From a virus (lineage: Duplodnaviria > Heunggongvirae > Uroviricota > Caudoviricetes > Thumleimavirales > Hafunaviridae): a stretch of 64,000 bases of DNA. Below, in pieces: positions 1 to 64,000 of the stretch. The stretch covers positions 12,760 to 76,759 of the IMG/VR virus record IMGVR_UViG_2974793816_000001. One strand, written 5' to 3'. The first letter of the stretch is position 1; every line of letters starts with the position of its first letter. Both the position numbers and the translations under genes were made by a program. The notes below the pieces were generated by a model that saw nothing but the letters and a program-made list of their open reading frames with translations, made no database searches and had not been told where the DNA came from.

Positions 1-2
1 GT

Positions 3-458
3 TACAGGATTGAGTTCACCGTCAACGGTGAGACTCACACCGGACTTGTTGACTTTGCTCCCTTCGGAGATAAGCGGTATCAGGTGTCCGAATACAAGGT
101 CTACGACGAGACGGCAGGAACGACGGTTCGAGTTGACGCCCGTGACATTACGAGTTACGAAGACACGAACTTCAAGAACCGAGTCGAAGACGCTCCCAAC
201 TTCCTGATTGACGGAACGGATTACGTCAGTCCTCCCGATGAACCGGAACAGGCCGAGAAAGGTGACGAGTACCTGCTATGGTCTTACCGGGAAGGGGAAT
301 TTGTGAGAGCGCGGGTTCATTACGTATCCGACGTTCTTGGGGAAGTCAGGTTCGAGGTCATAGACGGTGACGACAAACCATACGAATGGACGGGGAAGAA
401 CCCTGAGTACGACAGCTCACTTTTCCCCGTGAAACCGATGGGGTACAAGCCGGACTGA
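3..458 (+). CDS. hypothetical virion (neck/tail) protein, 5'-partial; frame is open to the window start
   Basis: In-frame ORF with no stop between nt 3 and the annotated start at 84. Acidic protein. First gene of the + strand structural operon. Confidence 0.4.
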   Translation, partial: YRIEFTVNGETHTGLVDFAPFGDKRYQVSEYKVYDETAGTTVRVDARDITSYEDTNFKNRVEDAPNFLIDGTDYVSPPDEPEQAEKGDEYLLWSYREGEFVRARVHYVSDVLGEVRFEVIDGDDKPYEWTGKNPEYDSSLFPVKPMGYKPD

Positions 459-459
459 C

Positions 460-681
460 ATGGCAAGCGACGAAATTGATTCTCTGGTCGAAAAGTGGGG
501 CGAAGACACCGTTCGGAAGGCGTTTTGGCTCCAGAACCACATCAAGCACCACGGCGTCAAAGGGATTCACTTCATGCACCCCGGCCCGGACGGGGGCGAT
601 AACGCTGAATCTCATATGCGACAGGTGGGGCCGATGACGGCGAAGCGAATCATCGAGGGGGGGCTGGACGACACGTACTGA
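460..681 (+). CDS. hypothetical small structural-module protein
   Basis: 73-aa ORF tightly packed in the structural operon. Confidence 0.35.
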   Translation: MASDEIDSLVEKWGEDTVRKAFWLQNHIKHHGVKGIHFMHPGPDGGDNAESHMRQVGPMTAKRIIEGGLDDTY

Positions 682-717
682 CTCGATGTAGTCTTTCTCT
701 CCTATCTGTTCTCTCTA

Positions 718-1227
718 ATGTTTCCAAAAGAAGCAGTCACAACTCTAATCACGAAACTAAACGGTCGTATTCCCCCGCCTGTCCACACGGCAGGTATTCA
801 GGAAGAAAGACCGATTCCGGCTGTTCTGATTGACGGCGTTGACCTTCAGAATCTCAACCTCCACAACTCGAACTATGCCGGTTCTCAGTTTGATTCAACG
901 ACGGGGCAAGAAGTCGCGGAGATTAACCGCTACTACTACACTCTGCGCTTCGACCTCGTTGTTCGAGACGACTCCGAAACGGGAGCCTACGACATTCTCA
1001 CTCATCTTCAGTCGGCGCTGGCTGAGCTGAGTGCGAGGCCGTGGGAAACGTTCCACCCGGATGTGAACGAAATCCGGCTACTCAGCTCCGGCTCTGTGAA
1101 CTACACGTTCAACGAGCCTGCTGAGACTGAAATACACCAAGCTTTCGAGCTTGTATCGTTCTTCGAGACGACCGATTCCAGCGGCGATGTGATTGAATCG
1201 GTCGTTGACGCAATCGACATTTCCTAA
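718..1227 (+). CDS. hypothetical tail completion/neck protein
   Basis: 169-aa ORF immediately upstream of the candidate sheath gene. Confidence 0.3.
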   Translation: MFPKEAVTTLITKLNGRIPPPVHTAGIQEERPIPAVLIDGVDLQNLNLHNSNYAGSQFDSTTGQEVAEINRYYYTLRFDLVVRDDSETGAYDILTHLQSALAELSARPWETFHPDVNEIRLLSSGSVNYTFNEPAETEIHQAFELVSFFETTDSSGDVIESVVDAIDIS

Positions 1228-1235
1228 TTTTATCT

Positions 1236-2528
1236 ATGGCTGACTACGGCAACACTATCGAACCCGGTATTGTCACGAACGTCAACTCGGCGCTTTCTGT
1301 CACTTCGAGTGGGGGCGCTCCCGCCGACGTTGGACTCGTCGGACAGGCTGACCTCGTGAATGGAACGGCACAGACGAACGCTGTCTATCAGGTCACTCGC
1401 GCTACGATGGCCCGCGAGTGGTTCGGTGAGGACAGTCCCCTGACTCAGAACGTCCTCGATGCTCTCGCGGAGGGAGCCTACCCGGTCTACGCGGTCGCGG
1501 TTGACCTCGTGGATGTTACGGGCGAAGACCTCTCCGGTCTTAGCTCGAACACGGGCACGCTGGCCGAGGGGCCGGTGAGCGAGAACGCCGCCGATACGGT
1601 GTTCAGCATCAACGGCTCTGACCTTACGACCGTTCTGAGATACGAAGACCTCTCTACCCTCTCTCCGGGTGCTGGCGAGGTCTACGTCAACCCATCGACG
1701 GGGGAGTTCAAGATTGACGCCGACGTGACCGTGGGCAACGTGGGCGACTCCGTGGACTACGCCTACGGCGACTACGTTGCGGGCAATCAGGCGCTCGCTG
1801 ACGGCGCTGGTAGCGCGGTGGACTTCTTCGTTCCGCTGAGCGAGGATGCTGAGGTCACTCAGGATGCTCAGTCCACGGTCGGCAACATGGCGGGCGAATA
1901 CAACTTCGCGGTTGCTATCGTCGGCGATACGCCCGGCCTTGACCCGTCGAACTACTCCAACCCATTCGATGATTCCCGCGTTCAGGTCGTCTACCCGGCC
2001 CGGAACGCGGAGGGCTACTCCACGCTCGGTTCCTACGCCGGTCGGCGTGCGAAGCTCGGTATCACGACCACGCCCATCAACAAGCGCCTCTCCACGCAGA
2101 AGTCGCTCGGTGTCAGTCTTGACCGCGCGGCCCGTGGTGCGCTGATTGACGAGCGCGTTGTTCCGCTGGCTGACGAGACGGAGGGCGCTCGGATTGCTGA
2201 CGACGTGAACACCGTGAGCGACACGAACACGGACGAGGCGGGTATCCGCTTCGGCTTCACGCGGCTCGTGATGGACTACGTTATCACGGTCATTCGTGTC
2301 AACGAACAGCCCTTCATCGGTCGCCTGAACAGTCGTGCGGTGCGAGCTTCGCTTGAGGGCCTTCTGAGCAACCAGCTCAAGACCCTGAAGCGGTCGAACT
2401 CGATTATCGACTACAACGTGAACGTGTACCGCATCGACGCGACGAGCGCCGCCGTTGAGATTCAGGTTGAGACGGCCAAGCCGCTCCGCTTCATCGAGAA
2501 CACGGTCACGATTGGCGCTTCGGCGTAA
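1236..2528 (+). CDS. putative tail sheath protein
   Basis: 430-aa protein in the sheath position of a P2/Mu-like gene order: sheath, tube, chaperones, tape measure. Confidence 0.45.
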   Translation: MADYGNTIEPGIVTNVNSALSVTSSGGAPADVGLVGQADLVNGTAQTNAVYQVTRATMAREWFGEDSPLTQNVLDALAEGAYPVYAVAVDLVDVTGEDLSGLSSNTGTLAEGPVSENAADTVFSINGSDLTTVLRYEDLSTLSPGAGEVYVNPSTGEFKIDADVTVGNVGDSVDYAYGDYVAGNQALADGAGSAVDFFVPLSEDAEVTQDAQSTVGNMAGEYNFAVAIVGDTPGLDPSNYSNPFDDSRVQVVYPARNAEGYSTLGSYAGRRAKLGITTTPINKRLSTQKSLGVSLDRAARGALIDERVVPLADETEGARIADDVNTVSDTNTDEAGIRFGFTRLVMDYVITVIRVNEQPFIGRLNSRAVRASLEGLLSNQLKTLKRSNSIIDYNVNVYRIDATSAAVEIQVETAKPLRFIENTVTIGASA

Positions 2529-2556
2529 AGACTCAACTTCTACTTTTTAACTCATT

Positions 2557-3102
2557 ATGTCTGCTTCTAACGTTGACCGGATTGAGAGCGCGGCGAACAT
2601 CACTCTGAACATCTCGCGTGGTGGGTCGCAGGTCACGACGGATTCTGTTTCGGCTCCCGCTGACGATGGTGGTAGCTTCACCGATTCCGAGCGTGCTGAG
2701 GCTGTTGATGCGGGTACTCTCCGAGTCCCCATCTCGCAGTTGGACACCACGAAGGACATTGAGATTTCCGAGATTCGGGAATCTTCGCTGAAGGCGAGTG
2801 GCTATTCGGTCACTTCCATCAGCTACTCCGGCTCGATGATGTTCAAGGGCGAGCGGGTTCACGGCCCCGACAACGAGCCGGTTTCCATCGAGTCGCTGAT
2901 TTACGACGACGATGGCGTTCCGATTCCCTGCTCTGTCACCATCACCCACGAACTCTCTGGTAAGACGGAGACGTTCGAGGACGTTCTCGTGACCAGCGAT
3001 TCCTACGAGGTTCAGTCTGAGTCTGAGACTGAGACTGCCTTCGACTGGATTGCGATGGACAAGGTGACGAAAGACCCGAAGACGGACTCCGAGAGTTCGT
3101 AA
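2557..3102 (+). CDS. putative tail tube protein
   Basis: 181-aa protein between the sheath candidate and the chaperone ORFs. Confidence 0.4.
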   Translation: MSASNVDRIESAANITLNISRGGSQVTTDSVSAPADDGGSFTDSERAEAVDAGTLRVPISQLDTTKDIEISEIRESSLKASGYSVTSISYSGSMMFKGERVHGPDNEPVSIESLIYDDDGVPIPCSVTITHELSGKTETFEDVLVTSDSYEVQSESETETAFDWIAMDKVTKDPKTDSESS

Positions 3103-3155
3103 TCGCGCTTCTCGCTGAATAGCTCTCTGACTAATCTTTTACACTTTCATTTATC

Positions 3156-3626
3156 ATGGCTGACGAAACCGACAACGACAGTAACGACGTTAACATCTCG
3201 AAGCTCCGCGAACTGGCTCTCAGAGGGAAGAACTACCGCGAGGAGTTTGAAACCAACTACCTCGGTGAGACGCTGACCCTCTACCTCAAGCCGCTAACCG
3301 ACCTTGAGTTCCTGCCGATTGCGGCGTTCCTCGAAGAAAAGCTGGACATGGACACCGAGGAAGCGAAGGAACGCATCGAGGAGGAGCGAGAGGCCGGTGA
3401 CGACGACTCGATTGATATTACGAACTTCGACAAGGAGTTCGTCGGTATTATGCAGGAAGCGGCGGCGAAGGGCGTTGACACCACGCAGGGTGACGCCGAA
3501 GGTCTGGACGACGAGCTGGTTCTCGAAACCATCCGTGACCTGATTGGCGGCAAGTCCATCGAGATTGCGGAGCGTGTGCTGGACATTTCCAGCAACGCAG
3601 AGGACGCTGAGAAGTTTCGCAGATAG
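3156..3626 (+). CDS. tail assembly chaperone (G-like)
   Basis: 156-aa acidic protein directly upstream of the tape measure. Its last 83 nt overlap the next ORF in the +1 frame. Confidence 0.5.
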   Translation: MADETDNDSNDVNISKLRELALRGKNYREEFETNYLGETLTLYLKPLTDLEFLPIAAFLEEKLDMDTEEAKERIEEEREAGDDDSIDITNFDKEFVGIMQEAAAKGVDTTQGDAEGLDDELVLETIRDLIGGKSIEIAERVLDISSNAEDAEKFRR

Positions 3627-3936
3627 TGGGGCCGCGAGCGTAATTTTCGGCCTCAAGTCTGAGATTGGTGCTGGCTTCGTTGGCTCAGACGACCAGCTCG
3701 AACTAACACCGTTCCAGAGACAGGTGTTTGAGGCCGAGAAAGTTCGTGAACACCGCGAGCAGGAAAAGAGGATGGAAGCCGCTCAGAACGGTAACATGGG
3801 CGGTGGAGGTCGCACTCCGAACGCCGCACACCCAAACGTGGGCGGTCGTGGTCGGCGCTCTCGGAGTGAGACAGTACGGTATGTGAACGACAGTTCTGAG
3901 GAGAATCCAGAGGCGAACGTCACGTTCGTTGACTAA
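3544..3936 (+). CDS. tail assembly chaperone frameshift extension (GT-like)
   Basis: Open +1 frame overlapping the 3' end of the preceding ORF. It has no plausible own start until residue M77 and ends 2 nt before the tape measure ATG. Confidence 0.4.
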   Translation: MAASPSRLRSVCWTFPATQRTLRSFADSGAASVIFGLKSEIGAGFVGSDDQLELTPFQRQVFEAEKVREHREQEKRMEAAQNGNMGGGGRTPNAAHPNVGGRGRRSRSETVRYVNDSSEENPEANVTFVD

Positions 3937-3938
3937 TT

Positions 3939-5756
3939 ATGTCTGTTAAAATCGACCTCGACCTTCAGGCCGGGGACGTTATGGCGAAGTTGACCGAAAT
4001 CAAGGGCCAGCTTGAGGCTCTTGAGGACGACTTCGACTTCTCTTTTGACGGCGACTTCAGGGCACAACTGGATGAGATTGCTGACACCCTCGATGGGTTG
4101 GGCGACAATCTGGTAAAAGACCTCGATGAAGTTGCTACTCGGCTTGAAGACCTCGAAATTGACGTAGGCGCTCCTGTTGGTGGGGGCGATTCCGGTGGGG
4201 ACACCGGAAGTGATAGCGGAGATAAGTATTTCGCAGACGGCCCCGGCTCGGGGATGAGTATGCGGGAGATTCTTCGCCGGGTGGAAAGCTCTGGATACGG
4301 AACTACCGCGAGAGATGTTGCTGACGCCGACCTCGGTTTCGAGATTGACCGTCAGAACAACATCAAGAAAATCAACGAGGCTCTTTCGGAGACTCTTGGT
4401 GACGGTCTTCTCTCGGGATTCGTAACCAGTAACTCGAATTGGGGCGGGGTGACCTCTGACCGGAGTAAGGGGGTCGCTTCGCTTCTGGACGCGAAGGGGG
4501 TTTCCCCGGACAGTCTCCGGCTTGGTCGGATGGGGAAAATGACCAAGCGGCTCAGCGGTCGTGTCTCGAACCTTCGAGGCATTATCCGTAGCGCGATTCC
4601 CTCTATGGCGAAGTGGTGGCAACTGATTGCTCTCGCGCTCCCGGCCCTGATTGCGTTCGCTGTTCAGGCGTCCGGCGTTGCTACCTCGATGCTCGCTATG
4701 GCCGGTGCGGGTGCGGCGTTCATCGGCCTCGGTCTTGTCGGCCACGGTAACAGTATGGCCGAGTCGTGGCGGAACGCTCAGCAACAGCTCTCCCAACTCA
4801 AGGAAGACCTGTACGAGACGTTCCTCCCCTCGATGCAGACTTTCGCTCCGGTTCAGGACGCCTTCTTCGATATGCTCCCGGTGGAGCTTGGGAAGGTCAA
4901 TGACGCGCTACAATCGCTCGCCGGAACCAGCTACCAGTACGCCCTGTTCGACGGACTTCGGGGAGTTACGGGCTGGATTTCTGAGTTGATTTACTCGATG
5001 CGCGACCTCGATTCGATTGCCACGCAGGTCACGATGCGGTTCGGTGGCATCATCGGGACGAAAGTTATCGACTTCTTCGAGTGGGCGACGATTGAGGCGT
5101 ACCGGAATCAGGAGAGCCTGATTAAGCTCGGTGGCGTCATCATGTCGGTCATTGAGATTATCTACAATCTCTCTACGATTTTCGCTCACCTCGTGATTAT
5201 GCTCTCCCCGGTGATTGACGCCGTGGTTTGGCTGACTCAGGTTCTCAGCCAGCCGATGTACCGGGCGCTCGCGTCGGTTATCGTCATGTTCACGCTCATC
5301 GGAGTGGTGCTGGCGAAGACCATCGTGACGATTGCGAAGGTTCGCATGGCGTTCGCTATTCTCGGTATCACGGGTTCGGGCGCAATGGCCGGACTCGCTT
5401 CGAGCGCGGTCGGGGCGATGGCGACGGTGAAGGGCGCTGTTATGTCTGCCGTCGCTTCGCTTGGGCTTCTCCAAGCGGCTCTTATCGCTACCGGGATTGG
5501 CGCTCTGGTGGTCGGCGGTGGCTACCTCGCGTACCAAGCGATGAAGCCGAAAGGCCCGCCGTCTGCCGGTAGTGGCTCCGGTTACGGCGGTAGCGGTTCT
5601 GGTAGTACGGTAATCAACGAGGGCGACACCTACAACTTCAACGTTGACGGCTCGACGGACGGGCCGACGACTCAGAAGATGCTCGATGTGGCTACGTTGA
5701 ACAATCAGACCGACTCCACTCGGTCACTCTCTCTTAGTGGTGGAAATGGAAGATAA
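3939..5756 (+). CDS. tail tape measure protein
   Basis: 605 aa with an N-terminal coiled-coil, central hydrophobic helices and Gly-rich segments. Canonical position after the chaperone pair. Confidence 0.75.
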   Translation: MSVKIDLDLQAGDVMAKLTEIKGQLEALEDDFDFSFDGDFRAQLDEIADTLDGLGDNLVKDLDEVATRLEDLEIDVGAPVGGGDSGGDTGSDSGDKYFADGPGSGMSMREILRRVESSGYGTTARDVADADLGFEIDRQNNIKKINEALSETLGDGLLSGFVTSNSNWGGVTSDRSKGVASLLDAKGVSPDSLRLGRMGKMTKRLSGRVSNLRGIIRSAIPSMAKWWQLIALALPALIAFAVQASGVATSMLAMAGAGAAFIGLGLVGHGNSMAESWRNAQQQLSQLKEDLYETFLPSMQTFAPVQDAFFDMLPVELGKVNDALQSLAGTSYQYALFDGLRGVTGWISELIYSMRDLDSIATQVTMRFGGIIGTKVIDFFEWATIEAYRNQESLIKLGGVIMSVIEIIYNLSTIFAHLVIMLSPVIDAVVWLTQVLSQPMYRALASVIVMFTLIGVVLAKTIVTIAKVRMAFAILGITGSGAMAGLASSAVGAMATVKGAVMSAVASLGLLQAALIATGIGALVVGGGYLAYQAMKPKGPPSAGSGSGYGGSGSGSTVINEGDTYNFNVDGSTDGPTTQKMLDVATLNNQTDSTRSLSLSGGNGR

Positions 5757-6320
5757 ATGGTAAACGCATTTGCGAGAGGTGGGGGTTCTGATGATACCTA
5801 CATCGAGGAAGACCCCATTCAGGCAGGCCCGAACGAGGGTATCCAGTTCAAGGTTATCGCCTTGGGACAGCCCGAGACGGACGATTCGAGCGACGTGTCG
5901 GCTGAGGATAACAAGCCCGTTCTGTTTGAGTTTAATCCTCTGTTCTTCCCCGACCGCTTCAATCAGAGCTTCGACAAGGAACTTCGGCGCGAAGGCCAGC
6001 AATGCCGTGGCGAAGACGTGTCTATCAAGAATCTGAAAAACTCCGAGTTTCACGCTACTGGAGTTATTCTTGAGGAAAACCTCCGGGTCGTCCAGAAGCT
6101 CGCTGAACACAACGGCGTCGTGGATATGATTACTCCGATTTCCCCGAACGGCGGGATGGAGTGTTACATCAAGGGCGGCGACGTGGGCGAGCTGGAAGGC
6201 TGGAATCCGGTCTACCGGCAATGGATGTTCACGTACACGTTCGACTTCGTTTCGACCGGCCTCGATGAGTTCGGCAACAGTACGGAAAACGACGTGGTAA
6301 GCAGTATTCTTGACGGATGA
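5757..6320 (+). CDS. hypothetical tail/baseplate protein
   Basis: 187-aa ORF, start adjacent to the tape-measure stop. Confidence 0.3.
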   Translation: MVNAFARGGGSDDTYIEEDPIQAGPNEGIQFKVIALGQPETDDSSDVSAEDNKPVLFEFNPLFFPDRFNQSFDKELRREGQQCRGEDVSIKNLKNSEFHATGVILEENLRVVQKLAEHNGVVDMITPISPNGGMECYIKGGDVGELEGWNPVYRQWMFTYTFDFVSTGLDEFGNSTENDVVSSILDG

Positions 6321-7750
6321 ATTGTGAAGACGCCAATATCTCCATAGCGATTCTGGACGACGACGGAGATTTCCAGAACCCGCTCGTGGAGATTAGACCC
6401 TTGGAGTTCAACTTCCAGCGGAACCGAGGCCAGTTCGACTACGTTCGGGCAAAGTTCTCGCAGGGAGTTGCCGACCACATCCAAGAGTCGGTTCAAGATG
6501 AAGATGGCGCACTTCACCGCCGCCGTCCTGCTCTCATCAAGTTCGGTGATGTTGTCGTTCACCGGATGCTCTACCTCCCCGACGCAGTTCAGTTCGGGGC
6601 GAACAATGTCCACATCGAGCTACACGACGTTCAGAAACATCTCGATATTGGCGTCGTAGACTACCAGCGTCAGAACGTTACTCTCGAAGAAGCCTACCGC
6701 TACGTGTTCAATCAGCGGGACACTTCCACGGGAGAGCTGTTCTCTGGTATCGAATTTGCGATTCCCGACTCTGCTTTCGAGCGCGTGATTTCTATGTCCT
6801 CTCGTGAGGGCCTTAGACACTACGAGCGTGCGAAGGATAGAGAGTCGATGAGGGAGCTTAGCGATGGAAACTACTTCGGTGTCCTCGATAAGACAAAGGC
6901 TCTCCGCAATTACGAGCAGGAAGAAAATCTGAACATCGTCAAGTCGAACTACGCTCTGGACTTCAAGCAGGTCACTCCGTGGGAGGCGATTCTTGAAATG
7001 AACGAGAAGTTCGGAGTTACAACGTGGGTGGCCCCGGACGGGAAGTTTTGGGTCGGTAGTCGCGGCGCTACTGGTATCGACCACGTTGCGGCTCCCGACG
7101 ACTCCCGAGTGTGGAAACTCATCGACTACAACATCACCCCTCCACGCGACCCGATTATGAAGGTCGTCGTTCGGGGGAAGATGATTCACGACCCGAACGA
7201 GAGTTGGGGCGAACAGCTCGGTGAGCTGGTGAACATGAGTCGCGGGACGAAGGACTACCGCGCCGAGGGAGTTGCTGAGCGGCCCGACCTCGATTTCGGT
7301 CGAATCGTTGAACCGGAAGACCTCGAAGTTGCGGCTGACGGTCTGGAACACGTTGCGAAGCGCCGGATGAAGAAAATCCAGCGCGACCAATGGAGCGGGA
7401 ATCTCGAAATCCTACCATCCCACTCTGGAACGGAGTGGACTGATATTCGTAAGGTACAGGTCGGTGATAACATCGTGACTGTTCCACCCGAGAACGCGGG
7501 TGGGGAGTGTGGTACGAATATCCGGCGCGAAGCGTTCAATATCACCGGAGTAAACCACATCCTGAACGAGTCGGGAGAGTGGGTTCTTCGACTCGATGTG
7601 GTTCCGCTCATGGACGGACACCTTGACCCGGAACACATCAAGTCCTATATGCGGTACTTCGACCCGCACAAGAAGGAATACATCTCCGAGGAGGCTTACG
7701 AGGCCGACAAGAAGGCTGACGAGGGGATTGAACTCTCCGACTTCATCTGA
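6317..7750 (+). CDS. putative baseplate hub / tail protein D-like
   Basis: 477-aa ORF between the tape measure and the spike/PAAR genes. Overlaps the upstream gene by 4 nt. Confidence 0.35.
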   Translation: MNCEDANISIAILDDDGDFQNPLVEIRPLEFNFQRNRGQFDYVRAKFSQGVADHIQESVQDEDGALHRRRPALIKFGDVVVHRMLYLPDAVQFGANNVHIELHDVQKHLDIGVVDYQRQNVTLEEAYRYVFNQRDTSTGELFSGIEFAIPDSAFERVISMSSREGLRHYERAKDRESMRELSDGNYFGVLDKTKALRNYEQEENLNIVKSNYALDFKQVTPWEAILEMNEKFGVTTWVAPDGKFWVGSRGATGIDHVAAPDDSRVWKLIDYNITPPRDPIMKVVVRGKMIHDPNESWGEQLGELVNMSRGTKDYRAEGVAERPDLDFGRIVEPEDLEVAADGLEHVAKRRMKKIQRDQWSGNLEILPSHSGTEWTDIRKVQVGDNIVTVPPENAGGECGTNIRREAFNITGVNHILNESGEWVLRLDVVPLMDGHLDPEHIKSYMRYFDPHKKEYISEEAYEADKKADEGIELSDFI

Positions 7751-7752
7751 TT

Positions 7753-8190
7753 ATGATTCACGGAATAGCTACTTCTACGGATTTCAAGTCCGGCATTTTA
7801 CTGGTTGACGTTCAGGTTGCGCGAGCGGGGGTAACTTACAAGAACGTGCCTGTTCTCCACCAGTTCCCCGGACACGTCCAGTCTATCACGGAGGGTTCTC
7901 GCGTCGTTCTCGAACAGACGGAGGACAATCTGTGGGTCATTCTCGGAGTCCTTGAAACGGATAGTGACCTTCTGACCGAGAAGCCGGTCGCCTACGAGCA
8001 GGTGATGGCTTTCGATGATGGAACGGAGATTAGCGTTAAAGAGGCGGAATCCGGCGGATACGACGTGAATATCAACGCATCGAGCGAGTTGAACATCAAA
8101 GCGACCGGGGACGTGACTGTTGAAACTGAGGGACACCTTCAGTTCAAGTCGTCCTCGGTGGACTTCGATACGTCGGGTGGTTCTGCGTGA
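7753..8190 (+). CDS. putative baseplate spike (gpV-like)
   Basis: 145-aa protein immediately upstream of the PAAR-like gene. Confidence 0.35.
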   Translation: MIHGIATSTDFKSGILLVDVQVARAGVTYKNVPVLHQFPGHVQSITEGSRVVLEQTEDNLWVILGVLETDSDLLTEKPVAYEQVMAFDDGTEISVKEAESGGYDVNINASSELNIKATGDVTVETEGHLQFKSSSVDFDTSGGSA

Positions 8191-8552
8191 GCAAGAATCT
8201 CGCCGTCCACGGCGCGACGTGTGAGGCTGACGGACACCCTTCGGAGTGCCAAGCTACGGTGACGGGACAGACGAAGGACGCTGACGGCGATACGTCGGTG
8301 ACTATCAACGGGGTTCCGCTCACCGACCACGGCGACTCGATGCACTTTCCCTCTCACGCTCACGCATATAGTGGCGACCCACCGGCTTGTACGAGCTATT
8401 CTTCCCACGACCTCGTTCCCGACGAGTCTCCATCGTTCACGGTGAACGGGCGGCCCGTCGTTCGGGTAGGTGACTCCACGAGCGACCCCGGCGCGGGGAC
8501 GGCTCAGGTGGTTGATAGTGGCGGAAATGGCGCTGTAACGCACACGGAATAG
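8187..8552 (+). CDS. PAAR-repeat-like spike tip protein
   Basis: 121 aa with His/Cys metal ligands and repeated VNGxPvvRVGD-type segments (INGVPLTDHGD, VNGRPVVRVGDSTSDPG) typical of PAAR domains. Confidence 0.55.
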   Translation: MSKNLAVHGATCEADGHPSECQATVTGQTKDADGDTSVTINGVPLTDHGDSMHFPSHAHAYSGDPPACTSYSSHDLVPDESPSFTVNGRPVVRVGDSTSDPGAGTAQVVDSGGNGAVTHTE

Positions 8553-8615
8553 CTCACATCATATATAAACCCTTTACCATTAATAGTAGTAGAGACAGCC
8601 CTTCTTCACCCCTTC

Positions 8616-8942
8616 ATGCTGGATTTAGCCCTAAATAGTGACTTCTCTGTTTTTCTAAACGAGAACGGCGACCTCGGTACGGTGAGTGGGCGCGAGGAGT
8701 TCGAGCAGTCGGTTGTGATTCTAATGACCGAGCTAATGCGTAGCTCGGCTATCGGAGAGTTCGACCAATCTACGATTGAGCAGAAGCTCAAGCTCGAAGC
8801 AACTCGGGTCGCACGGAAACACGATTTCCTCACGGACATTTCTGGAATCGACGTTTCGCCGCACAAGGAGAACCCTCACACATACGTTGTAAGTATCGAC
8901 TACAAATCAGACCGAATTTTCGAGGAGAATATTAGCGGATGA
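8616..8942 (+). CDS. baseplate wedge protein (gpW/gp25-like)
   Basis: 108-aa protein in the conserved position before a J-like gene. Confidence 0.45.
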   Translation: MLDLALNSDFSVFLNENGDLGTVSGREEFEQSVVILMTELMRSSAIGEFDQSTIEQKLKLEATRVARKHDFLTDISGIDVSPHKENPHTYVVSIDYKSDRIFEENISG

Positions 8943-10174
8943 CGATTTCCCAAGACGGCTCTTTTGACGGCGACACCGAGGAGGAAATCCTCGATGCGAT
9001 GATTGCCGACGCGAAGCAGTATTGGTCGGATGACATTAAGGAATCCGAGCTTGCTGTAATCAGGCAGTTCTACCGGCCTATCGCTCGGCGTCTCGCACAG
9101 GCACAGGACGACATTGGACTTGTCCTCGAATCCACTCAGATTGATAACGCCGAAGGAACGGCCCTCGGTCTTCTCACGGCTCTAATCGGAGTGAAGCGAC
9201 AGCCTTCCGTCCGTGCTACGGGCGAGGTTACGTTCTCTCGGGAGAACATGGCTGAGCTTGATTACAACATCCCGGCGGGGACGAAGGTTCAGACGGCCTC
9301 GGAGCCGCCGACGCAGTTCGTCACTACGCAGGGCGCGACTATCGAGCAGGGGACTTCGAGCGCGACCGCCCCGATTATCGCGGTGGAACCCGGCGCTGAC
9401 GGGAACGTTGGCGCGAACGCGATTTCGGTTCTTCCGGTTCCGCTCGCGGGTATCGAGACGGCCACGAACGCGAACGAGACGGTCGGTGGCGAGAACGAGG
9501 AAACCGACGACCAGCTTCGCAAGCGAGCGAAGGAGGAGTTGGCCGAGGGTTCGAGCGCGACCGCTCCGGCGCTGGTGAGCGCGGTTCAGAACGTGGAGGG
9601 CGTCACGTCCGTCAGCATCCTCGTGAACGACACGAAGGACGACAACGGGCGAGGACACAACCTCCCGTCTAACTCCGGTGAGCTGGTCGTCACGGGCGGC
9701 GAGGACGCGGATGTGGCGCAGGCTATCCTCGAAACGAAGGGGATGGATTCGACTCTCGTGGCGGGAGTGAACGGTGTGGCTGTTGAGGGAATCCCTGCGA
9801 ATCTCCCGAACGGTCAGACGCTCCCGGTTGACTTCTCGCGGGCGAACCCCGTGACCATCTACATCGAGGCAGATGTTCAGGTCGATGCCAACTACGAGAG
9901 CGACGAGGACGTGCTGAACAACATCGTCGAGTACGTCGGCGGGCAGACCGTCGAAGGCTTCGAGCGCGACGGCGAGCTTGGCGTGACGGACGACGTTCTG
10001 TATGGCGAGGTCGAATACCGGATTCGGGAAATCCCCGGCGTGTACGACGTTACCTCCCTCAAGGTGGACAGGGTTAGTCCCCCGACCGGGACGAGCAACG
10101 TCTCGATTAGCGATATGGAGGAAGCGACGACTGACGCTCGGCAGGACATTACGATTACGACGAGCGAGGTGTAG
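8939..10174 (+). CDS. baseplate J-like protein
   Basis: 411 aa. Overlaps the upstream W-like gene by 4 nt, as in gpW-gpJ modules. Confidence 0.45.
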   Translation: MTISQDGSFDGDTEEEILDAMIADAKQYWSDDIKESELAVIRQFYRPIARRLAQAQDDIGLVLESTQIDNAEGTALGLLTALIGVKRQPSVRATGEVTFSRENMAELDYNIPAGTKVQTASEPPTQFVTTQGATIEQGTSSATAPIIAVEPGADGNVGANAISVLPVPLAGIETATNANETVGGENEETDDQLRKRAKEELAEGSSATAPALVSAVQNVEGVTSVSILVNDTKDDNGRGHNLPSNSGELVVTGGEDADVAQAILETKGMDSTLVAGVNGVAVEGIPANLPNGQTLPVDFSRANPVTIYIEADVQVDANYESDEDVLNNIVEYVGGQTVEGFERDGELGVTDDVLYGEVEYRIREIPGVYDVTSLKVDRVSPPTGTSNVSISDMEEATTDARQDITITTSEV

Positions 10175-10178
10175 CTGA

Positions 10179-10832
10179 ATGGCTACGCTACACGAAGAAA
10201 TTGAGGGTCTGGTTGACTCCCTTCCATCCTACTACGGGAACGGGGAGGACTCTGGTAACTGGAAACTGCTCGATGCGGTTGGTCGCCAAGTTGTAGACCT
10301 CGATGGCGACGTAGAGGAACTTGACCGAGAGACGACCGTTCAGGATGCTCTCGACGTAAACTCCCTCGAAGAACTCGCGGGTATGGTTCAGGTTCAGCGG
10401 TACTCCGGTGAGAGCCGCGACCACTACCGGGCGCGGGTTATCGCTGAGTACCAGCTCAACACGAGCGAGGGAACCACCGAGGACGTTTTCAACACGATGG
10501 CTACAATCCTCGGGTGCGAAATCGAGGACTTGTGGTTTCAGGACTGGCGGTTCCTCTTTGGGGAAGTTCACGACCGAGTAGTGTGCTTCCTTCTCCCCCG
10601 TGACGACGTTCAGAACATCGACCTCTCGGGTGAGGAAATCTCGAAGGTCGCCCGGAAGCTCGCGCCGGTCGGGACGACGGTGAAGACTCAGTATAACGGC
10701 TCGCTCCGCTACAAGACGAAGGAAGACTTCGAGAGCGGGAACTGGAACGGTTACGAAAACGGCTACGACGCTCTTGACTCCGAGGGCAACCCGACCGGAA
10801 CGGGCGGGACAAAAGGAGGATTGATTCAATAA
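10179..10832 (+). CDS. baseplate/tail protein I-like
   Basis: 217 aa following the J-like gene. Confidence 0.3.
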   Translation: MATLHEEIEGLVDSLPSYYGNGEDSGNWKLLDAVGRQVVDLDGDVEELDRETTVQDALDVNSLEELAGMVQVQRYSGESRDHYRARVIAEYQLNTSEGTTEDVFNTMATILGCEIEDLWFQDWRFLFGEVHDRVVCFLLPRDDVQNIDLSGEEISKVARKLAPVGTTVKTQYNGSLRYKTKEDFESGNWNGYENGYDALDSEGNPTGTGGTKGGLIQ

Positions 10833-12242
10833 ATGGCGTACACTTCTAAACTAAAGACGTGGGGAGCCGCCGCTAACGAGCGGGCTGAGTTCCCCGATGG
10901 GTACAGGTACACGAAGGAAAACCCGCCCGTCACCCACTACGATAACTTCCTCGTCTACAATCTCATCGAGGACGTTCAGCACCTCATCGACCTCACGAAT
11001 CTCATCGACCCCGACAACGATGGGCAGGTCGCTGACGCCGAGACGATTCAGGGGAAGTCCCCCGAACAGCTTGGTGGATTCAAGTTCATTCAGTCGGACA
11101 ACCCGACCGAGAACACGCAGGGGACGACGTGGTTCAAGAACAGCAACCACCTTCTGTTCGTCTCTGACGGTTCGAGCTACGACGTGTTCCCCGACGTAGC
11201 GTATCAGGAGTACGACTCGATGGCGGATGGGGACTTGACGGTTCTCCACGAGACGGTTCCGCGAACGAAGCTCACGAAGGACGGTCGGATTATGCTCATC
11301 AACGAGCAGACCGTCGCTGACTTCGAGGAAACATACGAAGCGAACCACGACCTTTGGGCGTGGACGAACGGAACGTCGTTCCTCTCCGCTCAGTCGGGAA
11401 CGGTTCTCTCGGGAACACAGTCGCTTCAGATTCAGGCAAACGGAGAGCGTGCGACTCCCCACCTTTCTCGGGAAGCTCCGATTATCCAAGACCTCGAAGT
11501 GGCTGTTCAGGTGGAGTCTGACACCGCGAACATCAACGATTTCGTTGGTATCGAGGTCTTCAACGGGACGACTCGGATTCTCCGTATCCAGTATAACGAC
11601 GGTGACGGAAACGTTGAGCTGTTTACTGGTAGCGGTACGACCGAGTTGATGGCGAGCTGGAACGTGGGGACAACCCACGCTTACGAGTTCGATTGGGACT
11701 TCGGTAACGACCAGTACGACCTCTACATCGACGGGGTTCTCGATGGAACCTACTCGTTGGAGAGTGCGGCTTCTGGATGGGACGAGTTCCGAGTTGACAA
11801 CAACGCGGCAAATTCCGGTAACACCCGGAACGTCTACGTTGACGACATTCACACGGGCGCTCGTGAGTACGGCGAGGCGGTCGTGAAGTTCCCGAACCCG
11901 GACGAGCGGATTCGGGATTGGGACTTGGTTCGGTACACCAAGACCCTCGCCGGAGAGTCCGTAATCATCGACGTGGAGGACGAAAGCGGGAATGTCCTCG
12001 TTCCTGACGTGGACAACAACGGCGACCTCAGCGCGGCGGTTGATGGGTCGGTGAACCCACAATTCCGCGTTCGGATTAGTCGGGAGGATATGGCTAACAA
12101 CCCCTCCCTCGATGCGGTGTTCCGCAGGTGGACGATGCGACCCGGAGACGCGGGCCTCTCCCCCGAGGACGAGGAGGAATGGAAAGCTCAGGATATGAGG
12201 GCGAGATACCGCCACACGCGGCTCGCTCGGCGGCAAGCATAA
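10833..12242 (+). CDS. putative tail fiber protein
   Basis: 469-aa acidic protein following the baseplate genes. Confidence 0.35.
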   Translation: MAYTSKLKTWGAAANERAEFPDGYRYTKENPPVTHYDNFLVYNLIEDVQHLIDLTNLIDPDNDGQVADAETIQGKSPEQLGGFKFIQSDNPTENTQGTTWFKNSNHLLFVSDGSSYDVFPDVAYQEYDSMADGDLTVLHETVPRTKLTKDGRIMLINEQTVADFEETYEANHDLWAWTNGTSFLSAQSGTVLSGTQSLQIQANGERATPHLSREAPIIQDLEVAVQVESDTANINDFVGIEVFNGTTRILRIQYNDGDGNVELFTGSGTTELMASWNVGTTHAYEFDWDFGNDQYDLYIDGVLDGTYSLESAASGWDEFRVDNNAANSGNTRNVYVDDIHTGAREYGEAVVKFPNPDERIRDWDLVRYTKTLAGESVIIDVEDESGNVLVPDVDNNGDLSAAVDGSVNPQFRVRISREDMANNPSLDAVFRRWTMRPGDAGLSPEDEEEWKAQDMRARYRHTRLARRQA

Positions 12243-12256
12243 TTAATTTCTAATCT

Positions 12257-13426
12257 ATGGTCAACTACGGAAGCGGTCAGCTTGGCGAAGTAACGATTAG
12301 TACGAATACTACGAAGAAGAATCCGATTCTCGAATACACCAACCTCACAGTTGAGGACGGTGTTACTCTCACTCTGCCCTCTCGTGTCCGTCTGATGGTC
12401 ACGGGGACTCTCACCGTCAACGGCACTATTCAGGTACAGAAAGACATTGCTGGTGGCGGTGGTTCTGTTGGTGGAGGAGCTTCTGGTGGGAACCTTGAGC
12501 TATTCGCTAAGGAAATCACCGGAACTGGTGAAATCAATGTTGACGGTGAACACGGCTCTACCGGAAACAATCAGGGTAACAACAGTAAAGCAAACGCAGG
12601 AGCCGCGTATAGCATCCCCGCAACCGCCAAGAACGGAAGTGGCGGAGTCGCCGCAGAGCGAGGCTCTAACGCCTATCGGAATAACAACAACTGGAGCGGC
12701 GACCGCAACGGCTCTGGAAAGGGACAGGCCCACTCGTCTATCTACAACGACTCTACGCTGAAAGCGTACATCGAGGACTACCTCATCTCCGGTGCGTACA
12801 TTACTCAGAGTCCGATTGACACCCTCCTTCCCGGCTCTGGTGGTGGCTCTGGTGGTGGCGGTACTGGTCGGCATCGCCGCTACAGCAATAACAACAACAG
12901 TAACTACCGCGACCGAACGGAGGTCGGCGGTGGCGGTGGTGGAGCTGGTGGTAGCTTCATCACTAAGGGTGGTGATGGAGGTAACGGAGACGAGCGTTAC
13001 TACGACCAGAACAACCTGAGTGTTGACGGAAACACTTACGCGAACGGCAACTACAAGGGTGGTGAAGGAGGCTCCGGCGGCGGTGCTGGCGGATTCATTC
13101 TTCTCGTCTCTGAGAGCGTTTCCCTCGATGTGACTTTCTCTGTCCGTGGCGGTGACGGTGGAGATGGATATTGGGGATGGCGCGACCGTAATGGACTCAA
13201 TTCAGAAAGGGGAGATTGGTCTAAGCTCGATGGTGGTGGCGGTGGTGGTGGCTCCGGCGGCCTCATCATCGGTTTCACCGATAAGACCCCGACTATCAAC
13301 CTCAACGGTGGAACCTACGGTATCCCCGGTGGGGAGCGAAAGGACGGTTCAAACAACGGTTCCAACGCCGGTAAGGGTGGAGAGGATGGGGCTGCGTTCC
13401 TCTACGACGTGAAGGAGCTGGTCTAA
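12257..13426 (+). CDS. glycine-rich tail fiber / receptor-binding protein
   Basis: 389 aa with long poly-Gly/Ser/Asn tracts (GGGGSVGGGASGG, GGGGGAGGSF). Confidence 0.45.
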   Translation: MVNYGSGQLGEVTISTNTTKKNPILEYTNLTVEDGVTLTLPSRVRLMVTGTLTVNGTIQVQKDIAGGGGSVGGGASGGNLELFAKEITGTGEINVDGEHGSTGNNQGNNSKANAGAAYSIPATAKNGSGGVAAERGSNAYRNNNNWSGDRNGSGKGQAHSSIYNDSTLKAYIEDYLISGAYITQSPIDTLLPGSGGGSGGGGTGRHRRYSNNNNSNYRDRTEVGGGGGGAGGSFITKGGDGGNGDERYYDQNNLSVDGNTYANGNYKGGEGGSGGGAGGFILLVSESVSLDVTFSVRGGDGGDGYWGWRDRNGLNSERGDWSKLDGGGGGGGSGGLIIGFTDKTPTINLNGGTYGIPGGERKDGSNNGSNAGKGGEDGAAFLYDVKELV

Positions 13427-13427
13427 A

Positions 13428-13820
13428 ATGGTTCAGGAAATTACTGTTCTCGTTGTTCCAGATGACTACGACGGTAGAGAAATCGGTGACGACCGTGTTG
13501 ATAAGGTCGAAGTTGACCCGGACACGGACTACGCCTATCTGGACGACCGAATTATCTCTGACGGTGGGGAAACTGCGGTTGACCGCGCTCTCGTGACGGA
13601 GGAACGGAAGCAGATTATCGAGACTGCTATCTTGGACTACCACGAGGAATCCTCGAAGGACTCCCCCGACAGGCAGATTCAGCTTGACTGTCTCGAAACT
13701 GCTGTCGCGTATATGTGGGACGTGATGAGCGGTGAAGACGTTGGCTCCGCTGAGCCAGTTGAGGAAACTACCGACTCCACTACGGACGAAAGCACGACGA
13801 CTGACTCTACCTCGGCGTAA
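13428..13820 (+). CDS. hypothetical acidic protein (possible fiber assembly factor)
   Basis: 130-aa, highly acidic ORF. Confidence 0.3.
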   Translation: MVQEITVLVVPDDYDGREIGDDRVDKVEVDPDTDYAYLDDRIISDGGETAVDRALVTEERKQIIETAILDYHEESSKDSPDRQIQLDCLETAVAYMWDVMSGEDVGSAEPVEETTDSTTDESTTTDSTSA

Positions 13821-13841
13821 GCCGGGGTTCTTTTTCTTTCT

Positions 13842-14333
13842 ATGTTCCCGAGATTTCTACTCGATAGTGACGACGATTGGCAGGAAGGTCTACGCGCGTG
13901 GCTGTATCCACGACTACACCCACTTCTGACTCCGTTCGGTGGGTATGGCGTCGGTGAGACGCGACTGAATCAGTACGTCGGTGCGTTCTCCGAAGGGGAG
14001 GAAAGCATCGAGTTGGAGTTGGTCGATGCTGGTTTCCGGCGGAATCCGATTGCGTGTTTCAAGTCACTCCCCGATGGGCGCAAGAGTGAGGGGTCGTGGG
14101 TTCTCATTCCAGAGGACGCCCCCGACTACGTTGCTCCGGGGATGCAACTGCACGTTACGATGTTCAAGAGAGCGGATGGGCAGAAAGGCCGCGAGATGTA
14201 CGCCCATTACGAAGACGATTGGCGTTCGGCTCCGTTCGCTCATCTCCGCGCAAAGAACTTCAGCGCCGCCGCTGGCGTTGATATTGCGCGGGATTACTTG
14301 GACAAGGAGACGTTCCTTGTCCGGCAAGAATAG
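13842..14333 (+). CDS. hypothetical protein
   Basis: 163-aa ORF, last gene of the + strand structural operon. Confidence 0.3.
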   Translation: MFPRFLLDSDDDWQEGLRAWLYPRLHPLLTPFGGYGVGETRLNQYVGAFSEGEESIELELVDAGFRRNPIACFKSLPDGRKSEGSWVLIPEDAPDYVAPGMQLHVTMFKRADGQKGREMYAHYEDDWRSAPFAHLRAKNFSAAAGVDIARDYLDKETFLVRQE

Positions 14334-14348
14334 TAGTTAATCAATCGG

Positions 14349-15191
14349 CTATTCGTCTCCCCCGTTAGGGAGCATCCGCGACCCCGGCTTGTGTTGCCAG
14401 CGGTCGTTTCGGTACATCGAGATTTCAGATGAGAGTTCGTTCTTTGTTCGCGTTCGCTCCAACTGTTCGTCTTCAGTCATAGGTCGCGTTGTGGCGTCTG
14501 GAAGCATCGCGTCCCTCTTGAATGGAATCACCTGAATAATCGGAGTCCCCTTCGGTACGACTCCCTCGAAGTCACCACCAGTCCACATGAACGGCGCGTT
14601 GACGTTGTTGAAGTAGTTGTCAATATCAACCACTCCCGAGAATGGCGTGAACGGTTGTCCGGGTCGGTTCAGCGGGTTAGTGACGAGTACCGAGTAGCCG
14701 TCTGGAACCTTCATGCACCATTGGTTGTTGAACTTCATAATCGGCCACTCGTGGTTGGGGAACATCTCCCCTCCCACTTGCGAAAGGTTGTGATTCGAGA
14801 TTAGTGGCTCTTGGAACTCCCACTCGTAGTTCACGTATCCGTCCTTCGCCTCGAAGTAGATTTCTCCCGAGAGGGGGATGATGAACCCCATCGTCATTGC
14901 CTCCATGAACGGAGCGCAACGCTTGACTGTGGAGCGGCTAATTCCTTCTCTGGTATTCGTTGAGCCAAACTCGCCGTCGTTGGCGGTGTATTGGCCGAGC
15001 TTCTTGTACCAGTCCGGCAGAACCTTGTTCGCCGGGATGGGTTCGGGAATCGCGCCGTACAGTTCTTCGTCGGTCACGAACTCGATGAGCTGGTCTTCTT
15101 CCGGTTCTTCTTCTGCTGGCGAGCCGTCAAGTCGAACCTTGTTAGAGAGGTCACTAACGGCGTCGGTTACACTCGAAAAATCCATCTTCAC
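14349..15191 (-). CDS. hypothetical protein (280 aa)
   Basis: Acidic ORF. A TATA-like TCTTTAAGTCC sits about 28 nt upstream of the start, consistent with a leaderless transcript. Confidence 0.45.
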   Translation of the reverse strand: MKMDFSSVTDAVSDLSNKVRLDGSPAEEEPEEDQLIEFVTDEELYGAIPEPIPANKVLPDWYKKLGQYTANDGEFGSTNTREGISRSTVKRCAPFMEAMTMGFIIPLSGEIYFEAKDGYVNYEWEFQEPLISNHNLSQVGGEMFPNHEWPIMKFNNQWCMKVPDGYSVLVTNPLNRPGQPFTPFSGVVDIDNYFNNVNAPFMWTGGDFEGVVPKGTPIIQVIPFKRDAMLPDATTRPMTEDEQLERTRTKNELSSEISMYRNDRWQHKPGSRMLPNGGDE

Positions 15192-15240
15192 TCTAATAGA
15201 CGTGAGCCAAGGACTTAAAGATTCCTCTTTGAGTCTTTAA
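15189..15240 (+). promoter_or_regulatory. family-1 repeat element with palindromic TATA-like core (CTCACTCTAATAGACG...GGACTTAAAGA...TTGAGTCTTTA)
   Basis: About 55 bp, repeated at least 7 times in the window. TTAAAGA/TCTTTAA lies about 28-30 nt from start codons on both sides. Confidence 0.5.
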
Positions 15241-15251
15241 CACTCAACAAT

Positions 15252-15377
15252 ATGATACCTGAACTCGCAAACACGCCACCTCTCGTAGCGTGGCTACTCG
15301 GATTCTTCATGGCATTGGCACTCAAACGTGGCCGAATCGCGGCCATCCTCGACCGGCTACTCCCGACAGAAAACTAA
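15252..15377 (+). CDS. possible 41-aa membrane micro-protein (MIPELANTPPLVAWLLGFFMALALKRGRIAAILDRLLPTEN)
   Basis: Not in the ORF track. ATG is 30 nt downstream of the TATA-like box of the element at 15189-15240. Hydrophobic helix. Followed by an intrinsic terminator. Confidence 0.25.
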   Translation: MIPELANTPPLVAWLLGFFMALALKRGRIAAILDRLLPTEN

Positions 15378-15382
15378 CCGCA

Positions 15383-15438
15383 TAAGACTTAATTCGGTAT
15401 CTTTAAGTCCTTAGTAGCCGTCTAATAGAGTGAGGAGC
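15383..15438 (-). promoter_or_regulatory. family-1 repeat element (reverse orientation)
   Basis: Reverse complement reads CTCACTCTATTAGACGGCTACTAAGGACTTAAAGATACCG. Convergent with the copy at 15189. Confidence 0.4.
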
Positions 15439-15476
15439 TTACGACGAAGCGAACCTAACTGGTTCACCTCGAAATC

Positions 15477-15515
15477 CACCCCACACTACCCAACTCGGTA
15501 GTGTGGGGCCTTTTT
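15477..15515 (+). terminator. intrinsic terminator (12-bp perfect stem + T5)
   Basis: CCCCACACTACC-caactc-GGTAGTGTGGGG followed by CCTTTTTCC. Confidence 0.55.
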
Positions 15516-15550
15516 CCATCTAACTGATTCACTTAGTTGAGACTGAGATA

Positions 15551-15616
15551 GAACAAACACCTCGATGTGGTGAATCACTCTGAGTAGTTCACCTACTATA
15601 CTACTATACTATACAC
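15551..15616 (+). promoter_or_regulatory. family-2 leader element (GAACAAACACCTCGATGTGGTGAA box + CTACTATA direct repeats) upstream of the ribonucleotide reductase gene
   Basis: Box shared with elements at 24947 and 45412. Followed by three short AT-rich direct repeats that end at the ATG. Confidence 0.4.
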
Positions 15617-15619
15617 AAA

Positions 15620-18040
15620 ATGTCCGTAGTCACTACTGAAACCGAAACCGAAGAACAGACTGTTGAAACCCCCATCAAGACCGCCGACGATTCTCTCACC
15701 GTAGAAGAACGCCTTACAGACAACGCTCTCCACGGTATTCTCCCGGCCCGCTACTTCCGCAAAGACTCGGAGGGCAACATCATCGAGGATGCTGACGACC
15801 TGTTCCGACGAGTCGCTGAAAACGTCGCAGGGGCCGAGGTATCCGACGAGGATTACGAAACGTGGGCTGGCGAGTTTGAACACCAGATGAAGACGCTCCG
15901 GTTCATGCCGAACAGCCCGACCCTGATGAACGCCGGGACGGACATGAACCAGCTCTCTGCGTGCTTCGTGATTGAACCCCGCGACGACATGGAAGACATT
16001 TTTGAGACGGCTCAGCAGGCCGCTCTCATCTTCCAGAGCGGGGGCGGCGTCGGGTATGCCTTCTCCCACCTCCGACCCAAGGGAGCGTTCATCAATTCGA
16101 CTGGCGGCGAAGCGAGCGGCCCGGTGAGCTTCATGCGGGTCTTCGATGAGACGTGTAATCAGGTGAAGCAGGGCGGGAAGCGCCGGGGCGCTCAGATGGG
16201 TATTCTCCGCGCCGACCACCCCGACGTGGGGCGGTTCATCGTGGCGAAGCGGAACGAGGGCGACCTTGCGAACTTCAACATCTCGGTCGCTACGACGGAC
16301 AACTTCATCGAGGCAGTTGAGGCTCAGGATTCCTACACTCTCTACGACCCGGAGACGGACTACGAGGAGCCGTACACCGTCCGAGAGGCGTCGGCCCACT
16401 TCTACTCCCCCGAGTATCAGGACAACCCGCGTGACGCCTTTGACGACGGCGAGGGCGCTATCGTCGCGGAGAACCTGTGGCGAGACTACGCCGACGAGAT
16501 TGAGTGTGAGCTGTTCGGGGAGCGCGTGACGCTCCGCGAGAAGTGGGAGGGCCACGAGGGTCTTCGACTCGAAGTGGGTGAGCCGATGGAGCTTCCCGCC
16601 GCGTTCATTTGGGACGTGATGATTGACGGGGCGTGGCGCAACGGCGAGCCGGGCCTGTTCAACTTCGAGGAGTCGAACCGCCAGCACTCCTTCGACGTGG
16701 AGAAGTACCCCGAGTTCCGCATGAACGCGACTAACCCCTGCGCCGAGCAGATGCTCGTGGAGTACGAGGCGTGTAATCTCGGTCACATCAACCTCAGTCT
16801 GATGCTGAACGAGGACGCCCCGACCTACGACGAGTTCCTGAGCGACAAGCTGGATTCAATCGCTACGGGCGACCTTTCCACCCGCGAAGCCGTGGAGTGG
16901 TACTTCGAGGAGGTCACGAACTTTGAAGACCTGAATCGAACCATCGAGGCGGGGGTTCGGTTCCTCGATAACGTGGTCACGCAGTCGGACTTCCCCATCC
17001 CCGAGATTACCGAGCGCGTCAACGGGATGCGGAAAATCGGACTCGGGATTATGGGCTTCGCTCAGATGCTTTTCCAGATGGGGATTCCCTACGGGACGCA
17101 GGACTCCTACGAGATGGCGCGGTGCGTTATGCGGTACATCGACCGGAAGGGAACGTGGTCGTCGCACAATCTCGCCAAGGAGCGCGGCGTGTTCTCCTAC
17201 TGGGAGAAGTCGAAGTACGCCGACCCGACCGAGTACCCGGAGTGGTTCGCGGCCCGCACCGGGCTTGACCCGAACGACCACGCTGGCGGGTTCTTCATCC
17301 GCAACCACAACATCACGACTATCGCCCCGACTGGAACCACCTCGATGATTGGGAACACGACGGGCGGGTGCGAGCCTGCCTACAACGTGGCGAACTTCAA
17401 GAACGTCAGCGAGGACATTCAGGGCGACGACCTGCTCGTGGAGTTTGACGACTACTTCCTTCGGACGCTTGAGGCGAACGACCTCGATGTGGAGAGCATC
17501 AAGGAGGAAGCCGAGTCGCTGATGCGGAACAACGAGTTTGAGGGAGTCAACGACCTCTCCATCCCCGAGGAGATTGCTGAAATCTTCGTGACCACGCAGG
17601 ACTTGTCCTCTGAACAGCACGGGCTGATGCAGAGAGCGTTTCAGGAGTTTTGCGACTCGGGCATCAGCAAGACGGTGAACCTCCCTAACTCGGCCACGCA
17701 CGACGACGTGAGCGAAGCCTACCAGCTCGCCCTCGATGAGAACCGACGTGGCGCGGTTATCAAGGGCCTCACCGTGTACCGGGATGGCTCTCGGGACGTT
17801 CAGGTTCTCACGACCCGCGTGGACAACAATCTGGACGACGAGGGCGACCGCGACGACGACCTTCTTGAGCTGTACCTCAAGGGTGAGGTGAGCGAGAAGG
17901 CCGCTGTTCAGCTCGGTATCGTTGGAGAGGACGACGTGGGTTCGGATACGCTCACCTGCCCGGAGTGTGGTGACGGTGAGCTGGAGAAGACGGACGACTG
18001 TGCGGTGTGCCCGGAGTGCTGGTACAGTCCGTGTAAGTAG
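15620..18040 (+). CDS. nrdJ: ribonucleotide reductase, class II (adenosylcobalamin-dependent, NrdJ-like)
   Basis: 806 aa with the NPCAEQ active-site motif and a C-terminal CPECGDG...CAVCPECWYSPC zinc ribbon typical of class II enzymes. Confidence 0.8.
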   Translation: MSVVTTETETEEQTVETPIKTADDSLTVEERLTDNALHGILPARYFRKDSEGNIIEDADDLFRRVAENVAGAEVSDEDYETWAGEFEHQMKTLRFMPNSPTLMNAGTDMNQLSACFVIEPRDDMEDIFETAQQAALIFQSGGGVGYAFSHLRPKGAFINSTGGEASGPVSFMRVFDETCNQVKQGGKRRGAQMGILRADHPDVGRFIVAKRNEGDLANFNISVATTDNFIEAVEAQDSYTLYDPETDYEEPYTVREASAHFYSPEYQDNPRDAFDDGEGAIVAENLWRDYADEIECELFGERVTLREKWEGHEGLRLEVGEPMELPAAFIWDVMIDGAWRNGEPGLFNFEESNRQHSFDVEKYPEFRMNATNPCAEQMLVEYEACNLGHINLSLMLNEDAPTYDEFLSDKLDSIATGDLSTREAVEWYFEEVTNFEDLNRTIEAGVRFLDNVVTQSDFPIPEITERVNGMRKIGLGIMGFAQMLFQMGIPYGTQDSYEMARCVMRYIDRKGTWSSHNLAKERGVFSYWEKSKYADPTEYPEWFAARTGLDPNDHAGGFFIRNHNITTIAPTGTTSMIGNTTGGCEPAYNVANFKNVSEDIQGDDLLVEFDDYFLRTLEANDLDVESIKEEAESLMRNNEFEGVNDLSIPEEIAEIFVTTQDLSSEQHGLMQRAFQEFCDSGISKTVNLPNSATHDDVSEAYQLALDENRRGAVIKGLTVYRDGSRDVQVLTTRVDNNLDDEGDRDDDLLELYLKGEVSEKAAVQLGIVGEDDVGSDTLTCPECGDGELEKTDDCAVCPECWYSPCK

Positions 18041-18063
18041 ACTGAGTTAATCAGTTAGCAAGC

Positions 18064-18100
18064 CTCCCCATCGGGCCTTACGGCTCGGTGGGGATTTTTT
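18064..18100 (+). terminator. intrinsic terminator after the ribonucleotide reductase gene (hairpin + T7)
   Basis: CCTCCCCATCGGG...CTCGGTGGGGA followed by TTTTTTT. Confidence 0.5.
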
Positions 18101-18104
18101 TCGT

Positions 18105-21032
18105 TTAGTCCATCATCTCCTTGAGTTCTACCAGCTCGATGAGGAGGTCTACGTAGATTGTCTCAAGGATTTCTTCCATCCGTGTTTCCTCGAACCCGAG
18201 AACAGAGAGGATTGTCTCATCAAGCGTCTTCTTCGGCTCGAATCCATCCCCAAGTTCATCCTCTGCTTCGGGGAAGTGACGCTCCAATGCCGCCGTCTGT
18301 TCGTCGGAAAGGTTATCGGGGTTGACGTTACTCGCCATTTGCTTGACGAGACTCGGAGCCTCCACGTCGTGAACGTCCTCGAAGCAATCCATTAGTAGCT
18401 CCTTGTCCTCGTCGGAGAGCCGGTTCGGGTGGATTGTGTAGAACCGATTTTGCGTGTATTTCCGGTACTTCGTCCAGCCTCCACGACCGGGGACTCGGGT
18501 GAGAAGCATCTGAAGGAGTCCGAATGATGAATCAAACCAGAGTGAGAGAACCTTCGACTCGGCTTCGTTGAGGTCTGAGTGCATCCACATCCGGTGAGAC
18601 ACCCGTGGCTTGCTGGTGAAGTAGACGATGTGGGACGTACCGGGAGCTGTCAAGTCCACCGTCTCTGGAATTGAGGTGTGGGCGGCATTATCGACGATGT
18701 GGGACTCCCACCCATCAGGAATCCCATCTTCTTCTGACAGCGAGAGGAACCTATCGAGTTCATCAAACTCACGGACGACGGTGTGTTCTTCGAGGTCTGT
18801 AATATCGAGCTTCTGTCGGTATGGCTTCCGTAGGAAGTATGGCTCAACTGCATCCCGAGGAACAGTTACCGTCTCTCCTACGTGACGGTGTTTAACCTCC
18901 AACTTGTCCTCGTTCGCTGATTTTACCTGCCATACGTCGCTTTTCCGAAGGTTAGTGTCGGGCGCACCGATACATCCGCCCGTCCACGGGTGACTACTCC
19001 CACCGCGAGTGAGGCCAGCATCGAGGTGCTGTATCTGCGTGAGGTTATCCTCCTGTTCGAGAATATCACCCCATAGCTGGAACAGGGAGTGGTTCTGGAC
19101 TGCGAATGGAGAGAACAAATTGTGAGTGTCCATCTGCTCCCTCGGAACCCGCCAAACCGTAGCGGTGGATGACCCATCCTCGATGGTTTCGACCTCTCCG
19201 GCTTTCTCGTCTTTAAGTTGTTCAGAGACGTTCCGAATCAGGGAGCTATCTACATCTAATCCATCAAGGGAAACGTAGGTCGTGCTTGCATCCTCGGTGT
19301 TCCCCTTCCGGGCGATTATCATTACTTCTCGAAGGTCAGTATCCTCGGAGAAGTTGGGATTGTCTTCTCGTGCGAAAATATACTCAATATCGTAGTCGTT
19401 GAGAAGCATCTCCCGAACGCCGCTGTCGGTGGATTTGTTGAGGACGGTAGCGGGAATGACAGCCGCTATGCGTCCTCCTTCATTGAGGAATTTGTCTGCG
19501 AGATAGAGGAAGTATGAGCAGTAACTCATCTTCCCGTGGATGTGACCCTTGTTGTCTCGTCGGGAGAATCGGTCACGGAGTCGGTCTTTGTATCCGTCAG
19601 CAAATCCTGCGACAGACTCTTGCCGAGTGAAAGGTGGATTCATTATGACGGTATCCATCGTCTTCAGCTCCATCTCCTGACCAATCGCGGCGTCCATTGC
19701 CACGCTACCGGCCTCAATCGCATCCTCGCTCACGTCCGGTTTTTGTCCTTCTGCGAACTCGGAAAGACCTCGTTGTTCGTCTTTTTGTGGTAGAACAAAC
19801 GAGAGAGGGCTGATAGTGCTTCCCGGTGCGAGCTTAGTAGAGTCCTCGATGCCGATATTCACTTCGTCAGTTTCGTATATGGGCGCTTGGAGAGCAAGAT
19901 GGATACAACTCAGGTGAGCCGCGAATGGCATCACGTCAATTCCCGTAATGTCGTCTTCTACGAACTGTTGGTGCATCTTCTCAGTAAATTCGCTATCCAC
20001 CAACGACCGCTTTCGATTGTACGCCGCCGCGAGAAGACTTCCGCTCCCACACGCGGGGTCAAGGACTTTAGCATCAGACGAGTCGATACTGAGGTCAGCG
20101 AGAATCTGTCCCGGCTTGTTCATCGTGTAGTAAGCCGCGACCCGCTTCCTCGCCTCGATGGGGATTAGCTCGTGGAAGACCTTTCCGAGTACGTCGTGCG
20201 TGATTGACTCGGGACGAAGGGCGTAGATAGACTTGATAGCATCAATCAGGATGGTGATGCTGGTTTGTGGCAAGTCCTCCGCAATCCTGAATGAGAATAC
20301 TGGGGTGTAGTCAACTTCGAGTACGAGGTCGAAGTATTCGCTAAGGTCTTTTGGTGAGCCGAGTTTGTCGGGGTCTATCTCGGGGAACTCTTGAGCTGAT
20401 GATAGGACACGGTAGAACGTGATTTGGTTTACGAGAAGGAACCCTGCGGTCTTCTTTGCGGCTTCTCGTTCTTCTTTCCCCTCCGGGGACGCGCCGAGGA
20501 CGTTACGGAACAGGTTTTCTTTTGGTGCGGTTTCCAGTTCCTCATTCAGACGGTACGCCGTCTGTCGAAGGACGGAAACAACCTCGTCCGGGTCGGGTTC
20601 TGGTTTCCGCTCGTTCTTGATGTGCGAATCAAGCCATCGAGGGATTTCGTCCAACGAGAGGCTAACAATATCGGTAGGGGAGTCCCGGCGGAGGAAAGCG
20701 CAGGAGAATTTGTGGCCGCTGAGAACGGACTCTGCTGTATCTGTGAGCCGCGCTTGACCGCCATCCTGTTTCAGTTTTTCCGGGTAGCAGATTAGGAATG
20801 TACCTTCTACCCCGGTGAGCTGGCCGTAGTCTCTCGCCTCTCCGAATCCTTCCCATTTCTTGTTCTCCCATTTCGCTTCACCCACGAAGGTCATTCCGTT
20901 GACCTTGATTTGGAAGTCGGGCTGAGAGCGGGTTCCGGGTGTCGAAATGGAAACCTGCGTAGCGGCATTTACCCCGTTGTCTCGGAGGTAATCTGCCATC
21001 AAGTCGGTTATCCCATCTTCCGTAGCAGACAT
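18105..21032 (-). CDS. Type IIG/IIL restriction-modification enzyme (MmeI-like; PD-ExK nuclease fused to gamma-class N6-adenine methyltransferase and target-recognition domain)
   Basis: 975 aa. N-terminal PD...EAK motif (QPDFQIKVNGMTFVGEAKWE). SAM-binding motif LDPACGSGSLL and catalytic VIMNPPF. About 450 aa of C-terminal target-recognition domain. TATA AATTTATAG about 28 nt upstream of the ATG. Confidence 0.65.
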   Translation of the reverse strand: MSATEDGITDLMADYLRDNGVNAATQVSISTPGTRSQPDFQIKVNGMTFVGEAKWENKKWEGFGEARDYGQLTGVEGTFLICYPEKLKQDGGQARLTDTAESVLSGHKFSCAFLRRDSPTDIVSLSLDEIPRWLDSHIKNERKPEPDPDEVVSVLRQTAYRLNEELETAPKENLFRNVLGASPEGKEEREAAKKTAGFLLVNQITFYRVLSSAQEFPEIDPDKLGSPKDLSEYFDLVLEVDYTPVFSFRIAEDLPQTSITILIDAIKSIYALRPESITHDVLGKVFHELIPIEARKRVAAYYTMNKPGQILADLSIDSSDAKVLDPACGSGSLLAAAYNRKRSLVDSEFTEKMHQQFVEDDITGIDVMPFAAHLSCIHLALQAPIYETDEVNIGIEDSTKLAPGSTISPLSFVLPQKDEQRGLSEFAEGQKPDVSEDAIEAGSVAMDAAIGQEMELKTMDTVIMNPPFTRQESVAGFADGYKDRLRDRFSRRDNKGHIHGKMSYCSYFLYLADKFLNEGGRIAAVIPATVLNKSTDSGVREMLLNDYDIEYIFAREDNPNFSEDTDLREVMIIARKGNTEDASTTYVSLDGLDVDSSLIRNVSEQLKDEKAGEVETIEDGSSTATVWRVPREQMDTHNLFSPFAVQNHSLFQLWGDILEQEDNLTQIQHLDAGLTRGGSSHPWTGGCIGAPDTNLRKSDVWQVKSANEDKLEVKHRHVGETVTVPRDAVEPYFLRKPYRQKLDITDLEEHTVVREFDELDRFLSLSEEDGIPDGWESHIVDNAAHTSIPETVDLTAPGTSHIVYFTSKPRVSHRMWMHSDLNEAESKVLSLWFDSSFGLLQMLLTRVPGRGGWTKYRKYTQNRFYTIHPNRLSDEDKELLMDCFEDVHDVEAPSLVKQMASNVNPDNLSDEQTAALERHFPEAEDELGDGFEPKKTLDETILSVLGFEETRMEEILETIYVDLLIELVELKEMMD

Positions 21033-21530
21033 TGGATACTTCGTGATTTGGAGGTCGGGACTATAAATTATGTCACAGAGACATACCGGAGTGAGAAATC
21101 ACCTCGATGCGTCTGTTCACGAAAAGATTTCTTCGTGAGAAACGTCGCCGTTGTGTTGACGCTCTTTCTCCCACTCGATTTCTCCTTCGACTTTCCCGAA
21201 GATTTCCGAGGCGATGGTGCGGTCTTCGTAGTCGCGGTCTGGATTGTCCTTGATTTGCTCCAACTCGTGTTCCAAAAACGCGAGGTGTTTTGGGGACAAT
21301 TGCATATAAAGAACCACACACCGGGGGGTTATAAAACGGGGGGTAGTGATTTGGACTTCATTTCCCATCACTCGGTTGTGGAAACGGGGTGGTACACGCA
21401 CGGCATACGGCCCTATACCCTCCTGTTTTTTATAAGTAGGATTGGTAGTAGAGTGTAGAGAAGCACGCAGAACGGGATGTTCCCGGCAAAGGTAGCCGCT
21501 TTCAGGGCCGAAGGCCTCCTCGGTAAAGCG

Positions 21531-21577
21531 CGTCCTTGGTAAGGACGAGACCGGGGGTTCAAATCCCCCCTCAGGCT
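21531..21577 (+). other. 3' fragment of tRNA-Thr(GGT) (anticodon arm + T arm + acceptor 3' strand); putative attP core
   Basis: CGTCC-TTGGTAA-GGACG anticodon arm, GGGGG-TTCAAAT-CCCCC T arm, CTCAGGC acceptor strand. No complementary 5' acceptor strand or D arm upstream. Adjacent to the integrase. Confidence 0.5.
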
Positions 21578-21760
21578 TTCAGCCTTCGTGGGGCTTCTCA
21601 CCCCATTTTGCGTGCTTCTTGGACACGTAACAATGCGAACCAAGAAAGCACTCTACCCACAAACGGCCACCCCCGCGCCGTCGTGCGATTCCGTGAATTG
21701 TCAGGACACTATAACGCTGAACCCCGCGCGAGCGCGTATCCTCGGAGTGGGGGTCGGACG

Positions 21761-22957
21761 ATGAACCGCAACGACCCACTCGACAGCGTGGAAATGAGCG
21801 CGGCATCCGAGAATATACCACCCGCGCCCGAACCCATCGAGTTTGGCTTCCCCCTCGTGAGCAAACGCTCGCGCGAAGACCTCGAACAGTTCGGCCTCAA
21901 CATGGTACAGGACTACCACGACTTCAAAGAGGAAGTCCTGACGTGGCTCGGCAACTACGGGAAGAACCCCGACAAGTACGAAGGGCTGGCCCCCACCACC
22001 CTTGAGAGTACCCACTACAAGCTCGAAACCGTCTTCCGCTGGTTATGGAAATACGAGGGCCAATACACCACCACCTTCACGCCCGAACACGCGGATAAAT
22101 TCATCTCGCTGTTGAATCAAGCCGACTCGATGATTGACAGCACCGTACTCCACCACGCCAAGGACATAAAGCGGTACTTCCGCTTCTGTAACCACGCACG
22201 CGGGAAGGAGTACGATTGGGAACTGGACGTAGAACTCAGTCAGTCCAACGGCGGAGACGAACGCGACTACCTCCGACGCGCCGCGTTCGAGCCGCTGTAT
22301 CAAGCCGCGCTTCACCACTCGTCGGTCAAAAGCTACTACTCGTGTACCCCGGAGGAACGAGCAGAGCTGAAAACCTACGTCTCTCAGCGTCTCCAAGTCC
22401 CGAAAGAAAAAGTCGGGGCTGAGGAGTTCAAGAAAGCAAACTCGTGGAAGTATCCCTCGATGATAGCCGCGACTCTCGATACAGGGCTTCGACCCATCGA
22501 GGTGGGACGCGCCAAGGTGTCTTGGGTGAACCTCCAAGATAAAGAGCTGAACATCCCGAAGGACGAGTCCACGAAGAACGTCGGCCATTGGAACTGTGCG
22601 ATTCAGAAGCGCACGGCGAAGGCGCTCGAACGCTGGATAGACGAGCGCGACACGATGGAGAAGTACGACGGTCGGGACGAGCTATGGCTCACGCAGAAAG
22701 CCCGCCCCTACACCTCCGACTCGTGTAACGGCCTCCTTGACCGAATCATCAAGTCGGGGAACGTCCCAATTCCAGAACACCGGCAGGACGAAGTATCGTG
22801 GTACAGCATCCGTCACGGAGTCGCAACGTATTGGGCGAACCACGTCGGGCCTCACCACGCGAAAGAACAGCTCCGGCACAAGTCGGTGACGACGACGATG
22901 AAGTACCTCCACTCGGACTCCGACACCCGAGGGAGCGCGGTCGAACAAATCTGGTAA
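21761..22957 (+). CDS. int: tyrosine recombinase / phage integrase
   Basis: C-terminal region IRHGVATYWAN...LRHKSVTTTMKYLH gives the R...HxxR...Y catalytic signature. The ORF-track start at 21536 (TTG) would overlap the att fragment; the first ATG is near 21761. Confidence 0.75.
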   Translation: MNRNDPLDSVEMSAASENIPPAPEPIEFGFPLVSKRSREDLEQFGLNMVQDYHDFKEEVLTWLGNYGKNPDKYEGLAPTTLESTHYKLETVFRWLWKYEGQYTTTFTPEHADKFISLLNQADSMIDSTVLHHAKDIKRYFRFCNHARGKEYDWELDVELSQSNGGDERDYLRRAAFEPLYQAALHHSSVKSYYSCTPEERAELKTYVSQRLQVPKEKVGAEEFKKANSWKYPSMIAATLDTGLRPIEVGRAKVSWVNLQDKELNIPKDESTKNVGHWNCAIQKRTAKALERWIDERDTMEKYDGRDELWLTQKARPYTSDSCNGLLDRIIKSGNVPIPEHRQDEVSWYSIRHGVATYWANHVGPHHAKEQLRHKSVTTTMKYLHSDSDTRGSAVEQIW

Positions 22958-23425
22958 TCAGAGAGCTTCGACCGAGCGCACCCCGAGGTCGTTCAAGCGG
23001 TACTCCTTCTTTCGTCCATCCCCCTCGAAGGGGCGCTTCTCAACTACGTCACGCTCCGATAGCTCCCACAGAATTTGGCTCACGTCGTCGGGGTCTATAT
23101 CGCAGTCCTCACCAAGTGCGTCCTTGATTTGAGTCGTCGTATGCCAATCCTCTCCGTTGTGTTCGTACAGAAATTCAGCCATTTTCCGAGTACGCGACCC
23201 TTCCTCAAACGTAACGGTATCGGGTGGTTCCGTCTCACGCGATTCTATGTCTTCTCCGGTAATGTATTGAGTCAAATCAATCGGGGAGTCGGCCTCGATT
23301 GTGACTTTGATGTTTTCAACGGTATCGCTGAAACCAGTCTCCTCGATGAACTGGTTGAAGGCGTGGAGTCCCTGTTCACCGGACAGTTCTAATGTCATCA
23401 CACCATCTGGCTCCTCAGATGCCAT
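22958..23425 (-). CDS. winged-helix DNA-binding regulator (possible excisionase/repressor)
   Basis: C-terminal ...EYRLNDLGVRSVEAL winged-helix-like segment. Adjacent to the integrase. Likely start at internal Met (MASEEPDG). Confidence 0.4.
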   Translation of the reverse strand: MASEEPDGVMTLELSGEQGLHAFNQFIEETGFSDTVENIKVTIEADSPIDLTQYITGEDIESRETEPPDTVTFEEGSRTRKMAEFLYEHNGEDWHTTTQIKDALGEDCDIDPDDVSQILWELSERDVVEKRPFEGDGRKKEYRLNDLGVRSVEAL

Positions 23426-23466
23426 AACCTGATATTCTACTGGGGGGTGTGAAAAAGCCACGGCTA

Positions 23467-23506
23467 CAAAATAAAAAAAGACCCCCGACCACGGGGGGTC
23501 GGGGGT
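23467..23506 (-). terminator. intrinsic terminator downstream of RtcB (hairpin + T-run on the minus strand)
   Basis: Minus-strand reading CCACCCCCGACCCCCCGTGGTCGGGGGTC followed by TTTTTTTATTTTG. Confidence 0.6.
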
Positions 23507-23519
23507 GGCAAACACTACT

Positions 23520-24884
23520 CTACTTCTTGAAGTTCATCACGGGCTTCAGCCGGTCAACGACCCCGGCAGTTGGGGTAATGTGTTCCTCGATAAGCTCCAT
23601 TGGCTTGTACGCTTCCGGCACTTCGTCGCCCGGAACCCGAGCAGAGTACGTCCCGTTGTCGTACATCCGCTTTCGAGTCTCGTCGGCGTCGAACTCCGAC
23701 CGCGCCCATCCACGGGAACCGAGTCGGCCCGCGCCGTGGGGAGCCGAGTAGTTGAACTCGGGGTTTCCGCGACCCTGACAAAGCAGGGTTCCGTCCTCCA
23801 TGTTCATCGGGATGGTGAACAGCTCACCGTCCTGAGCGCGGGTGGAACCTTTCCGAATCACCATGTCCTCGAAGTCCACGTAGTTGTGCGGAGAGTTGAT
23901 GAACTTGGTAATCGACGCATCGAGGGTTTCGGCCACCTCCTGAACCATCAGCAGGCGATTGAAGCTCGCGTAAGTCTGAGCGAGCATCATATCGTAGTAG
24001 TACCCGTAGGCTTCGCGGCCTTCGAGGTAATCGAGGTCGTTGTTCCGGTTCGAGTCCGGGGAGTACGACTCAATCTCGGAGCCGATACGCTCGATTTCCT
24101 CGCCCTCGTTGTAGAGGCGAATCTTCTCCCAATCGGGGGAGCCGTCGCGGTTCGTGTAGTGCTTCAACCGCTCGCTCATCTCGCCCCACTTCACGTCGGC
24201 GTCACGGTGTTCGGTCGCCTTCTCCTGCCAGTACGCCGCGACCTTCTGACCGAGGTTGCGGGAGCCGGAGTGAACGACTACCCACAGGTCGCCGGTCAGC
24301 TCGGACTCAGCCAACTCGATGAAGTGATTACCAGAGCCGAGCGTCCCGAGCGAGCGGAGCGCGTACCGTCTTCCAGCTCCAACTCGGGTACACATCTTCT
24401 TGAAGTAGTCCGGGTTGAACATCCCCTCGTCGCGGCTCTCGTAGTCGAAGTCCATCGCGTCGTAGAAGTGGAGTAGCTTCTCGTTGGCCTTCCACCACGG
24501 GAACGACCACTCCAAGTCCACCTGCGGTTCTTTGTGAACGCGACCCGTCCCCATCGGAATCCGGTCGCGCACCTCCTTGTTCACCTCACGGAAGTCGTCT
24601 ATGTCGGAGGGGTAGTCGCAATCCAACACATCGAGGCGGGCCGCCGTCATGCCGCACCCAATGTCTCCCCCGACCGTCTTCGGAATCACACGGTCAGTCA
24701 ACGGCATCGAGAAACCGACGATACACGCGGGGCCGAGTCCCCCGTGACAATCCGGCATGAACTTCACCGGGTTCTGGAACGCCTCGTGGTCAACCATCTC
24801 CTGTATCTCGTCTCGGAGTCCGTCTTCCACTTCTTCTTCTGGTAGGTGTACCTCTGCTGTCGTACTGTCTCCTTCTACAATCAT
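23520..24884 (-). CDS. rtcB: RNA-splicing ligase RtcB
   Basis: 454 aa with conserved RtcB segments (GGDIGCGMT, HSGSRNLGQ, NSPHNYVDFED, HGAGR). Confidence 0.85.
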   Translation of the reverse strand: MIVEGDSTTAEVHLPEEEVEDGLRDEIQEMVDHEAFQNPVKFMPDCHGGLGPACIVGFSMPLTDRVIPKTVGGDIGCGMTAARLDVLDCDYPSDIDDFREVNKEVRDRIPMGTGRVHKEPQVDLEWSFPWWKANEKLLHFYDAMDFDYESRDEGMFNPDYFKKMCTRVGAGRRYALRSLGTLGSGNHFIELAESELTGDLWVVVHSGSRNLGQKVAAYWQEKATEHRDADVKWGEMSERLKHYTNRDGSPDWEKIRLYNEGEEIERIGSEIESYSPDSNRNNDLDYLEGREAYGYYYDMMLAQTYASFNRLLMVQEVAETLDASITKFINSPHNYVDFEDMVIRKGSTRAQDGELFTIPMNMEDGTLLCQGRGNPEFNYSAPHGAGRLGSRGWARSEFDADETRKRMYDNGTYSARVPGDEVPEAYKPMELIEEHITPTAGVVDRLKPVMNFKK

Positions 24885-24946
24885 TAGGTTCTGTTTAGAT
24901 AGAGTGTATAACTCTGAGTGTTCTACTACGGTACTGTCTTAGTTGA

Positions 24947-25013
24947 GTGAACAACCTCGATGTGGTAAAACTCAAAGTAGGTAACTATCAGTAGGTAACT
25001 ACTAAGAGTATAT
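24947..25013 (+). promoter_or_regulatory. family-2 element (GAACAACCTCGATGTGGTAAA box + GTAGGTAACTA x2 direct repeats)
   Basis: Near-identical box to the element at 15551. Lies upstream of RtcB but in the opposite orientation. Confidence 0.35.
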
Positions 25014-25099
25014 GTCTAAGATAGATATTTCGCCCGCGTTATGCGCTCGCGCGAGCTTATTCGGATGTTTCGTCGTATAGTACCGATACGGTACTATAT

Positions 25100-25128
25100 G
25101 ACTTAAAGATGTTGATTTAAGTCTTTAA
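25100..25128 (+). promoter_or_regulatory. partial family-1 element (GACTTAAAGAT...TTAAGTCTTTAAT)
   Basis: Shares the palindromic TATA core but lacks the CTCACTCTAATAGACG arm. Confidence 0.3.
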
Positions 25129-25131
25129 TGT

Positions 25132-25344
25132 CTACTGAGGTGGCTCCAAAAACCGGAGAGGAACCGACCAGTTGCCGCTCATCATCCACACGAAGAACCA
25201 CGGATAGACGAACATCGTCGCCAGCATATTCAGAAGCGAAGCCACCAACACTCCGTAGAACGCGACCTCCAAGAACAGGAGCAAGAACGCCTGAGTCGCA
25301 AATCCAAGGTAGAACGAATAGAAGTAGGCTTTCTTGGATTTCAT
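25132..25344 (-). CDS. small membrane protein
   Basis: 70 aa with two hydrophobic helices. Confidence 0.35.
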   Translation of the reverse strand: MKSKKAYFYSFYLGFATQAFLLLFLEVAFYGVLVASLLNMLATMFVYPWFFVWMMSGNWSVPLRFLEPPQ

Positions 25345-25598
25345 CTATTCCCGAAGTTCGTCTCGCTGATGGGAACGCAGGAGAGGCCACCGCCGTCGTA
25401 AGCAACAGAAGCGTAGCACACGACGCCAGCCTCTCGGTCGATGAATCGGTCAACGGACTTCTGGTTGTCCTCGTAGACCTCCGTGGCGTCAGAAGCATCC
25501 GCCTTAATCGGTGACTCCTCGGGCTGTTCAGCAACACAACCAGCGAGAGCAATAGTCGATACAACCGCGAGAGCAAGTAGAATCTTTCTCCAGTTCAT
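25341..25598 (-). CDS. putative lipoprotein
   Basis: Signal peptide plus LAGC lipobox (MNWRKILLALAVVSTIALAGC). Confidence 0.4.
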   Translation of the reverse strand: MNWRKILLALAVVSTIALAGCVAEQPEESPIKADASDATEVYEDNQKSVDRFIDREAGVVCYASVAYDGGGLSCVPISETNFGNR

Positions 25599-25730
25599 TT
25601 TTTGATTGGTCTTGTGTGGTAGTTCACGCCGTGGTAGCCGGTCGTCGGAACGTCCTTCTCAATCATCTCGATGAGAGGCCACGGAAGCTCGTACCGACCG
25701 AATAGGTAGCCGCAGACGTTTCCGTTGTGG

Positions 25731-25991
25731 TCAGTTATCGCTTGAACCTTCGCGTCGTCGGGAATGGTAGGTGTCGTCATTCACTTCGATGATGTTGATT
25801 CCCACGTCAACCGTGGGGGGCCAGTTGAAGTCCTCGTCGTTCTTCAACCGGATGTAGTGGGCTACGTCCCCACTTTTCGTCCAGTAGAAGTCCGTCACGT
25901 CGTAGTGATAGGACTGGTCTTGGAACAGCGGAGGAAACTCGAAGTCGGAGTCTCCGGGTTCGGTAACAACCTCGATGAGTCCGTTCGTCAC
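25731..25991 (-). CDS. hypothetical protein
   Basis: 86-aa ORF in the minus-strand operon. Confidence 0.3.
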   Translation of the reverse strand: MTNGLIEVVTEPGDSDFEFPPLFQDQSYHYDVTDFYWTKSGDVAHYIRLKNDEDFNWPPTVDVGINIIEVNDDTYHSRRREGSSDN

Positions 25992-26416
25992 GGCTCAATC
26001 ACGGCCCGAGCAAGCCACTCCTTCGCCGTCTCCACCGGGTCAGAGTGTTGCCGATACTCCGACTCGGAGATACTGAACCGGATTTTCGAGATGGGGTCGT
26101 GAGCATCGTAGGACTTCAAGTTAGCCAAGCTCATCGAGTCAACTTCACACCGTTCGAGAATATCCCGGCGGGCTTCTTTCTCCACCTCGTTCCGAATCCG
26201 ATACAGCTCGTGGAACGTCTCCGGGGAGAAGGCTTCGTCGGGAAGCTCCTGAAGGAGCGCGTTCAGGTGGCGAGCCAACCGAACATCCCGAGAGGGTTCG
26301 ACCTCGGGAACGAAGTGCTTGAGTTCCCCAATATCGCCTGCGACTCCGTTCTTGATGGGTTCCTCTCCGAGCTTCGTCTGTTCCAGAAGCTCGTGGACTT
26401 GTTCAAGCCGATTCAT
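25988..26416 (-). CDS. hypothetical protein
   Basis: 142-aa ORF overlapping neighbours by 4 nt. Confidence 0.35.
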   Translation of the reverse strand: MNRLEQVHELLEQTKLGEEPIKNGVAGDIGELKHFVPEVEPSRDVRLARHLNALLQELPDEAFSPETFHELYRIRNEVEKEARRDILERCEVDSMSLANLKSYDAHDPISKIRFSISESEYRQHSDPVETAKEWLARAVIEP

Positions 26417-26960
26417 CGAAGTCCTCGTAGAGACGCGAAGCGGTCGGCCCGGTCTGGTCGTTGTATTTGTTCCCGTTTTCCTCCGAGTAAGCCACGTCCG
26501 GTGTGGTCTTCATGTCGTGTAGTGCGAGCTGGCAAATCCGCATCGACTCTCGTAGCTTGATGGGATACGAAGCCGCGTTGAACAGTTCGAGCGTCACCTG
26601 CCCCCGGAAACCGGGGTCGATGAAGCCCGCGTTGTGGATGAACAGGCCGAGTCGCCCGACTGAGCTACGTCCGTGGAGGATACCCACCTTGTCGTCGGGG
26701 ATGGTGATGTTCTCCTCGGTGTGAGCCAGCGCGAACTTGCCGGGAGAGAGCGAAAGCTCGCTGGTTCTTTCGTAGTGAGCCGGGTAGCTGTCTCGGTCGT
26801 CCACCTCCACCACGCCGGTCGCGGATGGAATCTTCAGCTCGTCTCCGAGGTGCAAATCCATCGAGGCGGGTTCGACGGCGAGAGGCTTCCCACCGCCCCG
26901 AGTCGCCCCGAGGTCGCCACGGCTAATTGACCGCTGAATATCGTGCTGTGACAGAATCAT
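26403..26960 (-). CDS. dcd: dCTP deaminase
   Basis: MILSQHDIQ start and GFIDPGFRGQVTLELFN motif. The ORF-track start at 27023 overlaps thyX; Met at about 26960 gives an ATGA overlap instead. Confidence 0.75.
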   Translation of the reverse strand: MILSQHDIQRSISRGDLGATRGGGKPLAVEPASMDLHLGDELKIPSATGVVEVDDRDSYPAHYERTSELSLSPGKFALAHTEENITIPDDKVGILHGRSSVGRLGLFIHNAGFIDPGFRGQVTLELFNAASYPIKLRESMRICQLALHDMKTTPDVAYSEENGNKYNDQTGPTASRLYEDFDESA

Positions 26961-27661
26961 GGTGCGCGAAGGCTGTTTCCTTTCAGGTGTTCCTCGTAGG
27001 CGTTGAACACGAGCGGCGACCACTCCTTACACTCGTCCAGAACCTTCGTGGCGAACTCGCGGGCTTCCCATTGGGCCTTCATGTTCTTCCGAAGGTCGAA
27101 GAAGTGCATCAGCGTCCGAGCGTTCGCGGAGAACGTCATGTCAACCTCTACGCCGATGGGGAGAACGAACCGGGCGTCCTCTTTCGCCATCCCCTGCTCG
27201 ATGAGCCGTTCGTACAGCTCCACCGAGTTGAGGAAGTGCCCTTCGAGGGCGTCCTTCCCGGTGAAGTTCTGAGCCGGGCCGTCGTACTGACCGAGAACCA
27301 CGTCTTCAGCTCCGGGGTTCTTCTTGTCACCCGGCGGAATCACTATGTCCTTCTCCGAGAAGTCGCAGTACCGCTGGCTCTGAACGTCGAAGCTCATGTG
27401 ACGGTGGCGCGTCACCTGAGCCATAGCCGACCGCGAGAGTCCTTCAACAGCGAAGAACGCTTGGATGTGTTCAAACGGCCCGAAGTGGCCGCGTCGGAGT
27501 AGTTCACCGAGCAGTTCCTCGTGGCTCTTGGGCGTCCCTTCGAGTGCGTCCTCGACGGTCTTGCCGACGAGAGATTCGCTCATGTAGTCGCCCCGAGCGG
27601 CCAGTACCGGAACGTCGTCGGGGTTCTGCGTGCTGTATTCTGTCTTGAGTTCGACTTTCAT
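26957..27661 (-). CDS. thyX: flavin-dependent thymidylate synthase ThyX
   Basis: RHRHMSFDVQSQRY motif (ThyX RHRxxSxxxxSxR signature). Confidence 0.85.
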   Translation of the reverse strand: MKVELKTEYSTQNPDDVPVLAARGDYMSESLVGKTVEDALEGTPKSHEELLGELLRRGHFGPFEHIQAFFAVEGLSRSAMAQVTRHRHMSFDVQSQRYCDFSEKDIVIPPGDKKNPGAEDVVLGQYDGPAQNFTGKDALEGHFLNSVELYERLIEQGMAKEDARFVLPIGVEVDMTFSANARTLMHFFDLRKNMKAQWEAREFATKVLDECKEWSPLVFNAYEEHLKGNSLRAP

Positions 27662-27826
27662 TCGTGGTAGTAAGAAACGGAAAACTCGATTTCGGTCATT
27701 TCCGGCTGGTAGTGATGGGTTTCCTGAAACCCCTCGATGCGGCAGTCCTCTCGTAGTACGTCGCTGAGAACGTCAGCAAGTAGTGATGCGATTTCGTCTT
27801 CGGTAACGGTTTGATAGCGTCTCATA
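27659..27826 (-). CDS. 55-aa micro-ORF translationally coupled to thyX (ATGA overlap)
   Basis: Not in the ORF track. MRRYQTVTEDEIASLLADVLSDVLREDCRIEGFQETHHYQPEMTEIEFSVSYYHE. Its stop overlaps the thyX ATG. Confidence 0.35.
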
Positions 27827-27863
27827 GATGTATCTCTCTGGTTAGAATCTCGCAGAAGTCGCT

Positions 27864-27918
27864 CCTCACTCTAATAGACGTGGAGCAAGGACTTAAAGAC
27901 TTCTATTTGAGTCTTTAG
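27864..27918 (+). promoter_or_regulatory. family-1 repeat element between the polB 3' end and the thyX operon start
   Basis: CCTCACTCTAATAGACGTGGAGCAAGGACTTAAAGACTTCTATTTGAGTCTTTAG. In reverse orientation the TATA core lies about 60 nt upstream of the micro-ORF ATG. Confidence 0.45.
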
Positions 27919-30506
27919 CAGAACGCGGCCAGCCCGGTTTGGCTCTGACCTTCAATCGCGGCGTCAACGTCAATGTCCACCGCTTCGAGGATGTCCACCA
28001 TCGGGTTGCGAACGAGCGTGTCTTGCATCCGCTTCACGTCCACGGTGAGCTGGTCACGGAGGTCGTCCAACTGCGCCCCCCGTTCGTATCCAATCACATC
28101 GAGCGTGTCTTCTCCGAGCGTCGTGTGCTTGAGGTAGACCCGCTTGACCGTGTTCCCCTTCCCGAAGTTACAGTCCTTGATGAACTTGTTAGCGTAGAAC
28201 GCCGCTCGGGGCGAAGCGCCCTTCGGCGTCCCGTCAGACCACGAGTAGTCTTCAAGCTCTTTTCCAAGGCCGCCGGGGATTCCGATGAGGTCGAAGTCCG
28301 GGTTCGAGGCGTCGATGCGCTCGGCTCCCTCTCGGATGATGCGGCGAATCTCGTCTTGAGAGCCACCACGAACAATCGTCTCCAGCGTCTCCCGCTGAAC
28401 TTCCTTGGTGAGCTGAGCCGTGTTCGCCTTCTTACACGGGTAGCCGGAGATGGAGAGCTTGCCCTTCCCGTCCTTGATTTGGGCGTCGTAGTCCATCCCC
28501 TCGTCCCACACCTTCACGTAGGCGTAGAACTTCTTTTGCCCGGACATGAAGAAGTGAGAGGCGTACATCTCGATTTCAATGTCGAACCGGCACGGGTCGG
28601 TCGGCATCCCGTACTCGGCGGCGAGGTCAACGTACACCTCGTTGTTCAGCGTGTCCGTAATTGCGTCAGCGGCTTCGAGGCACTCTCGCTGATTCATCGA
28701 GCTGTCAAACTCGATATAGTTTGAGTCGGTGTCGCCATATGCCACATTAGCGATACTTTCCTCGTCCACGTACTTCGCAGTACGCTTAATCACCGCCTGC
28801 CCCGTAAGGGTGACAGCGGCGGCAATATCGGCGTCGTAGAGGAAGAACCGAACCCACCCAAGAACGCCGTAGATGCTGTTAACTATCGTCTTCCTGACAC
28901 TATACTCCTCGGCCCACTTCGACTTCTCCTCGGCGCTCAGCGAGTCGTCCTTCTTCATCTCGCCAGCGTGTTCCTTGAGGCGGAGAGCTTCGTCCACCAG
29001 TTCGCGGAACACGCCGTCGTAATCGAGTCGGAAGTAAACGTCGTTGGCCGCCTTCGCCACCGGAACGAGGTCGCCGCCTTCCTCCAGAACCGCGTAGAGG
29101 CCGTCGTCGTGTTCCTCCACGTAGAGCGGGTCAACCTTCGTCTCCGGGCTGGCGTTCAGCATCCAGAGCGTGTTCGGATACAGGCTTGCCAAGTCGATTC
29201 CGACGACGTTCTCCTTGAGGCCGTTGAAGGCGTCGAACACAAACGCTCCGTCGTAACTCCCGGTATCCTCGGGTTCGGTAGCCGTTGGCCCGGCATAGCC
29301 CTCCGTGTGTAGCTTCCGGCGAATCATCATCTCGATGAACTCGTTGTTCGCCGTGGTCTGCTCGAAGTCCAGACCAATCGTGTCACGGAGCGCCTTCTTG
29401 AACGCGAGGACGTTCGCGGCTTCGTTGATACCGACCGTGAGGAAAACGTCCTTCGTGTTGTAGTTGAGGAACTTGCGGGTGTTCTCCGAATACAGCTCGT
29501 AGAATCCCTTTTCCGTGTGTTCAATCTTCGCGTCTTCCAACTCCATCTGAGCGGCGTTGTCCAGCGCCCCGCTGACCTTCGTGAACTTGGTGTCCTTCCA
29601 AGCGTCCATCAGGTCGTAGCAGGTGCGTCCCTGAATCGTCGGGCCGCCGTACCCGGTGTAGGCGTTCCCGGTGCGGGAGAGGCGGTCAGCGTTGACACCG
29701 CGCTCTTTCATCCGCTCGATAACGAACGGGGTGTCGAACCCGTTGCTGTTCCACCCAACCACGAGGTCGGCGTCGATTTCCTGAACGTACTTGGCGAAGG
29801 AAGTGAGCATCTTCCGCTCATCCGGCTCGAACTTGAGCTGGCTGAGGTGTTCGAGGCCGAGGTCTTCCGGGTGGCTCACTTCATCGAGGTTGGTGTCGGG
29901 GAAGCGTTCCCCAAGCCCGTGACCGTCGAGGTCGATGAACCCAACGTATTCGTCTCGGTAGTTGTCGTGAGCGACGATGGAGAGGATACGCGCCTGTCCG
30001 TAGTCGGGAAAGCCCTCTCCCCGGTCGTCCGTCTCAATGTCGAACGTCAGAACACGGGGCGGGGCGTCCATCTCCACCGGCTCAATCTCATCGGGAGTGA
30101 CCCGACTCGATGGGACTCGAACGCCGGTCTTGATACCGAGGTCGATACGAAGCCGGTCGGTGTAGTCCACGTCGGCTTCCCACGACTTCGAGAAGAACGA
30201 GGCGACCTCGCCCATCTTCTTCGGGTTGTTGACGATAACCTTCACCAGCTCGTCGCCGTCAACGAGGCCGGTCTTGTCGGTGTCAGCGTACCCTTCGAGG
30301 TAGTCGTTGTCGAACGGGTCAACCTTCCCGCGTTCCTCGGCGGGGACGTAGAAGTAGGCGGGGAAGTTCTCCACCGTAACGGAGTCAGACTTCCCGGCTT
30401 CGGTTCGCCCGAACAGCTTGACTTTCGGGGTGTAATCCTCGTAGACCAGTTCGGTGTTAGTGATGTAGATTTCCTTCATTTCAAATGAGGCAGGCGCTCC
30501 ATCCAC
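27915..30506 (-). CDS. polB: family-B DNA polymerase
   Basis: 863 aa with the YGDTDS polymerase motif and an exonuclease domain. The first ATG (MKEIYIT...) is near 30480. Confidence 0.9.
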   Translation of the reverse strand: MDGAPASFEMKEIYITNTELVYEDYTPKVKLFGRTEAGKSDSVTVENFPAYFYVPAEERGKVDPFDNDYLEGYADTDKTGLVDGDELVKVIVNNPKKMGEVASFFSKSWEADVDYTDRLRIDLGIKTGVRVPSSRVTPDEIEPVEMDAPPRVLTFDIETDDRGEGFPDYGQARILSIVAHDNYRDEYVGFIDLDGHGLGERFPDTNLDEVSHPEDLGLEHLSQLKFEPDERKMLTSFAKYVQEIDADLVVGWNSNGFDTPFVIERMKERGVNADRLSRTGNAYTGYGGPTIQGRTCYDLMDAWKDTKFTKVSGALDNAAQMELEDAKIEHTEKGFYELYSENTRKFLNYNTKDVFLTVGINEAANVLAFKKALRDTIGLDFEQTTANNEFIEMMIRRKLHTEGYAGPTATEPEDTGSYDGAFVFDAFNGLKENVVGIDLASLYPNTLWMLNASPETKVDPLYVEEHDDGLYAVLEEGGDLVPVAKAANDVYFRLDYDGVFRELVDEALRLKEHAGEMKKDDSLSAEEKSKWAEEYSVRKTIVNSIYGVLGWVRFFLYDADIAAAVTLTGQAVIKRTAKYVDEESIANVAYGDTDSNYIEFDSSMNQRECLEAADAITDTLNNEVYVDLAAEYGMPTDPCRFDIEIEMYASHFFMSGQKKFYAYVKVWDEGMDYDAQIKDGKGKLSISGYPCKKANTAQLTKEVQRETLETIVRGGSQDEIRRIIREGAERIDASNPDFDLIGIPGGLGKELEDYSWSDGTPKGASPRAAFYANKFIKDCNFGKGNTVKRVYLKHTTLGEDTLDVIGYERGAQLDDLRDQLTVDVKRMQDTLVRNPMVDILEAVDIDVDAAIEGQSQTGLAAFC

Positions 30507-30600
30507 AGTTCAGGCACGTTTCACAACCGCCCTGAGGGGCGATTCGGGGGCTATCACATCCACACGGTGCGGCTTGCTGGTGACTCTTGTTCTGGTTCAT
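30484..30600 (-). CDS. 39-aa zinc-ribbon micro-protein coupled to polB
   Basis: Not in the ORF track. MNQNKSHQQAAPCGCDSPRIAPQGGCETCLNCGWSACLI. Stop lies 1 nt before the polB ATG. Its ATG overlaps the upstream stop (ATGA). Confidence 0.3.
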
Positions 30601-31070
30601 CGTGATTTGGTGATTGAAACTTCTGACCGCGACCACGACGTGTTCGCCGTGTTTTCCGGTGCGACTCGCTGTACGTCCTCGAATCCAGAGCGATTGCGCT
30701 GAATCCGGCTCTCCCCCTCGATGATGGTATTCGCTTCGGGGTCGTAGGCGACCATATCTCCGTTCAGGAAAGCCGCCGTGTCGTACTCGATTACTCGGGA
30801 GTCGTCCCGCTCGATGATGAACACGGTCTTGACCCCCATCCCCTTGACTCGGGAGAGAATATCCTCGGAGATTGCGTAGCCAGCGTACTTTCGGAAGTAG
30901 TGCTGGTCGGCGTCTCCCTTCCCGTGTCGGTTCCGGGGGAAGGTAGCAACGCGACCTCGGTGGCTATCCTCCCCGAAGTGACCGATTAGAACATCGGATT
31001 TCAGTATCGGTGCGACGAGCTGAACATTCGGTGCTGGTGTTTCGGCGTAGTCGTGTAGTGTGCTACTCAT
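30597..31070 (-). CDS. hypothetical protein (157 aa)
   Basis: First gene of a coupled trio with the zinc-ribbon micro-ORF and polB. Confidence 0.4.
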   Translation of the reverse strand: MSSTLHDYAETPAPNVQLVAPILKSDVLIGHFGEDSHRGRVATFPRNRHGKGDADQHYFRKYAGYAISEDILSRVKGMGVKTVFIIERDDSRVIEYDTAAFLNGDMVAYDPEANTIIEGESRIQRNRSGFEDVQRVAPENTANTSWSRSEVSITKSR

Positions 31071-31251
31071 TATCTCGATGTTTCTCCTTCATTGTCGCTG
31101 TCTTTGCCACCTCGAAACAGAGAGGACAGAGCGACTTGCCGGGAATCGGCTCTCGCTTTTCGCATTTTCTACAAGTGGTCATATCTCTGGATTCGTGCCG
31201 CACCGCCAGCGGATGCTGACGGTGTTTCGACCGAAACAGAGAATTAGAGAA

Positions 31252-32166
31252 TTAGAGATACGCCGGGGACTCTCCCCGATACTCGTCTTTCCACTCAGCG
31301 TAGCTGAGCGTGTCGTCGCGGTAGAAATACTCCCGACCGGGGAACGGGTGTTCCTCGTTCGGCCCGATACACATTTCCTCCCGAGAGGGAGGACGGGCCT
31401 TTCGCTCGGGTTCAAGAAGTGACGGTGCTTGTGGGTGTTCGACCTCCCGCCGTCGCCGGTTCAGGAACGCAGAGTCAACGCGGTCTTCTTTGTTCCAAGA
31501 TTTCAGGACGTTCTCCATCGACCGCTCGATGCGGTCATAGTAGTTGTAGCCGTCCTCTCCCCACTTGTCTCCCTGCCACACGTCTCCGAATTGGGCCGCT
31601 TTCAGGGGAGAGGCGGTGTCCACGGAGTGAACAGGAACGTAGTGGGACAGCTCGAACTGGCGGTGTGGGCTTCCACCGAGGATATGAACACTCCGGCAGT
31701 TACGGTACTCCCATACCGGCCACGGTACACCACCAAAGCGGTCTTGAGCGGGGAGTCCGACGCGGAACCGGGAGGGAACACGGTCGGGTTTGACGCCCTT
31801 CGGAACCACGATAACAACGTCTGCGTGGCGACGGAGACGGTCAGCTTTAGCAAGAATAGAAGTGAGGTCAGACTCGTCTCCAATATCAGGCGCAACAGCA
31901 TATTTTGGCTTCTCGCGTTTCACCACATCGAGGTGGGCTTTCCACTTCTGCTCGAACGAGAGGTCGTCCTGTAAGAACGGCCAATCGACGAACTCCACCG
32001 GAATCTCCCTCGGTGGTCGGGCTTTCGTACTCTCCATCCCCACGAGCGAGCCACCACGGTAGGCCGCTCGGGGCATATCTTCTCCGCCGCAGGACGTGAC
32101 TATAACATCAACATCGTTTCGTGAGCTGGTGCTGTTGCTGGTCGGTGCGTACTCGGTGAGACTCAT
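31252..32166 (-). CDS. tRNA-guanine transglycosylase-family protein (DpdA-like, putative 7-deazaguanine DNA transglycosylase)
   Basis: RSVHILGGSPHRQ...VHSVDTASP aligns with the RPVHLFGAGHP...VDLFDSASY segment that I recall from archaeal/bacterial TGT enzymes. An N-terminal VTSCGGE segment resembles the TDSGG box. Confidence 0.45.
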   Translation of the reverse strand: MSLTEYAPTSNSTSSRNDVDVIVTSCGGEDMPRAAYRGGSLVGMESTKARPPREIPVEFVDWPFLQDDLSFEQKWKAHLDVVKREKPKYAVAPDIGDESDLTSILAKADRLRRHADVVIVVPKGVKPDRVPSRFRVGLPAQDRFGGVPWPVWEYRNCRSVHILGGSPHRQFELSHYVPVHSVDTASPLKAAQFGDVWQGDKWGEDGYNYYDRIERSMENVLKSWNKEDRVDSAFLNRRRREVEHPQAPSLLEPERKARPPSREEMCIGPNEEHPFPGREYFYRDDTLSYAEWKDEYRGESPAYL

Positions 32167-32461
32167 TAGGAATTGTCAGCTACTTCAGGCTGTGAGCGTG
32201 CTGTGCGTACAGGGTGTTGCGAATCGTCTCCGCGTTCTCCGCTTCACCGTGCTGTCTCACCACGCGCTTCATCTGAGCGTACTCGGTCAGAATGGTAGCG
32301 AGGTCATCGAACGATTCGTTGTGTAGGACGAAGCTGAGGTTGCCTTCGGTCATTTTCGGTTATTGATTTCGTATCGCAGGTAGTCGTATATCGCTCCAAG
32401 TCCGTAGCTCAGCACGAGAACGCCGAGCGGGATTAGGCAGAGTCGCAGGAACACTTCCCCG

Positions 32462-32662
32462 TCACTCATCGAGGCCGAGTTGAGCGGGGATTTTCGTGTT
32501 GCCAAACGGGGCGCACCCGGTACAGTAGACGACCGAGGCGGTCGCCCCACGGTAGCGGGCGCTTCTTTTCTGGACTACGTAGTAATCCTCGTTCGACTCG
32601 GGGTTCAGGTAGTTGAACTCCTTGTTACACTTCGTACAGTTGTGGGGTAGATTGAAGTCCAT
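32462..32662 (-). CDS. zinc-ribbon protein
   Basis: CTKCNKEF...CTGCAPF, two CxxC pairs. Confidence 0.3.
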   Translation of the reverse strand: MDFNLPHNCTKCNKEFNYLNPESNEDYYVVQKRSARYRGATASVVYCTGCAPFGNTKIPAQLGLDE

Positions 32663-32890
32663 TTACTCGTTGATGCTCAGCACCTCGATGCTTCCTTGCC
32701 GTAGGTCGATTCCGTCTCGGATGATTTCCACGGGGTCGTTGTGGAACCAGTAGTCAGCGTCCACCCCATCCTCGATTTCGTCTGGTGGATAGATTGTCAG
32801 CCGTTGCGTGAACTCTACGTCGAGTGTGATTCCATCTGTCATTAGTGAATCCGAACGAGGCCCCAACAGTTGTGGCACTTCGTGGCCCAC
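32663..32890 (-). CDS. hypothetical small protein
   Basis: 75-aa acidic ORF. Confidence 0.3.
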   Translation of the reverse strand: MGHEVPQLLGPRSDSLMTDGITLDVEFTQRLTIYPPDEIEDGVDADYWFHNDPVEIIRDGIDLRQGSIEVLSINE

Positions 32891-32969
32891 GTTTCGCCGT
32901 CGTGGTGGTCGGGGCTGATTTCCTCTTTGTAGTGGTCTTGTTCCTCAGGTGAGCAGTCGCAATGAGACA

Positions 32970-33986
32970 TTAGTAGGGATACCAGTTCTTCGTTCGCTTG
33001 TGGTTCGTTATCTCGTCTTTCGGCTTCGTAGAGCCATCAGGCTCCGCGAATCCGTGGTAGCCTTCGCCGCCCTTCTTCCCCCACGACGACGGGCATTGGT
33101 CGTAGAAGAAGCACTTGCCGTGACCGTAGTGACAGAGCGGGCCGGTGTCTATGTCGTAGTTCTCCACCTCGGGCTTCATCTGCATCCCGAGGACAGCCTT
33201 GCGGATGATGTGTCGGCGGTCTTCGTCCGGGTACGGACTGACGACCAGCTCATCCTCTTGCGGGTAGTACCCGGCGACCCCGGCGATTTCGTAGTCGAGG
33301 TCGTTCTCGAACAGCCACCCGTAGAACTCACCCTCAAGGTAGATTCCCTTGTGGCGGTACTTCGGGTCTTGAACCTTCCCGGTCTTGTAGTCGAGAATCA
33401 CCACTCCTTCATCCGCCTCGATGCCGGGAACCGTTGCGGCGTGAAGCAGGGCGTCGGCGTATCCCATCCACGGGATGTTTCCGATGGGAATGTCGTCGCC
33501 TTCGAGCCGACCTTCGACTTCAACCCCGATGGGGAGCCACGCATCGAGGGCGTACTCCATCACGGTCTTCCCGTCTCGGGGGTCGTCCAGAGCGCGGAAC
33601 TTCGCGGCGGCGTAGTCGCAGGCCAGCTCCCACCGCTTGTCCTCGAACTTCCAGAAGTTCGCAATGTGGGGGTGGAGCCATTGCGCCCAATCCTCCCACG
33701 GCCCCATCAACTCGGCATACGTCTCGGGACGCTCACCGTGTTCCTGAACGTACTCGATGAGGTTGAGGTGGAAGTCTTCGTAGGCCCGGTGAATCTGACT
33801 CCCCTTCTCCGTGTGGTAAGAGCCGGGTGTCCGGTTCCCACACCAGTAGGAGTAGTAGAACTTCCGGGGACATTGAAGGTACGTCTTGACTCGGGACTTC
33901 GAGACGTGTTCGAGTCCGTTCTCAACGTGTTCGTCGGGAACAGTAAGGTCGATTTCCTCTCCGTCGTCGGTGAGTGCCTTACTCAT
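32970..33986 (-). CDS. Cas4-like / RecB-family PD-(D/E)xK exonuclease with Fe-S cysteines
   Basis: N-terminal QCPRKFYY motif, core VILDYKTGK motif, C-terminal CHYGHGKCFFYDQC cysteine triad. Confidence 0.75.
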   Translation of the reverse strand: MSKALTDDGEEIDLTVPDEHVENGLEHVSKSRVKTYLQCPRKFYYSYWCGNRTPGSYHTEKGSQIHRAYEDFHLNLIEYVQEHGERPETYAELMGPWEDWAQWLHPHIANFWKFEDKRWELACDYAAAKFRALDDPRDGKTVMEYALDAWLPIGVEVEGRLEGDDIPIGNIPWMGYADALLHAATVPGIEADEGVVILDYKTGKVQDPKYRHKGIYLEGEFYGWLFENDLDYEIAGVAGYYPQEDELVVSPYPDEDRRHIIRKAVLGMQMKPEVENYDIDTGPLCHYGHGKCFFYDQCPSSWGKKGGEGYHGFAEPDGSTKPKDEITNHKRTKNWYPY

Positions 33987-34127
33987 CGACCTTCTCCACG
34001 TTCACCTCGTAGCTTCCAGAGGGCCGTTCGAGGATGATGGAACCCTCGTCACCGAGGTCGGGGTCGGCGTCGTAACCCCCATCGTCGCAGATTGCCTTGA
34101 GCCACGAGTCGGTTGGGCTGTGGGGAT

Positions 34128-34352
34128 TCACTCGCTTTCCTCCAGAGTCTTTACGTGGTCGGTAATGTCCATCGCGTGAAGCTCTCCATCCGTCTTCTGG
34201 AACTCGATTACCGCCCTGTCCTGAGAGGCCGCTCGCTGGAGAATGTCCATCAGAACATCCTTCGTCTCTTGCGGGAGTCCGACGCTCACGAGAACAACGC
34301 CTCCGCTTGATTCTTCATCACTCGGGGTTCCGGGTCGAACACGCCCTCCCAC
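34128..34352 (-). CDS. hypothetical small protein
   Basis: 74-aa ORF. Confidence 0.3.
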   Translation of the reverse strand: MGGRVRPGTPSDEESSGGVVLVSVGLPQETKDVLMDILQRAASQDRAVIEFQKTDGELHAMDITDHVKTLEESE

Positions 34353-34443
34353 TTTTTGTTCCGCTCCTTTGCTATCTTGATTGACCGCTCGATTTCGAGT
34401 GCGAGCGAGTCAATCTCGTCGTGTAGGTCTTGGTCTTCTTTCA

Positions 34444-34725
34444 TCATCGCAAGTTGCTTGCGAGGTTGACGTAGCCGAGTCGGTCACGGTAGTCGTCCTC
34501 ATTATAATCGCCACCCTGCGCTCGGGCCAATTTGAACAACGCCATCATCTCAGCCACGTCAGCGGGCCGGATGTTCGGGTCGGGACAGCCCGTGTTCAGG
34601 AAGTAAGCGTTCCAGTAGTGAGCGATTCGTTGAAACGAGTCCTCCGGCGCACCGTGTGTTTCAGTACGCCCCTCGATGATTTCCTGTGCTTCTTCGAGCA
34701 GTCTCCCGTTATTCACTTCGTCCAT
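34444..34725 (-). CDS. hypothetical small protein
   Basis: 93-aa ORF. Confidence 0.3.
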   Translation of the reverse strand: MDEVNNGRLLEEAQEIIEGRTETHGAPEDSFQRIAHYWNAYFLNTGCPDPNIRPADVAEMMALFKLARAQGGDYNEDDYRDRLGYVNLASNLR

Positions 34726-35095
34726 GTCGTACTCGGTCGTATTTGATTTCGTCCACGTCCATCCGAACGTGGTCGGTCACTTCCTCGCAAACCGGACACA
34801 CCATCTCGGTCTGCTCACCCCTGTCTCGCTGGCTGATTACGTCCGTCTCGAAGTCACCGCACTCCGAACAGCGGTAACGGAAGGCGTCCTTGATACCTCG
34901 AACTTGCGACCGGACGATTCGACCGCCCTGAATCTGCTTGAGTCCGTTCTCGTAGTAGAACTTCACCGTCCCATCAGGGAGGTTCATCACATCGACTACG
35001 TTCTCGTACTCTCGGAAGTTCGTGAGGTTGCCGTCGTCGTCAACCTGAGCGAGATGGATGTTGTGGCTAATTCCGTCTGTTCCGAAACTCATCAT
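34709..35095 (-). CDS. zinc-finger protein
   Basis: CSECGDF...CPVCEE. Confidence 0.35.
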   Translation of the reverse strand: MMSFGTDGISHNIHLAQVDDDGNLTNFREYENVVDVMNLPDGTVKFYYENGLKQIQGGRIVRSQVRGIKDAFRYRCSECGDFETDVISQRDRGEQTEMVCPVCEEVTDHVRMDVDEIKYDRVRHGRSE

Positions 35096-35113
35096 TGGTG
35101 GTGAAGGGCGCGT

Positions 35114-35494
35114 TTACTCGTCGTCCGGTGCGAAGTACCCGGAGTGCTTGCCGTCGCGTTCTCCGAGTAGTTCGAGGTCGCCTCTCTGGAGTCTGAGGTA
35201 GACGCCGAAAGAAGACTCCTTGAGTCCTTCCAGAATCTCGATGAGCTGTTCGTCCTTCTCGCCCTTCGCCATGAGAATCCGCTCATCGAGGGCATTACTC
35301 AGCTTGAGTGCCCCCGACTTGTAGGCGTCCAGCTCTTGATGGGCCGTCTTAATGTCGCCCACGAGGTCGGAGAGACGTTCTTCCTCACCCCCGATTTCCA
35401 CGGTCGTCTCGTTCATCAGGCGTTTCAACTCCTCGGTCTTCTCAGTAGGGTCTGTCATTTCCATATTAGATTCCTCCAGCTTCAGCGGAGACAC
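35114..35494 (-). CDS. coiled-coil protein
   Basis: 126 aa, charged, helical. Confidence 0.35.
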   Translation of the reverse strand: MSPLKLEESNMEMTDPTEKTEELKRLMNETTVEIGGEEERLSDLVGDIKTAHQELDAYKSGALKLSNALDERILMAKGEKDEQLIEILEGLKESSFGVYLRLQRGDLELLGERDGKHSGYFAPDDE

Positions 35495-35891
35495 GACCCG
35501 CCGCCTTCGGGTCGTTTACTACTTCGTAGGTCGGTCGCCCTTCGTCGCAGATAAGACCGCACTCCGGGCACACCGGCTCTCCCGTGTCGATTTTTCGGGC
35601 GGCTTCTTCGCAGTCCGGGCAGACGATGGTTTCCTCTTTGACCTTCTTCTTGAGGACTTTGCCTCTCGGGGAGTCGTGAGCGATGGGAATGAACTCGTCG
35701 TAGTAGCCCTCCATCAGCTCCCCATCAATCATTCGTCCGGGGTGGTAGCGGCGGAGGTGGGTCGGCATCCAGTCGTACTCGGTTTCGAGGGCGAACTTGT
35801 GAAGCGCCCAGTAGTTGTGGATTCCCTCCCCGCTCTCGATGGTCGTCGTGTCTGCTCTCGGCGTGCCGAAGAACTCGTCTTTGTTGTCCAT
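35466..35891 (-). CDS. zinc-ribbon protein
   Basis: CPDCEE...CPECGLIC. Confidence 0.35.
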   Translation of the reverse strand: MDNKDEFFGTPRADTTTIESGEGIHNYWALHKFALETEYDWMPTHLRRYHPGRMIDGELMEGYYDEFIPIAHDSPRGKVLKKKVKEETIVCPDCEEAARKIDTGEPVCPECGLICDEGRPTYEVVNDPKAAGRVSAEAGGI

Positions 35892-35979
35892 TTGGTGTCC
35901 TGCTGTTTGCGTACTGCTAAAGAGTCGAAGCTCGGTACATAACTCTTAAGATAAGAGTCGGAACTACCTCGATGAGTCT

Positions 35980-37161
35980 TTACGGCTGATACTGAACGTC
36001 GTAGAGCCACGTCAGCGGGAGGCTGTCGGAGACTCCGTGGATGGTCGCGCCGGGCATCGACCACTCAGAGATAGATTCCTCGAAGTCACCCGGCGGCTTG
36101 ATGGAACCGGAGCGAATCACGGGGACGTTCATCACGCGGTCAACGCCCTGCGTGTGGTAATGGCCTGCGTAGGCAATCTCGAAGTCGTGCTGGAGAAGCC
36201 ATCCTCTCCAGTCGCGCTTCGCCGCCGCCGTTCCGATGTGTTCCGCCGCGTTCTGACCGTGGCGGATGTGGGCGCGGTGTCCACGAATCTCGAAGTTCGT
36301 GAAGCCCGTCCGGTCGTTGCGGATGAAGGTGATGTTGTCGTACTCCGACGCCCGAACAACCGCATCGAGCATCCGGTACACAATGTCGTCACCGTTCGCC
36401 TGCTGGCTGGAGCCGTTAATCCGAATCTCGCCGTGGTTGCCGGTCTGACACACCACCTGAACGGCGTCGAAGTTCTCCGCGAGAGTCCGAATCTGCTCGA
36501 AGTGAACCTGCGTAGCAATGTCGATTTGCTCGTTGAGGTTCAGCTCCATCTCCCACGCTTGGCCGAGGTAGATACCGGAGCCGGTGATAATGTCGCCGCC
36601 CATCACGTAGTGAACCGTGTGGAAGTCCCACCCGGCCTTCCGCTGGCGCTCAATCAGTTCGAGCGTCTTCTGCGTCCGGTAGCGAATCCGCTCCAGAGCG
36701 ATTTCGGTGTTGAAGACCTCGTTCCCGAACTCGTCTTCGAGAACGTCTCCAATGTGGTCGTCCGTGACGTGAATCACCACGTCTTCCTCGCCACCCTCGG
36801 AGAGCGGGACGGCGCTCACGGCGGGTTCCGTGTTGTTCAGCACCTTATCGAGACGCCGCGAGAGCGACCCGGCGGCCTTGTTCAGCCGCTTTGTCTTGGT
36901 CGCCTTCTTGTTAGAACCGTAGTCGCGGGTTCGGTTCTGGTTGGTGGGGTGTTCCTTCTCCACGTCCCGCATATACGCTTCGACCTTGCCCCCGTCGATG
37001 CGTCTTTTCGCAAGGGGAGCGCCCTTGCGCTCGATACTGCTGATGTGGTCGCGGGCCGTAGACTCGGAGAATCCGAACTCCTCAGAGAGAGCGGCGTAGG
37101 TCGCGGGAAGGTAGTCGATGATTTCCAGTTCGGTCGGGGTGAGGTTCTGTTCGTAGTTCAT
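35980..37161 (-). CDS. winged-HTH + calcineurin-like metallophosphoesterase (Mre11/SbcD-like)
   Basis: N-terminal wHTH (LTPTELEIIDYL...ARDHISSIERKG). Phosphoesterase motifs HVTDDH, GDIITGSG, GNHGE. Likely start MNYEQNL, giving an ATGA overlap with the primase gene. Confidence 0.5.
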   Translation of the reverse strand: MNYEQNLTPTELEIIDYLPATYAALSEEFGFSESTARDHISSIERKGAPLAKRRIDGGKVEAYMRDVEKEHPTNQNRTRDYGSNKKATKTKRLNKAAGSLSRRLDKVLNNTEPAVSAVPLSEGGEEDVVIHVTDDHIGDVLEDEFGNEVFNTEIALERIRYRTQKTLELIERQRKAGWDFHTVHYVMGGDIITGSGIYLGQAWEMELNLNEQIDIATQVHFEQIRTLAENFDAVQVVCQTGNHGEIRINGSSQQANGDDIVYRMLDAVVRASEYDNITFIRNDRTGFTNFEIRGHRAHIRHGQNAAEHIGTAAAKRDWRGWLLQHDFEIAYAGHYHTQGVDRVMNVPVIRSGSIKPPGDFEESISEWSMPGATIHGVSDSLPLTWLYDVQYQP

Positions 37162-38393
37162 GTAGGTACGTATTCGTTTTCGTAGATTCGGCAGGATTCG
37201 TCCGAGCGGTCGTTCATTCCGACGCAGAACTCGCCACCAGCGTCCCATACGTTCTGACAAACGAACGGGCCTTCGTAGCGGGAGATTAGGTCTTCAACCA
37301 GAGAGCGCGTGGTTCCCTCGCTGAATCCCTCGATAGGGCGGAAGAAGTTTACAATCACGTCGATTGGAACCTTCTTCTGGATTAGCTCCTTCATCACATT
37401 GATTTCCATAATGCGACTCTCGGAACCGTACCCGTAGGAGTCGTTGCGCTTGACAAACTCCATGATACAGGGCTTGTTCGCAACGAGAAGCGGAATGTCG
37501 CTTACCTTGATTCGGTCGTTCGATTCCTCCTCGTAGCGTTTCACCGCCTTCGGGTCTTTCACCGAACCACGGCGCTCGCTATGATATTCGCCACCGCTGG
37601 CGTTCCGTACTTCGAGGGCGACTTCCCGGCGTCCTGCCGCCGAGGGCGACCGCTCCGTGATAGGAACGGGCCGGGGGCCGCTGGTCAATTCGAGGTAGTC
37701 GTCTGGTGACAAGTTCACCAGCTCCTCGATGCTCACCGGAACACACCAGCTCGTTTCCTCCCGGTGTTCAGCTCCGGGGTGGGGCGTGTTCGGATGCCGG
37801 ACGAGTCGTGCGAGGTCGGAGCTGTCAACGTCAACCCACGGGTCGATGTTGATTCCGCCTGCGATTTCGTCCAGTTGAGCTATCATCTGGTCGCCGTACT
37901 TTTCGAGTCCACGTTTGAACTGAGTGTACGACCCGTTGGCTACATCCACCGGCTCGAAGTCGAAGAACAGGTGGATTCCCTTGTGACCGGATAGGGAAGC
38001 CCGCCAATGCTCTTGTTTTCCTCCAGCGATGATTGCCTCAGCGACGAGCTGAACGCGAATCAGAAGGTCACTCATCGAGCGTTTCCACGCATCGAGGGTT
38101 CGGTTCCGTTCGCGGTACTCGGAGTCGGCGGGAACGTCGAAGTCGATGAAGATAGTGTCTATCTTCGGGATGTTGTCCCCGTCGTCGGTGTGGCCCCGAG
38201 GGAAGGAGTAGGTGGATACGAACCCGTCCTTCCCGGCGTTGCCTGCTTCCAGAAGATTGCTTACCAGTTCTACTCGATTGTTCACCGGCTCTTGTATCCT
38301 AAACCGGGTACTCGCCCTCCGTGGAGCGTCCGGCCCCACGTCGGGACACCAGACTTTGCTCGCTTGCCATAGAAGCTTCTCGTGATTTCCCAT
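37158..38393 (-). CDS. archaeo-eukaryotic primase (PriS/PrimPol-like)
   Basis: Catalytic FIDFDVPAD (DxD) and SGHKGIHLFFDF (sGxxGxH) motifs. Confidence 0.65.
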   Translation of the reverse strand: MGNHEKLLWQASKVWCPDVGPDAPRRASTRFRIQEPVNNRVELVSNLLEAGNAGKDGFVSTYSFPRGHTDDGDNIPKIDTIFIDFDVPADSEYRERNRTLDAWKRSMSDLLIRVQLVAEAIIAGGKQEHWRASLSGHKGIHLFFDFEPVDVANGSYTQFKRGLEKYGDQMIAQLDEIAGGINIDPWVDVDSSDLARLVRHPNTPHPGAEHREETSWCVPVSIEELVNLSPDDYLELTSGPRPVPITERSPSAAGRREVALEVRNASGGEYHSERRGSVKDPKAVKRYEEESNDRIKVSDIPLLVANKPCIMEFVKRNDSYGYGSESRIMEINVMKELIQKKVPIDVIVNFFRPIEGFSEGTTRSLVEDLISRYEGPFVCQNVWDAGGEFCVGMNDRSDESCRIYENEYVPT

Positions 38394-38518
38394 TTGTGTG
38401 AGTGGTCATTCTTCGCACCTCTCGGTGAAGCTCGTACAACCCGCGCTCTGACAGGACGGGCAGTATTCAGAGACGCCACCCGTGCTGGTTTCACAGCACC
38501 GGCACGTCCAGCGTCCGT

Positions 38519-40003
38519 TCATCCGAGCGTTCCGCCAGCGAAGGCTTGCTGAGCGTCGGACTCATCCCCGGCGTCGTCGGTGTCGTCGGAGTCCCCACCG
38601 TAGAGGTCTTGGGAGAACACGTCTTCCTCGGCCTCGGTCGCTTCTTCGACCTTATCTTCGAGGATGTTCTGTTTGGTGATGTTCAGCTTCTCCCCGGTGA
38701 AGGGGTGCGTCACGAACAGGCCGTCGCCTTCGCAGAACCGCTCGATGTATTCCTCCGCCACGTCTTCCGGCAGGGCCTTCCGAGCGGTTTCCTTCGTGTC
38801 TTCGACCATCTCTGCCCAATCGAGAGTCACGTCACGCTTCGCCTGCGCCGCGAACTCGGACGCCTTCCACATCACGGGGTTCTCGCTCTGGTCTTTCCGC
38901 ACGTAGCCCTTCGTGAGCATATTGTTCAGCGCGGAGTGAACGTCGCGGTTCGTGATGTTGAAGCCCCGGTCGCGCATCTCCATCTGAATCTCCGCCTTCG
39001 AGTAGCCGTCGTTCGTGTCTCGAAGCATCGACAGCATCTCGAAGTCGATTTCCCGAAGGTTCAGAGCCGAGAGAATCATCTGCTCACCGAAGATTCGCAT
39101 GGCGTACCACACGTCGGCTGGCGTGATTAGGAGAGTCGCCGTCTCCGTCCGGTCGGGGAGAGCCGGAGTCATTCGGTCTTTGTAGTGGAACAGCGCCACC
39201 GACCGGCAGAAGTCCAGAAGGCGCGGGAAGTCCTGCCGGGCCTCCGTGAAGTGCTGAGGGAGCGGATTCTGGTTGTTCAGCGCAACCGACACCGGGTTCA
39301 GCGTTCCCCCGTTCGGGCCGTCGTCGGAAGCGAACATCTTGACCGGGATGCCGGAAACGTACCGGCGAATCTCGTCGCGCTCCTCCTCGGTGAAGTTATA
39401 CTCGACGAGTCCCGCTTCCTGCCGGGCCTGCCGCTCGTTGACCTCCTTGGTCAGCTCCTCGCTGGCGTCAATGGAGACGACGAGAGCGCGGTTCCGAAGT
39501 TCGGGGTAGTCGTTGAGGTCTACCTGCTCGTTGTCCGAAGCCACGAACAGCACGAAAGCGTCCGGGGGCTTCAGCTCGAACGACTCGGTTTGACCACTCG
39601 TACCGAGAGCGCGGGAGTGGGTAGCCGACTTGCCCTCTCCGTGGCGCTTCATTATCTCCTCCAAGTGCTGTTTGTCTTGGAGAGTCGCAATGTCCGGGTA
39701 ACGGTGGACACGAGCCGAGTTCATCTGGTCTTCTTTCATGTAGAGGTCGGTCTTACTGGTCGAATCGGGAACCTTGAACACGAAGTCCCCCATCGTACAG
39801 TAGTCAGCCGCGTCCACCACCATGTCCTTGCCACCTCGTGAGAGGCCGGTCATAGCGACGAACCCTCCGTTGAACCACGAGAGGAATACGGTCTGAAGGG
39901 TGTCTTCTTCCCCCATCAGCCCGAAATCCTCTTTCATCAGCGTCAGGTCGTACAGGTTCGGAATGTAGGTATCTTCCATCTGGTTGAGAACGGGTATGTT
40001 CAT
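38519..40003 (-). CDS. putative replication-associated protein (degenerate P-loop + C-terminal winged helix)
   Basis: MTGLSRGGKD P-loop-like segment, C-terminal wHTH, acidic tail. Positioned after the primase. Confidence 0.3.
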   Translation of the reverse strand: MNIPVLNQMEDTYIPNLYDLTLMKEDFGLMGEEDTLQTVFLSWFNGGFVAMTGLSRGGKDMVVDAADYCTMGDFVFKVPDSTSKTDLYMKEDQMNSARVHRYPDIATLQDKQHLEEIMKRHGEGKSATHSRALGTSGQTESFELKPPDAFVLFVASDNEQVDLNDYPELRNRALVVSIDASEELTKEVNERQARQEAGLVEYNFTEEERDEIRRYVSGIPVKMFASDDGPNGGTLNPVSVALNNQNPLPQHFTEARQDFPRLLDFCRSVALFHYKDRMTPALPDRTETATLLITPADVWYAMRIFGEQMILSALNLREIDFEMLSMLRDTNDGYSKAEIQMEMRDRGFNITNRDVHSALNNMLTKGYVRKDQSENPVMWKASEFAAQAKRDVTLDWAEMVEDTKETARKALPEDVAEEYIERFCEGDGLFVTHPFTGEKLNITKQNILEDKVEEATEAEEDVFSQDLYGGDSDDTDDAGDESDAQQAFAGGTLG

Positions 40004-40080
40004 TGCGAGCGAAATTTCAGGAACCTATTTCATGGCCTATGCTCGGGACTATACTACTTCATCGAGCGGGAGAACAGAGC

Positions 40081-40332
40081 CTACTCGTCCGACTTGCGAA
40101 CGTGCTTCTCCCACCGCTCCATGATGCTCCTCTCGGTGGACTCCCACGCGAGGTCTTCCAGCGCCTCGATGACTTCCTCCGGGTCGTCAACGGGGTCGCC
40201 GTTCTCGTCGTGGGGAATCTCGGCGGTGAGGAACGTGTGTGCCGTCGCTGGCTCGTACTGACCGAGCTGTTTCTTCTTGTCCGAACCGACCTGTACCTCT
40301 GTAACGTATTGCTTGGCGTCTTCCTTGTCCAT
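40081..40332 (-). CDS. hypothetical small acidic protein
   Basis: 83-aa ORF. Confidence 0.3.
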   Translation of the reverse strand: MDKEDAKQYVTEVQVGSDKKKQLGQYEPATAHTFLTAEIPHDENGDPVDDPEEVIEALEDLAWESTERSIMERWEKHVRKSDE

Positions 40333-40382
40333 TTCTATGAGTTAACAGCGTGCTTCCGAGTCTTTACACCGAGGGAGAGAAC

Positions 40383-41339
40383 CTACATCCGGTTCTCAAT
40401 CTCGGCAATCACCGCATCGAGGTCGTACTCGGCGTCACCGACTTCACCAGCGACGAGCTGTTCGACGTTCTCCGGGTTCGTCTCACCCGTGTTCGCCATG
40501 AAGTCGATAATCTGGTCGGCGGCCTGCGGAACACCCTCAGGAAGCTCCTCGTCGGAGTCGTCGCCGCCACCGAGCGAGCCACCCGAGCTACCGGAGGACT
40601 CGTCGGAGTCGTCGCCGTCGCCGCCCGAGTTGGCGATGGTGATACCAGCGAACGTCTCAGCATCAAGAACCTTCGCGTCGGTGTATTCCACGTAGTCGTC
40701 TTCGCTCTCCGCGTCGTCCGGCAGGAAGCCGTCCTTGTAGTAGGAGAGGATGATACGGCGGCCTTCGAGGTCGTCGCGGAGTTCGAGGGCGTCGTCGTTC
40801 AGCCAGTTGTAGTTGTCGTCCTTGTCGTCCACCACGTCGTGACCGGCAGGCGTGATGACCTTGGCGAAGGTGCGGTTCTTCGTCCCGTTCGAGAGCCACA
40901 GCGTACAGTTGCCGAGGCTCACCGGGTCGTCGTCCTCACGCACGGCCTCCTGAAGCTTGTACGTGAAGTTGTTGCTACCGAACTGCTCGTTGTGACGGGA
41001 GGGAACTTCGTCAACCCCCACATCCTCGGTCGGAGCGCCGTTGTCGTCGGTGGCGAACCACGTATCCCAACCGAACACCTTGATGGTGTCGTCGGACTCG
41101 TCGCCCGGCGACCGCTCCATCACGATGCCGTCGATTACCTCCACGTCGTCGGCGTCCACGATGAGGGACTGACCGTAGGACGACCCGGTGTATTCACCGA
41201 GACGCCCAATCTTGAACGAGATGAAGGCGTAGTTGTTCATCTTCAGGGAGATACGCTCCTCGAAGTCGCCGCTCGCGCCGCTGTTGTTCGTGTTGCCGCC
41301 GCTGTTGTAGTCGGTGTCGAAAAGGCTCATTTGTTGAAG
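40383..41339 (-). CDS. hypothetical acidic protein
   Basis: The ORF-track start at 41561 would run through tRNA-Tyr. Internal Met MSLFDTDYN near 41339 is the plausible start. Confidence 0.35.
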   Translation of the reverse strand, partial: LQQMSLFDTDYNSGGNTNNSGASGDFEERISLKMNNYAFISFKIGRLGEYTGSSYGQSLIVDADDVEVIDGIVMERSPGDESDDTIKVFGWDTWFATDDNGAPTEDVGVDEVPSRHNEQFGSNNFTYKLQEAVREDDDPVSLGNCTLWLSNGTKNRTFAKVITPAGHDVVDDKDDNYNWLNDDALELRDDLEGRRIILSYYKDGFLPDDAESEDDYVEYTDAKVLDAETFAGITIANSGGDGDDSDESSGSSGGSLGGGDDSDEELPEGVPQAADQIIDFMANTGETNPENVEQLVAGEVGDAEYDLDAVIAEIENRM

Positions 41340-41411
41340 TAGGTTTCTCTGGTTCTGTTTGTCACTCGTTTCGGAGCCAACTACGGCATAGGTGTTTTCG
41401 CCGTAGAAAAG

Positions 41412-41480
41412 TCTGGACGGACGGAATCGAACCGCCCTTGGGAGGTTTACAGCCTCCGCGTTCGCCTTGAACACGTCCAG
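41412..41480 (-). tRNA. tRNA-Tyr (anticodon GTA)
   Basis: CTGGACG/CGTCCAG acceptor stem with a C1-G72 pair, which I recall as typical of archaeal tRNA-Tyr. GGAGG-CTGTAAA-CCTCC anticodon arm. GGCGG-TTCGATT-CCGTC T arm. The D arm is short. Confidence 0.65.
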
Positions 41481-41562
41481 AAAAGGGCCTATGATTGGGG
41501 GTGTCCACACCGCGTGAACGGGAGTGGCTACAAAGGTACGGCCAGCACCTCGCGTAGCCAAG

Positions 41563-41635
41563 CGCCGAGGGGAGGACTCGAACCTCCGACCACCGTGTTA
41601 ACAGCACGGCGCTCTACCAACTGAGCTACCTCGGC
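41563..41635 (-). tRNA. tRNA-Asn (anticodon GTT)
   Basis: Full cloverleaf: GCCGAGG/CCTCGGC acceptor, GCTC/GAGC D stem, CCGTG-CTGTTAA-CACGG anticodon arm, GGAGG-TTCGAGT-CCTCC T arm. Confidence 0.85.
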
Positions 41636-41663
41636 AAGAGAAAGGGGGGATTGAGGTGCTTGT

Positions 41664-41717
41664 CCTCACTCTATTAGATGTGGGACTAAGACTTAAAGAT
41701 ACCTATATGAGTCTTAG
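41664..41717 (+). promoter_or_regulatory. family-1 repeat element
   Basis: CCTCACTCTATTAGATGTGGGACTAAGACTTAAAGATACCTATATGAGTCTTAGAG. Confidence 0.4.
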
Positions 41718-41799
41718 AGTTCATCGGGAGGGATGCCCCGCTCGATGAAGTTAGTAGCAAGTGGAGAACCACAACCGGGAGAGATAGAAGTAGCAGACA

Positions 41800-42012
41800 T
41801 TACTTGTCGAAGCGGTTGACCCACGTAGAGAGATTCTTGATAGAGAGGCCATCCGCCCGAACGTCGTCAGCGAGAGAAGTGAGAGAATCCAGCAGAGTAG
41901 AATCGTTCCACGAGACGGGGTATTCGAGAGAGATGATGTCCACCTCGTCGCCGTTGCCGAAGGGTTCGAGAGTCGCTTCGAGGTCGCCGGAGGTCTGAGT
42001 GTAGGCAGTCAT
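41800..42012 (-). CDS. hypothetical small protein
   Basis: 70-aa acidic ORF. Its ATG overlaps the stop of an upstream 43-aa micro-ORF at 42010-42141. Confidence 0.3.
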   Translation of the reverse strand: MTAYTQTSGDLEATLEPFGNGDEVDIISLEYPVSWNDSTLLDSLTSLADDVRADGLSIKNLSTWVNRFDK

Positions 42013-42140
42013 GCTGGAGTGTTGATGGGGTTCACGACGTGGTTCGGCTCCGCAGTAGGAGCGAGCGGGACTTCCGGGCCGATTGGTTCGTTGAAGGAGA
42101 CAGCGCCGACGCCACCCGAGGGGGTATCGTCGTCGTCCAT

Positions 42141-42551
42141 CTACTCCTCCGCGAGCTGGTCGAAGTTCGGGACGACCGTGCCGTTCACTCGGTTGCCGGG
42201 AACGCTCATCCCCGAAAGCTCGAACACGTCGGCCGCCTTCTCGATACCGAACGCATCGAGCAGGTCGAAGAACTCGGCACTCGCGTCCTCGATACCATCA
42301 GGGAGGTCGAACTCCAAGTCAGCGGGGTTCGGGCCGTTCTCCGTGTACGTCGGGATGACCACGTAGAGGTCTTCGGTCAGCTCACCCCGGTCGATGAGTC
42401 TCGGCTCACCAAGCTGAATCTGAACCTCGAACCCGGAGTCCGTGCGCTCCGTGATTGCGTTGAAGACCGCCTCGGCCCCACCGAGGTCGAGGTAGTCACG
42501 TTCGTCGTCGTTACTTCGCCGGAACAGTAGGTTTCGGATGAATCCAAACAT
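42141..42551 (-). CDS. hypothetical protein
   Basis: The ORF-track start at 42737 overlaps the tRNA-like element. Internal Met MFGFIRN near 42551 is the plausible start. Confidence 0.35.
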   Translation of the reverse strand: MFGFIRNLLFRRSNDDERDYLDLGGAEAVFNAITERTDSGFEVQIQLGEPRLIDRGELTEDLYVVIPTYTENGPNPADLEFDLPDGIEDASAEFFDLLDAFGIEKAADVFELSGMSVPGNRVNGTVVPNFDQLAEE

Positions 42552-42633
42552 TGTTTCTCTCTGGTTTCCAGCGGATAACCGCCGCTGGCACGGCTTAGGT
42601 AGCGTAGTACCGAATCCCCTATGACGGAGGGGA

Positions 42634-42705
42634 AGCAACCGGCGGGAATCGAACCCGCAGAGCGTGGCTTTCGCTTCGCCCCCATTGCCAGTAGGTGTCG
42701 GTTGC
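42634..42705 (-). ncRNA. tRNA-like element with non-canonical anticodon region (possible pseudo-tRNA)
   Basis: Perfect 7-bp acceptor stem GCAACCG/CGGTTGC, T arm GCGGG-TTCGATT-CCCGC and D stem CCTA/TGGG. The anticodon arm is replaced by an extended stem capped with a GAAA tetraloop, so no 7-nt anticodon loop exists. Confidence 0.4.
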
Positions 42706-42781
42706 GAGTCGCGGATTGCCGCACCCCCGCCCATCAAGGGGCAGGGTCATACGGCCCCCACCGGAGCGACTATCCGGCTCA

Positions 42782-42852
42782 TGCGACCGGAGGGAATCGA
42801 ACCCCCGTTGGCGGCTTGGAAGGCCGCCGTGATACCACTACACTACGGTCGC
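42782..42852 (-). tRNA. tRNA-Gly (anticodon TCC)
   Basis: GCGACCG/CGGTCGC acceptor, GCGGC-CTTCCAA-GCCGC anticodon arm, TTCGATT T loop. Confidence 0.85.
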
Positions 42853-42870
42853 AAAAAGGAGAACGAGCCT

Positions 42871-43005
42871 ACTACTCGTTCTTCATCTCGTACATCGTCT
42901 CCTCGTGTTCCAACTCGGCCTTCTTTCGGAAGTATCCGAACGCGGCCACCGTGATAACCGTCACGAGGAAAAGCCACAGAATAATCAAGAAGACGACTTT
43001 GAACA
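42871..43005 (-). CDS. 44-aa membrane micro-protein downstream of the SPFH gene (NfeD-like partner?)
   Basis: Not in the ORF track. MFKVVFLIILWLFLVTVITVAAFGYFRKKAELEHEETMYEMKNE. Start lies 1 nt after the SPFH stop. Confidence 0.3.
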
Positions 43006-43007
43006 TC

Positions 43008-43880
43008 CTACTCGTCCTCGTCCGTATCCTTCACGAGAGTCGGAGTTTCGTCGGAGGGAAGGTAGATGGTCTTACCGTCAGAGTTCTTGATTGCCTCGAT
43101 GTAGCGAATCTGAATCAGCTCGGGGTTGTTGCGAACAGACTCCGCGACAATCTCGTTCGCCTTGGCTTCACCCTGAGCGCGTTCAATCTGAGCGCGAGCT
43201 TCCTGCTTCGCCACTTCGACCTCTGCCTCAGCCTTCAGTTCACGCTGTTGCGCGACCTCCTTCTCCGTGATGGAACGCTCGTAGGACTCGGGGAAGTTGA
43301 CCTTCGTAATCTGGACGGAATCCAGAATCAGGCCGGTGTTCGAGAACTTCTCCTCCAGTCTCTCTCGCGCGTCCATCGTAATCTGAGTCTGACCGGCGGA
43401 GGTGTAGACCTCGCTCGTCGCCATGCTACCCGTCGTAATGAGCATCTGCTTCGAGAGGGTCGTCCGAATCATCCGCTGTTCGGCGTTCTCCAGAGTCTTG
43501 TAGTCCGTGTAGAAGTCAGTCACCTGCTCCGGGTCGTTCGGGAGCTGGTAGCGAACGGTCACGTCGAAGGTCGTCTCAACACCGTCAGCGGTTTTCACCA
43601 CGATGGGGTCAGCAAAGTCCTTCGCCCCCTCTCCGGGGTTCGAGGTCATGGTGTACGCCTGCTGTCGGGTGGAGAGCGTCACCGTATCGTGTTTGACCGG
43701 CGTAATCCAGTTCGCACCGGGCTGAAGAACCTCACCAGTTGCGTCACCCCACTCGGTGACAACCGCCACGTTTCCTTCGTCAACAGGCTCCCAAGCCATC
43801 GCACCAACCGCTCCGGTGGTGAGAATGAGGAAAGCCATACCGACTGCGATAGCCTTCAGTTTGAATGTAGTTAGTTCCAT
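43008..43880 (-). CDS. SPFH/band-7 (prohibitin/HflC-like) membrane protein
   Basis: N-terminal transmembrane helix, SPFH core and C-terminal coiled-coil (ELKAEAEVEVAKQEARAQIERAQGEAKANEIVAESV). The ORF-track start at 44345 would run through tRNA-Arg; the MELTTFKL start is near 43880. Confidence 0.75.
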   Translation of the reverse strand: MELTTFKLKAIAVGMAFLILTTGAVGAMAWEPVDEGNVAVVTEWGDATGEVLQPGANWITPVKHDTVTLSTRQQAYTMTSNPGEGAKDFADPIVVKTADGVETTFDVTVRYQLPNDPEQVTDFYTDYKTLENAEQRMIRTTLSKQMLITTGSMATSEVYTSAGQTQITMDARERLEEKFSNTGLILDSVQITKVNFPESYERSITEKEVAQQRELKAEAEVEVAKQEARAQIERAQGEAKANEIVAESVRNNPELIQIRYIEAIKNSDGKTIYLPSDETPTLVKDTDEDE

Positions 43881-43924
43881 TTCGTAGATTTCTCTCTGGT
43901 CTGTTTGAAAGCCGATACACCGCA

Positions 43925-43999
43925 CGGAGACGATGGGATTTGAACCCACGCGCTTTCGGTTAGAAGCCGAACGCTCTGTCCGAGCTGAGCTACGTCCCC
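43925..43999 (-). tRNA. tRNA-Arg (anticodon TCT)
   Basis: GGGGACG/CGTCTCC acceptor (one G-U pair), GCTC/GAGC D stem, TTCGG-CTTCTAA-CCGAA anticodon arm, GTGGG-TTCAAAT-CCCAT T arm. Confidence 0.85.
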
Positions 44000-44087
44000 A
44001 AAATGCCACCGTGAGCGGTGGCTGGACACCAATGACAACTATGACAGGAGTTAGCCAAGCAAACGAGTTGGGAGGCCACCGCGACCT

Positions 44088-44140
44088 CCTCACTCTAATA
44101 GACGCGAGCCAAGGACTTAAAGATACCGCTTTGAGTCTTA
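44088..44140 (+). promoter_or_regulatory. family-1 repeat element
   Basis: CCTCACTCTAATAGACGCGAGCCAAGGACTTAAAGATACCGCTTTGAGTCTTAGAATG. Lies between tRNA-Arg and the + gene at 44196. Confidence 0.45.
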
Positions 44141-44195
44141 GAATGTTGGCGAGACTATGGCAAAGACTTAATAGCGTGACTTCATCTTTACACTC

Positions 44196-44747
44196 ATGGC
44201 GAAGACGAAGCACAAGAACAAGGAGAAAGTCGTCAAATGCCCCGTTGATGGGTGCGACCACGAAGGTCTGTCCCGAGGGATGCACCTTCACGTCCGACAG
44301 TCGAGCGGCAACGGACACGGCCCGAACGGAGACGTTCCAGAACACTTAGACTTTAGTGATTTGGAAGTAGTTGGCACACAAGAAGTTGAGATGGATTACC
44401 CCGAAACTCGAAAGGGAGAAGACGTTGCTCGCCTCTGTCCTTTCTGCCGCCGACCGTTCAGCGGCTATCAGGGCGTAATGATTCATCTTGGTCAGATTGC
44501 CGGGAAGGAGAATCACCCGGAGGATGCTACCGACCTCGTTGACAAGGGTGACTGTCCGGTTGCTCACGTCGATGAAGACCGCAACGTGGTTGAAGTGGTC
44601 GATGAGGGCGACCCCGACCTGATGCCGTCCACGGAAGAACGGAGAGAAGGCTCCGTGCCGCGAGCTGATGTGATTGCCTACATCGAGTGGGCTGAATCCA
44701 ACGACCACCTCACGGCGGCGAACAAGGCACGAGAGATACTACTCTAA
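44196..44747 (+). CDS. zinc-finger protein
   Basis: CPVDGCDHEG and CPFCRRPF motifs. 183 aa. Confidence 0.4.
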   Translation: MAKTKHKNKEKVVKCPVDGCDHEGLSRGMHLHVRQSSGNGHGPNGDVPEHLDFSDLEVVGTQEVEMDYPETRKGEDVARLCPFCRRPFSGYQGVMIHLGQIAGKENHPEDATDLVDKGDCPVAHVDEDRNVVEVVDEGDPDLMPSTEERREGSVPRADVIAYIEWAESNDHLTAANKAREILL

Positions 44748-45229
44748 AGCTCGATTTCGTCTCGCCACTTCTCCGAGAAGAACTCGGGTTCGTACTTCCA
44801 CTTATTTATCGACGGGTCGTTACGGTACAGTTCGTTCGTCAGCTCCACCATCTCGTAGAAGCCCTGCTTCGTCAGGTACTCCTTCTCCCGATACGCCGGG
44901 AGGATTTCTCCCATGAAGATGGAAGCCAACTCGCTCTGCTGAATCAGGTACGGAGCCAGCGGCCCGTAGAACCGCTCGATTGATTCAGCATCCGAGATTT
45001 TGAACAGCATCGTCGTTCCGCTATCTTTGATTTCCCACCGGACTCCCTGCTCGGAACAGTATTCCTCGAACAGCCCGAACACGGCAGTTTGTGGGTCGCT
45101 ACGACTAATTTGAACGTATGGTTCTATCTTGTATCCTGTCTTGAAATCGCTATCCTCGCTGATTTCCACTCGGAACCGACCGAGTGAATCGACTACTCCG
45201 GCTATGTACGCTACGTCGTCCTCTTTCAT
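44744..45229 (-). CDS. LAGLIDADG-like homing endonuclease candidate
   Basis: 161 aa with an N-terminal AYIAGVVDSLGRF segment resembling a single LAGLIDADG motif. Flanked by family-1 elements. Confidence 0.3.
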   Translation of the reverse strand: MKEDDVAYIAGVVDSLGRFRVEISEDSDFKTGYKIEPYVQISRSDPQTAVFGLFEEYCSEQGVRWEIKDSGTTMLFKISDAESIERFYGPLAPYLIQQSELASIFMGEILPAYREKEYLTKQGFYEMVELTNELYRNDPSINKWKYEPEFFSEKWRDEIEL

Positions 45230-45280
45230 ACCCGGCCAGTACGGGCCGGGTGGGTGTTAAGTCATTCATTGTTCACGAAT

Positions 45281-45337
45281 CTAAAGACTTAGAATCGGTA
45301 TCTTTAAGTCCTTAGTTCCCGTCTATTAGAGTGAGGA
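45281..45337 (-). promoter_or_regulatory. family-1 repeat element (reverse orientation)
   Basis: Reverse complement reads CTCCTCACTCTAATAGACGGGAACTAAGGACTTAAAGATACCGATTCTAAGTCTTTAG. Lies upstream of the minus gene at 45229. Confidence 0.45.
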
Positions 45338-45411
45338 GTTCTTCCGAACGGGTTACTAACCAGTATAGTACCTACTCTACTCTAACACTCTACTACACTC
45401 TGTTAGGTAAA

Positions 45412-45480
45412 GAGACTCGATGAAGTGAATCTCTCTTAGTTATACACTTAGTAGTTATACAGTAGTAGTTATACAGTTAG
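45412..45480 (+). promoter_or_regulatory. family-2 element (GAGACTCGATGAAGTGAATCTCTC box + TAGTTATACA x3 direct repeats)
   Basis: Three near-perfect 14-15-bp direct repeats. Lies upstream of the + gene at 45520. Confidence 0.4.
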
Positions 45481-45519
45481 TGGCCTCTCTCGGGGGAATC
45501 TCACTTGAGATGATATTCT

Positions 45520-45999
45520 ATGGAAACTCTAACCGAGAAGCAACCACCTGAAGCACTAACTCCCGATACCGAAAACGCGACCTATTTCGACCCGAACGAG
45601 CGGAACAGCACGCCGGACAAGTTCAGACGGCTGATGCTCTACAATCGGGGAACGTGGCACGACCGCCGCGAAGAAAACAAGCGAGTCACCCACCGACAGG
45701 ATAACCTCGCTATCCTCGACTCCCTTTCCGGCCAGCTCGAATTGACTCGGTTCCAGAAGCAGAAGGCGCGGAGAATCTATGACAAACTCGACCTACAAAA
45801 CCTCGGCAAGCCAGCTTGTCTCGTTGCTTTTGGCGTCTGTGCTGTCGTGGCTAACGACGACGTTCACGATGGGACTCGTTACTGGCCGACCGCCAACGAA
45901 ACCTGCGAGCTGTTCGAGTCCATCTCGGACAATCTCGGGTTCACGGAGAACCAGCAACTCAGCATCATTCTCACCATCGACCACCGGAGGTCGGAATGA
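45520..45999 (+). CDS. hypothetical protein
   Basis: 159-aa ORF downstream of the iteron-like repeats. Confidence 0.35.
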   Translation: METLTEKQPPEALTPDTENATYFDPNERNSTPDKFRRLMLYNRGTWHDRREENKRVTHRQDNLAILDSLSGQLELTRFQKQKARRIYDKLDLQNLGKPACLVAFGVCAVVANDDVHDGTRYWPTANETCELFESISDNLGFTENQQLSIILTIDHRRSE

Positions 46000-46460
46000 G
46001 CGAGTTTACGATTCTTCGGGATACCCGAGAACACGACGGTCACGGGTACTGGTTCGAGGATTACCCGGTCGATGTGAAGGAAAAGAAAATGCGTACCGGA
46101 GACTACGCCGTAGAGCAACCGGGCTACTACGGGAAGCACGGTACGTATGTCCCTCCCTTTGCCGTAGAGCGGAAGGCAAAGGGCGACTTCCTCAACTCCA
46201 TCACTCACGAACGCGACCGCTTCGAGAGGGAGTTGGGACGAGCGGATGATTGGGATGCTCCGATGCCGGTCGTCGTTGAAGCTCCGTGGCTCGATTTCAC
46301 TCAGGGGAATTACTACCGAAATGTGAATCCGAACTCGATTATCGGGACTGTTGAGAAGTGGCCCGGCTACTACAACGTTGATTTCTTCTTCAAGCCAACT
46401 GTCGCTGACGCCGAGCAGTTCACCTTCGAGTTCCTTCGCTGGTGGAACAACCGTTCTTGA
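45996..46460 (+). CDS. PD-(D/E)xK nuclease (Hjc/restriction-endonuclease-like)
   Basis: GDYAVE...AVERKAKGDF gives a D...E-x-K arrangement. 4-nt overlap with the upstream gene. Confidence 0.4.
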   Translation: MSEFTILRDTREHDGHGYWFEDYPVDVKEKKMRTGDYAVEQPGYYGKHGTYVPPFAVERKAKGDFLNSITHERDRFERELGRADDWDAPMPVVVEAPWLDFTQGNYYRNVNPNSIIGTVEKWPGYYNVDFFFKPTVADAEQFTFEFLRWWNNRS

Positions 46461-46777
46461 GCGCCGTGGATTCTGTCAACTTTCTTCTGACGAATCACGA
46501 TACTCCTTGGGTTGCCTAACTCTGCCGCTGATTCCCGCCCTATACGCTCACTATTCGTACCGTTCGTGCTTGATAACATCGCTTAATGCTACGACTTTTC
46601 CGTGAGACAAAATCACTCGGTCAGTAGAAGATAGAACGCTCAGGGCGCACTCCGAGTGGAAAAGATAATTTTCTGTGATTTTTCTGCCAATACGTGAAGT
46701 TTTGACGATGAACGCACTCATTTAGTGTTCAATACTCGATTTTAACTCATCGAGGGGAGTGTACCGCAGTATTTCGA

Positions 46778-46960
46778 TTACGACTTTGGCTTCTTCCTGC
46801 CTTTCAACCGCTGGCGTTCTGCTACTTCCTTCATCTTCTCGTGACGATTCTTGTTCCGTTCTTCAGACACCATTTTCTGAAGCATGAACAGGGGAAGGAG
46901 GACGACCGCCCCAACTGTAAAAGCTCCAAAAACCATCAGACCGGCGACCAGCTCACTCAC
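46778..46960 (-). CDS. small membrane protein
   Basis: 60 aa with a hydrophobic helix. Confidence 0.3.
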   Translation of the reverse strand: MSELVAGLMVFGAFTVGAVVLLPLFMLQKMVSEERNKNRHEKMKEVAERQRLKGRKKPKS

Positions 46961-47300
46961 GGTTCTCAGACACCCATGTTACTGCCGTGGCAAGGGCGCT
47001 CATCATCTCCATGAAATACGGCCCGGTCTGTTGAGGGAAAACGGGGTATCCGTCTTCAATATACTCGTCGGGTGTTCCCTCGTTCACTATCTCGAACTCT
47101 CGAACGACGATGTTGTATCCCTCGTCGGGGTCGTCGTTCTCCGGGTACACCTCCACTTCAACGCACTTCTCGTAGTTGACGAGCCGGAAGTCATAGCCCC
47201 CGGTGGCCCCGCTGATTGGGACGTACTCCCAATCGTACTTCGTGAGGTCGGGGCCGACGTGGTTGCCGGTCGTGTCCGTCTTGACCCCCATCACAACCAC
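46953..47300 (-). CDS. hypothetical protein
   Basis: 115-aa acidic ORF. Confidence 0.3.
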   Translation of the reverse strand: MVVMGVKTDTTGNHVGPDLTKYDWEYVPISGATGGYDFRLVNYEKCVEVEVYPENDDPDEGYNIVVREFEIVNEGTPDEYIEDGYPVFPQQTGPYFMEMMSALATAVTWVSENRE

Positions 47301-47587
47301 CCGAGGTCTTCAGCAATATCCTTCCCGACCCTCGCCTTTCGCTCGGCGGCGTACTCATCCCGCTCGATGCTTTCGACCGCCGCGAGCCACGCTTGGCGTG
47401 CTTTTTCCTCGGGGATAACTGAATGGGCGTTCCCCAAGTCCAGTTCCCGAACGTAGTAGTCGTAAGTCTCTGCTATCTCGGTGGACTCATCGCCCGTGTT
47501 CGGGGCGTAACCTGCCGCGACCGCCGGGCAAGAGCATCCACCAATCGTGTCCTTTCCGTAAGCGAAGTTTTGGGTTTGCGTACTCAT
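47291..47587 (-). CDS. hypothetical protein
   Basis: 98-aa ORF with a CSCPAVAAG segment. Confidence 0.3.
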   Translation of the reverse strand: MSTQTQNFAYGKDTIGGCSCPAVAAGYAPNTGDESTEIAETYDYYVRELDLGNAHSVIPEEKARQAWLAAVESIERDEYAAERKARVGKDIAEDLGWL

Positions 47588-48036
47588 TGTTCGTAGACGA
47601 CCTCGTACTTGTCACCGACCCGAACCCGAACGTACCCGTCACCGTAGTCGTTCGGCGGGTCACAATCCACAATCTCGATTTCCTCGAAGTCCGTGATTTC
47701 CACGGCCACCAGAGCGTCTTCGTACAAACGCTCGATGAAGCCCCACTCGTTGTGGTAGTCTTCTTCCGACGCGAGGTAAGCCACGTCCGGCTCACCGTCG
47801 CGGAGTAGAACCACGCGCTCCACGTCGCATCGAAGCGACCGCATTTCCTCACACTCCCATCCCTCTCCCCATCGACCCTCGGCGTAGTGACACGCCTCGA
47901 TGAAGATTGCCGCTCCGTCCTCGAAGATGGGGTAGTCCGGCTCGCAGGGCATCCACTCGTGGTCGTGAGAATGGTCGGGAGCGTTCCACGGCGCTCGTGG
48001 GTCGCCAGCCGACGTACCCGGCGGGTAGTTGCTCAC
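47584..48036 (-). CDS. hypothetical protein
   Basis: 150-aa acidic ORF. Confidence 0.35.
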   Translation of the reverse strand: MSNYPPGTSAGDPRAPWNAPDHSHDHEWMPCEPDYPIFEDGAAIFIEACHYAEGRWGEGWECEEMRSLRCDVERVVLLRDGEPDVAYLASEEDYHNEWGFIERLYEDALVAVEITDFEEIEIVDCDPPNDYGDGYVRVRVGDKYEVVYEQ

Positions 48037-48326
48037 GCTTCCACCTCTCGCCGCGTGGAGGACGGCCCGTAGCTCAGGATAGCCGAGAACGAGAGCGACT
48101 TTCGCTCGCCCCTACTCAGGTCGTGTTCGTCGGCGTGCTTTTCCACGATTTCCGTCTGCCGGTCGCCATCGAGGTAGTGGTCAGCGTACCAACCACTCCC
48201 GTACTCGTCGGGGTTCTCCAGCACTTCATCGAAATCGAGGGGCGGTTCTGCCTCCGCGTACATCTCGCGGAGAACGTCGTTAAGGACTTCTCGTAGGTTT
48301 GTCATAGGTTGAATCGCTCGTTCCAC
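48033..48326 (-). CDS. hypothetical protein
   Basis: 97-aa ORF. Confidence 0.3.
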   Translation of the reverse strand: MERAIQPMTNLREVLNDVLREMYAEAEPPLDFDEVLENPDEYGSGWYADHYLDGDRQTEIVEKHADEHDLSRGERKSLSFSAILSYGPSSTRREVEA

Positions 48327-48442
48327 CGGGGGTTGTCCATGAACGTCGTACCACAGTCAGGACACTCGAACGTCGTCTCACGTCCGTCCTGTAACACGGC
48401 TGTACCGGGGCACTCTACGCAGGCCCTCGTCTCCGCCATCAC
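48302..48442 (-). CDS. zinc-ribbon micro-protein
   Basis: CVECPGT...CPDCGTTF. Start set at an internal Met to avoid overlapping the upstream gene. Confidence 0.3.
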   Translation of the reverse strand: MMAETRACVECPGTAVLQDGRETTFECPDCGTTFMDNPRWNERFNL

Positions 48443-48870
48443 TCGTCTCCGTGAACCACCGGGGCGATTGCGAGGTACTGCTCGGAGTCCTCGGGCTTCA
48501 CCACGAGAATGAAGTTCCACTCGGGGTGGATGAACAGCGCCTCCGGGTTCTCCCGAAGGTTCACGTCGAAGAACTCCTCGGCGTGGTCGAAGTAGGAGAA
48601 CTGAACGCGGGTCTTCTTGCTCTCGTCGCCTTCCTCCGGGTAGAGGTCAACGTAGTGGCCGTTGTCCGTTCGCTGAACGTCCACCGGGTGTTCCGACGCG
48701 AGCTGGTAGTCCCACGTAATCCGCTTGTTCTTCTTCCTCAGGTCGTCCCCGTAGGTTCCGAGGCAGACCGTGTTTTCGTCGTTCTCGATTGCGCCCTCCA
48801 GCGTGTCGGTGTTGACGCTACCGAACAGTTCCTCGAACTTCTCATCATCAGTTGTAGTGGTAACACTCAT
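48439..48870 (-). CDS. hypothetical protein
   Basis: 143-aa acidic ORF. Confidence 0.35.
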   Translation of the reverse strand: MSVTTTTDDEKFEELFGSVNTDTLEGAIENDENTVCLGTYGDDLRKKNKRITWDYQLASEHPVDVQRTDNGHYVDLYPEEGDESKKTRVQFSYFDHAEEFFDVNLRENPEALFIHPEWNFILVVKPEDSEQYLAIAPVVHGDE

Positions 48871-49298
48871 TATTGGTTCTCTGAGACTTTGCCGCGAAGC
48901 TCATACAGAGTCTTCACGAACTCCGTCATGTTCTCGAAGCTACTCCGCTCGACCTTCTCGCCGTCGTAGTACCCCGATTGGTTGTCTCGAACCATATCGA
49001 GGCAATCGTCGCACAGTCCGTTTCGAGGGCCGGGAGTCTCGTTGCCGCACACCTCGAAGTATTCGCACTCCCAATCCTCTGCTTGCGGTTCTCGCTGAGC
49101 GGTGTTGTGCTTCGTGTGGGTCGTATTGACCCCGAGCTTGTCCATCCAGTAGGAGATTGTCCCGGCTGAACAGCCAAGCTCGTCGCCCATCTCAGACTGG
49201 TCAAGTCCTTTGTCGTGATACAGCTCACGGAGCGTTTCTTTGTCCTTCCACGCTTCCTTCTCGGGGATTTCCGCCCCGAAGTCAGCGAGAGTAGACAT
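48870..49298 (-). CDS. HTH transcription regulator
   Basis: LGCSAGTISYWMDKLGV helix-turn-helix, plus a C-terminal Cys cluster CEYFEVCG...CDDC. Confidence 0.4.
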   Translation of the reverse strand: MSTLADFGAEIPEKEAWKDKETLRELYHDKGLDQSEMGDELGCSAGTISYWMDKLGVNTTHTKHNTAQREPQAEDWECEYFEVCGNETPGPRNGLCDDCLDMVRDNQSGYYDGEKVERSSFENMTEFVKTLYELRGKVSENQ

Positions 49299-49474
49299 TA
49301 GTGAAGCCTCCGTTCTTTGAACTCCTCGATGTGGATTGACTCGAACTGTTCCTCACCGTCTTTGTACCCAACGGAACACCACACGTAGGGGTGTTCGGGG
49401 GACGGCCCGGCCTTAACCAAAACGCGACCGTAACCACGGAGGTCGTAGCCGCTTCCTTTTGCTGGTGCTTTCAT
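49298..49474 (-). CDS. hypothetical small protein
   Basis: Internal-Met start MKAPAKG. Coupled by ATGA to the upstream micro-ORF. Confidence 0.25.
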   Translation of the reverse strand: MKAPAKGSGYDLRGYGRVLVKAGPSPEHPYVWCSVGYKDGEEQFESIHIEEFKERRLH

Positions 49475-49607
49475 AGATTCTCCAGAACCTTCTTGCCACA
49501 CTTGAAGCAGGTGTAGCTCGCTTCTCCATCGTCGTCGTATCTCAGTCCGAATACGATTCCGTAGGAGCCGTTTTCGCGGGCTGATTCGCCGCACTCGGTA
49601 CACGGCA
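49470..49607 (-). CDS. 45-aa zinc-ribbon micro-protein
   Basis: Not in the ORF track. MPCTECGESARENGSYGIVFGLRYDDDGEASYTCFKCGKKVLENL. Confidence 0.3.
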
Positions 49608-49757
49608 TTACTCTAAGAGGCCGTCTCCATCGGGTTCATACTCTCCTCCGAATCCATCCAGTAGGTCGGGAAGGGGTGAGTCGGCAGTAACCAATCGGGC
49701 TGACATACCGACGCTAACAACACGGGGTTGATTCCCCGGTCTTTCACTACGTGACAC

Positions 49758-50024
49758 CTACCACCACCCCTCGAAGCCCATCACTTGACGGGCGAGTTGG
49801 TCGATAGAATCACGTCCGTTCAGGAACAGGACGTTCGACACCATCTGCTTGATAGCATCGAGTCGGGGAAACACCGCTTCCCGAACTTCCATCCACTCCT
49901 TCACGACTCCCCGGAGGGAGCGGGTCTTGTCGTAGAACGCCGCCACCAACTCGGCAGAGAACTGCCGGGCGAGGTTCCACGCTTCGAGCTGTTCGAGGTA
50001 GCGTCCGTGTAGTCCATTATCCAT
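49758..50024 (-). CDS. hypothetical protein
   Basis: 88-aa ORF. Confidence 0.3.
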   Translation of the reverse strand: MDNGLHGRYLEQLEAWNLARQFSAELVAAFYDKTRSLRGVVKEWMEVREAVFPRLDAIKQMVSNVLFLNGRDSIDQLARQVMGFEGWW

Positions 50025-50423
50025 TTAAGCCGTCACCTCAGGGGCGTGAGCCGGTCGGGTCGAATTGATGCGCCGAACACCGAACACTTCCATCAGGATT
50101 GCCTGATTGTTGTAGTCGGCTCGGGAGTACGCTTTGTAGAGGTCGCCGTCCCACAGCGCCGCGAAGAAGTGACCGCCGTAGTGGTCGAAGTCCTCGGCGT
50201 TACCCTCGTCCAGATTCTCCCACTCCCGAAGGTACTTCTTGACCTCCGTGAGAGCCGAGTTTCGGCTAACCTCCTTGCCGTCTCCGCGTTCGTTCTCCAT
50301 CGTGGTAATGTCGAACTGACACACCTCGATGAGTCGTTCATCAGCTCCGGCCCACCGGAGCAGGGTTCGTTCTTGGTCGGTCAGGTCGGGCGTCGGGTCG
50401 CTGAATTTTGTTAGGTCGTCCAT
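50025..50423 (-). CDS. hypothetical protein
   Basis: 132-aa acidic ORF. Confidence 0.35.
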   Translation of the reverse strand: MDDLTKFSDPTPDLTDQERTLLRWAGADERLIEVCQFDITTMENERGDGKEVSRNSALTEVKKYLREWENLDEGNAEDFDHYGGHFFAALWDGDLYKAYSRADYNNQAILMEVFGVRRINSTRPAHAPEVTA

Positions 50424-50472
50424 TGGTTGTGTTCCTCTAAGACTCGGAGTGGTATCTATAAGTCTTTACCGA

Positions 50473-50823
50473 TTATCGAACGAAGACCTCGTAGGAGTGA
50501 ACGCGGCTGTCATCGAATCCCATGTAGGGAATCGAGAACTCCCACGTTCGGCCCGCTCCGAGGTTATTGATGTTGTCGAACCCGCTCTCCAACTGAGTTC
50601 CACGAGAATCGTAGAACACGCCTTCAACTTGGGCGTAGGAGAGTCGCCGGTTCGAGGTGTTCTTCGCGGTTCCTACAATCTCTAACCCACCAAACATCCC
50701 ACTCGATGCTCGGTGGCTTGTGATTTCGAGGCTACTGCCACCACCAACACATCCAGCGGTGGCGACCACCCCTCCGATTGTAGCTACTGTGCTTGCTGTT
50801 TTCAGAAATTCACGTCGCTTCAT
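50473..50823 (-). CDS. Tat-signal lipoprotein
   Basis: MKRREFLKTASTVATIGGVVATAGCVGG: twin-arginine motif plus lipobox. Confidence 0.45.
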   Translation of the reverse strand: MKRREFLKTASTVATIGGVVATAGCVGGGSSLEITSHRASSGMFGGLEIVGTAKNTSNRRLSYAQVEGVFYDSRGTQLESGFDNINNLGAGRTWEFSIPYMGFDDSRVHSYEVFVR

Positions 50824-50833
50824 AATTGCTGGT

Positions 50834-50893
50834 CAGCTCATCAAAGGCCGGGGCGACCACCCCCCGACGACACCGAAAACAGGTGTTTCGCCG
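50834..50893 (-). ncRNA. hammerhead-like structured RNA element, copy 2 (5' leader of the lipoprotein gene)
   Basis: Minus strand reads CGGC-GAA-ACACC(UGUUUUC)GGUGU-C-GUCGGGG(GGUGGUCG)CCCCGGC-CUUUGAUGA-GCUG. It begins at the stop codon of the upstream gene. Confidence 0.4.
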
Positions 50894-51136
50894 TTATACG
50901 TTCTCAGGAAGCTCGGTGACTCCAGCGGGGCCACCAATCTCGAACTGTTCTCCACATTCTCCGCACTCCACGACGGTTAGAACCCACACCCCACCGACTC
51001 CACCTCGAACCCGAGTAGGGCTTGCTCCACCGCGCCGCCCGGCAACCTCGATTTTTGACTCCCCAAGCTCCTCGTCACACGAGGGACACGATACATCACC
51101 GTTCACGTCGTCAGCGGTTTGGACTGTTTTACTCAT
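50894..51136 (-). CDS. zinc-ribbon protein
   Basis: CPSCDEE...CGECGEQF. Confidence 0.35.
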   Translation of the reverse strand: MSKTVQTADDVNGDVSCPSCDEELGESKIEVAGRRGGASPTRVRGGVGGVWVLTVVECGECGEQFEIGGPAGVTELPENV

Positions 51137-51407
51137 CTTCAGGTTCCTCGAACGTAATCCTCAGCTCGTCGTCGGTTGCTTCAACCCACAAGAACTTCTT
51201 ATCCTCGACGGGTTCGAGCGCCATCGAGTGTTCGAGATAGTTGAGTTTCATCCCGCCGATTCGGATTCGGGACTTGTCCGTTTCGTAGGTCGTTGAGTCC
51301 TCCATGTAGGCTCCGACCACTCGGACTTTTCCAGATTCCTGTTTCAGAATCTCAACCATCTCAAAAGTAGCTGTTCCAGTTATCGTACCGATTGCGTCGT
51401 CGCCCAT
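51129..51407 (-). CDS. hypothetical protein
   Basis: ORF upstream-adjacent to the helicase gene. Start set at an internal Met. Confidence 0.3.
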   Translation of the reverse strand: MGDDAIGTITGTATFEMVEILKQESGKVRVVGAYMEDSTTYETDKSRIRIGGMKLNYLEHSMALEPVEDKKFLWVEATDDELRITFEEPEDE

Positions 51408-51430
51408 GAATCTCCAGTTGTTATGGCTAC

Positions 51431-53236
51431 CTATGAAGGTTGCCGCCACGGGGCGGCTTCCGGGTCGCTCCAATGTTCCGGGGGTTCATCCCGAATCGCC
51501 TCGGTGAACCACTCCGGCGGCTTCGTCCTGTTCATCAGCTTGTTGAACGCCCCGTCGATGATGTAATATGACGCGGCTTCACTCGGCTCCGGGCCACGGA
51601 CAGCTCGCCCCACGGACTGCTGAACATCCAGAGAAGCCGACTCCATGTACCAGTCCCAGTCGTTCCGCTCATCGAGCAGGTAGGACACCCGGTTGTCACC
51701 GAGGTAGGGGTAGGGAACCTTCAAGAGAACCTGCCACCGGCAACGGTCGCCGTGGAGGTCTACGCCCTCCATCATCGACGGAGAGATTAGAATGTCCTTC
51801 TCGCTGTTCACCCACTCCTCAATCATCTCCTCCTTGTCCTTGTCTTGGTCTTGGACGATGACGTTCTTCCGACCGAGGGAGTCAGCGAGCTTTTCGGCCC
51901 GCTTGTAGGAGTTGGTGTGAATCAGGCCGTTCTCCCCCTTGTGGTGAGAGTGAATCTCGCGGATTGTGTTAATGACCTTCCGCCAGTTCTGTTCTTCACC
52001 TTCGCCGCTCATCGAGCCGACGATGGTGTTCTTGTGAATCAGCCGGTGTTCCTCGGGGAACGGCATCGGTCGGCTGATAAGCTTCGTGGAGCCTTCGAGT
52101 CCGATTCGCTCGGCCCACTCAGCGATGTTCTCCCTGTACGGAATCGTCGCGGAGGAAATGACCCTCTTGTTTCCACGGCTCCAAATGAACCGTTCGAGGA
52201 ACTTGTCCACGTCCACCGGACTAATCACCATCTTCTTCTGACCCAACTTGCCGAACTTGCTCACCGTCACCGTCCACGGCCTTCCGTCCTTCACCTCCCG
52301 GTGACAGTATTCGACCTTCTTGATGAAGTCCTTACATTGGTCAACCTCGGCGGTCTTGTTCGGGTCTTCATCGTGGCGGTCAACGAAGTTCGTCGCTCGG
52401 TCGTAGAGGCTGTTGAGGATGTGGGTAATGTCCTCGAAGCGTTCGTAATCCCACGAGATTTTGTCGTCCGTGTTCCGGTAGACCTTGTTCGGGAGAGTCC
52501 ACGGAGAGATTGTGAACCCGGCGAACAGCGAAGCCACTTGGCTTTCGAGGCCGTGACCCTCATCAACAATCACGAGGTCGCGGTTGTCGAACGAAATCTG
52601 TTCCTCCTGAACGTCGTTCACCAGAATCGTCGTCGGCAGGTAGTTGTCCACGACGAGCATAGCGAACGTGAGAGCCGCTATGTCGGCGTCCATCGCTCGG
52701 GCCTTCGACCGCCAGTAGGTACACCCGGCAATAGTTCGGCAGGACTGATTCTCCATCTCGTCGGGGAGAGAGCAGTCCTTACAGTTGTCGCCGCTTGCTC
52801 CGCAGATGTAGTCCTGCCGGGACTTCAGCATCGTGACGTATTCCTGAAGGTCAACGTCGTTGGCGAGCTGATTACGGAGTTGTTTCTGTGGGGTAGTGTA
52901 GAAGGACTTGCCCGACTCGATGCCGTAGAGCTTGTAGTTGAAATGGTCTTCAATCCGACTCTTGTTCTTCTTCAAGTGGGAAATCACCCGACCGAGAGTG
53001 ACGTTGATGGGAGACTTCCCAATCCCGGTGGGGCCGTCGATTACGACGTTCGTGTGCCCCTCGATGAACAGGGCTTCGAGAGCGCCCTTCAGAATCTCAT
53101 CTTGGTAGTCACGGTATCCGGGGAACGGAAATAGGTCGTCAGCGAGGTGAAACAGGTACTCTCGAAGCCCATCTCGATTCCTCGAATAGTTAGCTAACGG
53201 TTCAACTCTCGGGACGCTTTGGCTTACTGAGGACAT
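51431..53236 (-). CDS. XPD/Rad3-family (DinG-like) Fe-S DNA helicase
   Basis: Walker A GPTGIGKS and a DEGH box (VIVDEGHGLE). A four-Cys cluster lies between them (CGASGDNCKDC...C...C). Confidence 0.65.
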   Translation of the reverse strand: MSSVSQSVPRVEPLANYSRNRDGLREYLFHLADDLFPFPGYRDYQDEILKGALEALFIEGHTNVVIDGPTGIGKSPINVTLGRVISHLKKNKSRIEDHFNYKLYGIESGKSFYTTPQKQLRNQLANDVDLQEYVTMLKSRQDYICGASGDNCKDCSLPDEMENQSCRTIAGCTYWRSKARAMDADIAALTFAMLVVDNYLPTTILVNDVQEEQISFDNRDLVIVDEGHGLESQVASLFAGFTISPWTLPNKVYRNTDDKISWDYERFEDITHILNSLYDRATNFVDRHDEDPNKTAEVDQCKDFIKKVEYCHREVKDGRPWTVTVSKFGKLGQKKMVISPVDVDKFLERFIWSRGNKRVISSATIPYRENIAEWAERIGLEGSTKLISRPMPFPEEHRLIHKNTIVGSMSGEGEEQNWRKVINTIREIHSHHKGENGLIHTNSYKRAEKLADSLGRKNVIVQDQDKDKEEMIEEWVNSEKDILISPSMMEGVDLHGDRCRWQVLLKVPYPYLGDNRVSYLLDERNDWDWYMESASLDVQQSVGRAVRGPEPSEAASYYIIDGAFNKLMNRTKPPEWFTEAIRDEPPEHWSDPEAAPWRQPS

Positions 53237-53250
53237 TTTTCAGAAGTATC

Positions 53251-53313
53251 TGGTCGGCTCGTCAACAGCCGGGACGACCAACTCCCGACGACACCCACGG
53301 TGGGTGTTTCGCC
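53251..53313 (-). ncRNA. hammerhead-like structured RNA element, copy 1 (5' leader of the helicase gene)
   Basis: CGGC-GAA-ACACCCAC(CG)GUGGGUGU-C-GUCGGGA(GUUGGUCG)UCCCGGC-UGUUGACGA-GCCG. Covariation against copy 2 in stems I and II. Confidence 0.4.
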
Positions 53314-53488
53314 GTTATTCTTGCCAGTACCGCCGCTCTATGTTGATTATCTCCGATACATCACGCCGGGGCTTCGACTTGCCACGACGCCGCCAGCAAG
53401 CCTTCCTTCGAAGGGAGTAGAAATACTCGTAGTCGGCTTGCTCGATTTTCTCTATGTCTTCTTCCATACTACCGGGGTGACACCGCAG

Positions 53489-53932
53489 TTATTCGTCGGC
53501 CTGTTCAAACCAGAACTTCACTCCGACTCCCTTTCCGGTGAGGGTGGAGAATGAGAACTTGAATCCGAACTCCTCCATCGTCTTCCGCTCGCTGTTCATC
53601 ACGAGGTGGGAACATGGGTCGCCACTACTGTCCACGTAGGGATGGAACGGAATCAGGAGCATCTGAACGTCTCCCTCGTTCCCGATTCGGATGTGACTCA
53701 GCTCACGGAACCGCTCGGGAAGCTCGTCGAGGATTCGTTCTTCGAGGTCGTCGTAGTCCACGTCCTCGGTCGTCGGTTCGTCGGTGCTGTCGCTACCTGC
53801 CGGAAGTGCTTTGGTACTCATTTGAGGATTACTCGCTGGTTTCTCGCTCTCGCTCTCGCCGGGCGCAGATGTTGCTGAGGAACAGCTTGAGCGAATACTC
53901 GGGAATCGGTCGGTCGGCGTTCTCCACGGCAA
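53489..53932 (-). CDS. hypothetical protein
   Basis: 147-aa acidic ORF. Confidence 0.3.
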   Translation of the reverse strand: MPWRTPTDRFPSIRSSCSSATSAPGESESEKPASNPQMSTKALPAGSDSTDEPTTEDVDYDDLEERILDELPERFRELSHIRIGNEGDVQMLLIPFHPYVDSSGDPCSHLVMNSERKTMEEFGFKFSFSTLTGKGVGVKFWFEQADE

Positions 53933-54482
53933 CCCGTGGGCTGATTACCTCGAACGGCACACCGTCCGGGTCGTACATCCGCCACTCTCCCTGTCCGAGA
54001 GCTTCGAGGGTGTACGTCACCGGCTCCTTCGATGACAGGCTGATGTGGTAGTCGTACTCGTACCGGACTCCCTCGGAGTGAAGCGGCCCTTCGAGCAGTT
54101 GTATCGCTTCACCCAAGTCCTCTCGGGTTTCCTCGATGAAGCGAAGCTTCGTGATGATGTCGTTGTAGAGTCCAGCGTAGGCGAGCTGTTGAACAGCCTC
54201 CTGCTGGTCTTCCGGGTCGTCGTAGAACCGTTCACCTCCCTCGTTGTAGAACCCTTCATCGGCGTGATAAATCACGCACCGCTGGTAATACTGGATGAGG
54301 TCGTGGTTCTGAACGGCGGCCTCAGCGACCGCCCACAGCGGGATTTCCTCCGGTAACTCGTTCGGACAGTAGGCCGGGGTTCGTATCTCCTCGGCCCCCT
54401 CCAGAGCGTAGTCGTAGTATCGCTTTGCCGTTGCCTGTACCTCTCGGATGTAACTCTCGAACGTGTCGTACTTGTTAGTCAT
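53829..54482 (-). CDS. hypothetical protein
   Basis: 217-aa ORF. Confidence 0.35.
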   Translation of the reverse strand: MTNKYDTFESYIREVQATAKRYYDYALEGAEEIRTPAYCPNELPEEIPLWAVAEAAVQNHDLIQYYQRCVIYHADEGFYNEGGERFYDDPEDQQEAVQQLAYAGLYNDIITKLRFIEETREDLGEAIQLLEGPLHSEGVRYEYDYHISLSSKEPVTYTLEALGQGEWRMYDPDGVPFEVISPRVAVENADRPIPEYSLKLFLSNICARRERERETSE

Positions 54483-54489
54483 AGTCTGA

Positions 54490-54939
54490 TTACCGCCGGA
54501 GTCCCTTCATCGACGGGCAACCTGCCTCGATGTAGCTGAACAGAGCGCAGGTGTAGAAGTCCTGCTTGAACCTCCACGGAGTGTGGGGGTGGTTCACCAT
54601 CGCTTCCATCTCGTAGAACAGAGTCGGAGTGATTGTGGTCTGGATGTTGTTGTCGCTCGTTCTGTTGGCGACCTCCAGAATCTCCGCCACGTCACGAGTC
54701 TCCCCGGTCGCATCGAGGTAGAACAGAAGTGCGTCGTTCACGAACTGACTGACGCTCCGCCACTTCGCGCTCCGAATCGCCGTCTCCGTCACGAAGCTCT
54801 TGACCTTATCGTTGACGTAGACCTTCGCCGCCTTCGTCCGGTTTTCCGTGGTCGTCTTGAACTTGTAGGTGACTGCTTCGCTCGGAGTGTGGTCGTCGTA
54901 CAGTTCGTCGTTAACGTCGATGGTGGTATCGGCAGACAT
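54490..54939 (-). CDS. hypothetical protein
   Basis: Start set at internal Met MSADTTIDV, about 35 nt downstream of hammerhead-like copy 3. Confidence 0.35.
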   Translation of the reverse strand: MSADTTIDVNDELYDDHTPSEAVTYKFKTTTENRTKAAKVYVNDKVKSFVTETAIRSAKWRSVSQFVNDALLFYLDATGETRDVAEILEVANRTSDNNIQTTITPTLFYEMEAMVNHPHTPWRFKQDFYTCALFSYIEAGCPSMKGLRR

Positions 54940-54974
54940 AGTTCTAACTCGTTTGCTCCTCCGCCTTTCCGTGG

Positions 54975-55037
54975 CTGGCATCATCAGGACAGTAGCGCCA
55001 CCTACTGCCGACACTCCCCGAGGGAGTGTTTCGCCAA
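54975..55037 (-). ncRNA. hammerhead-like structured RNA element, copy 3 (canonical CUGAUGA box)
   Basis: UUGGC-GAA-ACACUCCC(UCGG)GGGAGUGU-C-GGCAGUAG(GUGGCG)CUACUGUC-CUGAUGA-U-GCCAG. Preceded by a TAATTTAAATATC TATA box. Confidence 0.45.
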
Positions 55038-55190
55038 AATTGATATTTAAATTATATGTGGGAAACTTCTGCTCCGATAACCGCCGCCCAAATTAGAACC
55101 CAAATCAGAAAGACCGCGAACAGACTCACACCGACACCGCACAACAGGCCCCGCCACCGCCTCGTCGCTTGAAGAACTCTCGAAGGAGGT

Positions 55191-56042
55191 CTACCACAGC
55201 TCGACCCCCGGAGTATCCACGTACAGCGGGCCGATTAGCTCCGTCACTTCGCTGAAGTTCTCCGGCTCCACGATGAAGCCCCGCCACGCCAAGCTGAACT
55301 TCCCGAGGTCACGTTCCTTCAGCTCCTCGTCAATCACCCGGCAGATGTGACCGTTGTAGAGCCGGGGAATCACGAAGAACCCCTGAGGGAACTGTTCTAT
55401 CTGGAAGGTCGTCGGCTTCTCCTTCACGAGTGAACCCCACAGGTGGGTCTTCTCCGGGTCGCTTCCGTGCTGAGACTTCCACATCTGAGTCACGAGGCTC
55501 CGGTAGCGTTCGTGGGTGTGGAGAGCTTCGACGTTCCTCGGCTCTTTCAACACATCGAGCGTGTCTATCTCATCGAGGTGGTGCTTGAGGTCGTCCACCA
55601 CGAGGGCCTTTGCGATGTTCTCGTTCAGCTCCTTCATCACGCCGTAGAGGGTATCCGACGCCCATCCATCCTCCACGGTCTGCTCGATTGTCTCCGGGTC
55701 AAGAACGAACCGGCGGTTGTAGGAGAACACCTTACCACCGACCGATTCGTAATACTGCTCGATGCGTCCGAACTCCGTCTCCCACACCTTCGGGTCGTCG
55801 TTGGCGGCCTCGAAGTCAGGACGTTCCTCGAAAATCGTCTTGCTCTTTCCGTTGAAGATTTCCCGAATCCAGAAGTCGTCGTAGAGAGGCTTCGGGTCGT
55901 CCGGGTCGGTGAGCTGACCGGCCTTCCACACCGGATGAACCGGGTCGTCGGGCTTCAGGGTCGTCGTTCCGATGTGTTTGTTCTTCTTAAGTTCGACCAG
56001 CGATTCTCCAGCCGTCGTCTCGATAGCAGTTGGAACGCTCAT
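55191..56042 (-). CDS. hypothetical protein (283 aa)
   Basis: Acidic ORF. Confidence 0.35.
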   Translation of the reverse strand: MSVPTAIETTAGESLVELKKNKHIGTTTLKPDDPVHPVWKAGQLTDPDDPKPLYDDFWIREIFNGKSKTIFEERPDFEAANDDPKVWETEFGRIEQYYESVGGKVFSYNRRFVLDPETIEQTVEDGWASDTLYGVMKELNENIAKALVVDDLKHHLDEIDTLDVLKEPRNVEALHTHERYRSLVTQMWKSQHGSDPEKTHLWGSLVKEKPTTFQIEQFPQGFFVIPRLYNGHICRVIDEELKERDLGKFSLAWRGFIVEPENFSEVTELIGPLYVDTPGVELW

Positions 56043-56246
56043 TTTGAGTCTTTAGGGTTTACCGAGTCATTCGCCGCGCCGCCATTCCACCAACGAACTT
56101 CTGGTGGTGCTGTCCACAGAGGATGAACCGCGCCGTGTCGTCCTCCGCAATCCGACTCCCCTCGTAAGGGCAGGGGTCGTCGTCGGTCGCAACTTCTCGT
56201 CCGTGGTGACACATCTCGCCGCCGTGGTAGTGTTGAAATTCAACCA

Positions 56247-56489
56247 TTAGTGGGAAGTCTCCTCGTGAAGTACCGCGCTGAACATATCGTTCCGGTCTTG
56301 CCACCACCGCTTCCAGAGGCAACGGAAGTTGCTACACCGGACTCCGTAACTTCGTTCTTCAACGGTGCTGTCACACCGTGGGCAGTTCTTTGGGTAGTCG
56401 TCGTGTGGTTCCATTACTGAGTGACCTCTCTCGCACAGCTCCGGCAGTAGTACCGCTTGTCCGAATCGCTCGGGAAGGCTATTCGCCAC
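56247..56489 (-). CDS. zinc-ribbon protein
   Basis: CPRCDSTVEERSYGVRCSNFRC. Confidence 0.3.
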   Translation of the reverse strand: MANSLPERFGQAVLLPELCERGHSVMEPHDDYPKNCPRCDSTVEERSYGVRCSNFRCLWKRWWQDRNDMFSAVLHEETSH

Positions 56490-56695
56490 TCTCCAGTCTC
56501 ATTATCCCGAGTAACAGGAGTTCCGTTCAATCGAGGGCCGCCACATCTCTCACACTCTAAGGCCACGTTCCACCTCGGAACTCGATGAAGCGGTCTTCGT
56601 CGTGGTCGTAGTAGCCCCGAACTTCTCGGTGACAGTCGTTACATCGCCACTTGGTTCGCTTTCCCCGACCGACTAACCAACGGCGGTCTTGATGC

Positions 56696-56965
56696 TCACA
56701 CATTGATGGTCAGCTCCAGAATCTCGCTCGTTCGGAACGGCTTGCTCGGGTCTTGTCCCTGAACGGTGGACTCGATAACGACCTCCGCCACCTTCTCGTG
56801 GGGATAGTCCTTAGCGTACACTCCGGCTTCTTCAAGCCTCGATGCGACTTCCCGCCGAGTTTCCAGCGGGAGCTTGTTCGGCTTGAGGTAGAACATATGT
56901 CCACCTCGGGAGTCGTTCTTCGGCCCGGCTCGAACGTCGTGAGTCTTGGTATGGGTGACACTCAT
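56696..56965 (-). CDS. hypothetical small protein
   Basis: 89-aa ORF. Confidence 0.3.
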   Translation of the reverse strand: MSVTHTKTHDVRAGPKNDSRGGHMFYLKPNKLPLETRREVASRLEEAGVYAKDYPHEKVAEVVIESTVQGQDPSKPFRTSEILELTINV

Positions 56966-57333
56966 CGGTTGTCAGGGTGGAAGATGTGGTTCTTCGGGTA
57001 GTCTCTCTGAGCCGACCATCCGAAGGACTTGAGCCACACCGAGAGACAGCCTTCACAGAGGAAGACCGTCATATAGCCGCCGTTGATACCTCCGGTGTAA
57101 TCGCTCAGCACTCCTTTGTCCCGACCTCCCCGGTTACACTCCGGGCAGTAGTCGTCGTGGTGGTATCCCTCGAAGTGAATCCCCGAAGGCATCGACCGGA
57201 AGGGGTTGTCGTCAGAAGCGTGAGGCATCTCGAAGTCTTCGGTATCCACTCCCCACGTTTCCACGAGGGCTTCCCGTCGCTCGATTCCGATTAACTCTCT
57301 ATCACCGTCGCTGTCGTTGGTTTCAACACTCAT
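56962..57333 (-). CDS. zinc-binding protein
   Basis: CPECNRGG...CEGC. Confidence 0.35.
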   Translation of the reverse strand: MSVETNDSDGDRELIGIERREALVETWGVDTEDFEMPHASDDNPFRSMPSGIHFEGYHHDDYCPECNRGGRDKGVLSDYTGGINGGYMTVFLCEGCLSVWLKSFGWSAQRDYPKNHIFHPDNR

Positions 57334-57351
57334 TATTGTATCTCCGAGTCT

Positions 57352-58020
57352 TTAGACCGAACCGACGACCGTAATCTCCTCACTCTCGATAGCGGCGTCC
57401 AACTCCATCGAGTCGTCCCAAACCTTTCCGCAATCCTCACAGAACGCTTCTGCTCCGTAGGTTCCTCGGTCGGTCACTACGTGGTCGTGGTCACAGACCT
57501 CGTTCTGGTAGTGGAATTTCTCCTCACGGAGTTCGTCGATGCGCTCCTCGACGGCCCAATGAAGGGCATTTCGGATGGAAGCCTCGATTTCGGCCTCGTT
57601 GACGCCGTTCTCGTAGGCATCCTTAATCTCTCCCGGCGTTGCCTCGACGGTGAACTCGACAGTCACCGTTCCCCACTTCTCTCCGGTGTATTCCTCACAC
57701 CGGAGCTTCGAGCCGCCACGAGAACCGTGCTTCATCTCCCACTTCCCTCGGGAGTAGGGGACGACCTGCCAATCCGGGGAGCAGGCATACTTCGCCATTC
57801 CCTCGATGTGACCCTTGTGGTCATACGTTTTCAGGGTGACGTGGGGGAGCTTCACCCGGAGATGCTTCATATCCCTCGGGTACAGCTCGAACCATCGTCC
57901 CATCCAGCGGGCCTTCCGAACCCGCTTCCACGCTTCCTCATCGTTGGCGTGGAATCGGTAGTGGTAGTCCCGACCGTCCGGGTTCCCCATCCAGTCCTTG
58001 GGGTAGTCTCTCCACGTCAT
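57352..58020 (-). CDS. hypothetical protein (222 aa)
   Basis: ORF with a C-terminal Cys pair CEDCGKVW. Confidence 0.35.
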   Translation of the reverse strand: MTWRDYPKDWMGNPDGRDYHYRFHANDEEAWKRVRKARWMGRWFELYPRDMKHLRVKLPHVTLKTYDHKGHIEGMAKYACSPDWQVVPYSRGKWEMKHGSRGGSKLRCEEYTGEKWGTVTVEFTVEATPGEIKDAYENGVNEAEIEASIRNALHWAVEERIDELREEKFHYQNEVCDHDHVVTDRGTYGAEAFCEDCGKVWDDSMELDAAIESEEITVVGSV

Positions 58021-58138
58021 TACTCGTCGTCCTCCGGTAAGAGGTCGCCGTACTTCGTCTTGCTACGCTTGCTTCGCCGCTCGGCTTTCTCGATGTTGTC
58101 CAGCTCGTCGTCGGTTAGGGTTTCTTCGAGTGTCGTCA

Positions 58139-58393
58139 TTAGGCTTCAACCTCCTCGATGGGGAGAATCAGCGGTTCGTTCTCCACGTCAATCGGGTCTT
58201 CCGACCAGAAGAACACACCAAATGTCTCCGAGTCGTACTGGTGAACGTCGTAGGCTTCGGTGTAGTTCTCGTCGTCTTCAAACGACTCGTTGAACGTCGT
58301 GACTGCTTCCACATCCGAGTCGGCAGTAACGGTGATTTCGTAGCGGTTCTCTCTCATCCCGTGGTTACTGAGTCCTATTACTGACATTATCAC
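58139..58393 (-). CDS. hypothetical small protein
   Basis: 84-aa acidic ORF. Confidence 0.3.
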   Translation of the reverse strand: MIMSVIGLSNHGMRENRYEITVTADSDVEAVTTFNESFEDDENYTEAYDVHQYDSETFGVFFWSEDPIDVENEPLILPIEEVEA

Positions 58394-58496
58394 TCCACGA
58401 TGTAGTGACCGTTCGGCGTCTCGTAGACCGTACCGGGCTTCACGTAGTCGTCGTCCTCTGCCATTACCTCACTCACCGCGATTTCGAGAATGTCCA

Positions 58497-58772
58497 TTAG
58501 TATCCTGCCTCGTAGACCGCTTCCGCTTGCTCGAACTCCGATTCATCAGCGTCGGTGAATAACTCGATTTCCACTACGGCTCGGGGATAACCCTCGGTAT
58601 CCACGATGAAGTTCTCGTAGAGAATCCATCGCTCACCGAGTCCGAGGTCTTCCTCCAGAAGCTCCGTCGCCGCGAAGATAGCATCGAGGTCGTCGTCTTC
58701 GTCCACCGCATATTCAGCGGCGAACACATCCAGACTTTCTTTGAGAGAGCTGATTACTTTCTCGTAGTTCAT
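58497..58772 (-). CDS. hypothetical small protein
   Basis: 91-aa acidic ORF. Confidence 0.3.
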   Translation of the reverse strand: MNYEKVISSLKESLDVFAAEYAVDEDDDLDAIFAATELLEEDLGLGERWILYENFIVDTEGYPRAVVEIELFTDADESEFEQAEAVYEAGY

Positions 58773-59290
58773 TCCTTGATGATTTGGAGTCCCCGATTCG
58801 CTTCGAGGACGTGTTCCGCCGCTTCCTTCGAGGGGAACGACTCGATAATCTCGAATCGTGCTTCCTCGTTCTCTACAACCGGCTCTGTCGGGTCGATTAG
58901 GTGGTATTTCATACTGCTACCAGCTCAGGTTTTGCTCGGTGTTGTGGTTCCGACGTTGGAGCCATCGAGACTATCGGGCCGGATGGTTCGACTGTCACCG
59001 CCACGGCTCCCGCCGCTGGTGGTTCGTCGTCGTCGCTTCCGTCGTCCCTCGGTCGAATCTTCAGGAGAGGATTCGCGTTGCTCTCGTCGTCGCTTCCACT
59101 CTCGGTATCGCTCTCGTCGGATTGTTTGGGCAAGTATGTCACCGCTCAAAGGTGAGCAACCTTCTCCATCGGGTCGTTGAAGCCGTCCAGTTCGTCCATA
59201 TCGAAGCCGGGTTCATCCCGGTCGTCGTAGCTCGATGCGTCGTTCATCTCCGGGTCGTGGAAGTCGGGGTAGTAGTTGTTCATCGTTGGA

Positions 59291-59581
59291 TTACAGCACG
59301 TTCAGAGCATCTTCCAGCTCCTTGTCGAACAGCGCCACAAGTTGCTCAATCGCCTGTCCCTCTCGGTCGATTGCGTTGAACGGGAAGCCATCTACATCGT
59401 AAACGATGTAGGAAGCCTCAGTCGGCTCAATCGCAATTGAACCCCACTCGATTTGGTCGTCGTAGAACTTCGCTACCGAAGCTCGCCGGAGTCGGTGGAG
59501 GTAGTCTCCGACCTTCTTTTCGAGGTCGGCTTCGCTTAGGTCGATACGCCGGTCTTCGTTTGGTGTCGTTGCTACTGCCAT
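59291..59581 (-). CDS. hypothetical small protein
   Basis: Internal-Met start MAVATTPNEDRR. Confidence 0.3.
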   Translation of the reverse strand: MAVATTPNEDRRIDLSEADLEKKVGDYLHRLRRASVAKFYDDQIEWGSIAIEPTEASYIVYDVDGFPFNAIDREGQAIEQLVALFDKELEDALNVL

Positions 59582-59681
59582 AGGTGTCACCCGGTAGCTC
59601 GTGCTACCAGAAGCTCCGCTACGGAGTCGAACCGTAGTTGCCGCCACTCGGAGCAAGAGTTGAAGTTGCTTGTCTGAGTCT

Positions 59682-60041
59682 TTATACCGGAGAAAGTGCG
59701 ATTTTCCTCCCGTTCCTTACGTCGTTATCGAGGTGAACGTGGTTGTGCTGAGTCTCGTGCTTCTTTCCATCCTCTCGAAGCTCCACGTAGTCGGCGTCGG
59801 TTACTGTCCCGGTGTCGTACTCCATCGTGAAGGCTTCTCGCTCTCGAATCCACGAGAGTCCAGCTCCCGTATCCCACAGGTAGAACAGTCCTTCCTCGAT
59901 ACGGTCTTCGGGAGCTTCGGGTTCTTCGCTTAGGTGAAGTGCCGTCTCACCTACCCCGTCGATGAGTTTAACCTCCCATTCTCCGTAAGCGTTCTTCCAC
60001 GTTCGGTACACCTCATAGTCCGGTATCTCGTTGTATTCCAT
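59682..60041 (-). CDS. hypothetical protein
   Basis: 119-aa ORF. Confidence 0.3.
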   Translation of the reverse strand: MEYNEIPDYEVYRTWKNAYGEWEVKLIDGVGETALHLSEEPEAPEDRIEEGLFYLWDTGAGLSWIREREAFTMEYDTGTVTDADYVELREDGKKHETQHNHVHLDNDVRNGRKIALSPV

Positions 60042-60360
60042 CTTTAGAACCTCGTGTATCCTCTACGGTAGTCAGCTCGCTTTGCTCGTTCGAGGTCGCA
60101 GTACCAACAGTCACAGTCCGGCTTGAAGGAGTGCGGTCGCTTCATAGGCAGTTGGAGTAACCGCAGGCTTCGCATCCGAAGGCTCCAAAAGAGGCTCCTC
60201 CGACGTGTGTTGGCTCATCCTCCCAATACGATTCCTCACCGGCTTCGCAGTCGTCGTTGAAGTGGCACATTTGACTTTAGTGGTTACTCACATCGAGTCG
60301 TTGTCCCCGAGAAAGGTCTTCACTCTCAAAGACAACGTTGCGGTATTAAGTCTTTACTGT

Positions 60361-60720
60361 TTACATCCAAGCTCCGGTATAGGCCGCTCCGCGACCTTCC
60401 CGAATCTTTTGCTGGCGTTCTCTCCGGCGCTTTTCCTGTTGCTGGAGGCTCTTGAGCTTCTTACCCGTCCCTCGGTAGGTCGTCACTATCGACTCGTCCT
60501 TCGGGTCTATGACCACCGTGATGAGCTGACCGCTCCATCGAGTCTCTAAGAGAACCCGACCTTTGCGACCGAGGTGTGCCTCGCCGCTCTCGATAGCTTG
60601 GTCTATCGCTTCCATCGCAATCCGTCGCTCGCGCCGCCGGTTCCCTCCGTGGGAAAGTGGGTTGTATTCGTAGTCCTTTGCGTCTCGGCTGAAGGTTGGT
60701 GTCTCGTTCATAGTTGTCAC
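60361..60720 (-). CDS. hypothetical basic protein
   Basis: 119 aa, Arg/Lys-rich. ATGA overlap with the upstream gene. Confidence 0.3.
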   Translation of the reverse strand: MTTMNETPTFSRDAKDYEYNPLSHGGNRRRERRIAMEAIDQAIESGEAHLGRKGRVLLETRWSGQLITVVIDPKDESIVTTYRGTGKKLKSLQQQEKRRRERQQKIREGRGAAYTGAWM

Positions 60721-61055
60721 TCGCTGTCGTGGTAACTGGAGTAGCGCCGCCGGTACTTCTCGGCTTTCTTACGATTCTCGATTTCCTCGTCGGTAAGGCC
60801 GGAGCCTTCGTATTCCTCCGGCTCTCTCGTTGGCTCGTGATGGGGATGAATCTCACTTGGGTCGGGAGTCCATCCCATATACTCGGCTAACTCCTCACCT
60901 TTCAGAAGCTCTCCCTCACGTCGTTCCTCAACTACCGCTCCGAAGGCTCGATGCCTCTGGTCGATTTTGAGGTCAGCTCGGTGGCTCCATTGGTTTTGCT
61001 TCTCGCTATCGGACTGTGTTACAGTCCCGAGTTTTGGCGAAAACATTGGTGTCAC
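60717..61055 (-). CDS. hypothetical protein
   Basis: 112-aa ORF. Confidence 0.3.
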   Translation of the reverse strand: MTPMFSPKLGTVTQSDSEKQNQWSHRADLKIDQRHRAFGAVVEERREGELLKGEELAEYMGWTPDPSEIHPHHEPTREPEEYEGSGLTDEEIENRKKAEKYRRRYSSYHDSE

Positions 61056-61148
61056 TTGCCGGTAGCTTACGCTACCGAGGCCCTTCCGGGGAGTCGAACC
61101 CCGGTGTCGCCACTAAGGGTTAAAGAAGTGTCTTTGAGTCTTTGCGCC

Positions 61149-62050
61149 TTACTCGGAGTTTTCGAGCAACTGCTGGAGAAGGGCGTCCTTCTCGCGCTGG
61201 CTCATCTCACTCACGTCGGGAACCTCCGGCTCGGGAAGCTCGACGTGTTCCTCGTAGTCTTCCCAGTCCAGACTAATCTGGTTCTCCACGATGTGCTGGA
61301 GCAGAGCCTTCCCGTACTTGTTCCCGATACCCTTCACTTCCGTAGGGTCGAACAGGTCGCCGGGAAGCCCAAGACCTTCCTCGGTGTCACTACCGCTATC
61401 GCCGTCGCTGTTGTTCGTATCGTTCGATTCCGCCGTCTCATCGACTTCGACTTCTCCGAAGTAGTCACTCAGAAGGGTCTTGAGGCGTTCCTCGGCTTCC
61501 TCGTAGGTCGGAACAGCTCCGACCTCGAAGCCTTCCGTAGCCTCTTGACGACCTTCACTTGCCACTACCGGGACAATCGGCTCCCCGTCGCTGTTGATGG
61601 GAACCATCACGGTGTCACTTGCCTCGATGATTTCTTGCGAGAGCAGTAGCTCACGCTGGAACTCATCTGCCTCGGCAAGAGGCTTCACACCGAACCCGCC
61701 GTTTTCCTCCTTTAAGGAGTCGTACTTGCCACTAAAGGCGTTGTAGTCGTTGGCGGTGTAGTCGGTGGAAAGGAAGAACGCTCTCCCGAGGGAGCCGTCG
61801 CTATCGTTAGCTTCGCACGGCTCAATCAGGTTCACATTCCGGGGCGCTTCACACCACTTAGCGATGTCACTCTCGCCGCCCTTCTTCACAGAATCCTCTC
61901 CAAAGGCTTTCCGAACCTCGTGAGCTAAGCTCACAACGGAGTGGTCGTCCTTCTGAAGAAGGTCGTAGAGGTCGCTAACAGGGTTAGCGCCGATGGTGTT
62001 CACCGTGTTCTCAACGAAGTCGCCGTCGCTGTTGACTTTCACAGACATAG
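61149..62050 (-). CDS. helix-hairpin-helix DNA-binding protein
   Basis: C-terminal LFDPTEVKGIGNKYGKALL motif. Start at MSVKVNSDGDF. Confidence 0.35.
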
Positions 62051-62135
62051 TTCGTTGGGTGTCACTTAGTGCTACTTTCCGAAGGGGAAGCACCAAACCC
62101 CCCATTCCGACAGGTAGGAGAGAGATTAGTCTCAC

Positions 62136-64000
62136 TCACTACTGTCGTGGTTTGCTTAGCGAGGGTCTTAGACCCTCAAAGCGTCAATCCTCGTCAATTC
62201 GAGGTAGCTTCCGCTGGTTCCTTTACGTCTATCCTTCCCCGCCCCTTACGGGACGGGCCGAACATACTAACGAGCGTTTTAAACGTGACACTCATCCCTT
62301 TAGGCCGAATACTGTTGTCACTATGGCAGGGTCATCCTCAATTCTCAAAGAGTCTTTCGCGTTAATCGCTATGAGCTAAGCTCTTGACTACTATGTTCGT
62401 CGTCCTACGAACCTGTTTATGGCATAGACTTTCAGACCATAGGCTAAGCGCCTATTGTTTTAACCGTAACCGCAACCGAAAGTGGGTGGACTTCACATTT
62501 CCATAGCTGTCGCTAAGGACAGCCGGTTCGACAGTTTCGAGGCATTAATGCTCGATGTGTCTATTTTCGTCACTCTTTGCCCTAAGGGTCGCTCTTTGTT
62601 CGGGCCATACTCCCCCTGTTACCTGAAAATACACTCCGGGGCCGTCTCCCCGGTTTCGGGCCGTCACTACGAAACGGGCCGCTTTCGCGGGCCGGTTCCG
62701 TTCGGGCCGTACTTACGACGTAACGCCGGGAAACCCGTTCGGGGCCGGGCAGGGTTTTCACCTATGGTCACAAACCATAGTGTGCCTAACTACCCGGAGG
62801 GTTTCCTTTGTCGTTTCAGGGGCAGGGGCCGGTTTCACGGTTACAAACCGTTTCGCCGGGCCGCCCCTACTTTCCCGTCCCGGCCCCTATGGGCCGGTTC
62901 CGTCTCCCCGTACTAACACGGGCCTATGTGGTTTTGGGTCGTTTCGCACTATGTTCCGGTTTTAAACCCCGTCCGTGGGGATTAGCGATTAATTCGCCGG
63001 TATTCGTACTGATAGGTTACTGATACCCGGCCCCGGTATCCACACCGGGGTTTCCGGCCCCTAAGGGCCGTTTCACCGTGAAAGGCGGGCCGTCTCCGGC
63101 CCGTCTCCTACATTTCGTAAGGGTCAATTCGGCCCCGGTTCCGTCTCTCCGGGCGGCCCGTAACAGGGGCCGGAACCGGAGAAACCTACCCGAGACGTAC
63201 TTACCCGCCCCCGTCCGTTCGGGGGAGACGTAACGGTAATTCCGTCGTAAGGTGGCAACGAACTAACCAAAACCACCAACGCCGGGCGCATATGGCAACG
63301 CCGACGGAAAGCGGGAATTAAACCGCTTTTCCGGGGTTTCGGGGCCTTTTCCGCCGGGGAGTGTATCCCCCGGCCCATTTCAGGGGGCCGCCGTCCCGGT
63401 TAACATCAAACCGGGGCGGGCCGCCTTTCGCCGGGCGACATTCAACCAGAATACCCGGTTTCATATAAACCCGTCGATTCGGATTAGTATATAAAGACGG
63501 GAAACACCGGAAACGCCGAACGTGAAGGGTACAAGCCTCGATGCGGTAAAACACGGTAAACGGAAAAGAGGGAGATATACCCGAATATGGGTAAGGGTAG
63601 GGGGCCGGAGAGACGGGCCGGGACGGGGAGAGACGGGGAGAGACGGGACGGACGGGACGGACGGGGAGTAAACGGGGCGTACTTACCGATTCCGCCGGTT
63701 TCAGGGGCCGGAGAGATACCGGATAACGGCCCGTATGGACGGCCCGAGAGACGGGACGAGAGACGGCCCGCGCGGGACGGGGGCAGGGGGCCGGGCCGTA
63801 TCGAGAGACGGACGGGCAGGGACGGGCAGGGACGGGCCGGGGGCCGGGGCAGGGGCAGGGAACCAGCTACGAACAGGCAGGCACGCCGCCCGCGCGTAGG
63901 GCGGTCAGCAACGTACATATCCGAGGGTACAAGCCCCCACGACGGGACGGGACGGGGGCCGGTTAGAACATTGAGTGTCTTTCCGCACGCACAGTTTAGT
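62136..64000. repeat. non-coding, repeat-rich region (candidate genome terminus / origin / packaging region)
   Basis: 1.8 kb without credible ORFs. Dense short direct repeats (GAGAGACGG, GACGGGACG, GGGCAGGGACGG), GGGCCG/CCGG words and twin hairpins CTATGGTcacaaACCATAG and ACGGTTacaaACCGT. Confidence 0.5.

Follow-up and report, generated by a model that had tools for sequence, protein, structure and literature searches.

Three type II hammerhead RNAs between early genes of the haloarchaeal virus HRTV-10 are candidate processing sites in early transcripts

The window analyzed here, 64 kb at the right-hand end of the genome of Halorubrum tailed virus 10 (HRTV-10, genus Haloferacalesvirus), carries three repeats that are, judged by sequence and conserved structure, genuine type II hammerhead RNAs placed between early genes. 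We consider it likely that the three elements act as self-cleaving ribozymes within the long minus-strand early transcript or transcripts of HRTV-10, a reading that builds on their match to the family in sequence and structure, on covariation and conservation, and on where they lie, and that draws on published relatives for cleavage in HRTV-10 and for effects on expression. The three minus-strand copies (HH1 to HH3 for copies 1 to 3) lie 1 to 6 nt from where the original prediction had placed them (Table 1), and HH1 and HH2 are paralogues with 81% identity over 69 nt.

Table 1. Hammerhead elements and neighboring features in the window
Feature	Position	Strand	Rfam score (bits)	Remarks
AT-rich TATA-like box	55044-55057	minus		8-21 nt upstream of HH3; HRTV-10 clade only
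HH3, type II, canonical core	54969-55036 (Rfam match; element 54971-55036)	minus	54.0	
HH3 stem II	55036-55033 with 54979-54976			
HH3 GAA	55032-55030			
HH3 stem III	55029-55011			
HH3 C17	55010			predicted scissile bond 55010/55009
HH3 stem I	55009-54988			
HH3 C3	54987			
HH3 UGAUGA	54986-54981			
HH3 additional U	54980			after A9
HH3 pseudoknot tail GCCAC	54975-54971			pairs with loop I GUGGC
gp103	54490-54939	minus		first gene past HH3
gp100, 50 aa	53315-53467	minus		TAA (53317-53315) abuts first base of HH2 (53314)
HH2, type II, variant core	53249-53314 (Rfam match; element 53250-53314)	minus	34.6	
HH2 stem II	53314-53311 with 53258-53255			
HH2 C17	53290			predicted scissile bond 53290/53289
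HH2 linker UGU	53267-53265			without C3
HH2 UGACGA	53264-53259			
HH2 tail ACCAG	53254-53250			
gp99, Rad3/XPD-type DNA helicase	51431-53236	minus		first gene past HH2; in module between HH2 and HH1
gp98	51129-51407			in module between HH2 and HH1
gp97	50894-51136			in module between HH2 and HH1; TAA at 50896-50894, HH1 begins at 50893
HH1, type II, variant core	50828-50893 (Rfam match; element 50829-50893)	minus	42.3	
HH1 stem II	50893-50890 with 50837-50834			
HH1 C17	50869			predicted scissile bond 50869/50868
HH1 linker CUU	50846-50844			
HH1 UGAUGA	50843-50838			
HH1 tail ACCAG	50833-50829			
gp96, 116 aa, predicted secreted or lipoprotein-like	50473-50823	minus		first gene past HH1

A search with the curated Rfam model Hammerhead_II (RF02276; gathering score 37), the check proposed with the original prediction, returned HH3 and HH1 above the gathering score (E-values on 64 kb of 2.5e-8 and 2.9e-5) and HH2 just under it (E = 2e-4 in 4.7 kb). 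Sister-virus orthologues of all three copies score above the threshold, among them the HH3 orthologue of HRTV-8/14 (51.2 bits), the HH2 orthologues of HF2, HRTV-8, VOLN27B, and HJTV-1 (41-45 bits), and the HH1 orthologues of VOLN27B (52.7 bits) and HJTV-1 (37.3 bits). Together with covariation, these scores support classing the elements as type II hammerheads predicted to cleave after GUC. The proposed architecture was likewise recovered: YGGC-GAAA, an A-U-closed stem III, GUC, a stem I loop of the GGUGGYCG type, UGAYGA, and a strand pairing back to YGGC. A loose motif (GGCGAAAC..GTC..TGG..TGAYGA) had exactly three matches in the 64 kb, where 100 shuffles gave an expectation of 0.00. Hammerhead_II had no match in the HRTV-10 genome beyond the three copies, the Rfam search of the 64 kb returned only these hammerheads and tRNAs, and a purpose-built covariance model found no fourth copy in the window or the other 13 kb of the genome.

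Compensatory change had been claimed from the three copies, and in an alignment of 19 instances from 11 viruses pairing is indeed kept in stems I, II, and III and in a pseudoknot. Across the 16 distinct sequences used for statistics on stems I and III, 97.3% of stem cells are paired, compared to 83.8% for shuffled and 37-51% for slid controls, with double-sided changes in 9 of 14 pairs; RNAalifold found both stems independently. Stem II varies among C-G, U-A, and U.G and between G-C and G.U, one pseudoknot pair swaps U-A for C-G, and the HH3 orthologue of HRTV-8/14 keeps its pairing with an entirely different stem I. G.U pairs are frequent (12/16 at one stem I pair) and would be A.C mismatches on the opposite strand, which argues for an RNA read from the coding strand. 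Of the catalytic core, every nucleotide but C3 (U4, G5, A6, G8, A9, G12, A13, A14, A15.1-U16.1, and C17) is invariant in all 19 instances, even as compensated changes accumulate in the stems. The type II pseudoknot, which the original prediction had overlooked, joins loop I to a 3' tail that reads ACCAG in HH1 and HH2 and GCCAC in HH3.

The cores are of two kinds, as had been proposed. HH3 has the canonical CUGAUGA followed by one more U, and its minimum-free-energy fold is the hammerhead fold. HH1 and HH2 deviate through 3-nt linkers (CUU and UGU) between stem I and U4, at the place of C3. Relatives of HH1 carry CUA or CCU, the only C of the HH1 linker being its first base, and those of HH2 carry UAU, UG, or UA, with no C. 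Of 228 type II hammerheads compared from all loci fetched, 207 have a lone C as linker, and linkers of 2-3 nt occur only in halovirus-type loci. Because the HH2 linker has no C, its C3-G8 pair would be U.G or absent, which is crippling in consensus hammerheads. For HH1 and HH2, RNAfold also favors an alternative hairpin in which the cleavage site pairs with UGAYG, by 1.8-3.8 kcal/mol over the hammerhead fold computed without the pseudoknot.

HH1 and HH2 begin directly at the upstream stop codon, as originally observed, and their first base is the next after that codon in every virus examined. The HH1 3' end lies 5 nt before the gp96 ATG (50823); gp96 occurs only in viruses with HH1 (the HRTV-10 clade and VOLN27B), while HJTV-1 has HH1 without gp96. 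Past HH3, gp103 matches no Pfam family; its GenBank start (54981) falls within the ribozyme core, and orthologues start at the equivalent of 54939. The TATA box predicted before HH3 is present as an AT-rich box in HRTV-10 but missing from the HRTV-8 and HRTV-14 orthologues. HF2 promoters have TATA at about -26 to -19 from measured starts (PMC8707807), a spacing that would put a start from the HH3 box at about 55025-55031, within the ribozyme.

HH2 is present in 41/41 Haloferacalesvirus records and annotated in 5, GenBank listing a predicted hammerhead at this locus in HF1, HF2, Hardycor2, Serpecor1, and Hardygib1. HH1 and HH3 are each confined to subsets of Haloferacalesvirus, HH1 to the HRTV-10 clade, Hardygib1, HJTV-1, and VOLN27B; neither is annotated in the records examined, and most Haloferacalesviruses have one hammerhead only. 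The suggestion that hammerheads were undescribed in haloarchaeal viruses is contradicted by these annotations, by the "HHphage" hammerhead of HF1/HF2 (Perreault et al. 2011, PMC3088659), and by the naming of the HF1-group hammerhead as a conserved noncoding feature (PMC7230728). HRTV-10 therefore contributes two further, unannotated copies of an element already known, not a new kind of element.

The likeliest role of the elements, as we interpret them, would be cleavage of a long early transcript into sub-operon mRNAs. Each would fold into a three-way junction with an open stem II, loop-capped stems I and III, and 4-5 bp of pseudoknot pairing of loop I with the 3' tail to lock the junction, and would be cut 3' of C17. 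Cleavage would leave a 2',3'-cyclic phosphate on the upstream RNA, which would terminate in the stem III hairpin; the downstream RNA would start at the stem I hairpin with a 5'-OH, with the next start codon 70, 53, and 45 nt on for HH3, HH2, and HH1. An early polycistron would thereby be divided into ...gp104, gp103-gp100, helicase-gp98-gp97, and gp96..., and if it is cut, stability and translation of these mRNAs would be uncoupled. HH3, with its consensus core, should cleave fast and constitutively; HH1 and HH2, with a halovirus-specific 2-3 nt linker instead of the lone C3, would be slower or conditional and probably depend on the very high Mg2+/K+ inside haloarchaeal cells. In HF2, the major helicase transcript has its 5' end at most 3 nt from the predicted cleavage site (PMC3088659), and RT-PCR detects very long primary transcripts where Northern blots show species of 0.5-9 kb, a discrepancy that the authors put down to processing (PMC8707807). 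As the RT-PCR products span the region, HF2 transcripts are cleaved incompletely at best. A true transcription start could also account for the HF2 5' end, which counts against cleavage, as do the sub-threshold score of HH2, its C-less linker, and the competing fold in HH1 and HH2.

An alternative hypothesis, which we hold to be unlikely, is that HH3 cleaves constitutively and the abnormal linker ties cleavage of HH1 and HH2 to intracellular Mg2+ or salt. The ionic state of the host would then govern release or expression of the helicase module and gp96, making the pair a sensor rather than constitutive processing sites. Perreault et al. proposed the same for HHphage and for HHmeta, whose activity climbs steeply with Mg2+ (PMC3088659), and both the restriction of 2-3 nt linkers to halovirus-type loci and the alternative fold competing with the active one would suit such a switch. 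The canonical copy kept in the same genome further indicates that hypersalinity as such does not force a variant core. However, the orthologues differ, HRTV-8 HH2 and VOLN27B HH1 having other minimum-energy folds; the segments of the competing fold are invariant, so that no covariation signal is possible; and haloarchaeal cytoplasmic Mg2+ may always suffice.

We give still less credence to HH1 and HH2 being catalytically dead and retained for another reason, be it as structured 5'-leader or 3'-end elements that stabilize mRNA or bind a viral protein, or, at the DNA level, as homology patches of about 65 bp for the exchange of gene modules. The missing C3 and low score of HH2 fit such a reading, as does the location of the elements exactly at indel and module junctions: environmental contigs without the helicase read gp100-HH-gp95, HF2 reads gp100-HH2-helicase-gp95, and in VOLN27B, HJTV-1, and HRTV-10 the helicase module is bracketed by HH2 and HH1. 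Yet a core invariant except at C3, with compensating stems, is the pattern of a ribozyme and not of a generic hairpin or recombination patch, the HF2 transcript has its 5' end at the predicted site, and high Mg2+ supports activity of a related insertion variant.

It is highly improbable that the hammerheads act in concert with the viral RtcB ligase (gp42; window 23520-24884), with the excised 1.72-kb (HH3-HH2) and 2.42-kb (HH2-HH1) segments circularized or rejoined into circular or spliced early RNAs. Their 5'-OH and 2',3'-cyclic phosphate ends would be precisely RtcB substrates, RtcB is a conserved gene of the HF1 group (PMC7230728), and in animals RtcB is reported to circularize hammerhead-flanked RNAs (PMC7229834). 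But most Haloferacalesviruses combine RtcB with a single hammerhead, which means that paired ribozymes cannot be a requirement for RtcB; the virus has several tRNA genes as well, and the role given for this gene region is tRNA repair (PMC8707807); and spliced or circular products were not found when sought for clustered bacterial hammerheads (PMC3088659). A chance or GC-rich-repeat artifact, for which the one supporting observation is modest single-sequence folding z-scores (-0.1 to -2.3), is refuted by the Rfam E-values, the shuffles, covariation, and conservation in 41 genomes.

Among known systems, HHphage is the orthologue of HH2 (88.5% identity over 84 nt). Both follow a small gene, precede a Rad3-type helicase by 13 nt (ATG at 53236 in HRTV-10), and link stem I to U4 through UGU (PMC3088659). 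In HRTV-10, stem III is 1 bp shorter and has A-U in place of one G-C pair, differences that bring the HH2 score down to 34.6 bits, and two further hammerheads are present that HF1/HF2 lack. HHmeta, from a saltern metagenome, is the only relative with kinetics: its rate is about 0.13 per min in 300 mM Mg2+, and at 15 mM it has almost no activity (PMC3088659). Like HH1 and HH2, it has extra nucleotides before the CUGAUGA box (a G2a-C2b insertion), but it retains an intact C3 directly before U4, where HH2 has no C and HH1 has its C first in the linker, and its kinetics are therefore not simply transferable.

Splitting of transcripts by cleavage is also the published view of phage hammerhead clusters (PMC3088659). 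Prophage clusters in Agrobacterium tumefaciens, Azorhizobium caulinodans, and Clostridium scindens place several same-strand ribozymes between tailed-virus genes or short blocks of them, as in HRTV-10. They are interpreted as processing long transcripts into gene- or operon-length mRNAs, and they cleave in vitro and in vivo to yield gene-length RNAs (PMC3088659). Those clusters are bacterial and mix types I to III with consensus cores, whereas HRTV-10 has an archaeal host and two of three cores are variant. In this analysis we also found type II arrays of the same Rfam family in Streptomyces phages (R4/phiELB20/Paedore group), which share with HRTV-10 the loop I-tail pseudoknot (UGG/CCA) and the placement, all on one strand, in an arm of small early genes. 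These arrays are much denser, with 12 matches in 11.9 kb of Paedore exceeding the gathering score, and they have consensus C3 linkers and bacterial hosts.

The segment from 50000 to 56000 of the window is a 100% match (megablast) to Halorubrum tailed virus 10 (HRTV-10; MZ334496.1/NC_062758.1), a member of the genus Haloferacalesvirus (Hafunaviridae) with a genome of 76,759 bp; window positions equal positions in that record minus 12759, which makes the window the right-hand 64 kb. Three type II hammerhead ribozyme elements (copies 1 to 3, or HH1 to HH3; see table) lie in the region of the Rad3/XPD-type helicase gene gp99, a block of small early genes on the minus strand. Direct reading of the minus strand recovered all three with the layout claimed in the original prediction; the sites were right, but their coordinates were off by 1 to 6 nt and omitted the functionally relevant 3′ tail. 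The type II call, made there from sequence alone, is correct in both motif and type, as matches to the Rfam model RF02276 and covariation attest. Copies 1 and 2 share 81% identity over 69 nt. A loose descriptor of the common motif gave three matches in the window and none in 100 dinucleotide shuffles, and chance resemblance is excluded.

Hammerhead copies and associated features of HRTV-10 (window positions)
Feature	Position	Strand	Layout or remark
Copy 1 (HH1)	50893 down to 50829	minus	CGGC GAA ACACC-UGUUUUC-GGUGU C / GUCGGGG-GGUGGUCG-CCCCGGC / CUU UGAUGA GCUG ACCAG
Copy 2 (HH2)	53314 down to 53250	minus	plan as copy 1; stem III ACACCCA/UGGGUGU, linker UGU, box UGACGA, stem II strand GCCG
Copy 3 (HH3)	55036 down to 54971	minus	UGGC GAA ACACUCCC-UCG-GGGAGUGU C / GGCAGUAG-GUGGCG-CUACUGUC / C UGAUGA U GCCA GCCAC; lone C3 at 54987, extra U at 54980
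Alternative hairpin, copy 1	50838-50869	minus	CGUCGG with UUGAYG
Alternative hairpin, copy 2	53259-53290	minus	CGUCGG with UUGAYG
Helicase cassette	50829-53314		span includes the bracketing copies 1 and 2
Copy 2 to helicase spacing	53249-53237		13 nt before ATG 53236
Conserved 24 nt after copy 3	54947-54970	minus	GGAAAGGCGGAGGAGCAAAC, contains GGAGG; L004 9081-9104
Extra 5′ part of annotated gp103	54940-54981		AUG inside CUGAUGAUG; orthologues start at equivalent of 54939
AT-rich box	55044-55057		upstream of copy 3
gp42 (RtcB RNA ligase)	23520-24884	minus	
tRNA genes	41563-43999		several
tRNA-like match	21507-21577	plus	34.8 bits, annotated tRNA-Thr GGT

Scanning the whole window against Rfam 15 (cmscan, gathering thresholds), the comparison proposed with the original prediction, returned four tRNA matches and two matches to Hammerhead_II (gathering threshold 37 bits), namely copies 3 and 1 with 54.0 and 42.3 bits. 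Copy 2 scored below that threshold, at 34.6 bits (E = 2e-4 on 4.7 kb and 3e-3 on 64 kb with an E-value threshold) because its stem III is shorter and weaker, not because it is another element. With the same curated model, its orthologues in HF2, HRTV-8, VOLN27B and HJTV-1 scored 41.1 to 45.4 bits, those of copy 1 scored 52.7 and 37.3 bits, and that of copy 3 scored 51.2 bits. No other ribozyme family appeared in the Rfam scan at the E-value threshold, and a covariance model built from halovirus instances, run on the window and on the 13 kb of genome outside it, found only these three copies. Separately, a weak tRNA match beside the integrase gene is probably an attP tRNA-like element rather than a working tRNA, as in HF2 (PMC8707807).

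[quoted passage not shown] The catalytic core (G12 A13 A14, the A15.1-U16.1 pair, C17 and U4 G5 A6 N7 G8 A9) was kept in 19 of 19 aligned instances, and the motifs GAAA, GUC and UGAYGA were equally invariant. A lone C3 between stem I (N2.1) and U4 occurs in copy 3 only; three nucleotides replace it in copies 1 (CUU) and 2 (UGU). Although this is a genuine deviation from the consensus core, it does not exclude family membership, since such variation has been published for haloviruses and salterns (PMC3088659). In relatives and environmental contigs, copy-1-type linkers read CUU, CUA or CCU and copy-2-type linkers UGU, UAU, UG or UA, so that a C is available only as the first linker base of the copy-1 type and never in the copy-2 type. 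A scripted survey of all comparison loci, mostly bacterial phages, found a lone C linker in 207 of 228 type II hammerhead-like elements. Except for one CC case, the non-consensus linkers of 2 to 3 nt in this survey all came from halovirus-type DNA, in agreement with the published confinement of insertion variants to saltern-derived sequences (PMC3088659). In copy 3 and its HRTV-8/14 orthologues a single additional U separates A9 from G10.1; in the other two copies A9 directly adjoins stem II (pair G10.1-C11.1). Tolerance of an extra residue after A9 in some viroid hammerheads was reportedly described by de la Pena and Flores in 2001.

Covariation in stems I, II and III and in the pseudoknot across the 19 aligned instances upholds the earlier claim of an RNA structure under compensatory change. 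Standard pairs occupied 97.3% of the cells of stems I and III, compared with 83.8% in column shuffles and 37 to 51% when partners were slid by 1 to 3 columns; the instances (16 distinct, from 11 viruses) comprise orthologues and paralogues, so independent compensatory events are far fewer than these cells. Two-sided changes were seen in 9 of 14 pairs, including all seven of stem I, and the whole of stem I in copy 3 differs between lineages (GGCAGUAG/CUACUGUC in the HRTV-10 type, ACUACCCG/CGGGUAGU in the HRTV-8/14 type) around an unchanged core. In type II hammerheads, the tertiary contact between stems I and II is usually a pseudoknot of at least 4 bp in which loop I pairs with the 3′ tail, a hallmark of the type (PMC3088659). 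Here the pairing is GUGGC/GCCAC for copy 3 and UGGU(C)/(G)ACCA for the other two copies; at its four central positions all 16 distinct sequences pair, and one pair switches from U-A to C-G. Many G.U pairs would become A.C on the opposite strand, and the functional molecule is therefore the minus-strand, coding-sense RNA.

A MAFFT alignment of the three window copies only mis-registered copy 3 and was replaced by 17-sequence and covariance-model alignments. In these, the extra U still shifted copy 3 by one column across stem II and the tail; this shift explains why stem II is missing from the RNAalifold consensus, which independently recovered stems I and III. After the register had been corrected by script, stem II pairs in all 16 distinct sequences (C-G/U-A/U.G, G-C/G.U). 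In the minimum-energy folds of copies 1 and 2, the cleavage-site segment CGUCGG instead pairs with UUGAYG of the core, forming a hairpin 1.8 to 3.8 kcal/mol more stable than the hammerhead fold without its pseudoknot; copy 3 has no such competing fold. This hairpin was rejected as a conserved switch: the minimum-energy folds of the orthologues differ, and the segments involved are invariant.

As originally proposed, copies 1 and 2 start exactly at an upstream stop codon: their first base follows the TAA of gp97 and gp100, respectively, likewise in relatives and environmental contigs. Gene orders mapped by tblastn are gp100-HH-gp95 in helicase-less environmental contigs (L135, L140, L145), gp100-HH2-helicase-gp95 in HF2, gp100-HH2-helicase-HH1-gp96-gp95 in VOLN27B, gp100-HH2-helicase-gp98-gp97′-HH1-gp95 in HJTV-1 and gp104-HH3-gp103 ... 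HH2-helicase-gp95 in HRTV-8, with all three hammerheads in HRTV-10. The ribozymes therefore mark the borders between gene modules whose presence varies across this mosaic genus. The helicase cassette is flanked by copies 1 and 2, which are paralogues (compare L003, L005, L006, L135, L140 and L145), and the single hammerhead at the gp100/gp95 junction of helicase-less relatives is of the copy-1 type. These arrangements suggest that modules have been gained or lost at ribozyme sequences. A position at the edges of exchangeable modules, the helicase cassette among them, may explain the spread of the ribozymes. Pfam searches of eight flanking proteins gave no family at cut-off (the one family listed was a zinc-ribbon on gp97, at 20.2 against 27.9 bits), so gene content does not explain why these junctions carry ribozymes.

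Copy 2 is present in 41 of 41 Haloferacalesvirus records of the phage collection, and the GenBank entries of HF1, HF2, Hardycor2, Serpecor1 and Hardygib1 label it a predicted hammerhead. Copy 1 is confined to the HRTV-10 clade (HRTV-10, -18, -19, -20, -22, -23 and -26), Hardygib1, HJTV-1 and VOLN27B, and copy 3 only in that clade, Hardygib1 and, at about 80% identity, HRTV-8, -14 and -17. Neither is annotated in any GenBank record examined, including that of Hardygib1, which annotates copy 2. A metagenome scan added five halovirus-type instances (L139, L140, L141, L143, L145); a scan of species-representative genomes gave no haloarchaeal provirus examples, with only bacteria among the 50 loci listed. 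An exact-word scan of IMG/VR with the conserved 3′ part of copy 3 matched HRTV-8 and one further locus (L133), rejected as a chance match without a hammerhead. Several records have spurious small coding sequences or a wrong start codon overlying the ribozymes: HJTV-1_gp98, HRTV5_97 and HCTV-7_gp92 coincide with HH2 (L006 7001-7078; L007 4001-4093; L011 4001-4078), and HRTV-10 gp103 is annotated from an AUG within HH3, 42 nt before the start used in its orthologues.

The original prediction also placed copy 3 just downstream of a TATA box. An AT-rich box does lie there, in the 154-nt upstream spacer, but it is found in the HRTV-10 clade only. The TATA-to-start spacing of HF2 promoters has been measured (PMC8707807), and by that spacing a transcript from the box would start inside HH3, which more probably acts on read-through RNA from gp104; on spacing and poor conservation, the box is an unlikely promoter for an HH3-containing transcript. 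Stem I and the upstream spacer of HH3 have diverged between the HRTV-10 and HRTV-8 lineages, whereas the core and the next 24 nt are identical. For gp103, these 24 nt may serve as a conserved site of translation initiation or protein binding.

With the identity, fold, strand and conservation of the three hammerheads established in this analysis, processing of the early polycistron by the ribozymes is the reading with the best support. Self-cleavage in HRTV-10 and its consequences are inferred from relatives, the indirect evidence being the position of the HF2 transcript 5′ end and the HHmeta kinetics described below (PMC3088659); it would leave 2′,3′-cyclic phosphate and 5′-OH ends. The predicted 3′ products begin 45, 53 and 70 nt before the start codons of gp96, the helicase and gp103 (ATG 54939), and if all three sites were cut, RNAs of 1,720 nt (gp103-gp100) and 2,421 nt (helicase-gp98-gp97) would be released. 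In HF2, very long primary transcripts detected by RT-PCR contrast with Northern species of 0.5 to 9 kb, which the authors attribute to processing (PMC8707807). We propose that HH3 would act as a constitutive canonical processing site and HH1 and HH2 as variant sites, whose rate would depend on high concentrations of divalent and monovalent ions.

As a plausible alternative, the variant cores may sense salt or Mg2+. HHmeta, a saltern-metagenome relative of the HF1/HF2 hammerhead, was almost inactive at 15 mM Mg2+ and cleaved at about 0.13 per min at 300 mM, and Perreault et al. (2011) speculated on constitutive processing versus salt-responsive control (PMC3088659). Were catalysis lost, the copies might persist as structural or recombination elements, but the invariant core argues against this, as does the 5′ end of the major HF2 helicase transcript (primer extension, Tang et al. 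2002), which maps within 3 nt of the predicted cleavage site (PMC3088659). We consider it very improbable that the hammerheads and the viral RtcB ligase (gp42) form a cut-and-rejoin system in the three-ribozyme lineage, circularizing or re-ligating the excised HH3-HH2 and HH2-HH1 segments so that early viral RNAs in the archaeal host would become circular or rearranged, with Mg2+-dependent variant cores setting the timing: although RtcB substrates exactly match hammerhead ends, which is chemically attractive, most relatives with RtcB have a single hammerhead, and tRNA repair is a more obvious role for gp42 in a genome with several tRNA genes.

Hammerheads have precedents in haloviruses, and the premise in the original prediction that such ribozymes were undescribed in haloarchaeal viruses was wrong. 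HHphage, a type II hammerhead with an atypical insertion beside C3, was reported in HF1 and HF2 in 2011, 13 nt upstream of the helicase start codon (PMC3088659), and "the hammerhead ribozyme" is listed among the conserved non-coding features of the HF1 group (PMC7230728, whose supplement has no text on the hammerhead figure). Copy 2 has the same neighbors, UGU linker and 13-nt spacing, and is the HHphage orthologue. Published work thus already covers the type of element, its occurrence in this genus, its unusual core and its presumed role; among the papers reached by full-text search, none mentions a second hammerhead in these viruses. New here are two unannotated paralogues, canonical and variant cores in one genome, and the tie to module junctions. 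HRTV-10 and its close relatives offer a natural comparison of a consensus core with two insertion-variant cores in one early operon, which could distinguish between adaptation, regulatory function and defect as explanations of the odd core. Practical gains are modest and include two more archaeal-virus hammerheads (copies 1 and 3) for annotation. As a separate observation, type II hammerheads crowd the right arm, a region of small early genes, in R4/phiELB20/Paedore-type Streptomyces phages (L080, L024, L047, L056, L064, L085). Phage Paedore (NC_054671.1 40885-52743) has 12 Rfam matches above the gathering score in 11.9 kb on one strand, and no ribozyme is among the feature names given under the matches in the Streptomyces phage records. 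Several hammerheads often surround single genes or blocks of genes in prophages; they cleave both in vitro and in vivo and are read as processing long phage transcripts into operon- or gene-length mRNAs (PMC3088659). The three copies in HRTV-10 leave unchanged this picture of tailed viruses processing long transcripts with hammerheads.
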